Positions 1 through 64,000 are shown, numbered from the stretch's first letter. The stretch: 64,000 bases of DNA from Asterias rubens (GCF_902459465.1 NC_047062.1:18600001-18664000); one strand, 5' to 3'. The notes: generated by a model not told the origin, from the sequence alone. Translations and numbers: made by a program.

Positions 1-99
1 ATACGTGCTGATATTTATTGTATGTGACACACTTAAAACAATAAATGATTATTTAATTTAAGTCAATTCATCTTAGTAAGTGTAAATCGTTGCTTACTG

Positions 100-470
100 C
101 TCTGGTCCATATTCGGTGTTGAAAACCACTCCGAGTTGTTCAACGATGTGATGACTTAAATCTGTAATTAAAAGAACAGCGGAAAAATAGTAAATACATG
201 TTATGTCAGAGATATTCAACTATAAACGAAGTCGAGGTAAATTATCAAGAACCAGGCCGCGGCGGGTTTAAACCACTAGTTGAAAACCGATTCAACACAC
301 TTTGATTCCCATTCATCAATACCTTTTCGGACAAAAACATCAACACTTTTTGGTCAAAAATAAAATAAATGCAAACATTATAATTATTGTTCAATGATTT
401 ATTTCAACACAACACCTCTCCAGCTATGAAATGGTATTGCTCTCCGCCGCCCTCGGGTAAACAACTCCTT
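100..470. repeat. Partial foldback-type interspersed repeat
   Basis: Contains the right half of the CGAG-N-CGAAG-N-CGAG centre (ACGAAGTCGAG, 226-236) seen in foldback elements elsewhere in the window. Boundaries approximate. Confidence 0.35.
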
Positions 471-982
471 ATAAGGGAATGCTGTGCGCGTCGCGCGTAT
501 CGCGTGATGTGGCACAACTGTTTCAGCCGTTGCTCTTGACCAATAGGAATGAAGAAACTGTCTTAAGCACAGGAGTGCGTTTCGGTTGTTGGTCGTTGGT
601 TCTGCTGTTCAGACTGAACGATAACCGAGTTGTGAGCTCGGTTACCGTTTTGGTTATGACGTCAGAAACAGTTTTTGGTTGGGGTCGCCAAAACGCACTC
701 TAGGTGGTGCAAGCTCGCGTGTCACGCCCATGTTCAAACACTTTTTACTGGTTATAAACAAAGGTGTATACACACCCACGTGACGCGCTCTCCATCAATA
801 GGAATAGCGAAACTGTTTGAGGTATTTATGAATATATGTTTAATGTGGATAGATATTGATCATTTTAAAAGTTCAAACTTTTTGTAAAAAAACCAACATT
901 TTAAATTGATGAGTGAACTAAACATTGTTCAGGCTCTTCAGGGTCCAAATGGTTGCCATAAACACTGATTCCTTTCAGACTG

Positions 983-3900
983 CTATCTGCAAACTACGGC
1001 CCCCAAAACAAACAAAACACAGTAACCTATAATCTACATACAGCAAACAACATCTTGAGTTGTACACTTTGTTTTTTTTGACATTGTGTACTTACATTTC
1101 CGATGTACAGTAGTTTGTTAGGACTTCCCTTCACATCAGTAACTTTATTAAGCGTGGAGTCGCTCAACATTCTAGTTTTGATCTGTTGCGGCGTTTCGCT
1201 GTTGGCTTTACTTACATAAAGGGCTGCGGCTCCTGAATATAAATAAAAAATGACGTCATGTGTTACGTTTGTAAAGTAATTTCTTGTTGCCTTAAAGAGC
1301 AATTAAGTTCAAATTTTCTAGCTTTTGTCACGGTGCACTCTCGCTCTGATGGATCGACATCACGTACCGTACATTTGGAAGTGTAATTTGATTGGTTTCC
1401 CTATTCTAGCTGCTTTATGTGCACCAGCCAACCTTGATAATTATCGTTAATAATTTGTTTGTGCCTTTGCAATATTATACCACCGGGAAATATCAGAATA
1501 TCTTTTCAAATGCAATAATATTAGTAGTATTTTATAAACTTTTAGGTCAAAAACGGGCCTCCAATGTTTTGTCCAGTAAAAAAACTCTGAAATGTTAGGC
1601 ATTTTAATGCAAACAGACGAGCACTTGACCTGATACGTGGGGGCAAGCCATGGATGTTCCGGACATGGTAGTAGTGCCAGTGTTGGATGCGTAGCTGGCG
1701 CTTAAGACGTCTACGCCGGGAGCAAAGAGGTCAAGACAAGTACCGTAGTTGGAGAAGTAAGCTCTTGCGTCCTTGTTATCTGTTGCCCCAACGGTGATTG
1801 TCTGTCGAATCAGCAAAAGTAAATCATTGTAACCGATTTCAAGACAAAATAAAAGTAAACGTGGATTGCAGTAGGGCATAAGGAAACCGCGGCTTTATAC
1901 CCTCATCTTTCCCCAAACCCTTAAAACTCATTTTAAACTGACATTTAACAAAAGTGAGGCGTAGAGGGCGTAGTACCCTGTTTGATTCTTCCACCCGTTT
2001 GAGCAGTACGTATTTTGCTTTGAATGCTTCTACATTTGAAAAACCATTTCTTTGTTCCACAAGTCGTTGTGGACTGTGGCTATTGGCAACCAAACACATG
2101 CAGCAACCAATATTAAATAGTAACAATGTCCAGGTCTTTGGGAACTGTACAGACAAACTTACGTTTGCGGATCTTGATGGCGAGCTATTGCATGAGTCGG
2201 TGTCATCATTACCAGCAGCAACGGACACTACATAGCCGGCATTCCAAAGAGCAGTCACAGCATTGTCAATAGATTTAGAGGCTGGGAACCGGAGTGACAC
2301 TGAGACCACTCCCTTTGGACTCTGATTGTGGGCCTTGACACTATCACAACCTGTAATGGGGGGGGGGGGGGCACCAAAACGCGGTTTATGTAAGCGGTCA
2401 AAAAGCTGTATTTGGTTTGCTGTATAGTAACACCATGTGTTAATTATACTTGCTGCGTAGATTATAGTATTTTGAGAACTTGTCTTGCTTTTATATGCTA
2501 GTACCACGGGGTAGATTGGTATCGGAATTCTGGACGATGGCTTGAGCAAACCAGTGGAAACGTTGATACCAATAAGTATTAAAATAAACTAGATAAATAT
2601 TAGGACCATTTTTCCAAAATTGATAAGTCTCCCGAATTCTGAAAATGACTCCGCGTAGAAAAAATATGACAAGTCATTCTAAAAAGAACATAATCTACCC
2701 AGCCCCAGCAAGTAGATGACATGGTGTCACCGCAAACCAATCATACATTGATACCTAATCATGCAATGCCTATGACATCCTATCATGGTAAAGTAGCTCT
2801 TGATTTTTGACATTGGTGCAAAACTGTTATCGAATCAAGGCTATTTAATTTTTCACTCAAGTTCAAAAGGTTCACATTTGAACACGATAGGCAGTCGTTG
2901 TTTGAAATAAAAACAAAGAATCGACTAGAGAACGTACCAGCCACAAAGACACTGACGGGACAGCCTGGATCGCACACCTTGACGCTCTGGATGGTTGATT
3001 GGCGGGCTAATCCATAGGTCGCACCGCCAACAGTTCCAGAGCAATGAGTGCCGTGGCCGTTGTTGTCTGTGGCGCCGTACAGCATATGGGCGCGGGTCCC
3101 GAACTCGCTGTGGTTGATGTTAACGCCGGTGTCCATCACATACACATGCACACCAGTGCCCTGAACTGCAAAACAAAATTTTAAGACTCTATGTGTTATT
3201 TTATAAGTACTTTTGATTGTATAAGTAAAGTACAATATTATTCATACAATTGATTGTACCTTTTTACTGACTGTTCTACAGTGCAGTCTCCTCATCATGA
3301 CATCTTTCCATTGAAATAAACATTAAGTTTTGTAGGTTTAATCTTAATAGAATTTGTGGACAAAGAAAATAGTCTTTCTGAAGAAATAACGCGTCTTGCA
3401 TTGATCGTGCCTTTGGAGAAACATTTCCTCGTAAAAACGCAACTTTGCATTAATGGCCATCCGTAATAACCATTCAAGAGGGACCTAAAGGTAATTCACA
3501 AACAAACACAAAGAGGACATTCAATGAATTTAAATGTACTGCACAGTAGTGCTCCCCCCCGTTATACCATTGCAATACGTGGCACATTAGTGTACAACAT
3601 GTTATTCAATAAAGGTGCCCAATTTTATAGAACTGCATAAGCGCAAAAATTAGCTTAACACACCAACATGAGGATACCAGCCAAAATACCACGTCGTATG
3701 TACAATTTGTGACCTGCATCGTACACATTTTGCCAAGCAGCTCCATAATAATTTGGGCCCGGAAACCATAACTTTATCCCGTTAGTACAACAAGATGCGT
3801 GCTGCCACCAACCATTCTCTTGGCCCTCTCTCGGCCGTTGTGATTCACTTTATAATTCTAATTATCGATAGCATGTGATTTACTTACAGTCATCGGGATA

Positions 3901-5582
3901 TTTGAAAGTGTTGTCTAATGGTAAATTACGCTGATCAACTCGATCTAAACCCCACGTAGCTCCAGTCTGTTTGCCTTGAGTATGACCAAGACTGTCCTGT
4001 TCAACAAACTCAACGGCATCCAGGGAACGGACCTGCCAGTTGGAGGGGACAGTACGTCATTTATTTATTCATTCATTCGCAGTCATATTAATGACCTTTA
4101 TAAATAAATAATACAAATAATAATAACTCTTATATAGCGCATTTCACAATAACCGTATCAATGCGCTTTACATTTATAGTGCCCTGGTCATAGGGCCAAT
4201 CGAAAGATCCCTTTTAATGTTTCTCAGCTCCCTTGGGAGTATATAACGAATATGCTCTTTCATTAATACATTATAGTGTTCTTTGTGATAACTATCCTGT
4301 ATACTGCCTTAACTGAAGTGAAACAAGATGCACATTTATGAACATCTTTAACTAATACTTATTTGAATAAGTTAGCCCATGCGTTTACCACAATCATTAT
4401 GAAATGTTAAAATTACAGTTGCAACATAATGAGGCCCTTTTCCTACACGTATTTTAAGACACAGTTATAATCAAGATCAACTAAATAATTTTGCGTAAGT
4501 GCAAAAGAACGGGTTCAACTGGTGATTGCGAAAGACTAAAGCAGAGCTTAAGCTCTCAGTATGATCAGCTGATTCGCAAATTTTAGGGTCACACAAGGCA
4601 ATTTTTCCTTGCAACTTGAAGGCAATTTAGTGCATGCTACATGACCACTTTGGTAAAGCATTGGTAATTATCCAAACATTGCCTTGAGATCTCCAAGATA
4701 AATATTTGATCATTCATATGTGGATGCCTTTCTTTTGGAGATTGCCTGGAACTGGTTACCTGTAAATTTCCTCGTGTGACATGGCCCTATTAACTTACAT
4801 AGTTGACTAGATGTGGTGGGATTCTGAGAGTGAGGGCGCGCATGACCAGGCGGATCTTATTTATTTTACCAATCGGGGTTCGCATCTGAGTGAAGTAACC
4901 CTCCAACTCATCCGCCACTTGATCCACATCGGCTACATCCTGCAATGAACAATTTAGTACCATGTCAGAGAAATTATGGGAGGGAAAAAACAAACATGTG
5001 GTTTTTATGGTGATTTACCTTGTAGACTGGATCAATCAACTAGATCAGTCAAAACTAATATAATGTTATTGTGAATCAACTGTAGTTGTACAGCAATGAA
5101 TTTGTTTCAAATGAGGCATCTCAGACGATTGTCAGTTAACCTGTTTCTGCTGAGCTATTTTGAAAGGAAAAGCAGAAAAAACATATTTGTATAAAAACAA
5201 AACAATGATTCAAAAAGTATACCATAGCTGCAGTGCACAGCCGAATTTGAGTCTGCGCTTAACCATGCATGTGCCGCCGTGCAACTCGCTCTTGATTTCA
5301 ATTTTGAAAAACATCAATTATTGTGAAACTTATAATAGTTGTGCGACTAAAGTGCTTTAAGTGGTTTCCCTTTTCTTTTTTACACTTTAGATTGTACCAC
5401 CATTACTTAACTACAGCAGGCAAAACTTGTAAGGCAGGTCGCAGGAGTCTTAAACTAAACGATAGACTTACTTTCAGTTGAACAATGTATTTGTTTGGTA
5501 AACCGCGTTCTTTGGCCATGTGAAGTGGAGCCAAGCCACCATGAGCGAAGGCTACACACATGCACAACAGAAACAGCTTCAT
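983..5582 (-). CDS. Secreted subtilisin/proteinase K-family (S8A, PCSK9/aqualysin-like) serine protease, gene A, complete
   Basis: Exons with GT/AG borders and compatible phases: 5472-5582 ([15 protein letters not shown] signal peptide), 4799-4939 (I9-type prodomain), 3888-4032 (VEFVEQD...[10 protein letters not shown]), 2938-3165 (catalytic D in DTG, H in HGTHCSG), 2163-2350 (oxyanion N in AAGND), 1630-1801 (S in GTSMACP), 1096-1232. The terminal exon 983-1033 is tentative. Confidence 0.92.
3614..3760. mobile_element. Degenerate MITE (GGGCCCAATTT-type ends) in intron 3 of gene A
   Basis: Imperfect TIR ggtgcccaatttt...atttgggccc; orthologous insertion in copy B at 6694-6808. Confidence 0.5.
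4116..4235 (-). mobile_element. Retroposon (L2/SINE-like) 3' tail
   Basis: Minus strand ends ...gtgaaatgcgctatataagagttattattatt. The ccaagggagctgaga segment recurs at about 19245 and 54686. Confidence 0.4.
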
Positions 5583-5660
5583 CGCAGTTATGACAGTACC
5601 ACCGGGTGAAAACAAGCACAGTCAAGTGGTTTCTCATTTTAAGTAGGCCTATATATGCGT

Positions 5661-5668
5661 TTTTTATA
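5661..5668 (-). promoter_or_regulatory. Probable TATA box of protease gene A
   Basis: TATAAAAA on the minus strand about 80 bp upstream of the ATG at 5582. Confidence 0.5.
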
Positions 5669-6422
5669 GCCTTTGCTTTGCCGCATCGCATGTTCAAAAT
5701 GCAGCTGTTCTTTTCTGTGACAATCGACTGGTATCAAAGACTTTATCTAACTAGACGCAGTGTCCTCACATTAACCTGTCATTGTCAGCACGACGTTATC
5801 AGAAACAAAACACTTTAATTTCTTAAGTTTTACAGCAACTTTAAAAAGTGATGACGAACGTTTTATTGGCTAGCGTCGGTAAACATTTTCGTTTGATGGA
5901 ATGAAGATTTGCAAAGTTGCAAGGAAAAGTTGTGACAAGGACCAACAAAGTTTCATTTGCGAAGTGGTCAGCTGCTCATACTGAAGCTCAAGCTCTGCTT
6001 GAATTTGTCCAACTCACCAATGAACCCGTTCATCTTGATGATAAAAGTGCGCTTTAGGGCACGGTTAAAATTGCCCCTTTTCCAAGTAGTTACAAATACT
6101 TGTTTGAAAAGGGCTGATCATAATGTTAACATCACTGCAACAGTTAACATCAGTATTAGTGGATGAATGGACTGACTGATTGAAATTAGTAGCCAAATAA
6201 TATGTTCATAATGTGCCCTTGGTTTATAAGGCAGTGTACAGGATCGTAGTAATCACAAAGAACACTAATTGTATTTAATGAAAGAGCAACAATTGATTAT
6301 AAAGGTAATTCCATCTCAACCCTTCAGAGAGAAAAAAACACACGTCACAATCATGTAAATAATTATGACTGCGAATGAATAATGAATAAATAAAATGACC
6401 TATACTGCCCTCCATCTGGCAG

Positions 6423-9400
6423 GTCCGCTCCCTGGATGCTGTTGAGGTCGTTGAACAGGACAGTCTTGGTCGTATTCAAGGCCAACAGAATGGAGCTACG
6501 TGGGGTTTAGATCGAGTTGATCAGCGTAATTTACCATTAGACAACACTTTCAAATATCCCGATGACTGTAAGTGAAACTCATGCTATTGATAAATTCGAG
6601 TTACAGTAAATCACAACGGCCGGGAGAGGGCCAAGAGAATGGTTGGTGGCAGCACGCATCTTGTTGTACTCACGGGGTAAAGTTATGGTTTCTGGGCCCA
6701 ATTTCATAGCTTCTTGGCAAAATGTGTAGGTATGTTGGCTGGTAACCTCATGTTGGTGGTCTTAGTAGCAATCTGTTGTGAGTATGCATTTCTATGAAAT
6801 TGTGCACCTGTTTGGTGACATGTTGTACACCAATGTGCCAGGTATAATGGAACATGGTGGAAAGTCCCATTATGTTACATCGTCTTGTTACATCGAGTGT
6901 CATCTTTGTGTTCGTTTGTGAATTACCTTTAAGTCCCCTTTGAATGGTAACATTACGGATGCCCATAATGTAAAGTTGTGTTTCTCTTTTACCTGGAAAT
7001 GTTTCTCCAAACGCACGAGCAATGCAAGACACGTGATTTCTGCAGAAAGACTATTTTCCATGTCCAAACAAAATTAAGTTGAATTTAAAATGTATACAAC
7101 TCGATATTGGTTTCATTTTAAGGTAATTACAATGATAATACTCAGTGTAAAATAACACATACAATAGCGTCTTATTAATTTTTATGATAACATTGACGTT
7201 ATGCAGTTCAGGGCAATGGTGTGAATGTGTATGTGATGGACTCTGGTGTTAACATCAACCATGGTGAGTTCGGGACTCGCGCCAAGCTACTGTATGGCGT
7301 CGCCGACGACCATGGCCACGGCACTCATTGCTCTGGAACTGTGGGCGGTGCGACCTATGGAATAGCCCGCCAATCCACCATTCAGAGCGTCAAGGTGTGC
7401 GACAGATACGGTGGCTGTCCTGTCAGTGTCTTTGTGACTGGTACGTTTTCAGTCGATTTTTTTTTTCAAGCAACGACTAATCGTATTAAGGGACCATATG
7501 AGGGACAGCTCGAAATGTAAAGAGTGGTGTTTTTCACTCTTTTAAATTTAGAGAGTATATTCGACAGCACCGAAATGAAAGTCAACAAACAATACAATCA
7601 TAGAATTTGAGGCATTGCATAGTGAGGTATCGACGTGTTTTTTGTTTATGGTGACACCATGTACATTATGATTACGGGGACACGTTCTTAAAAGAACGTG
7701 TCTTGCTCATATCGTATAGACCTTTCTTTTGTTGATAAAAAAAACCGCCTTGGTTGGCATGGTCGGCCGAATGTTAGTAAAACACTCAATCGTAAAAACA
7801 GATGAATCAACAAAATTCAAAATTTTCTCCAAATTTTCAATTAAATAAAATACCTCTCATGATAAGTTGCTTTGTTTTAAACAAAATCATTTTATAAAAA
7901 TAGCGATCTATTCTTGATTTGCACTTATGGCTTTCTATAGTTTTCCAATCTGGGTTGGCAAAAACTCGCGCTGTGACGTTGCAAAAGAAACGTCTATAGT
8001 ACTACGTGGAGTACATTCTGCGGAATTCGGTAGACTTCTCAGTTCTAAAAAGAACTATGAAATCCTGATTATAATTAACTACCTGTGTGGAATCCAATAA
8101 TAAGACAAGTTCTCAAAAGAACATCTACACAGCAAATGGATGGCGGGTATTGCAAACCAAATACATCTATTTTACTGCTTCCATATAAAAAAACGCGTTT
8201 AGGTTTTGATTTTCCCCACAGGTTGTGATAGTGTCAAGGCCCACAATCAGAGTCCAAAGGGAGTGGTCTCAGTGTCACTCCGGTTCCCAGCCTCTAAATC
8301 TATTGACAATGCTGTGACTGCTCTTTGGAATGCCGGCTATGTAGTGTCCGTTGCTGCTGGTAATGATGACACCGACGCTTGCACGTACTCGCCATCAAGA
8401 GCCGCAAGCGTCAGTTGGTCTAAATATTTTGTATTTTGTGCATTATAATAATAGTATTATTATTAAGTATTATAATAGTATTATATATAATTTTGCAGCA
8501 TGAATAGCAAAATACATACTGCTCAAACGGGTGGAACAGTCATGAACCAGGGTATGCCCTCTGTCTATGCCCCACCTTTTATAATGCCAGTTGCACATGA
8601 GTTTAAAGGGGGATGGGGGAGCCATGCAGTTTATGTGTGTCCTACTGCAGTTCAATCCACGCCTGCTTTTATTTTGTCTTGAAAACTGTTACCATATTTT
8701 ACTTTTGCTGATTCGACAGACAATAACCACCGGGGCAACTGATAAGTACGACGCACGAGCTTACTTCTCCAACTACGGTACTTGTGTTGACATCTTTGCT
8801 CCCGGTGTTGAAATCTTAAGCGCCGGCTACGCATCCGACACTGGCACTACTATCATGTCCGGAACATCCATGGCTTGCCCTCACGTATCAGGTCAAGTAC
8901 TCGTCTGTTCGCATTGAATGCCTTAAAGACACTGGACACTATTGGTAATTGCCAAAGACCAGTCTTCTCACTTGGTGTGTCTCAACATATGAATAAAATA
9001 ACAAACCTGTGAAAATTTGAGCTCAATTGGCCGTCGAAGTTGCGAGATAATAATGAAAGAAAAAACCACCCTTGTCACCCGAAGTTGTGTGTGTTTAGAT
9101 GGTTGATTTCGAGACTTCAAATTCTAAATCTGAGGAAAAATTACTTCTTTCTCAAAAACAATGTCACTTCAGAGGGAGCCGTTTCTCACAATGTTTTATA
9201 CCATCAACCTCTCCCCATTTAACTCGTCACCAAGTAATGTTTTATGTTAAAAATTATGTTGAGTAGTTACCAATAGTGTCCACTGCCTTTAAATCTCATG
9301 GGGGGAGGGTTACTGGACAAAACATGTGACGCCTTTTTTTGACCCCAAAGTTTGTGATATAAAACTAATATTATTGCATTGGAATGGTGCAATTCTGATA

Positions 9401-10010
9401 TTTTACCAGCGGAATATTGCAAAGGCACTATAAATGGGCCGGCAAAAAAAATATACGTGACCATCAATTGTTGAAGGTCGTTTTCTAGGTTGGCTGTTGC
9501 GCTTAAAATAGCTCAACCCAACGAAATGGTTTTAACTAGAATAAGGAAATCGGATAAGTTTGGTTACCGTTCCAAATGCGACTGATATCCTGTTCGTATA
9601 ATCAGAAAATTACTACGTGACATTTGCTGCTTAAGATGATGTCCATCCCTCAGAGAGATAGTGCACCGTGATAAAGGCTTGAAAATTGGGGTTTAAATGC
9701 TCTTTAAGGCGACAAGAAGTTACTTTACAATCGTAACACATGACGTCATTTTTTTGTTTAGGAGCTGCAGCCCTTTATGTAAGTAAAGACAACACCGAAA
9801 CGCCGCAACAGATCAAAACTAGAATGTTGAGCGACGCAACGCCTTATAAGGTTACTGATTCGAAGGGAAGCCCTAACAAGCTTCTTTACATCGGAAATGT
9901 AAGTACATAACGTCCTTCAATCGAATCCTTGCAAGTGTATAGACTTGAAATCAAGACGTTATTTGCTGTAGATTATAGGTTACCGTGTTTTGTTTGTTTT
10001 CGGGCTGTAG
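6423..10010 (+). CDS. S8A protease copy B: inverted paralogue of gene A exons 3-8, lacking exons 1-2 within the window
   Basis: Exons 6423-6567, 7207-7440, 8222-8409, 8720-8891, 9762-9898 (tentative last exon 9972-10010). All are open, with intact splice sites, catalytic triad ([15 protein letters not shown]) and AAGND. Exon sizes equal A's except one in-frame +6 bp. No plus-strand signal/prodomain exon lies between 5583 and 6422. Confidence 0.75.
6694..6808. mobile_element. Orthologous, internally deleted copy of the same MITE in copy B
   Basis: gggcccaatttcatag...ctatgaaattgtgcacc at the same intron position as in A, so the insertion predates the A/B duplication. Confidence 0.5.
8923..9292 (+). 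mobile_element. Kolobok/T2-type MITE, main family
   Basis: TTAA duplication at both ends; TIR AG(A/G)CA(C/G)TGGACACTATTGGTAA; inserted in intron 6 of copy B only. Confidence 0.8.
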
Positions 10011-11930
10011 CTTTCCAGATAGCAATCTGACATGAGCCGGTGTCTATGGCAACCATGTATACCCTAAATAATTAGTTCACTAAATAATTTGAAATTAATT
10101 TTGTAAAAATTATCGCTGAACATTTACTGAAATGTTGTTCATTGATACCATGACAGTTGGATCTCTTAAAAATTTAAATTTCTATCTCCGCATAAAACAT
10201 TGTCGATTCGAGATTTGTGTATCATGTGAAGAGATCACAAATACATATACACTCTGTATTCTGAAAGGGGAGGTTAGTTGAACCTCTCTGGCATAATGAT
10301 TGTATATACACTTTCGAGATATTTATTTTCCCACCGTTCTTGTATTTTTATCACAGATTTAAGTCAACACAGGAGTGGTTTATAACACAGTATGGACCAG
10401 AGCATGCAGTTATAGCAACGATTCACGCTTACTATAAGATGCATTAATTTTACTGAAATTTAATCCAATCCATCGTTGTAAGTGTGTCACAATACATCTC
10501 AGCACGCTGTACACTTGTAAAGAGCCATTTAAAAAAAATGTACTAGTAAAACGTTTTACTGATCCTAGATATAGGGCAAACTGTTCTGAAACGAAATTAT
10601 GCAAATTCTATCCGGAAGCCTATACTTGTTGAAAAAACATGATCAGGAATATCTGTAAAACTTCTTCATCTGAAGTGTTCCAATTGATTAAAATAGGTAT
10701 AAAAGACGAAATGTTTCGCCTTGGATTATTTCATTAAGTTGTTTACAAATCACAGTAAAACAAAGTTTACATCAGAACCAACGGTTACCCACATCGCGTA
10801 TTATGCGCATGTGTTAATATGGATACCAGTTTTCCCCTTTGTGACCCCGACAGAGGTAAAGTTATTAATTTAATTTAGGTAATGCTTGAGAAAACACAAG
10901 TTATTCATGGTCTCAGTCAAATGGTCTTTCCTCATTTCTTAATGATTGTTAAATTGAAATAGGGTAATTAGTCGTGGAGACAAATACCATGAGCAATAGG
11001 TGAATCAATAATCTGGGTTTTATAAACTTTAATTTCTTCTCGGAAAACGGTTACAACATTGATACAAATTTTATACTATAAAAAAACCCATTTAGCATTA
11101 AATTTGTTTTGTTGTATGTAACATTTAACATTTCAGCACTATCTTGATTGTGTATGGGAAACATGACAAAAACAACTGCTGTCATAATCATGCTTATCTT
11201 TATACTACCTTTAGTTCAAAATTGACAAAACAATTGTTCAAAATAAACGCAGCTGGCGCTTTTGCTATTCTATAATTCTTCAGGACTAGAGCAGAAAAAA
11301 ATAATGCATAATTTTGTCAAACTAAATAAAAAATTAGTTTTGAAATACCAGGAGAAAAAAAAGTTCAACACTCGGCCGAAGATAGCATCAAGTTTTGAAC
11401 CAAACCTCTTTTTCCTTTGTTTGCCTTATGAGGCCAAAATACAGAGCCGTACTAGCCTTACAAAACTATGCAGAACAAGTTGTATGGTGCCCTTTTTTGC
11501 TTGAAATTAAAACAATAAATTTTGCAATTCAGTCTTCAAATAAAAAGTACAAAAATCCCGTTCGGACGTAGTACTGCCCTCTATGAACTTGACCTCTCTG
11601 TAGCTAACTCGTGGGGCTCACTATATGTCAAACATCCCGATTTGTCAAAACACCCTTTAGCATGCACCCTGCTTAATATTCTCTCCATAGCATAAGGTGC
11701 ACTGTTTTGTGCAAACAGTGCATAACGTGAACTTGTATCCTCTGCTCAATCTTATATTATTAGGAGTCTCAAGGCCCGTCAGTTAATATTCTCCCTAAAA
11801 TAAAAACGACCCTACACCACTACTGTAGTTTATAAAAATAATAATCATTGTCGGTGCCACCAAAAATATTATAATGATGGGCGCAGCTACGGAAGCGTAT
11901 TGCAACATAGATATTTTCTTTTTCTCTCTC

Positions 11931-12302
11931 TTATCGTTTACGTACTCGATAACTTATCACGTACGTACACGATAACTTATCGTGTACGTACACGATAACT
12001 AATCATGTACGTACACGATAACTTATCATGTACGTATACGATAAATCTAAATTATCGTGTACGTACACAATAAATTCAAAAATATATCATGTAATTACAC
12101 GATAATTCATCATGTACGTACACGATAACTTATTATGTACGTACACGATAAATTCAAACTTATTGTGTACGAACACAATACATTCAAAAACACATCATGT
12201 ACTTACACAATAAGTCCAAAAACTTATCGTGTGCATACACGATAACTTAGCGTGTACGTACGCGATAAGTCCAAACTTGTCGTGTACGTACACGACAAGT
12301 TT
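11931..12302. repeat. Tandem array of about 14 palindromic units (core TATCGTGTACGTACACGATA)
   Basis: Units of about 21-34 bp separated by short A/C-rich linkers; perfect palindromes at 11977-11998 and 12273-12302. Confidence 0.9.
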
Positions 12303-12955
12303 CATACTCAGTTCCGTTTTCAGATAACGTATTTCTAGCTGCGCATTGCTCAATCAATAAATTAATGTTCTTGGGTCGGTAATTAGGCGTTTGCTAAAAT
12401 ATGTGATGTGGAGGAAAAGATCGAGGTTTACTTCCATTTAGTCTAAGGCGTAAAACATAACTTAAAGGGGCAGTCAATAATTGTAAATGCGTTGTAATTT
12501 AGCTCATATATTAAACAAACTTAATTAAATTAAACCGGATTCCCCCATAACTGAGCTAGAGATAATTATTTTGTAAAGTTTTGAACCCCCTAACATTTTC
12601 TGACATAGTGGTTTCTAGTCCAAGGTGTCAAGCATTGTTTAAGGGAGCAGTCAAATGTTTCTTTAATTTTTGGTGCAGTATAGTACGTACATGTAGTCTT
12701 AAATAAACAACTTTAATAAAAACAAACTGGAAACCCCTTGACCGGGCTAGAGATGATATTTGGAACCTCCCTAACATCTTTTGGTCCAAAGGTGCCCGGT
12801 ACAATCCGTCGAAAGATGTTAGACCACGAGGGCTTTGAATCACAGTTCCGTGCATCTCCAGTTGGGTATCAAGTAGGCCTACATGGCCTCAAGTACACAA
12901 TGTCTTCCAGTGGAGTAACGAGTATTGACTTGAAGTATGCTCATAGATTTGCTTT

Positions 12956-13070
12956 CTCTAGAAGACGATCAGAGCATACTGATCGAAACGTCGAATTGAA
13001 ACCAACGGTTCTTTCAGAACCACCTCCAACTCATTTAGAGATAGTCATTACATGGTGTTACCGCAAACCT
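12956..13070 (+). mobile_element. Penelope-type terminal repeat fragment with hammerhead-like motif
   Basis: GAAGA-helix-GAAACGTCG followed by cggttctttcagaaccac; copies at 55300-55412 (minus), 39728-39765 and 48293-48375. Confidence 0.45.
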
Positions 13071-13997
13071 TTCCATATCGTGTTTCCCCATGCAAAGTTT
13101 CAAATCCTGCTCATATAGATTTGTTAATACTAATTAACAACCACTCAGTCACACACTGCAGCTGTTTATGGTATAAAGTACTTTGAGACATGATTTCTAT
13201 CGATGTAATACGGTCACTTGATAAATGTTCACTCCAAACAACACATTTTGAACCTGAAAAACGACTCATTAAAAAATCTTTCCTCAGATGTCTGAGGTAA
13301 GCATTCGAGAACGCGATTGGTACCCATTCAACATTCTTGTCAACATATACCTCTACATATACGGGTTTTTCTTACTGTTTTGTAGACACTGTAGCTGTGA
13401 ATTTTAACATATTTATTGGATGTGGATAATTGCGCACACAAATCAGCATTATGTTGACAAACACCTATCTATCGCCCTTTTACCTTTAAGGCGAATGGTG
13501 CTCACCTCGTGGAATGAGCAAAAGTCCCACCCCCCCCCCCCCCCGTAGCTGGTAAGTGTTGTGTTTGAATCGACCATTTGTTTTATGAATGTGTACAAAC
13601 AAACAAAACTGACCCAACAAAACACAAAATTAAACACACTTTTGGTTCTCTTTTGATAAGTCGTTTATTAAACTCTAAACTCAAGCTTCTCATTGAACCA
13701 ACACATGACATGTTAGTTTATTTCTTTCTTTTTCTCATGGACATCATTAATTTTCTCCCAATCTATTAAACTTATTTCATGTTAAGTCCAAGTCACCCAT
13801 ATCTTCGTACTATATTGCATTGGCATTTTTTGTAGATGTTCTTAATCAAACAATGTAATGCTTAGGCAAAGTAAATTTTACTGGGCCATGCAGAAAACAG
13901 TTAATGCCGAACACACGATGTCATGTGTGTATTGATTAGATGGTCCGAATGTTAGTTTGTTGGTACATAAATTAACCCATCAGAAACAACCCCGCCC

Positions 13998-14146
13998 AAT
14001 TGGAGACTTTGGGAACGCTAGATGACAGCAGACTCACCAGGTAAATAACCATTGTTTACGTAGTTCTGAGCATGCGCAGTTTACCGGACACAATGGAATT
14101 TACCTGGTAAGTCTGCTGCCACCAAGCGTCCCAAAAGTCTCCCATT
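13998..14146. mobile_element. Short MITE-like foldback
   Basis: Imperfect arms tggagactttgggaacgc...gcgtcccaaaagtctccca with inner cagcagactcaccaggtaaat/atttacctggtaagtctgctg; related fragment at about 16332-16410. Confidence 0.55.
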
Positions 14147-14345
14147 AAAGTTTCCTTCAATGAAGTTATGGACCGCAAAGTCTGTTAGAATTTTTGCTTA
14201 AAAGGCTAAACTTTTAGTCTGTGACCTCGTTTCAGTTTGTTGGTTCGGGATCTTTAAAACCAACTTCTTTTATTTCGAAGAATAATTTGAAAACAATTAG
14301 TTGCATTTATGGTGGACGTGATATTGGATGTTGACTCTTGATGTT

Positions 14346-19598
<5,253 letters not shown>

Positions 19599-20485
19599 CG
19601 TAGAGTAACTTGCTGATTTACTTTGCGAGAAGAAAACAACACGCTAATATAGAACCTAGAGCAAAAACGATTTTAAGGAATTTTAAAGAGTTTTGTTGTT
19701 CTCTCTCCTGAATACGAGCAGAGTATGCTGTTCTAATTGTCGATACCAAACTGGCTCTTTTTAAAGGCGACATCCCATCAAAAGAATATTAGGTTTGTAC
19801 CCGCAAGTTCATTCTGATTTTAAGAAAGGATTGTGTTCACACAGCTACTGTTCCTATTCAATTATAAGCATGAGAAATTATTCAGGTAAATTTTGTTCAA
19901 ATAAAAAAGTCTTTCCCGAAGGTTAACCATGATTATTAGCCTTCGAGACAGACTCTGCCAGGATCGAAACGTCGCGACGGGTCACTAACTAATTTTCGCA
20001 TTAATTTGTCCTTATACCTTGGTAAAGAGGTTTGCAACAGCTAATTCCATTTTCCAAAATAATTTCAACAACAGTTTACTTGTATGATGAATATCAAAAG
20101 CTAAAAGAAGGTGACTTACCCAGGTGATGAGATACCCCAAAAGTGGTTACAAAATATCATGCCAGTCTCTTTTATATCTGTTATCTATTTTGTTGTGAAA
20201 CTCTTGTCTTTGCAATATGTCATCAATTAATATTATGTTATCAACAAATTACAGGAACAATGCTAGTACAAATACTGATTATGACATGTATTTTGGCTTG
20301 TGTTATGAATTAAAGCGTCCATGTACTTCTGGTAATACCACGTCAACTACTGTAGACGAACAGTTTGTAAATACATGTATGCTTTTGTTGTTCTGGAGTC
20401 GAGACCGGGGTAATGTGTGAGATTTGAGGAAATAGCCGGCCTGACGGACGTTGTATGGCACTTGAAATCAAGTCGGTGACACTTC

Positions 20486-21780
20486 GCCTCTTGGTCCACT
20501 GTCTGGACTCGGACTCGGCCTGACATGTCCTCTTGGTCCACTGTTTGGACTCGGACTCGGTCTGGCATGTCCTCTTGGTCCACTCTCTGGACTCGAACTC
20601 GGTCTGGCATGCATTCTTGGTCCACTGTCTGGACTCGGACTCGGCCTGACATGTCAGGGTCCTCTTGGTCCACTGTCTGGACTCGGACTCGGCCTTGACT
20701 GGCCTCTTGGTCCACTGTCTGGTCTCGGACTCGGCCTGACATGTCCTCTTGGTCCACTGTCTGGACTCAGACTCGGCCTGGCATGTCCTCTTGGTCCACT
20801 GTTTGGACTAGGACTCGGTCTGGCATGTCCTCTTTGTCCACTGTCTGGACTCGGACTCGGTCTGACATGTCAGGGTCCTCTTGGTCCACTGTCTGGACTC
20901 GGACTCGGCCTTGACTGGCCTCTTGGTCCACTGTCTGGTCTCGGACTCGGCCTGACATGTCCTCTTGGTCCACTGTCTGGACTCGGACTCGGTCTGGCAT
21001 GTCCTCTTGGTCCACTGTTTGGACTCGGACTCGGCCTGGCATGTCCTCTTCACCACTGTCTGGACTCGGACTCGGCCTTGAATGGCCTCTTGGTCCACTG
21101 TCTGGTCTCGGACTCGGCCTTGACTATCCTCTTGGTCTACTGCTGTCTGGACTCGGACTCGGCCTGACATGTCCTCTTCACCACTGTCTGGACACGGACT
21201 CAGCCTTGACTGTCCTCTTGGTCCACTGTCTGGACTCGGACTCGGTCTGGCATGTCCTCTTGGCATGCCCACTGTCTGGACTCGGACTCGGCCTGACCTG
21301 CCCCCTTGGTCCACTGTCTGGACTCGGACTCGGCCTGGCATGTCCTCTTGGTCCACTGTCTGGACTCGGCCTGACCTGTCCCCTTGGTCCACTGTCTGGA
21401 CTCGGTCTCGGCCTGGCATTTCATCTTGGTCCACTGTCTGGACTCGGCCTGACCTGTCCCCTTGGTCCACTGTCTGGACTCGGACTCGGCCTGGCATGTC
21501 CTCTTGGTCCACTGTCTGGACTCGGCCTGACCTGTCCCCTTGGTCCACTGTCTGGACTCGGACACGGCCTGGCATGTCCTCTTGGTCCACTGTCTGGACT
21601 CGGCCTGACCTGTCCCCTTGGTCCACTGTCTGGACTCGGACTCGGCCTGGCATTTCCTCTTCTGCCATACTGTCTGGACTCGGACTCGGGCTCGGCCTGA
21701 CCTGTCCTCGTGATCCATAGAGTGTGGACTCGGACTCAGCCTGGCCTGTCATCGTGGTCCTTGCAGTCTGGACTCGGCTT
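20486..21780. repeat. GC-rich 42-bp minisatellite with higher-order structure
   Basis: Unit cctcttggtccactgtctggactcggactcggcctgacatgt; 36- and 48-bp variants; 216-bp and 78-bp higher-order periods. Confidence 0.95.
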
Positions 21781-23371
21781 ACCCGGTCGAGATGATTGTG
21801 TCTTTAATCGACATAAAAATGTGAACTTTTGAGAAACAATTGTATGTAATCTGTGACTCTTTTTACTGGGACATGCGCACATAATATGAACACAAACCTA
21901 GTTACATATTTGCTTCTGTTTCGCAACAAATGTTTTTAATATTTACCAAATACCATACGTTTTCATTATTTTACAGATCCGATGTTTGCGAATAATATAA
22001 AAACATGCTGTTCTTCTTTCAGTTCCCACCGACTGCGATAACGAACCACGTATGCGGTGTATAGGCTAGATTGCACAGAACTGAAGTTCAGCTCGATAGT
22101 CGCCTCTTGTGTGTTATTATTGATAACGTGACCTACAAAGAACTGACTTATTATCTCATGAAGAAACAGTTCATGTGAAGATACGTGTTGAGAGAGGGGG
22201 GGTCTGGTTCTCCTAACAAAATGAACCATCGTTATCGAGTGCTGAATATCCGAGTAGATTTGACAGTTCGTGACGCTTGCTAAAAAGTAGTTACGTTTTT
22301 GTTTACCTGTAGACCTAGACTCTCAGTGCATTGTACATCGCATCATGTTAAGAAACGCATACCTTTGTTTTTTGGAACCATTCAGTTTGTGCTATATGGA
22401 AACGAAGAAGTATACAACAATACTTACATGTGAAAATTTCATTTCAAAAGGTTTGTAGCGTTTTTGAGATCGCCGAAGGACGTCCCATACTTCAACGCAT
22501 GAGGAAGCATGAACGCATGGAAGCCATTTAATGTATAGCCGTAACCTGTGATGGGGGGGGGGGGGTAGACATACACTCTGCCCATATCGGGCATGGTTAG
22601 TTCACCATATCTGGGTATCAGATGAGTTCGTCTTTTGAAACACTGTGGTATATTTTAAGTATGATAAGGTAGTATTCTAAGCAGGTTCTCTTTCCCACCG
22701 ATATGAACGTCCATATTATGAAACATCAATGTTCAATTTATTATGTAGTTTATTATTAAATATTTCGGGCTAATGGGGGCTTTCATATGGCGGGAACTAT
22801 ACGGATTCAGTAAGCAGAAATAATGTTTTGGGCATTTTAGGATTCTTTCGTTGAATTCTGGCAATATCTTTTAGTGGTAGTAGTATCACTCATTACGTAT
22901 TATACACCACATACCTACGAATCTTTTCTTTGTAATAGCAGGCTCCCTGATGTAAATGTCTTGCTGATGACAGCTTGTTCTCGGAGGTTCCCAATATATA
23001 CACCCTCTCGAGACAAACCTTTTGACTTCATTGGGGAGCCAGTAAATAAAGTGCAACAATCTTGCATCTGTGTCATTTCTGGTGTTACTCCTGAAAATCC
23101 AATTTATTATTCAAACACGTAAACAGTATATTTGTGATGAGATAGGGGCCTACTTGATTTATTAAGTTTTTCAACAATACATTACAGAGATAGGAATAGT
23201 AGAATAAATAGAGTGTTTGGGGATTTGAGGTATTGCATGGTGAGGTATCAACATTTGGTTTGGAACAAAAAGTGCACCTACAAGTAGACACACACACATG
23301 GTGTTACCGCAAACCAAATATATAATTTAAGTGTTATTTAGGGACTCTTGTTTTCAAAGACAACATTATTG

Positions 23372-23944
23372 ATTATTATTATTATTTATATCAGGCTTCC
23401 AGGGAGGCAAAAATATATATGCGTTTTGAATGCTTTCGTAAAAAGTACCCGGATGACAGCAATATTGTGTCAGTAAAAGTGCCAGGAAGACCTGGAGAAA
23501 CCTGAGCCGTAATACCATTGACCGAGGACACCACTCGAAATAGAAAACAAGTTCCCGGAGACAGCAATATTGCTTCAATATTGCTCCATCCGGCCATTTT
23601 AACAAGTTCCGCTGGTTCCATAGTCAAGAGCGCGTGCTCACTGTTGTTAACCAGTGAACGGAGCTGCAGATAATAATCAACAACAATGGCTGCTTCTACT
23701 AGCGGCGCGAGATTCGCTTCGGTTTCCGATGAGGATTTTGAAGAACTTTTGAAGAACAAAGACGCAGAAAACACCTTGAAGGCTACAAAACAAGCAGTAC
23801 CTGTTCTGACGGAAAAAAAATCTTCCAACGTATTTTGAAAGAGTAGATAAGCTTGAAAATTGAATTTGAAAATCTGGAATCAGGTGAGCCAAAATAGTGT
23901 TGCTTTAATCAAGTCCTCATCCTGATATAAATAATAATAATAAT
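23372..23944 (+). mobile_element. Non-autonomous element with 24-bp TIR carrying a short Crypton-like ORF relic
   Basis: TIR ATTATTATTATTATTTATATCAGG perfect. ORF 23686-23838 MAASTSGARFASVSDEDFEELLKNKDAENTLKATKQAV resembles from memory the N-terminus of animal Crypton/DUF3504 tyrosine-recombinase proteins. Confidence 0.5.
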
Positions 23945-24081
23945 ATTGGACGGCTTTTTGGGGGGGATACAAGAATATATTGCACTCGCTATTACAATAT
24001 TGCACTCGTCTTCGACTCGTGCAATATTGTCATAGCTCGTGCAATATATTGTTAAATTCCGCTCAAAGCCATCCAATATTA
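23941..24081. mobile_element. Foldback element with C-GAA-G mini-hairpin centre
   Basis: Arms taatattgga(c/t)ggcttt...; centre tattgcac-tcg-tcttcga-ctc-gtgcaata. Confidence 0.6.
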
Positions 24082-25069
24082 TATAAATAGCCGATCCCTG
24101 CTAAAGGTTCCTTTAATGTTCTGATGTGGATTACCTTCATAAAGTGCTATGTGCTGCAGTACACGATAAGCATAACTCCTGTGTGTAATCAACTTCTGAC
24201 AACAACAAAATTACTTTCCCTATTCTATGTTCACATCACATTGTATGTACTTCATCTTTTAAGTGGTTGATTAAGTTATTTTATACCCGGGCTTGAAGTT
24301 TAACGAGCGACAGCCTTTATTCCGAGGATAGCCGTTTCTATATACCCGTACATCCAGAATTTAATACCATTAAATTCTGGATGTACGAGTATACTCTAGA
24401 CAGTTTTCGAAGGTCCTATTACTTCATTAGTGGGTTTCAACAATATACAATGTAGAATTAAAGCAGTGACGTCTGGTGATCAATGGACTCGTGCGTAAAC
24501 CTATTTTTCATAAATTCCAATAAAAGAGAGTTGACTTCCGGTTCTTTATACAAAGAGGAATTTGCTTGTGCCAATCAAAAGGTCAAATACAATTCCTTTT
24601 TGTTTGAATATCATCAAAATTCAGGAGTGATACTGAAACCGTCCGTTTAAAAACGTACGGACCATAATATTTATGGAACTTCGAAATGCAACTAAATAAT
24701 GGTGCCTAAACATAATTATAGGACATAGCGTTATGGTAACAGCTCAATTCCATTCTTTTATAAAAGTTTTAGACTTTTTTAATCTATGGGATATAGGGCT
24801 GTTCAGTTTTTAACTTTAATGCAAGGATGCCCTCATAGTGTGGCTTCAATGTAAAGGCGGGCTTTATAAACCCTCCTTTATATTAAAGTTATACGTTATA
24901 TATAGGCCTACTGTAATTTTTGTAATGTTTTCTCAATGTATTGTCAATTTTGTTTTCCTTTTTTATGGTCATCTTTACTTCACTTCAAATTCACCTGATT
25001 AAGGTGATGAATATTTCTAAGTGTATCGGTACATCCTGGTGAAAACGTTGGATGGGAAGAGTAAACCCC

Positions 25070-25201
25070 GTCCATCCCTTAACCAGGTATTTCCAATCAG
25101 CTGTAAACGCCAATACATAAAATAGCAGTAGTTTTTGCGTACCATCCCTCACCCCGGTATTTCTAATCAGCTGTAAACACCAATACATAAAATAGCAGTA
25201 G
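25070..25201. repeat. 70-bp-period local tandem duplication
   Basis: 25086-25131 and 25156-25201 match with 2 mismatches. Confidence 0.75.
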
Positions 25202-26160
25202 ATTTGTGAACATTATTCTGAAAGCTTCGAGGAATACAAATATTGACATGGATCCCGGATGCCCAGGGGCCCCGAAACTGGCTTATAAGAAATGGGATAT
25301 CAGATGCTACGTCAGTTTGGCTCATTTCTGCATCATTTGACACACTTTTTCCGGGTCACAGTGACTCTGAATGGGTTATGCCTCCTATCCGGAAGCGGGT
25401 GCAGTTCTCAATTATCAGAGTGAACCTTTTTAAGCTCCACGGTACCAACACTTCCGAAGAAAGGCTCAGTGTCTCTATGGTGTAATACTAAAATCTCTTT
25501 TTAAACATGTTTTTAGCCGACATGTTTCAGCCACTCCCCCATCAGTGTCTTGCGCGGCATGTTATTTTGATTGCGTATCCTTTTCAAGACCACACAAGTC
25601 ACATACATTCAAAATATCAAAATAATTATCCAACTTCCGACACAGAGTTACGCCATACACGTCGTTAACTCGAATACCAGTAGACAACATTTGATTATCC
25701 CAGCGGCTCACATGGTCTAAAACCGGGAATGGTCGATCATTCTTCAGAATTCCACGTAAATGTTGATCGGAGGAAAATGTTCAGAACATTTTTGGCATAT
25801 ACTTTTTATATTGTATGATTATATTTTTATCGTTGACAGTTTTTATACTTTTGTTTTAACCTTGACAGCCCCTGTACAACTTGTAACTATTGTGCATGTC
25901 TAAAGATTTAAAATAAAATAAAATAAATAAATAAACGTTTTTCATTTGTTTTGGGGGTTTTCTTTTCCCCAATTTAAGTTTGAACCACCCAAAGGACGGG
26001 AGAATGTCCGTAGTTTACCACTTCAGCTTGACAGGGTTTTCATGAAGTGGTGATGATATAAAAATACAATATTCTAAAATGTAGACATATATATGTGAAT
26101 CGTATAAGAGCAGTTGGTGACAAAAGTGGTGACAATTTTCCGGGATATTTCCGTCCCTGC

Positions 26161-27693
26161 TCAGTCACCCAACTGCCGTGAAGGCGAGGATACTGTCTCC
26201 GAAACGGTATTGACGCTTCCGACCTGGTTCGAACCTTGGCGCTTACAGAAAATCTGCAGTATCCCTTGGCGGAACGGCTTGTTCATCATGGTGTAAATTA
26301 TTGGATTCACACAGGAATTAGCCACAGCTAGAATGATGGTCACGCGATGGTCAGCAGATCCCAAAACCATTGCAACGCCGAAGTTGAAGAGCAGGAACCA
26401 GATCTGGTTTGGCGCCCAGCACACAGCAAATGTAATGACGCAGGCCAGGAGGGTTTTCACCAGGGTTTGAGACGCACGGAGTTGCCACATTTCACGCCGA
26501 TGATCACGAGGATTAGCGCCCGTAGAGGCTTCACGTTGAGGAGTAAAACAAACAAGGAAAAGGGAAATAAGACTAATAAAAGAACAATATTTAAACTGAC
26601 ATAACGTCTGCTCAGAAATATAAGGCCATCAATGGCAATTTTGTATTGATGAGCAAAAGTGTCTTTAACGCCATGCCACAGAGTTGTGAAATCAACTGCC
26701 TGAACACATCAAAAACAGTACATTCGCCACTTCAAGTCTTCAAGTCATGCTTACTGCTTATAACTTAACTGTGTTCTCTTTTGAGTTTCAGCCCCTACCA
26801 GAGTATAACTGTGTTTATGGTTTTGGTGCTTTATAAAATAAATGTCAGGTTTTTTTTTTTACATCTTTTATTTTAATGAATACTATGTTTCAACAAACTT
26901 TCCATCGCTACTTTTCCTGGTGTTTTATAAACAAACTTCACCCGAAGTCATGAACATCTTTATGATGAGTGTACTCACCAGCTCGACTAGTTAGCTCCTT
27001 TACTTGTTTGTTAAGAGTGGAAATCACTTTCAATTGCGCATACAGCATCACGGCCAGTGGGAAAAAGAACCGAAGAATGAAATTGTACAAGCCGTAAGCC
27101 GCCTTTGCTCCCGTAGTTGGCCAACCCGAAAAGTGGCAGCCTTTGACTTCATCCTCTTTGTACAGAACCAGCATATCAGATTTAGTTATGGCTGCCATAA
27201 TCCAACAACTTGCAATCATGATGTATTTGTTTTTTCTGGTGAACACCATCTTGTACTTATGTGGGTGGACGATGGCAACGTAGCGCTCCAAACTCACGGT
27301 AGTCAAACAAAAGACAGAAGTCACCGTGAAGACCCAGAAAATATACTTAGTCGTGTAGAACCGGCACCAGAACTCGCCGAAGAACCCCGTGTTTGGGGTC
27401 GAGTTGGATCTGGGTGGAACAAGGTAGGATGGGATGACCAAAACACAGACCATGAAATCTACAACGGAGAGATGCACTAGGAAATCACTGGTGTTAGACC
27501 GCAGGGACGGCACACGGAGGAGTACGACGGCAACCAGTAAGTTACCAGTGATTCCTACCGAACAGATTGCACCGTAGACAACTAAGACGAATTTGGCGAA
27601 AGCATCTCTGTCTCCAATTGCTGGGTCTCCCTCGACCATCGTTTCATCAGTACTGGTATGTACGGTCGTATCACGGAAGTCGAGTTGATCCAT
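26161..27693 (-). CDS. Rhodopsin-class GPCR, galanin/allatostatin-A receptor-like (paralogue 1), about 360 aa
   Basis: Exon 1 26979-27693 (TM1-5; GITGN, SLERY), phase-1 intron, exon 2 26161-26528 (CWAP, NSCVNPIIY). Confidence 0.88.
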
Positions 27694-30519
27694 GACGGAC
27701 ACTTTGTTTCCTGCTGCTCCTCTTAAAGTCTTGCAAGACTTGATGCAGTTCTCCTTATTGGCCGCGCCTCGTCTCCCAGCATACTATTCGCCCCAAGCGA
27801 TTGACAACATATTATTATTAAGGACATGTCCCTCCTCATTGCTAACTTGTGCAGTGACGTATGATGGCATTATAAACGGTGATGATACTCACCTCTTGTA
27901 AAGCCTAAATGAAAACGGAAAAATGGATTGGCCATGCTGGCATCTGTAGAATTGAATGATTTTTTAATTTAAAGGATGTTAAATTTTGCATCGGGGATAA
28001 AAAATATCCATGTGGTTTTAACCAATATACACCGATGTGTGTTAGCACTGTATACTCAGCTATACCTTCCTGAGTTCTGTGGGGGAAAAAAGGGTATTTT
28101 TTTGGTCAACATTACAGATTTTTCACTTCTTTACTTATACAAACAGTTGTCAATGTGTTTGATAACCATTATTGGCGCAATTATTTAAAACAGAGTATGA
28201 AATACATCCTTGATGGATATACCACATCTTCAAAGTAGTTAGTTATCGCAGACTTTAGACCAATCCAATCAATTCTTTTCGGAACTCCCGTGACAATTAA
28301 TTGCCCATTATAGTCCTGAAGGTTTCATCTATCTTGCGGAAGTGATTATTTTTGAAGATTGGAACTCTTAATTAGCATAGTATAACCTCATCCCCAAGGA
28401 AACTAAATTAAACTACTTGACAAACCATTTCCTCGTGGAAAATAACATCTGAGGTTTACACAGGAAAGTATACGAGAAAACATTAAAGGGAAGGTATATG
28501 CAAGCTTTTCGGCATTGCGGTAAAGTATACGTTTGATTTTGGAACTGTTCAAATTGGTTTTATGTTCGTCCATACACAAAATCTATAACTACAAACCCGT
28601 TTTTGAGATGCCAAAATCCGGAGTGGTTGTGTCCACGCAGGAACAATATTATTCCGTAATTGAAATACACAATATGAGAAACATAACTGATTTGAGGGAT
28701 AGAAACTGATATATTTTTCCATAAACAAATCACTTTGAAATGAAATCATCAAAATGTACTTTCTAACCTAGGACGTTTTTATTGCCATTAATTTTAAAAG
28801 TGATTACCAAACGTAGGCCACCTTCCCTTTAACAAATGTTGTGTCTACGTGACGCTCATTCCTTTGGAAAAAACCGTGCGTGCACAAAAATGCTTTACAA
28901 AAATCCTTTAAAAAAATGCATCGAGATGAAATTTTCTATCAAAGGCAGCGATCTAATGAATCCGTTTGAGATCAATCGGCCATTTGGGTCACGAGAAAAT
29001 AGTGAAAAACACGCTCACTGATCGAGTAACTCCAGACGGGAAATTAACTTTATTTATTTCTCATCAAAATTACATTTAAGACGGGAAATATTCAACTATC
29101 ATCATCATGGACCGTGTGAGATTGATGTTGATGTGAGATCTTAAATGTGTGTTTTTTTTCTTACCAATTATGTTATCTTCCTTTAATGGTCTGACATTTC
29201 GACAATATCACAGTCTTTCTCGGAGGCTTAAACAAAACATTGTTGTCATTCAGAAAACTGTCTCCGCTATTTGTTTTTCTATATTTTAGAGATTTTATTT
29301 TTGTATCTTATAATACCGGTGGGCTCGAGTATACCTACATAAACATGCATCTCATCATAAATTGTCAAGGGCAAACCGAAGGGTATAAAGGAAATGTTAA
29401 ATCATAAAAAAAATAATTAAAAACAATACTAATTAAAAAAAAAAAAACCTAAAGACAAAATTGAAAATTAAGCATATATTTTTTTTTGAGAGACAGATTT
29501 TATTTTTTTAATCTTATGATACCATAAGCCTGTTAAGCTTTTGTATAGCTGCATTGAAATAGCAGTTAATATTAAATGCGAAGGGTAAACAGAAGGTTAA
29601 AGAGGAAAGGTAAACCCGACAAAAAAAATTGAAACAAGTTTAAAAAAAAACCTCAAAACAGAATAATTATATGGATATAAATAAATCAACAAAGTGACAA
29701 TTGTCTCAGTGTAAAATATCTAGGTTACCGTTACTCGGCGAATAAAAGACACCATTTTTGGCACAAGGTTTCCCAAGGGGTTGTTAGTTAATATTAGCGG
29801 AGGACCCCTTCGGAATGTTTAAAAACAAATTATGTTAATCACAACATTTCAAAATGGCCACACAATAATGACAAAATATCACCGTTCTTGATTCAGAAAA
29901 AGATGTGAATTTTGTTTTTGTAGGTGAATACTATAAGACATGTTTTGGGTACGGTTTAGTCCAATGAAGTTTCATTTGTATGTTTAGTTTCAATAGACAA
30001 TTGCCGTGTCAAACAGTTTGTGATCTTATTTTAAAGTGACGGTGATGTTTGGTTTCTGCAAATGCCATCTTCTCAAGTTGGTCACTTTTCAAGAAGGAAA
30101 AAACCTAACCTAGTGATGTCCGACCGTTAAGCTTTCAGATTGAATATTTTCTTTTTCTTAACCCTTAACCTATATCCATTAAAAAAAAATTCTGTTTTTG
30201 AGTGCTTTGGTGACTTTGTCCTTCAGAATCAAAACGAAATGCTTTATGATGACACTCGTGTGGACAACGTGCACCTGTGCCGAGTACGGGGATGTTTAGG
30301 ACGTTTTATTTACTAAACACTAAAAGCATTTTCAGCCATTAGTTGAATCCATCAAACAGAAATGCATCCATTTTTTGTTGCACTTAAATTATTTTATTTT
30401 TTAGCTCCTGGTCATTTATATCAATACACACAGTGAAGGTTATTTTTAAACAGATGCTTTACTCCCGGTCTCTTTTTTGTCCTTGAAAGTAATTTCAAAA
30501 TGTATTCGATGAAATGTAT

Positions 30520-30549
30520 AGCCACCCCATAGAGCTCTATGAGCCACCC
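30520..30549. mobile_element. Excision-like footprint of the CATAGAG element family
   Basis: AGCCACCC-CATAGAG-CTCTATG-AGCCACCC. Confidence 0.7.
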
Positions 30550-31105
30550 ACATCAGTTTCCACAGCATTTGCGTTTTGTTGCGAAATTGTTACTTTTGTT
30601 TTTAGCTTGGAGCAGTCGTGAAGGCCAAGGTTGTTGAGGAAACGATTTCGAGGTCGTTGGAGAACGTGATTAAATATCGAGTCGAAGGTTTTGTTTAATC
30701 TTTTATGCCGAAGACTTATCACTCTGGGGACAAGTCAGTTGCCGCTCTCGAGGCCCTGCGGATTATAACATCAATTTATTTGACAATCGCCGCTGTCAGA
30801 GAAACCTAGATCAACATTTTGTGTCCCATGATCTCGAACATTACGAATTGTATGTAATATATTACTTTATAGGGCTTGATTGGATCAAACATCGGTCCAA
30901 TAATCTCACTGTTGCTTGGTCTTTTGGTCTCGGAAGTTTATGCATGGTATTCCCAAGTATAAACAAATTCATTCCACAATTAATGTATACGGACTGAGTT
31001 AAAGACCCCAAAAGAGCATTGTGCGATTTGCATAATCATATAGGCGATGGATGTAAATCGAAGTGGTGTGCGAGCCTCTAGCTCGTACTTTGAAAACTTT
31101 GCGTT

Positions 31106-31490
31106 TTAAAGACACTGAACACTATTGGTAATTGTCAAAGACTAGTCTTCACAGTTGTTGTATCTCAACATATGCATAAAATAACTAACCTGTGCAAAAT
31201 TGAGCTCAATCGGTCGTCAAAGTTGCGAGATAATAATGAAAGAAAAAACACAATTGTCACACGAAGTTGTGTGCTTTCAGATGCTTGATTTCAAGACCAC
31301 AAATTCTAAACCTAAGGTCTCGAAATCAAATTCGTTGAAAATTCCTTCTTTCTCGAAAACTACGTCACTTCAGAGGGAGCCGTTTCTCACAATGTTTTAT
31401 GCTACCAACCTTTCCCCATTACTCGTTACCAAGTAAGGTTTTATGATAATAATTATTTGGAGTAATTACCAATAGTATCCACTGCTTTTA
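31106..31490 (+). mobile_element. Kolobok/T2-type MITE, main family
   Basis: Same TIR and body with internal hairpin ttgatttc(g/a)agacc...ggtctcgaaatcaa. Confidence 0.8.
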
Positions 31491-34400
31491 GGACATGTGG
31501 GCTGTAACTGGACGGTGCTTAAAATCTATGTTTATAGGGACAAGGTGGGCTACGTCTACCCGCAGTCTTCCATTTTCATTAAACAATACTGACATGTTTG
31601 TCTTTACAAACAATGGATGCTGCCTAAAAAGTAACTGTGGGTTTTAAAGGTTTTTCTCGGGTCGAGGTGCTTTATAAAAAATGTACTAATGCCTGTGTCG
31701 CTGCATAAAGTATTAAGGCTAAATTGGATTTCTTTTCATTTGGTCACCATATATTGTAGTAGGCCCTATATAGACTTGAGGCGACAGAATAGTTAATATG
31801 AATCAACAAGATGGATTACAAGTTCCGGTGACCTTGTTTTCGAAATATAAAACTAATAACAACAACGAATGTTGCGTAATGTAACTCCTCCTGTCATTGT
31901 GTGTATAAGCCATATGGTTTATTGCTGTGTTCATGTTGTGTCTTATCAGAATAAATTCAAATGAAATCAAATCAAAAGTTTCCTAGATTTTATTAAAACG
32001 TGACCAGCTGATATTATTGAAATACATTTCACTGATGGTTGATGGATCGCGTGTTTATTGAAAAATGTAGGACAATAATTAAATTAACTCCACGAACAAA
32101 AAACCAAGGGAGCGAGAGAGAGAGGGGGGGGTCGAGTATGTAATCAAGTGGGATGTGTTATCCCTGTTTTTCTAGGCCCGGATCTTTCACTATACTAACC
32201 TTTCCAGTAACATGCTATTCCAAGTGCAGTTTGTATGGTTTGTTTGGTAATCACTCTTAAAATTAATGGCAATAAAAATTACATGCGAGGAAAGTTACCT
32301 GGGCTGTTCGCACTGGACTTGAACCGCTCCGGATTTCTGTAATATCACAAAAACGCAACATCATTTTGGAATACAGTTTTCACCGATATCTTTTTATATG
32401 GATATACGTTCTCTTTGATGACACAAAGGCTTATAGTAGACCTTTATCACGGTGCAGCCATCTTGAATTTCTCCCATTGATATCAATGTTACCAAACCGA
32501 GGCTGGAAGAACAAAATAGGCTGGTTCCTAATTGCAAAATGATCATAATCATTTATTGTTGTTATTTGATACGAGGAACATTACCAAGATGGAGGCAGCA
32601 TGATAATTATTTCTATACACTGATGAAGACGGTTGGTCGGGAAAGCATCCTGCTAAACAATTTCGTATGAAAACCCGAAATAAATTAGAATTCAATAAAA
32701 GTTACACATTTGGATCTCCAAAACTTACCTTAAGGTGAGTTTTAGGGACTCAAGTTTCAGTGGTGTCCATTTTGTGAGGAACGTGGCCTTATGAAATGGT
32801 ACCAGTGTCACCTCGCTAACTGTGGAAAGTTACTTGCCTCGACAAGTAGGTTCTGTATTCAGCTGAAACTCACATGGGTGACTTTTTTTGTATCTTTATT
32901 TAATATTTTGGCCTCTTACGTTGAAAAAAAATCCCAAGTCCAACCGATAACCAAATCTTGTCATAGGCATCCCGGGCCATATCTTTCAGCCGTTCAACAA
33001 TCTATGGATTATAGTCCTCTACCTTTTGTACAATAATGAAGGGCCATTTTGCTCGTGCACTGCAAAAACTTGGGTGTATAATAATAATTTAAAGTCTGGT
33101 ATTGCGACAACACCTAGACAGTGTTAATCATTCTCATTACTGTGGTGTTGGTGAATTTAACACCGCCGGTGATGTCACATAAGATAGAGGTACCAAGATA
33201 ATCAATTTAACCCCGGTTTATGCAGTGTAGTGTCTCGCGTCTTACTTGGAGCCACGGTATACGAGGCAATTTACAGGCAACCACCGTGGACAATCTCAAG
33301 AAGAATGGTCATTCATATTTCAATATTCATTTATTTTTTCTTGTGGATCGTTATGACAATGACTCATTATGCTACCTCGTAAAGTGGTCGTCGTTGCCTG
33401 TAATAGTTGCCTCCCGTGTGTGATAAGGCTCTTGAATCTAATGTCCTCTTGTGAGATATCTATAAATGTGTAATGTATATACACCATACCCATCAGGCCT
33501 CTTAGCGTGTTACCGGATTGAATGTTTATTGTGCCGTCTTTTACCAACAGTTTGTTATCAAGTGAGTTTAAAGTTGCATTGAATTGAATGAATAATAATG
33601 AACAGTGAAACGGTTATCAATTGTATCGATTAATATGAACATAGGGTTAGCCAATAATTTATGTTAAATTAATAAAACATTAAAATTTTAATCATATTTA
33701 GATTGAATTGTAATGTGCACGCATTTATACATAAATCAAAAAGCAAGAGATCGCTCGAACGTTAATTCAAGACATCGCTTCGAGGCCCGTAGTTAACACC
33801 AGACACCAGCCAACTATTACGCGTAACTTAAAGGGGAACCCACACACGTGTCACAAAATCATTGTCAGAGCTATAGCGTTGGGTGGATGGGTGGGGATAT
33901 AAATGACGGTTAACATTTGGTGAACAATGAGCACCAACATACTTTCCGAAATTGAATAAATGTTTACAACATAGGCTAAAGACTGAGTAAAACGGCTAAA
34001 TACTGTTTAAATTAGTACATTTAACTACTTGCTTTCACAGTGGATAAACCGCGGTTTATAACCATACATGATAATGGCTATTAATTAGTTAACCATAAGA
34101 ATTTAACAAGAGTGCAAACATTGGGTCTTTAAGACCGCTGCCCTGTCTTAATATCAGTGCTGCATTTAACTAAAACTTGAGCCTCAACTCTTGAGGTCGC
34201 CCAAAGGTTTCGTCATTGCGCCACACGCGTGCACACCCGCTGCTCGCAGAAAGTTGACGCTGTCATACGTTTTGTGCGTATATCCTTTTCCAAATGCTAT
34301 TTTTGACGGAAACTGATTATTCCGAGAGAGGCATCAAGTATTTGCAGAATCTTTGTAAAAGCCAAGTCCAAATTGTTTAAACTATATGCTTTAAAAAAGA

Positions 34401-35051
34401 CTATACAACAAATCCTATTGTCTTCTTGTAATCAGTGAGAGGGCGTGTGAAGTTGGCGTGGCTTACAGTGGAATAATTACGGTGCGTCACACTTCGAACA
34501 CGATTGACAGCTACTTATGTTTGTATTACGTTGATCTCCATTTTTCTATTGTTTGATCTCTGGACAAAGGTGATTGAGTGTAATTAAATTTGTAGTTTAG
34601 TGATTTTCAAGCCACTTGTTGGTAGCCTCATCGGCTCTCTGAATCCCTGCTCACCTTTTGGTGGTCTGAAGTCGGGCAGTCATACACTGTGTGTGATGGT
34701 TTAATATTAATTGAAACCGATGTTTAACGTACGGGAGATTCTGTCTACCCGGAGATTCTGTCGTGTCCCCCCGCCCCCATACGGCAAAAGGTGTACCAAA
34801 AGTCTTTTGATAGCGCCCTCTGTTGAAACACCATCCTTCAGTTCACGTTAATTTCCTATAATGTTATAGGGGACGGAATCTCCGGTGGACTTATCTTCCT
34901 GGGACACCGGGCGTGCGAAAGCAAGGAACCCGACTGGCGACAAGTCTATTATTCATAGAATAAGATGTATCAGTCAAAGGAGCACAACTTACTGTTTGAC
35001 CTGGTTTGAGTTTGTTCATTTAATGTGAACAGTCTGTGTGGTTGACAGGGT

Positions 35052-36656
35052 TTAAGACACAGTCCCGATTGTGACTCCACTGTTGTCTCCCACCTGGTTC
35101 GAGTCCCGCTGCCTACAGAATACCTCCCTGATGCCTTTACGGAACGGCTTGTTGGTCATGGTGTAAATGACTGGATTCACACAGGAATTACACACGGCCA
35201 GAATAACCGAAATGTGGTGGAAAGGGCCTCCGGCTACCACTGGAACGCTGAAGTTAAACAGGAGGAACCAGATTTGGTTTGGAGTCCAGCACACGGCAAA
35301 TGTCATGACGCAGAAGAGAAGGGTTCGCACCAGGGTTTTCGAAGCTTGGAGCTGCCACATTTTACGCTGGTCACTTGAGTTAGCTCCCATGATGGCTGTG
35401 GGATGGAAAAACGAAGTGTTACAATAACATTAACAGTGAAATCTAAACCGGCTAGTTGGGGAGTGTAGACTTTTTGTTGAAATTGTGGCCGGTTTTGGAA
35501 GCTTAGATGGAGCTATAATTTTCGAGCCGCACTGGTATTGAATTTGCCATGCGAACTCAAAAGAGAAATGCGACATAGACGTACAAGCTAATGTTACAAA
35601 CTACATGCACATCAATTCTCCACACATTTTCTGTCTGGACATTATCGACTGAGGTGACTGTGCACATAAATCAAAGTTGAATTTTAATTTAAATTTTAAT
35701 TCTGAATGTTAAACTTTTCAATTCTTCGGAATCAAGACTGTTAACTTGGAAACGGAACGAACTTTGTCTGCACATTAATTTTACGAAAGTAATGGAAGCA
35801 AGACAAAGTTTCCACAAAAACAATCTTTTCACAATGTCTTTCTTCTGTTTCCTTGACACAAAACTGTTTCCAAAACTGTTTGTCAATTAAACTGTATTTG
35901 ATAATCAAAATGGATTTGAAAATCCCTTGTTTGAAAAAAAAAACTCTCACCGGTTCGACTTGTGAGTATCTTGACTTGTCTGTTCAGGGTTGAGATGACT
36001 TTTAGTTGCGCATACACCATCACAGCCAAAGGACCGAACAATCGAACCGTGAAACCATACAGACCAAAGACCGCCTGGGCTCCCTTATTCGGCCAGCCTA
36101 TAAAACTGCATCTTTTCTCCTCGTCTATTCCGTTGAAAAAGAGGATGTAGGACTCAGTTACTGCTGCCAGAACCCAACACGAAACAATCATGATGTATTT
36201 ATTTCGTTTAGAGAACACTGTCCTGTACTTGTGTGGGCGGACGATAGCTACGTAGCGCTCCAAATTGACGGTGATCAAACAGAAGTCAGAGGTCATTGTG
36301 GAGAACCAAAACAGGAACTGAGAGACGTAAAATCGACACCAGAACTCACCACCGACGAATCCCGGGTTTGGAGTGGGATTCGGCGTCGGTGCGAGAAAAA
36401 AGGGTATCACAAGAAGGCACACCAGGAAATCTATAATGGAAAGATGCACTAAGAAATCACTGGTGTTAGACCGGAGGGACGGCACACGGAGGAGTACGAT
36501 GGCAACCAATAAGTTACCAGTGATTCCCACCACACAGATTATACCGTAGAGAGCTAAGACGAATTTTTCGAACGCATCCCTATCTCCTGCTGCTACGTCT
36601 CCATCACCCATTTCTTCATATGTACTTGTTGTATCAGGGAGATCGAATTGGTCCAT
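35052..36656 (-). CDS. Rhodopsin-class GPCR, galanin/allatostatin-A receptor-like (paralogue 2), about 349 aa
   Basis: Exon 1 35951-36656 (NLERY), exon 2 35052-35395 (CWTP, NSCVNPVIY); same phase-1 intron in ICL3. Confidence 0.88.
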
Positions 36657-37200
36657 GGTGACTTGACTTGAGATGAATGCGGAATGAGAAGCACTCTCCA
36701 ACTCTTTCTCCCAGTCTCCCGATCGAGATGTCGTTGTGTGATACATTCTTAACTTTGCTGTAGGAGGAAAATGGCAACACAATTGTCTATTTCGTCCTTT
36801 TATGTTCACACTTGATTTAGCTTTTTAATTTGCGCACAGGAAACTCCCGTAGAACTAATTCAATAATTGAAAATCTTTCGAAGGAATCACGGAGTTGAGT
36901 TTCTTTGACTGTGCAATATTGTTAGCGATTGCAGCATTTTAATGAAAAGACCTATAATTCTCCCAAGGGAAACACAACATCCTGGAAAGTTTTTAAGCGG
37001 TCTCCATGATGAGATTAGTTAAAAAGTCCATTAAAGTATTAGGGGTTGAGCTAGTGATCTTTTTTTGAAAAGGCAATTTCCACCCGGTACTGAAATTGGA
37101 AAACAAGAATCCATTAGAGAAAAACAAGTGCCTACTTTTAGCAACCTTGAATCGTTCCCTGTTTGTCTTCTAAAACTTAATTAAAAAACTTCAAGAAGGA

Positions 37201-37498
37201 TTTTTTGACAAAATTCATAAAAAAGATTTTTTTTGTTTCTCTGGAAATTAGCTCGAAAATGCTTTTAAGTGCTCTCAAAGGAATTGAAACCGGATGGTCT
37301 TGTGAGATGGTCTTGTTGACTCCGGAGTCTATTATGTATGTTTGAAACAGGCAAACTTCTTGCAATCAACCAATATATGCTCAGGGCGAAAGCTTAATTT
37401 GCTTCCAACCTTTTGTTTCCATTTGTTTAATTTCCTGTCACCCTTGTTGACTATAGCTATTGATACAGACGACTAACGCAACGGCATTACTTTGTCAT
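37201..37498. promoter_or_regulatory. Conserved non-coding block upstream of GPCR2 (shared with GPCR3)
   Basis: Near-identical to 45842-46122; 87-bp core with one mismatch. Confidence 0.5.
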
Positions 37499-37708
37499 CA
37501 AATTAGGTCAATTTTGTCCATTTTAATGCAGGATTATTTGAAATAGAAATCAATAGATTTAAAGAATGTTTACTCTCAATAAAGATTTCGAGTGGGCAGA
37601 AAATCTTAGACGGAGAACTGAAGACACGAACCAATTGTTTTTCTCTCATACCCATTCAAGACAGTGGACGCTTGAGAGGTCTCCGAGATTATGATTAATT
37701 TTTGTATA

Positions 37709-37824
37709 CAGATTATGCCGTAGAAAGCTAAGACGAATTTGGTAAAAACATCAATGTCTTCGGCTATTTTATCCAGTACTTCTTCTGTGGCTGAAGACGC
37801 TGTTGGGAACAGAAGTTGGTCCAA
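37709..37824 (-). pseudogene. 5' relic of the same GPCR family (N-terminus plus start of TM1)
   Basis: Reads (L)DQLLFP...DVFTKFVLAFYGIIC, matching MDQ...KFVLALYGIIC of the paralogues. ATG is replaced by TTG and homology stops in TM1. Confidence 0.65.
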
Positions 37825-38520
37825 TTTCACGAGTGTTGCTGTCAATCGAGTTTTGCCTCCAAAATAGAACACGAGTTGTTTTGTCGATAGTGTTGTTTTC
37901 AAGAGAATACAGACGTTAGTTGAGTTTTACAGCTATGGGTAGTAATATTTATTGCGCTAAAAGTATATCATCCTTAATAGTCGAGAGTTGCCAATCAAAT
38001 TAATCAAATTCTTTTTATGACAATTAATGTTTTTTATTATTAATTCGAGTTGCCAATCAAATGATTTGTTTTACTGACAATTATTTTTTTATTGTTAATT
38101 CGAGTTGACCATCAATTAATGTTTCTCCTGATGAAAATGATTGTTTGTTATTAACTTGAAGATGAAAATGCACAACTTGTTCAGAAACGAAACAAAATAC
38201 AGCCAGTGCGTGCAGTTTTACTCACTCAACGCAGTATTTCAATTAATAAAGGTTGCACGGACATAAAAGTTCAGATTTGATTGAAAATATTATCCAGCTC
38301 ACAGTGCACAATAATTAAGGCATGCCGTAATTATTGTTTGAACTTTCTCCCCACTTTACTTCACGATTTAATATTCTATACGGGAAACAATAGCTTCGAC
38401 GCTTTCAATAATTGAAGACAACCATAAATAACATCACGCACGGATGTGATTTCAAAATTAACAATTCTCTTGAAAGACATGGCTATAATGAGTCTTTTTT
38501 AAATGTCAATGTACTGGACG

Positions 38521-38905
38521 TTAAAGGCAGTGGACACTATTGGTAATTGTCAAAGACTAGCCTTCACAGTTGGTGAATCTCAACATACACATAAAATGGC
38601 AAACCTGTGAAAATTTGAGCTCAATCGGTCATCGAACTTGTGAGATAATAATGGAAGAAAACAAACCTTGTCTCACGAAGTTGTGTGTGTTTAGATGGTT
38701 GATTTCGAGACCTCAAATTCTAAACTTGAGGTCTCGAAATCAAATTCGTGGAAAATTACTTCCATCTCGAAAACTATGTCACCTCAGAGGGAGCCGTTTC
38801 TCACAATGTTTTATACCATCAACCTCTCCCCATTGCTCGTCACGAAGTAAGATTTTATGCCCATAATTATTTTGAGTAATTACCAATAGTGTCCACTGCC
38901 TTTAA
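38521..38905 (+). mobile_element. Kolobok/T2-type MITE, main family
   Basis: TTAA-AGGCAGTGGACACTATTGGTAATT ... AATTACCAATAGTGTCCACTGCCT-TTAA, perfect TIR. Confidence 0.85.
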
Positions 38906-39044
38906 GTTAGTTTTACAAGTATCACCAACTTAATATTAACTAATTGGTGGCCTCGGTGATATGTTTTAATGTGAACAATAAATAAAGAAATGGGCGATAT
39001 TTAACTTAACAGCATTCAAATTTGTATATACAATGTTCTATTAA

Positions 39045-39210
39045 TTTTGGTTTTATCCATATACACCAATGTGTGTCAGCACTGTATATTCAGTACTTTC
39101 TCACTCTGTGAAAAAAACCACAAGCATATTTCTTGGGTGGCATTCGAACCCACGACCTTTGCAATTCTAGAGCAGTGTCTCACCAACTAGACCATCCAGA
39201 GTTCCCGGTA
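39045..39210 (-). mobile_element. tRNA-derived SINE
   Basis: Minus strand has box A tggtctagttgg and box B ggttcgaatgcc, followed by a body also seen at about 28015-28090. Confidence 0.6.
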
Positions 39211-39297
39211 TACACATGATACACAAGATCTAGATGATGCACTCTGCTCGTGTGTTATGGTGTGTAATCTTTCAGAACACGTATGTAGCTACCTTTG

Positions 39298-39684
39298 TTA
39301 AAGGCCGAGGACACTATTGGTAATTGTCAAAGACTAGCCTCCACAGTTAGTGTATCTCAACATATGCATAAAATAATGAACCTGTGAAAATTTGAGCTCA
39401 ATCGGTCATCGAACTTGCGAGATATGAATGAAAGAAAAAAACAACCTTGTCACACGAAGGTGTGTGCGTTTAGATGGTTGATTTCGAGACCTCAAGTTCT
39501 AAATCTGAGGTCTCGAAATCAAATTCAGGGAAAGTTACTTCTTTCTCAAAAACTATGGAACTTCAGAGGGTGCCGTTTCTCACAATGTTTTATACCATCA
39601 ACCTCTCCCCATTACTCGTCACCAAGAAAGGTTTTATAATAATAATTATTTTGAGTAATTACCAATAGTGTCCACTGCCTTTAA
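39298..39684 (+). mobile_element. Kolobok/T2-type MITE, main family
   Basis: TTAA flanks; same body as 38521-38905. Confidence 0.85.
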
Positions 39685-40282
39685 TGAGTTGTTAGCAAGA
39701 ATAGCAGGAGTAAGATGTTTGAACATATTGAAGACAATCAGATGGTACTGATTGAAACGTCGTCGAGTTTAAGTCACCGGTTATTTTCTGATCATCCGCA
39801 TGTCACTGAGAGGGTCTTGTTGACATGCTTACTCCGCTGCATCCACAGAACACCGTTTCATCTGTACCATCGAGCGTAATTGTTGGTGGAATAAACCCAT
39901 TCCTTACTTGCACTTGAATAGATTCGACTGCCTGTCCTCACAATCTTGAAGTTTCTTTAATTCACCAGAAGAATAATTTAGTGTACTTATCTTTTTGTGT
40001 CGGATACGACCTTGGGTATAAATCAATTGTAGACTCAGATTCAATCACAGCCAGACAGGTTTTTGTGTGTTTTTAAAAGAGTTATTTAAGTGAGAATTTG
40101 TTTAAGTGTTTGTATGGACAACATTATGCTACTTTTATAGAACGCTGTCCATGTGAAACATTATTCAACAAACCATAACATGGTTAGGGTTTTTAAAAGC
40201 TCTCCATCGGTCGATCGAGTTAAAAGAACTTATACGCATTCATTGTTTTCAAACATTTTAGTATTTTTACTCGCAAGATCAT

Positions 40283-40425
40283 AACTAGATAGCTCAGTTG
40301 GTAGAGCGCCGGCACGTTAATCCGGAGGTCGTTGGTTCGAATCCCACTCTAGTCAATTCTTTGTTCAACCCCAAAAATCATTTACAAATTTACCCAGTCA
40401 GTTTCCCTTGTGGTTTATATTGATA
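40283..40425 (+). mobile_element. tRNA-derived SINE (tRNA-like head, GTT loop) with non-tRNA tail
   Basis: tagctcagttggtagagc box A/D-arm and ggttcgaatccc box B. Mismatches in the acceptor, anticodon and T stems; no U33. Confidence 0.65.
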
Positions 40426-40762
40426 ACTAAATATGTTACTCATTTCTCAAAAATAAAGTCTTAGCATTTTAAACGAAATATGTTTTTAAAGGGAAGTGTT
40501 CATGACAATAGATATATTGTGCGCTAAAATCTGTGAACATTTTTATTTTACTCTTTTGTTGTATATACCCTCTAGTTATATTATTTACTCATTTTCAGTA
40601 TTTAGACATTACTTTTTCACAACATATATAACCATTTATTAAACAACTTGATGCTCAGCCCCAAAATATTGTTTGTGTAAATTTGAATTACAGAATTCAA
40701 TCTCTTCGTTTTTTGAAAGTCATCGTAAAAGAGTACTGTCATATATTCGTGTATGGATTATC

Positions 40763-40973
40763 CATAGAGTTATATATTATATAAGAACTAGAGCGCACAC
40801 TGGCCTATACGCGCCCCGGTATGCGAGCAGGCGGCAATTTTCTAAGTTGACAAAACAGCTATCTCACAGCGTGTGTTCGTGCAGAATGACGCGCTTGTCA
40901 TCTTGCGGTCCAGTGGCGTTTGTGCACGAAGCATCACTCGTGCGCCCTCTAGTTCTTATTATATAACTCTATG
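40763..40973. mobile_element. P-superfamily-like MITE (CATAG ends, 8-bp TSD)
   Basis: TIR CATAGAGTTATATA...TATATAACTCTATG; exact TSD GGATTATC at 40755-40762 and 40974-40981. Confidence 0.75.
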
Positions 40974-41667
40974 GGATTATCCCAGTGAGAAGGGCGCCAA
41001 TCGTGGTATCAATTTTTGGTTTAAATCCTTGGCCGATTTTGCAAAGCCCTAAGAGTTATCAATGATGATATCACAGTTTGCTTAGCAACTAAGATTGATT
41101 CGCTCTTTTAGATCAATCTTAGCTCTTTGTGAAATCGAGTAACTTGGATTTTCAATGAGACACTGTGAAAAAGGGAGCAGAAGATAAAGATTGTTTTTTC
41201 ATCACTTAGAACTATTGTTCCTTCTTTACAGTGCATTATGTGTTATTGGTGCTTCTTGTTTTAACCATTAACATCGACACTCTTGCTTAGCTTCTGAGCT
41301 GTATACCTCTACCCGTTTGTATATCTACCAAATCAAATTAGGGTATACATGAAAAGCATTGTACAGGCGGTGCACGTGTGATACACCTCATAAAACCCAC
41401 TAAACATAAGATTTAAAAAGTGAACGAGTAGTTGTAATGCTGTACCTTTTTTCAAGCATACTGGCAAGAACATTGAAAACAGACATCGCATCATTGTACC
41501 AGCATTTATCAAGTAAAAAGGGACCCCTCTTCTACGTGGGGGAGGACTGATCTTGTATCTGTGTGTTTTTACCTAGTGGGGCAGAGATGGTTCTTGTGAT
41601 TGGTTTAGCTTGGTGCGCTACATTTGGCAGCACAAGCTTTACTCACATCGGAACTAACTGTGATGGT

Positions 41668-42061
41668 TTAAAGGAACACGTTGCCTTGGATTGGACGAGT
41701 TTGTATATAAAAAGCGTCTGTAACCCTTTTTTATAAAATGCATATGGTTGGAAAGATGTTTCAAAAGTAGAATACAATGATCGACACAGGTTTGCCTCGA
41801 AATTGCGTGGTTTTCCTTTTACTGTGTGCGAACTAACACGGTCGGCCGTTTATGGGAGTCAAACATTTGACTCCCATAGATGGCCGACCGTGTTAGTCGA
41901 CGAGGTAAAATGAAAACGGTGCAATTTCGAGGCGTGTTAGTGTGGATCATTGTATTGTACTTTTACAACATCTTTCTACCCATATGCATTTTATAAAAAA
42001 ACCAGGTTACAAACGCTTTCAAAGACCAACTCGACCGATCCAAGGCAACGTGTTCCTTTAA
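41668..42061. mobile_element. Kolobok/T2-type MITE, second family
   Basis: TTAA flanks; 20-bp perfect TIR AGGAACACGTTGCCTTGGAT; long internal hairpin about 41833-41898. Confidence 0.8.
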
Positions 42062-42697
42062 GGAGCGAAATAAATGGCCCAGTGATGTTGGAGTGCCATG
42101 AGTACCACTGGGTGTGACGGATGTAAACACCACAAAAGGATCCACCTAAAAGCCGGGACTAAAGCTAGACTTCGGTTGTATACAGGAAATGAAAGTAAGA
42201 TGCAGCTTAATCTATTAAGAGTCAACTGCGTATCCTACGTCATGATACATCATCAATTAAGTTGATTACCTAGTAGACTGTTTTCTTTGCGCGGACACAC
42301 ATCAGTGTGATGCACCTTCTCGATCGGCCTTGTATACGTTTCTTCTGTCTCCTCAGCCTGAACATGCGATGTAACATTTCAAAGCTCGTGAACCACATTT
42401 CACCTACATTTTGTTACAAATTGAGATACACAGGCAAAACATAGTTTACATGTAAATATACACCGCTGGCGCAGACGAACGAAAGTGCAACTGCTAAACA
42501 TGACCTCGGATAATATAACCTTATACGTCACAGCACCTTTATCCAATGAAATAATTTTATCCATTGGAATAACCCCCATGGTTCTGTGAAACCAACCTGT
42601 CTTCAGGGGACCAGTCGATCTGTCTCTCTGGAATTGAAATTTTCCAGGGCAAACTATTGGTGGCGCTCTGTAATATAAACACCTGGACAACATTATT

Positions 42698-42948
42698 GGG
42701 TGCGTTCTTTTAGCTTCTCTGGGTTGACCCGGTCTGCCCCCGTGCGTTCGAATAGCTTTGACGTCATTCCAGGGGCTCAGCCGGGTCAGCCCCCAGTGCC
42801 CTGCTTGTGGAGTGGGTTACTTAGGGTTGACCTGAGGTACATGCCATCACCACGAGAGGGCGAGTGTGATCGTTGGATTAGCTCTTGTCAGGGGCTCACC
42901 CGAGTGTGCACTGCGGGGTCAACCCAGGGAAGCTAAACGAACGCACCC
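42698..42948. mobile_element. Second copy of the same PIF/Harbinger-type MITE
   Basis: Same TIR and body; 3-bp TSD ATT. Confidence 0.75.
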
Positions 42949-43194
42949 ATTATAGACGTTTTCGCAATACTCGGTACGCGCATTTTAGGCGTGAGTTGGG
43001 GTGCATGCTGGTCTAGCTAGCTATCAAGTTTCGTCGCTAGCTAGACCATCATGCAACTCATTCAACAGGTAGCGATGCGAAGTAAGACCACATTCAATCC
43101 AGTGTTGATGTCGTAAGTATAGTATCTGCTTCTGTGTGTAAAATAATTTGAAACATTGTCGGTTTCCTAACAGAACTGAATCATGCACGTCTAT

Positions 43195-57000: not shown

Positions 57001-60000
57001 GGGAAGTGAACAGGGAATGATTGTTGTAACGTAATTTATCTTCAAGTACGCACAAATCCTCCAATCAGATTCGCAGAATGGAGTGGTGATAAAAACCTAT
57101 ATTGCACGGCTAATATCACTACCATGCGTATTGTGTGTTCTATGTCACGCGCCAAGTTTGCTTGAAGATAAATACGTTATCACACGCACGCTCATGGAAA
57201 TACGGAAAATATAGCGCGTCTGCGTCCCATATCCAACTCGGCCTTCGGCCTCGTTGGATATGGAACGCAGAAGCGCTATATTTGTCCGTATTCCACTCGC
57301 GCTTGTGTGATAACTTATAGAATGGGTGGCCCAAGCATTTTGGTCGAGATTGTAGTTCTGGAGTCTAACCTTAGTCACTCGTAGCACTCATGTGTCCATT
57401 AACATTAATTGCTCCCCATCACCTAGGAGTGGGTACCTACAATGTTTGAGGGTAGAGATTGTTGGGGTTGAGATGGTTTCAAAAATGTCCTTTGGCCAAG
57501 TAGTGATAGTTCAAGGAGCTTTGACACTTGTTTTTAAAGGCCCATGAGTTCATACAACTAATATGTACAATTTATAATCTGTGATTTATTTCAGAATACA
57601 TACATTTTCCATGATGTGTATGAAGATTTAATCCCTTTATGTAAAAAGGTAAGCAACTGTTTTCATAAATATCAGTATAAAGCTGGATTTTTGAAATGTC
57701 TAAAAGCCAGCACTCGAGGCTGACCTACACAAGCTTACAAATAAATTTCTACTCACTACCAAGGTAGTTTAGTATGCAATCAATGAGTGTTGAATCCATA
57801 ACATTGTGGAGTGATGGCATTGTTCCTAACATAGCTTGTTTTGTATTTTGGAATCAGGTCAATAGCTTAGTACATCAGGTATTCAGCAGCCCAGAGAGTG
57901 TGATGGGAAAGTTTGTACTCAACCTGTATGAAGTCAAACTACAGGTAAGCCTTTACTGCATACATCTAACTCTTAAGGAAAAATCCAAGCAACTGGACCT
58001 TTATCTTCCAAATATGTGGCAGTAAAAGATATTCCACAACTTTCTCAGATCTTCATTCAAGCCATTTGTAAAACAGTCCTTTTAAACATTTCAACCAATC
58101 AATTGTAACGTTTATATGATGCCATATTTGAATGATCTTTGCTCATGTAGTCATACAGTAAACTCTTGTAATCAGGTGAGATTTGAGTGACGTTTTGAAA
58201 GTTAGAAGTGTAGGTGATTGCCTGATAATGTATCCTTGACAGAAAAGGCACAGTCACCCAAACTGTGTTTACTTCTAAGAATGAATAATGCAGATCCGTT
58301 CGAACTAGAGCGCAAGTTACGATTTTTAATTTTTTTGAAGGTCAGGTATGCTGGACCTTAGAAGTTCAGATATCGTTTCACCAGCAGCATGATATTGTGT
58401 CTCCACTAGATAGGAGCCAGTGCAAGTCCATTAGGATAGGTGTTGCATGGTCAAATTTCCTTGCACAGAATCATTAAGTGCTTTAACTCACATATGATAG
58501 AGATAGATCCAACTTAAAAAGATCATTTCACAGACCAAAATAAAACTCAAAATACAACAATTTTAAATCTGCTATCCCAGGAACATGTGAAAGAGAAGCT
58601 CTCCAACAAAGATGAGGACCGGGAACACTACCTGAAGCACCTCCATGAGCTTTATGCACGGACAGGTCGCCTGACTGCAGCGCTGTCTGACTACAGGCTG
58701 GGCTCAGATGCACACCTCCTCACCAGACTCACCAAGCACATCTTCGAGAAGTACCTGCAGGGATACATCCAATGTGAGGAGCTTCACCTACGAGAGAAGA
58801 TGTCTGAGAATCTCAAGTCGTACTATAGTGTGCTCGGACATCAGAAGAAACTGATTCAACAAACTGGAGGGTAATGGATGTTCCATTTGATATTTATTAA
58901 AACGGAAATATAATATATGTACAAATTGCCTTAAGTGGTAAAGATCAACAGGGCTAGAAATTAACGGTGGATCGCAGGACTGAGGCCAGTGATTTAAGCG
59001 TCGGCCAGTACACTTAAGTTTGCAAATAAAAATTCTTTAAAAAAATGAAAAATGCATTTAGGGCAAATACAAGCTCTAAGGGGTCACACAGTTTGAGTGT
59101 TATGATTATCGCAACTAGTGTTGTGATGTAACCAATACAAATGTGCCAGTTGGGAAGTAAGTGCATTCTGCTCTACCAGCCAGGCTCTTAGTGATGGTAC
59201 CCCTGCCTACTTCCTTACAGACTGTGCAGGGGTTAACCCTGTTTCAGCCCAAGGAGTAGCTGGCAACGTGCCCCTGTTGATTGTTGATTTTGATCGATTA
59301 AGCCTAAATCATTTCAGTTAAGTCCGGCCATAAGATGTTAGGCAATCTCTCCTAACAAATATAAAAACAAAAACTTAAAAGTATACAATCCGTAAAATGG
59401 GCTGATTTAATCTGCTACTGGAGCTAACCTAGAGGCTAACCTTCGCCTGTTTTGGTTCTTTCCTTTGACAGCCTTCAAGATCTACAGAATAAACTACGCA
59501 CCAAGGCGCCCCTCCACATTGGTTCATCAGGTCCTCAAGTGGACTTCAAAGGACAGACTTTCCTCTCACAAGAAATAGCCTTGAATTTACTCAATGAATC
59601 CAAACAAGCATTCAACAGATGCCAACTGGTGAGTTTAGCTTTGCTCTTTTAAAGGGAAGGTACACGTTTGGTAATTACTCAAAACAAATATGAACTGAAA
59701 AACTTACTTGGTTACGAGCATTGGAGAGCTGTTGATAGTATAAAACATTGTGAGAAACGGCTCCCTCTGAAGCAGCAAAGATTTTGAGAAAGAGGAAATT
59801 TCTCACTGAAATATTTAAAGACTTCTAGCCAGAAGTCTTTTATTCCTATCTGAAAGCACACAAATTCGTCCAACAAGGGTGTTTTTTCTCTCATCATTAC
59901 CTCGCAACGGCGATAACCAATTTAGCTCAAATTTTCAACGGCTTGTTTTTTTGTGCTTAGGTTGGGATACACCAAGTGATAAGACTGGTTTTTGACAATT

Positions 60001-60673
60001 ACCAAACGTGTACCTTCCCTTTAAAGTAAACCACAGAGCGAAGGTAGTAGTCTCATAAGGCACATTTTCCAGAGATACAATGTGCTGCTAAAGAATGCTT
60101 GAGGTTGAGAGACTCTTTGATATACTGTAGAATTAAGTTAGAGAATGCTTTGTTCACTGATGTTTTGAAGGTGGTGTAATGTCTAACTGTTAACTAGTGG
60201 AACTATTGGAGAAGAGTATGTATGAGTTTAATGGGTTGTGAGAAAAAGATACGTGTAGCAATGTTTTGGAGCCTTTGTTGTCGGTTTATGTCAGCTTGCC
60301 TAATGTCATTGATGAGAGAGTTGCAATAATCCAGTGTAACACAAGGGCTCTGGCAGCAGTGTGGCATGTGTTTACCTCACAACAGTACCACAGCACATAA
60401 AAAAAACCTATTTTATCCCAATGTGTTTCTCTGTTTGCAGCTTTCCACCCAGTCCACCTTATCCACTCATGCCATCAAAATCTTTGACATTCTGACTGAG
60501 TATCTCTGCCAGGAGCACATTGAATACGCTCTTGAGATCGGACTTCAGGGTATCCCGTCCTCTGAACCTAAGAGCTTTCCACAAATCTACTTCTTCAATG
60601 TTGCCGGAGAGGCCAACGCTATCTTCCATCTTCTAGAGAAACAATTCAGTGATGTGCTGGTGCCGCTGATCAG
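51011..60673 (+). CDS. EXOC5: Exocyst complex component 5 (Sec10), partial
   Basis: Exons 51011-51256, 51776-51973, 52396-52460, 54912-54940, 55102-55211, 56308-56352, 57595-57648, 57858-57944, 58581-58870, 59472-59628, 60441-60673 splice in frame. They give recognisable Sec10 segments (YIEQLAWRT; HFQELDDHINNVATKVVHLGDQLEGVNTPR; AADIIQKLQLISQELP; TFLSQE; EHIEYALEIGLQGIPSSE). First exon not identified; 3' exons lie beyond the window. Confidence 0.93.
52519..52558. repeat. (GTTT)n microsatellite
   Basis: About 10 units in an EXOC5 intron. Confidence 0.9.
52750..52819 (-). mobile_element. Degenerate tRNA-SINE head
   Basis: Minus strand tggtcaagtggttagac...gggttcgaatcccc. Confidence 0.4.
53538..53786. 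repeat. Minisatellite with alternating long (66-68 bp) and short (about 60 bp) units
   Basis: ggtattctgatataaacgtta...caggaaacaacgggg units start at 53538, 53606, 53666 and 53732. Confidence 0.85.
54458..54770 (+). mobile_element. tRNA-derived SINE with central domain
   Basis: Box A tggtcaagcgg, box B ggttcaattccc, then gacacttgtgtccttgagcaagatactta...gggcagagatgg. Fragments also at about 41578-41640 and 57380-57500. Confidence 0.6.
55300..55412 (-). mobile_element. Second copy of the 12956-13070 repeat
   Basis: Reverse complement ctccagaagacgatcagagcatactgatcaaaacgtcgag...cagaaccac...catggtgttaccgcaaac. Confidence 0.5.
57176..57314. mobile_element. Foldback element with C-GAA-G mini-hairpin centre (EXOC5 intron)
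   Basis: Arms gttatcacac...atatccaac / gttggatat...gtgtgataac; centre tcg-gccttcggc-ctc. Confidence 0.6.
59649..60024 (-). mobile_element. Kolobok/T2-type MITE, fourth TIR variant, in an EXOC5 intron
   Basis: TTAA flanks; 24-bp perfect TIR AGGGAAGGTACACGTTTGGTAATT; body homologous to the main family in reverse. Confidence 0.8.
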
Positions 60674-62335
60674 GTAAGTCCAAGTCCGGACTTTGGTTGA
60701 TTTATTTTAGACAAAGTAAGGGATTCGATTGGAAAACATAGAAGTCTCAATCTGACTACAGTTTGTACCAATACCACTCCTCCAGAGAATTTTTTTCTGT
60801 CTCAAATGTTGCCATGAGTTAGCATGAGTAAGCACTAGGAGACCCCAACAATTTTCATTGCAGCAGTTGAAATAAGCATGTCTATGCACAAAATATCTGA
60901 CAAAATTTATATGATTTTCAGTTGTCTTTAACTAAAATTCGACCTCTGCATTTGATGAAATTTTCACAGTTTGTTTTGTGTAGTAATAACTGGAGTAAAA
61001 ATTAATACCTGGCAGCCTGGCTAAAGCGAAACTAGTTTCTTAACTTGGAAGTAGAACAATAAACCATTCTGGTTGTGGAATTGACAACTCAAGATTTAGC
61101 ATTAATATTCTTATAGACTTGGAGATTCCTTAATCCTTCTGAAGTAGCTTTTTCTTTAGTGACATGAATATAGATTTCTCTATTGATGTTTTACTAACAA
61201 GTAGAGTGTTTTATCAGTTTACGTGTAGTTAGTCTGCCAACCAGCAGTTTTTTCACTTCAAATCCTTCCTTTATTAGTTGTTAAAAGGGCTATGTCGTCA
61301 TGATCAAAGCAGGCCATTCAACTCTCACCTAGTAACTGCACACACACGCTCCCTCTGTATCATACCTACAGTGTATGGAGAGTGCCTGAGATTGGTCCTA
61401 TAACTGTTTAAGAGTTCATATTTCCACGTACAGTCACAAACCTGCTTGCATCCTGACCACAGAGCCCCCTTCAAGCTTTAACAAGTATGGTCCTGAAATG
61501 TTTCTCAAATTGTCAAAGTTTGTTTATGTCTTTTTGACATAAAAAATCCCAATCTTACTTCACTTGTCAATCCTATATAGCCTTTCATAATTGTCTCCAA
61601 ACAATGGCTAACAAAAAAACTTCATTAAAATAACACTTTTATTGTCCAGCTTTGAACCCTGGATTAAAGAAAGTTTATTCTATGAGTACCACATTAGCTG
61701 ACCAATGGAATACACCTCAATTCCTTATTCGGAAAATCAAAATGTTTTCCACTATTTGGATTTTTTAAATAACACGTTCTTTCAACCTGGCCTATACCCA
61801 CCACTCACCCACCCCATTTCTTTTATGATTTTCGTTATAATTAAACACACTTCTTTTGTTTTTTTGTCTTCGATTATTTCACCCCTTTTTTGTTGCGTTA
61901 CGTATTTCCAGAGGCTTCACGCCTGCATCAGAGGGATTGTGCTTAGTAAGGTGGGACTCCCTATGTAGCTTCAGCACTTTTGTTTGTGTATACAACTAGC
62001 GTAGTCTAGATGCCCTTTTATAGAATGCACATCTCTAATGGCCTGCCTCCTAATCCAATTAATTCTAACGATATCCCATTCTTCCCTGAATCATCCCCTT
62101 ATTTGGACTGATTTTGATTGATTTATGGGCCTTGAATTAATTCACACAACCCTTTGCAGTGGCGCTGGGTGGCTCTTGCTTTTGCTGTGGTGCCCTTTGC
62201 AAAGTTCCATAGATTTACAAGTTCCCGTTCTTCCAAACTGCATCCCCTGATTTTGATTGATTATAGGCACCACCCTTTGCAGTGTGTCTCTTGGTGCCTT
62301 TTGCTTTTGCCGTGGTGCCATTTACAATGTTCTAC

Positions 62336-62728
62336 TTAAAGACACTGAACACTATTGGTAATTGTTAAAGACCAGTCTTCTCACTTGGTGTATCTCAACA
62401 AATGCACAAAAATAGCAAACCCGTGAAAATTTGAACTCAATTGGTCGTCAAAGTTGCGAGATAATGGAAGAAAAAACACCCTTGTCACTCCAAGTTGTGT
62501 ACTTTCAGATGCTTGATTTTGGGACCTCAAAATCTAATTCCGAGGTCTCAAAATCAAATTCAAATATTTTACTGGAAAATTACTTCTTTCTCGAAAACTA
62601 CGTTACTTCAGTGGGAGCCGTTTCTCACAATGTTTTATATTATCAACAGCTCTCCATTGCTTGTTACCAAGTAAGTTTTTTGCTAACAATTATTTTGAGT
62701 AATTACCAATAGTGTCCAGTGCCTATAA
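62336..62728 (+). mobile_element. Kolobok/T2-type MITE, main family
   Basis: ttaaagacactgaacactattggtaatt...aattaccaatagtgtccagtgcct. Confidence 0.8.
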
Positions 62729-62734
62729 GACCTT

Positions 62735-62968
62735 TCAAGGGGAAAATTTGCCGCGTCACTGAGAAAAGCTTCATGCGCAAAGCCTTTCTTAGGCATTTGA
62801 AAGCGCACACTATGCAACAAGAGTGTTTTTTCTTTCATTATTTTCTGGACACTTTGATGACCAATTGAGCCAAAAGTTTCACAGGTAGGTTGTTTGATGC
62901 ACATGTTGGGATACACCAAGTTAGGGTACTGATCTTTGACAATTACCATAAGTATACCCTGTCTTTAA
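62735..62968 (-). mobile_element. Degenerate reverse-oriented TTAA MITE fragment adjoining the previous copy
   Basis: Ends ...tctttgacaattaccataagtataccctgtctttaa; interior matches the main family 5' half in reverse. Confidence 0.55.
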
Positions 62969-64000
62969 CTATACCATGTATACTTGTAACTCACAAAGGT
63001 TTTCAACTTGCTGATTTAGAGGCCACAATTTCTTCTCTGTGTTCATCAGATATAATTTACTAGAATAGAATGAAACAAACTAATAATAACATTATTAATA
63101 GTAATACAGGAGTCTTATAGCTACTCAAGGCTCTGGAGAAAAGAAAAATACTTTAAAGATATTTGTAACTAATTTGCACATTCCATATACTTTCACAACT
63201 GAATTTATGTTAACCGAATGTGAAATAAACAAATTTCAGTCACACTTACGATGTATTGAAAGCAATAGTGCAACACAAACTTGTTTATATAACATGATAT
63301 TTTACCAAAACCGATGTACTTTAACCCAACTTAATGTTTTCTCTACACTAAATGTACCCTCAAAAGATTATTCAGATTGTTAACCATGTGGTGTTTGAAA
63401 CTGGTTTTATATTGTACTCAATTTTATGCACTTCACTTTGAACTCAAAATCAAACCTTCTACTCTGCTCAGCCGAGTCAGAATTTGTGTGCATGACTTTT
63501 CTTCCTCTATTAAAACTAGGTTAAAATTTGTTAAGCCCCTGAAATCAAATTATTTAATTTATTTGTGTGTATGTATTACCGTTTATACTAGTTTTTTGGG
63601 GAAGAGGGCCAGCGGGGGGCTGTAAATGTATATTGAAGAGTAAGCACTGTTCCAGTGCAAATGTACACAGGTCAAGTCCACCAAGTTTGAAATTTATGTT
63701 AATTCACTTGCAAAGGACAGAAATATGTTTGGTCTTTTAAATTTTTGTTGGGTCCAGTGAAAGTTCCAAGCAGCAGGACCTATGGCCAAGTTTTTTTTTT
63801 TTTTTTTAAAGCTGGGATAATTTCTTAAACTAAAATCTTGTTTCATGTATTTGTATGTAATGCTTTAATAATGGATTAATCTTACAACTGTTTTTGAGAT
63901 GTGTTATCTGGATGAGTGTACTTTGACCTCCTCTGGATTTTTGAGAAAAAGCTTTTGCAGCACTTAGCATAGTGCATACCATACATGCCATATCGACTTG

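What the first reader, a model, noticed from the sequence alone, without database searches (positions are those of the whole stretch)
983..10010. One promoter plus signal/prodomain head between two opposed, intact protease catalytic cassettes: candidate inversion switch or trans-splicing system
Seen: cassette A (exons 3-8, minus, 983-4032) and cassette B (exons 3-8, plus, 6423-10010) are inverted copies. Their homology ends about 65-130 bp into the intron upstream of exon 3. The ~2.2-kb segment between them holds the TATA box and exons 1-2, on the minus strand only. B has no head in the window, yet 876 bp of its exons 3-7 are open with intact splice sites and catalytic triad. Its only exonic indel is in-frame (+6 bp), while its introns carry many indels and a private MITE. 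Exon 2 ends in phase 0 and exon 3B starts in phase 0. Established: S8A proteases need the signal peptide and I9 prodomain to fold and be secreted; opposite-strand exon joining by trans-splicing is known at Drosophila mod(mdg4); inverted repeats mediate recurrent inversions. Inference: B may be expressed (i) when recombination between the arms flips the central head, a shufflon-like protease switch, (ii) by trans-splicing to exon 2 of A or C, or (iii) from its own exons 1-2 left of position 1, with gene A nested in its intron. Otherwise it is a recent pseudogene.
Basis: partly seen in the sequence, partly recalled or inferred. Interest (0 to 1): 0.82.

Follow-up and report, generated by a model that had tools for sequence, protein, structure and literature searches.

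The report
Beheaded protease gene copy in starfish
In the common starfish, two mirror-image protease genes share one start region because a small flip and a roughly 2-kb deletion left one copy without its first two exons; this is an ordinary gene-family rearrangement, with no sign of a switch.

Summary
The window is Asterias rubens chromosome LR699092.1. A (minus) and B (plus) are inverted copies of a proteinase-K/aqualysin-like S8A subtilase. B has exons 3-8 open with all splice sites, but no exons 1-2 in the window or in the 4.4 kb to its left.

The sister species A. amurensis explains it. There A and B sit head to head, each with its own promoter, exon 1 and exon 2, 1.3 kb apart. RNA reads show both are expressed. 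The single A. rubens head is the orthologue of the amurensis B head (95% identity, against 79% to the A head), yet it is inverted and joined to the A body. The switch point lies inside the near-identical exon 2. The A-type head, most of the spacer and the start of B intron 2 are missing, with a blunt junction at 5911|5912.

Best reading: recombination between the inverted exon-2 copies flipped the centre, then about 2 kb was deleted. B is a recently beheaded gene. NCBI gives it a 12-codon cryptic first exon with no signal peptide.

B shows no decay yet, so the loss is young, possibly polymorphic. No A. rubens RNA could be examined. A switch or trans-splicing is unsupported, and nesting is refuted.

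The parts
156..5582 (-). Gene A coding range (NCBI XP_033638176.1, 375 aa). Exons: 5582-5472, 4939-4799, 4032-3888, 3165-2938, 2350-2163, 1801-1630, 1232-1096, 161-156. It is a chimera: a B-type head on an A-type body.
   Evidence: Threading the annotated protein through the DNA; locus table; head and body orthology.
4792..5911 (-). The surviving head: exon 2, intron 1, exon 1, the promoter with a TATA-like run near 5651-5658, and 97 bp of unique spacer. It is the orthologue of the A. amurensis B head, in inverted orientation.
   Evidence: 93.9-94.7% identity over 1.1 kb to the amurensis B head on the opposite strand. The tree groups it with the amurensis B head at 95.4% identity, against 78.9% to the A head, with bootstrap 100. 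Intron 1 is 532 nt here, 526 nt in amurensis B and 378 nt in amurensis A.
4799..4939 (-). Exon 2, which encodes the propeptide. It is nearly identical in all five copies of both species and holds the switch point from A-type sequence (3' part and intron 2) to B-type sequence (intron 1 onwards).
   Evidence: Exon 2 alignment shows 0-7 differences in 141 nt; breakpoint alignment.
5911..5912 (.). Deletion junction. The inverted spacer (amurensis 15872 in my reverse-complement coordinates) abuts B intron 2 (amurensis 17550). The junction is blunt, with little or no microhomology.
   Evidence: Nucleotide alignments; blastn boundaries.
5590..5625 (+). Cryptic first coding exon of NCBI's B model (12 codons, GT donor at 5626). 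It lies antisense to A's 5' UTR and is annotated as spliced to exon 3B.
   Evidence: The N-terminus of P0152 maps here exactly. The annotated B range is L001 10001-13328, which equals window 5590-8917.
5912..6422 (+). Remnant of B intron 2 (its distal part). It is homologous to A intron 2 (4242-4617) at 67%.
6423..10362 (+). B body. Exons 3-8: 6423-6567, 7207-7440, 8222-8409, 8720-8891, 9762-9898 and about 10357-10362. All are open, all introns are GT-AG, and the catalytic triad is present.
   Evidence: Pfam Peptidase_S8 on exons 4 and 6.
8222..8376 (+). Part of exon 5 that is 100% identical to A (2350-2196). It lies within a 159-nt run that has no fixed A/B difference: an old gene-conversion tract between the arms.
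   Evidence: Alignment; the longest run without a fixed difference is 159 nt, chance about 7e-4.
8923..9292 (.). 370-bp MITE in B intron 6, with 26-nt terminal inverted repeats that begin TTAA. It is a high-copy element.
   Evidence: very high read and contig depth.
14571..19598 (-). Gene C, a complete paralogue about 50% identical to A, with its own head (exon 1 at 19598-19488, exon 2 about 18764-18624).

Best explanation
The window is Asterias rubens chromosome LR699092.1, near 18.60 Mb. It carries a cluster of secreted proteinase-K/aqualysin-like subtilases (S8A) in the order Z(-) A(-) B(+) C(-). A and B are an old head-to-head inverted duplicate.

In the sister species A. amurensis both genes are complete. 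Each has its own promoter, exon 1 (signal peptide) and exon 2 (propeptide). The two start codons are 1.3 kb apart, and both genes are transcribed.

In the A. rubens reference the centre of this palindrome was rearranged:
- The only surviving head is the orthologue of the amurensis B head, but it is inverted and spliced to the A body. The switch point lies inside the near-identical exon 2.
- The A-type head, about 720 bp of unique spacer and the first part of B intron 2 are gone, with a blunt junction at 5911|5912. The loss is about 1.8-2.2 kb.

The simplest history, which is inferred, has two steps. Homologous recombination between the two inverted exon-2 copies flipped the 2.45-kb centre and swapped the heads. 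A deletion then removed the head that was serving B.

B is therefore a recently beheaded gene. Its exons 3-8 are intact because it was a complete, selected gene until recently, not because a switch or trans-splicing serves it. If B is transcribed, it is from the cryptic 12-codon first exon in NCBI's model. That product has no signal peptide and lacks about three quarters of the propeptide. This family uses the propeptide as a folding chaperone, so the product is probably non-functional. This last step is inference from established subtilase biology.
For: Identity of the locus:
- The window starts at L001 position 4412 of GCA_902459465.3.
- A is P0298 and B is P0152, both named aqualysin-1-like [Asterias rubens].
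- Both match Pfam Peptidase_S8. The best solved relatives are aqualysin-1 (4dzt) and proteinase K, with the mature domain starting near residue 106.

State in the sister species:
- The amurensis B orthologue P0299 falls in the same 90% cluster as P0152 and is 377 aa with its own exons 1-2.
- It sits head to head with the A orthologue P0002.
- That assembly was built from PacBio HiFi reads (PMC10625585).

The head swap:
- Window 4792-5931 matches the amurensis B head on the opposite strand at 94%. The flanks and both gene bodies are collinear between the species.
- In the head tree, the A. rubens head groups with amurensis B at 95.4% identity and bootstrap 100. The amurensis A head has no A. 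rubens partner.
- The B-type match runs 97 bp past the end of arm homology into unique spacer. That fits an inversion better than homology-bounded gene conversion.
- The switch inside exon 2 and the blunt junction were read at nucleotide level.
- The missing spacer and A-type intron 1 are found nowhere in the window.

Age and expression:
- A versus B dS is 0.18-0.23. Orthologue dS is 0.035-0.064, so the duplication long predates the species split.
- Runs X8 and X9 cover B exons 3-7 with zero depth in the introns.
- All 13 listed variants on those exons equal the amurensis B letters, so B is expressed in amurensis.
Against: - The A. rubens B branch shows no decay. It carries 10-12 substitutions where 28.6 are expected under neutrality (P about 4e-4), and 0 exonic indels where 3.5 are expected (P = 0.03). 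Either the deletion is very young or haplotype-specific, or B is still under selection.
- The N:S ratio is 7:3 on the rubens B branch and 7:9 on the amurensis B branch. This hints at relaxed constraint but is not significant (Fisher P = 0.25).
- No A. rubens RNA was examined. The cryptic first exon rests on NCBI's model alone.
- The junction at 5911|5912 was not bridged by any listed contig of the independent run X4.
- The inversion is inferred from two single-haplotype assemblies with no outgroup.
Confidence: 0.62

Rival explanations
1. B is still a working gene in A. rubens despite having no head of its own. Three routes are possible. It could use the cryptic first exon at 5590-5625 and make an intracellular enzyme without a propeptide. 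It could receive exons 1-2 from A, Z or C by trans-splicing. Or other A. rubens haplotypes could carry the centre in the other orientation, or an undeleted second head, so that selection still acts on B.
For: The rubens B branch has far fewer substitutions than neutral expectation and no indels or stops. All splice sites, the catalytic triad and the tiny last exon are intact. NCBI annotates B as protein-coding. The arms keep identical blocks that recombination could use: 84 bp in exon 3 and about 155 bp in exon 5.
Against: The cryptic-exon product has no signal peptide and lacks residues 1-84 of a precursor about 105 residues long. This family needs its propeptide to fold (established for subtilisin, aqualysin and proteinase K; my own knowledge). 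No chimeric junction was seen. Spliced-leader or inter-gene trans-splicing is not known in echinoderms (my own knowledge). The lack of decay is explained equally well by a young deletion.
Confidence: 0.13
2. The headless state is an error or a one-off in the A. rubens reference assembly (PacBio/10X/Hi-C, 2019). Real A. rubens chromosomes would then carry two heads, as A. amurensis does.
For: A palindromic locus is hard to assemble. The junction at 5911|5912 is not bridged by the listed X4 contigs, which stop at 5886 and restart at 5911-5913. B shows no decay.
Against: The arms are 10-30% diverged, so they should not collapse in assembly. The junction is clean, and A keeps a perfectly in-frame hybrid exon 2. 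X4 contigs match the reference on both sides at about 99%. An environmental metagenome scaffold matches the B body at 99.4%. NCBI built its models on this structure.
Confidence: 0.1
3. The outcome is the same but there was no inversion. A's original head was overwritten by a copy of B's head, by long gene conversion or template switching. B's own head was then deleted.
For: Gene conversion between these arms clearly occurs: exon 5 has a 159-nt run without fixed differences, and exon 2 is near-identical in all copies. The end product is almost the same as for inversion plus deletion.
Against: The B-type sequence attached to A runs 97 bp beyond the end of arm homology (amurensis 15969 to 15872) into unique spacer. 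A homology-bounded conversion tract should not copy that. This route also needs two events.
Confidence: 0.15

Closest known systems
Inversions by homologous recombination between inverted paralogous repeats (human F8 int22h, FLNA-EMD, IDS-IDS2)
   Same: Two inverted homologous copies flank a short unique centre. The crossover lies inside the most identical block, here the 141-bp exon 2, and it flips the centre.
   Different: Here both partners were whole genes, so the flip only swapped promoters and signal-peptide exons. The event is inferred from a comparison of two species, not seen as a polymorphism. A second event, a deletion, made one copy headless.
Arm-to-arm gene conversion in palindromes (human Y chromosome P1-P8)
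   Same: Inverted gene copies exchange sequence. Exon 5 and exon 2 have tracts with no fixed A/B differences.
   Different: The arms are only 70-95% alike overall, so conversion is patchy and does not homogenise them.
Bacterial invertible-DNA switches (fimS, Hin, R64 shufflon)
   Same: In form, one promoter-bearing segment lies between inverted repeats and could serve either of two coding cassettes.
   Different: No site-specific recombinase or short crossover sites were identified. There is no evidence that both orientations coexist. The arms are diverged gene bodies. The resemblance is one of shape only.
Drosophila mod(mdg4) opposite-strand trans-splicing
   Same: 3' exons lie on the strand opposite the common 5' exons, and the splice phases are compatible (exon 2 and exon 3B are both phase 0).
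   Different: No chimeric transcript was observed. The phase match is simply inherited, because B once had its own exon 2.
Proteinase K / aqualysin-I subfamily of subtilases (MEROPS S8A)
   Same: The mature domain aligns along its whole length with aqualysin-1 and proteinase K (E about 1e-70). The D/H/S triad is present. A and amurensis B have a signal peptide and a propeptide.
   Different: A. rubens B lacks the signal peptide and most of the propeptide.

Membership tests
Subtilase S8A, proteinase K/aqualysin type | Peptidase_S8 catalytic domain | tested here: met
   PF00082 matches A (E 5e-34), B (3e-24) and amurensis B (4e-31), and B exons 4 and 6 on their own.
Subtilase S8A, proteinase K/aqualysin type | Asp-His-Ser triad in the order D, H, S | tested here: met
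   The motifs [13 protein letters not shown] and SGTSMACPH are present in the B translation and align with aqualysin-1 4dzt.
Subtilase S8A, proteinase K/aqualysin type | N-terminal signal peptide plus an I9-type propeptide that acts as a folding chaperone | tested here: not met
   This row refers to A. rubens B. No head exon lies on its strand, and the annotated N-terminus is 12 unrelated residues. A and amurensis B do meet the feature: residues 16-105 align with pro-proteinase K 8rse.
Invertible-DNA switch (shufflon / fimS type) | Both orientations of the segment coexist in one individual or population | not testable with these tools
   The single read-laying run gave contigs of one DNA run that do not bridge the junctions. 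Only a difference between two species was seen.
Invertible-DNA switch (shufflon / fimS type) | Dedicated recombinase and short specific crossover sites | not tested
   No search for a recombinase was made. The inverted repeats found are the diverged gene bodies themselves.
mod(mdg4)-type trans-splicing | Mature mRNA that joins exons from opposite strands | tested here: inconclusive
   The only listed opposite-strand joint lies inside the MITE (8950/9195). Another 335 joints were not shown, and the RNA runs proved to be A. amurensis, which has two heads.
Truncated duplicate / unitary pseudogene | Loss of promoter and 5' coding exons | tested here: met
   Relative to the complete orthologue, exons 1-2 and the promoter are absent, with a defined junction at 5911|5912.
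Truncated duplicate / unitary pseudogene | Disabling lesions or relaxed constraint in the remaining exons | tested here: not met
   There are no stops, frameshifts or lost splice sites. The rubens B branch has 7 N and 3 S changes, about 10-12 in all against 28.6 expected if neutral.

The most novel reading that the evidence does not exclude
The centre of the palindrome may still flip in A. rubens, or haplotypes with and without the deletion may coexist. The single head, or the second one, would then serve B in part of the population. That would explain why headless B shows no decay: 0 indels against 3.5 expected, and about 11 substitutions against 29. Recombination in the identical exon-3 or exon-5 blocks could also create A/B hybrid proteases.
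Probability: 0.07. Interest if true: 0.65.

Novelty: new member of a known kind. Interest (0 to 1): 0.3.

Why it matters
This resolves what looked like a possible eukaryotic cassette switch into an ordinary history that can be dated. Two head-to-head paralogues swapped their promoter and signal-peptide exons by recombination within a conserved exon, and one copy then lost its head. It is a clean, base-resolved example of how palindromic gene pairs produce chimeric genes and fresh pseudogenes. It also shows that intact open exons alone do not show that a gene copy is in use. For annotators, it flags XP_033638211.1 as a likely truncated product. The mild remaining puzzle, that B has not decayed at all, makes this locus a cheap test for a structural polymorphism in A. 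rubens.

Tried and rejected
- Searched for a plus-strand head with tblastn, using the A and C exon 1-2 peptides, across the 64 kb and the 4.4-kb left flank. None was found, so the nesting option was rejected.
- Used RNA evidence for A. rubens B. The one read-laying run used runs offered under the same species label. All 13 listed variants on B, and the one on A exon 3, equal A. amurensis letters. The reads therefore say nothing about A. rubens B.
- Looked for splice joints and loose ends at 6423. They could not be seen because the MITE at 8923-9292 filled the tables.
- At first read the 37% exon-2 variant (4829/4831) as a sign of a second head in A. rubens. Rejected: it is simply the amurensis B exon 2.
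- Took small RNA runs X1-X3 as possible B expression. They hold under 5% of the words of exons 3-4, so their share of the longer stretch is probably the MITE.
The annotated proteins place it at 161-156 and about 10357-10362.
- Tried to confirm the junction in other samples, through exact ORF look-ups next to it and a protein search. Nothing is on record.
- Pairwise dN/dS between A and B (0.42-0.56) cannot separate the branches. The four-sequence parsimony counts have too few changes to be significant.
- Literature and earlier scan notes gave nothing on these genes.
Full report
**The observation.** A repeat scan and blastn confirm that 1-4617 (minus) and 5914-10506 (plus) are inverted copies. 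Identity is 86-98% in exons and 65-80% in introns.

Gene A has eight GT-AG exons and encodes a 375-aa precursor. B has exons 3-7 at 6423-6567, 7207-7440, 8222-8409, 8720-8891 and 9762-9898. They are open, with intact splice sites and the Asp, His and Ser motifs. One in-frame +6 bp indel is the only exonic length difference.

tblastn with the head peptides of A and C finds heads only on the minus strand, at 5582-5472 and 4939-4799 for A and at 19598-19488 and about 18764-18624 for C.

Weak arm homology continues to 4617 and 5914. The last coding exon is a 6-nt exon at 161-156 in A and about 10357-10362 in B, both intact, not at 983/10010.

The intron-6 element at 8923-9292 is a 370-bp MITE with 26-nt terminal inverted repeats and several more copies in the window.

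**What the genes are.** B exons 4 and 6 match Pfam Peptidase_S8. A search of protein representatives with B exon 4 returned a 375-aa protein. A homologue search named it aqualysin-1-like, from Asterias.

The window is Asterias rubens GCA_902459465.3, LR699092.1. Window position 1 equals position 4412 of locus L001. A is XP_033638176.1 and B is XP_033638211.1. The closest solved structures are aqualysin-1 (4dzt) and proteinase K, and the mature enzyme starts near residue 106. Exon 3 therefore begins 21 residues before the mature N-terminus. Exons 1-2 encode the signal peptide and most of the propeptide.

The cluster reads Z(-) A(-) B(+) C(-). Z lies just left of the window, with its own minus-strand head.

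**How B is annotated.** NCBI's B protein (266 aa) starts with 12 residues unrelated to the family and then continues with exon 3. Those 12 codons map to 5590-5625 on the plus strand and are followed by GT. They lie 8-43 bp from A's start codon, antisense to A's 5' UTR. The model ends by reading from exon 6 into intron 6. I could not check the RNA support for this model.

**The sister species resolves the puzzle.** In A. amurensis (HiFi assembly GCA_032118995.1; PMC10625585) the orthologous locus has the A orthologue (P0002, 375 aa) and the B orthologue (P0299, 377 aa) head to head. Each has its own exons 1 and 2, and the start codons are 1.3 kb apart. P0299 carries B's diagnostic features, including the two extra residues in exon 4. 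B was therefore a complete gene in the common ancestor.

A versus B dS is 0.18-0.23, while orthologue dS is 0.035-0.064. The duplication is thus several times older than the species split. This explains why exons are far better conserved than introns between A and B.

**The centre is rearranged in A. rubens.** Flanks and both gene bodies are collinear between the species at 92-96% identity. Window 4792-5931, however, matches the amurensis B head on the opposite strand at 94%. This stretch holds exon 2, intron 1, exon 1 and 330 bp upstream. The amurensis A head matches it at only 79-80%.

A tree of upstream region, exon 1 and intron 1 pairs the A. rubens head with the amurensis B head (95.4% identity, bootstrap 100). 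The amurensis A head has no partner. Intron 1 length agrees: 532 nt here, 526 nt in amurensis B and 378 nt in amurensis A.

At nucleotide level, the 3' part of exon 2 and intron 2 are A-type and everything upstream is B-type. The switch therefore lies inside exon 2, which differs by 0-7 of 141 nt among five copies.

On the other side, the B-type sequence runs 97 bp past the end of arm homology into unique spacer. It then meets B intron 2 (amurensis 17550 in my reverse-complement coordinates) at a blunt junction, 5911|5912.

The A-type intron 1 and the rest of the spacer are found nowhere in the window. About 375 bp of the missing intron-2 part is a repeat that may be an amurensis-specific insertion. 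The loss is therefore 1.8-2.2 kb.

**History (inferred).** Recombination between the two inverted exon-2 copies would flip the 2.45-kb centre and swap the heads, leaving both genes whole. One contiguous deletion then removes the rest of the spacer, the A-type promoter, exon 1, intron 1, the second exon 2 and the start of B intron 2.

Conversion of A's head by B's head, followed by deletion of B's head, gives nearly the same product. It does not easily explain the 97 bp of unique spacer carried along. Which species carries the derived orientation cannot be told without an outgroup.

Exchange between the arms is independently evident. A 159-nt run in exon 5 has no fixed A/B difference, with a chance of about 7e-4.

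**RNA evidence and its limit.** Two raw-read RNA runs (X8 and X9) cover B exons 3-7, and A exons 1-3, at depths of roughly 10-40. Intron depth is zero, and depth is zero across 5685-6284.

All 13 listed fixed differences on B, and the one on A exon 3, equal the A. amurensis letters. A variant of exon 2 seen in 37% of reads is the amurensis B exon 2. These runs therefore come from A. amurensis or something very close to it. They show that the complete B orthologue is expressed and spliced there, at roughly half the level of A.

They say nothing about headless B in A. rubens. The joint and loose-end tables were filled by the MITE, so no splice junctions could be read.

**Is B decaying?** Between the species, introns differ by 5.0-6.5% and carry 8-10 indel events per kb. 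B exons differ by 3.2% with no indel.

Using A as the outgroup, the A. rubens B branch carries 7 nonsynonymous and 3 synonymous changes. The amurensis B branch carries 7 and 9 (Fisher P = 0.25).

If B had been neutral since the split, 28.6 substitutions and 3.5 indels would be expected. The chance of 12 or fewer substitutions is 4e-4, and the chance of no indel is 0.03. The beheading is therefore young relative to the split and could be polymorphic or specific to the reference haplotype. Otherwise B is still under selection, or the assembly is wrong here.

Some reference-specific B changes (6447, 6472) are absent from an independent A. rubens-like DNA run. An environmental scaffold matches the B body at 99.4%. 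No independent record bridges the junction.

**Verdict.** The pattern is real, but it is the product of an ordinary rearrangement in a palindromic paralogue pair. The head was flipped at least once in evolution, and one head was then deleted.

B is most likely a freshly beheaded gene whose product, if made, lacks the signal peptide and the folding propeptide. A programmed inversion switch and trans-splicing have no support, and nesting is refuted.

The remaining uncertainty is whether the deletion is fixed, and whether B retains any use. A. rubens long reads and RNA-seq would settle both.

Noticed in passing
window 20444-21673: GC-rich minisatellite with units of 42 and 36 nt. Long ORFs are open in several frames on both strands, including a 14-residue repeat in a 314-aa minus-strand ORF. 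I did not establish whether it is coding.
   Followed up: partly
window 11900-12294: Array of units about 23 nt long containing ACGTACACGATAAC-like motifs, with internal inverted symmetry. It lies between genes B and C.
   Followed up: no
window 14799-15177: Two 99%-identical direct copies about 180 nt long, each followed by a poly(A) run of about 25 nt. They lie inside an intron of gene C and look like a recent local duplication of a SINE-like element.
   Followed up: no
window 31113-31484, 38528-38898, 39305-39677, 62343-62721, 49877-49898: Further copies of the 370-bp MITE found in B intron 6. RNA and DNA depth on the element is thousands of times that of its flanks.
   Followed up: partly
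L001 791-1559 (left of the window): Paralogue Z has its own minus-strand exons 1-2 and is the orthologue of A. amurensis P0151. NCBI's A. rubens model for it has only 308 residues, so it may be another incomplete or oddly annotated copy.
   Followed up: partly
window 4799-4939, with the paralogous exon 2 copies in L001 and L003: Exon 2 is nearly identical at nucleotide level in A, B and Z of both species (0-7 differences in 141 nt), while the flanking introns differ by about 20%. This points to concerted evolution, or to constraint beyond the protein level.
   Followed up: partly
P0300 (ENA ERZ23498373, 566-bp contig): An 80-aa genomic ORF whose first half is B-type exon 4 and whose second half is Z/P0151-type. 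It is a mosaic paralogue in an environmental sample.
   Followed up: partly
L004 (ENA metagenome scaffold SOLA22-1, 1229 bp): Environmental DNA that is 99.4% identical to window 6450-7671. Starfish DNA is therefore present in a marine metagenome.
   Followed up: yes
L003 reverse-complement 17009-17383; window 16495-16852 and 49957-50318: A repeat about 375 bp long sits in A. amurensis B intron 2. It has 85% copies in gene C's intron and elsewhere in the window.
   Followed up: no
runs X7-X10: RNA runs offered by 'same species label' carry A. amurensis alleles at every checked site, not those of the A. rubens window. Reads chosen this way can come from the sister species.
   Followed up: yes
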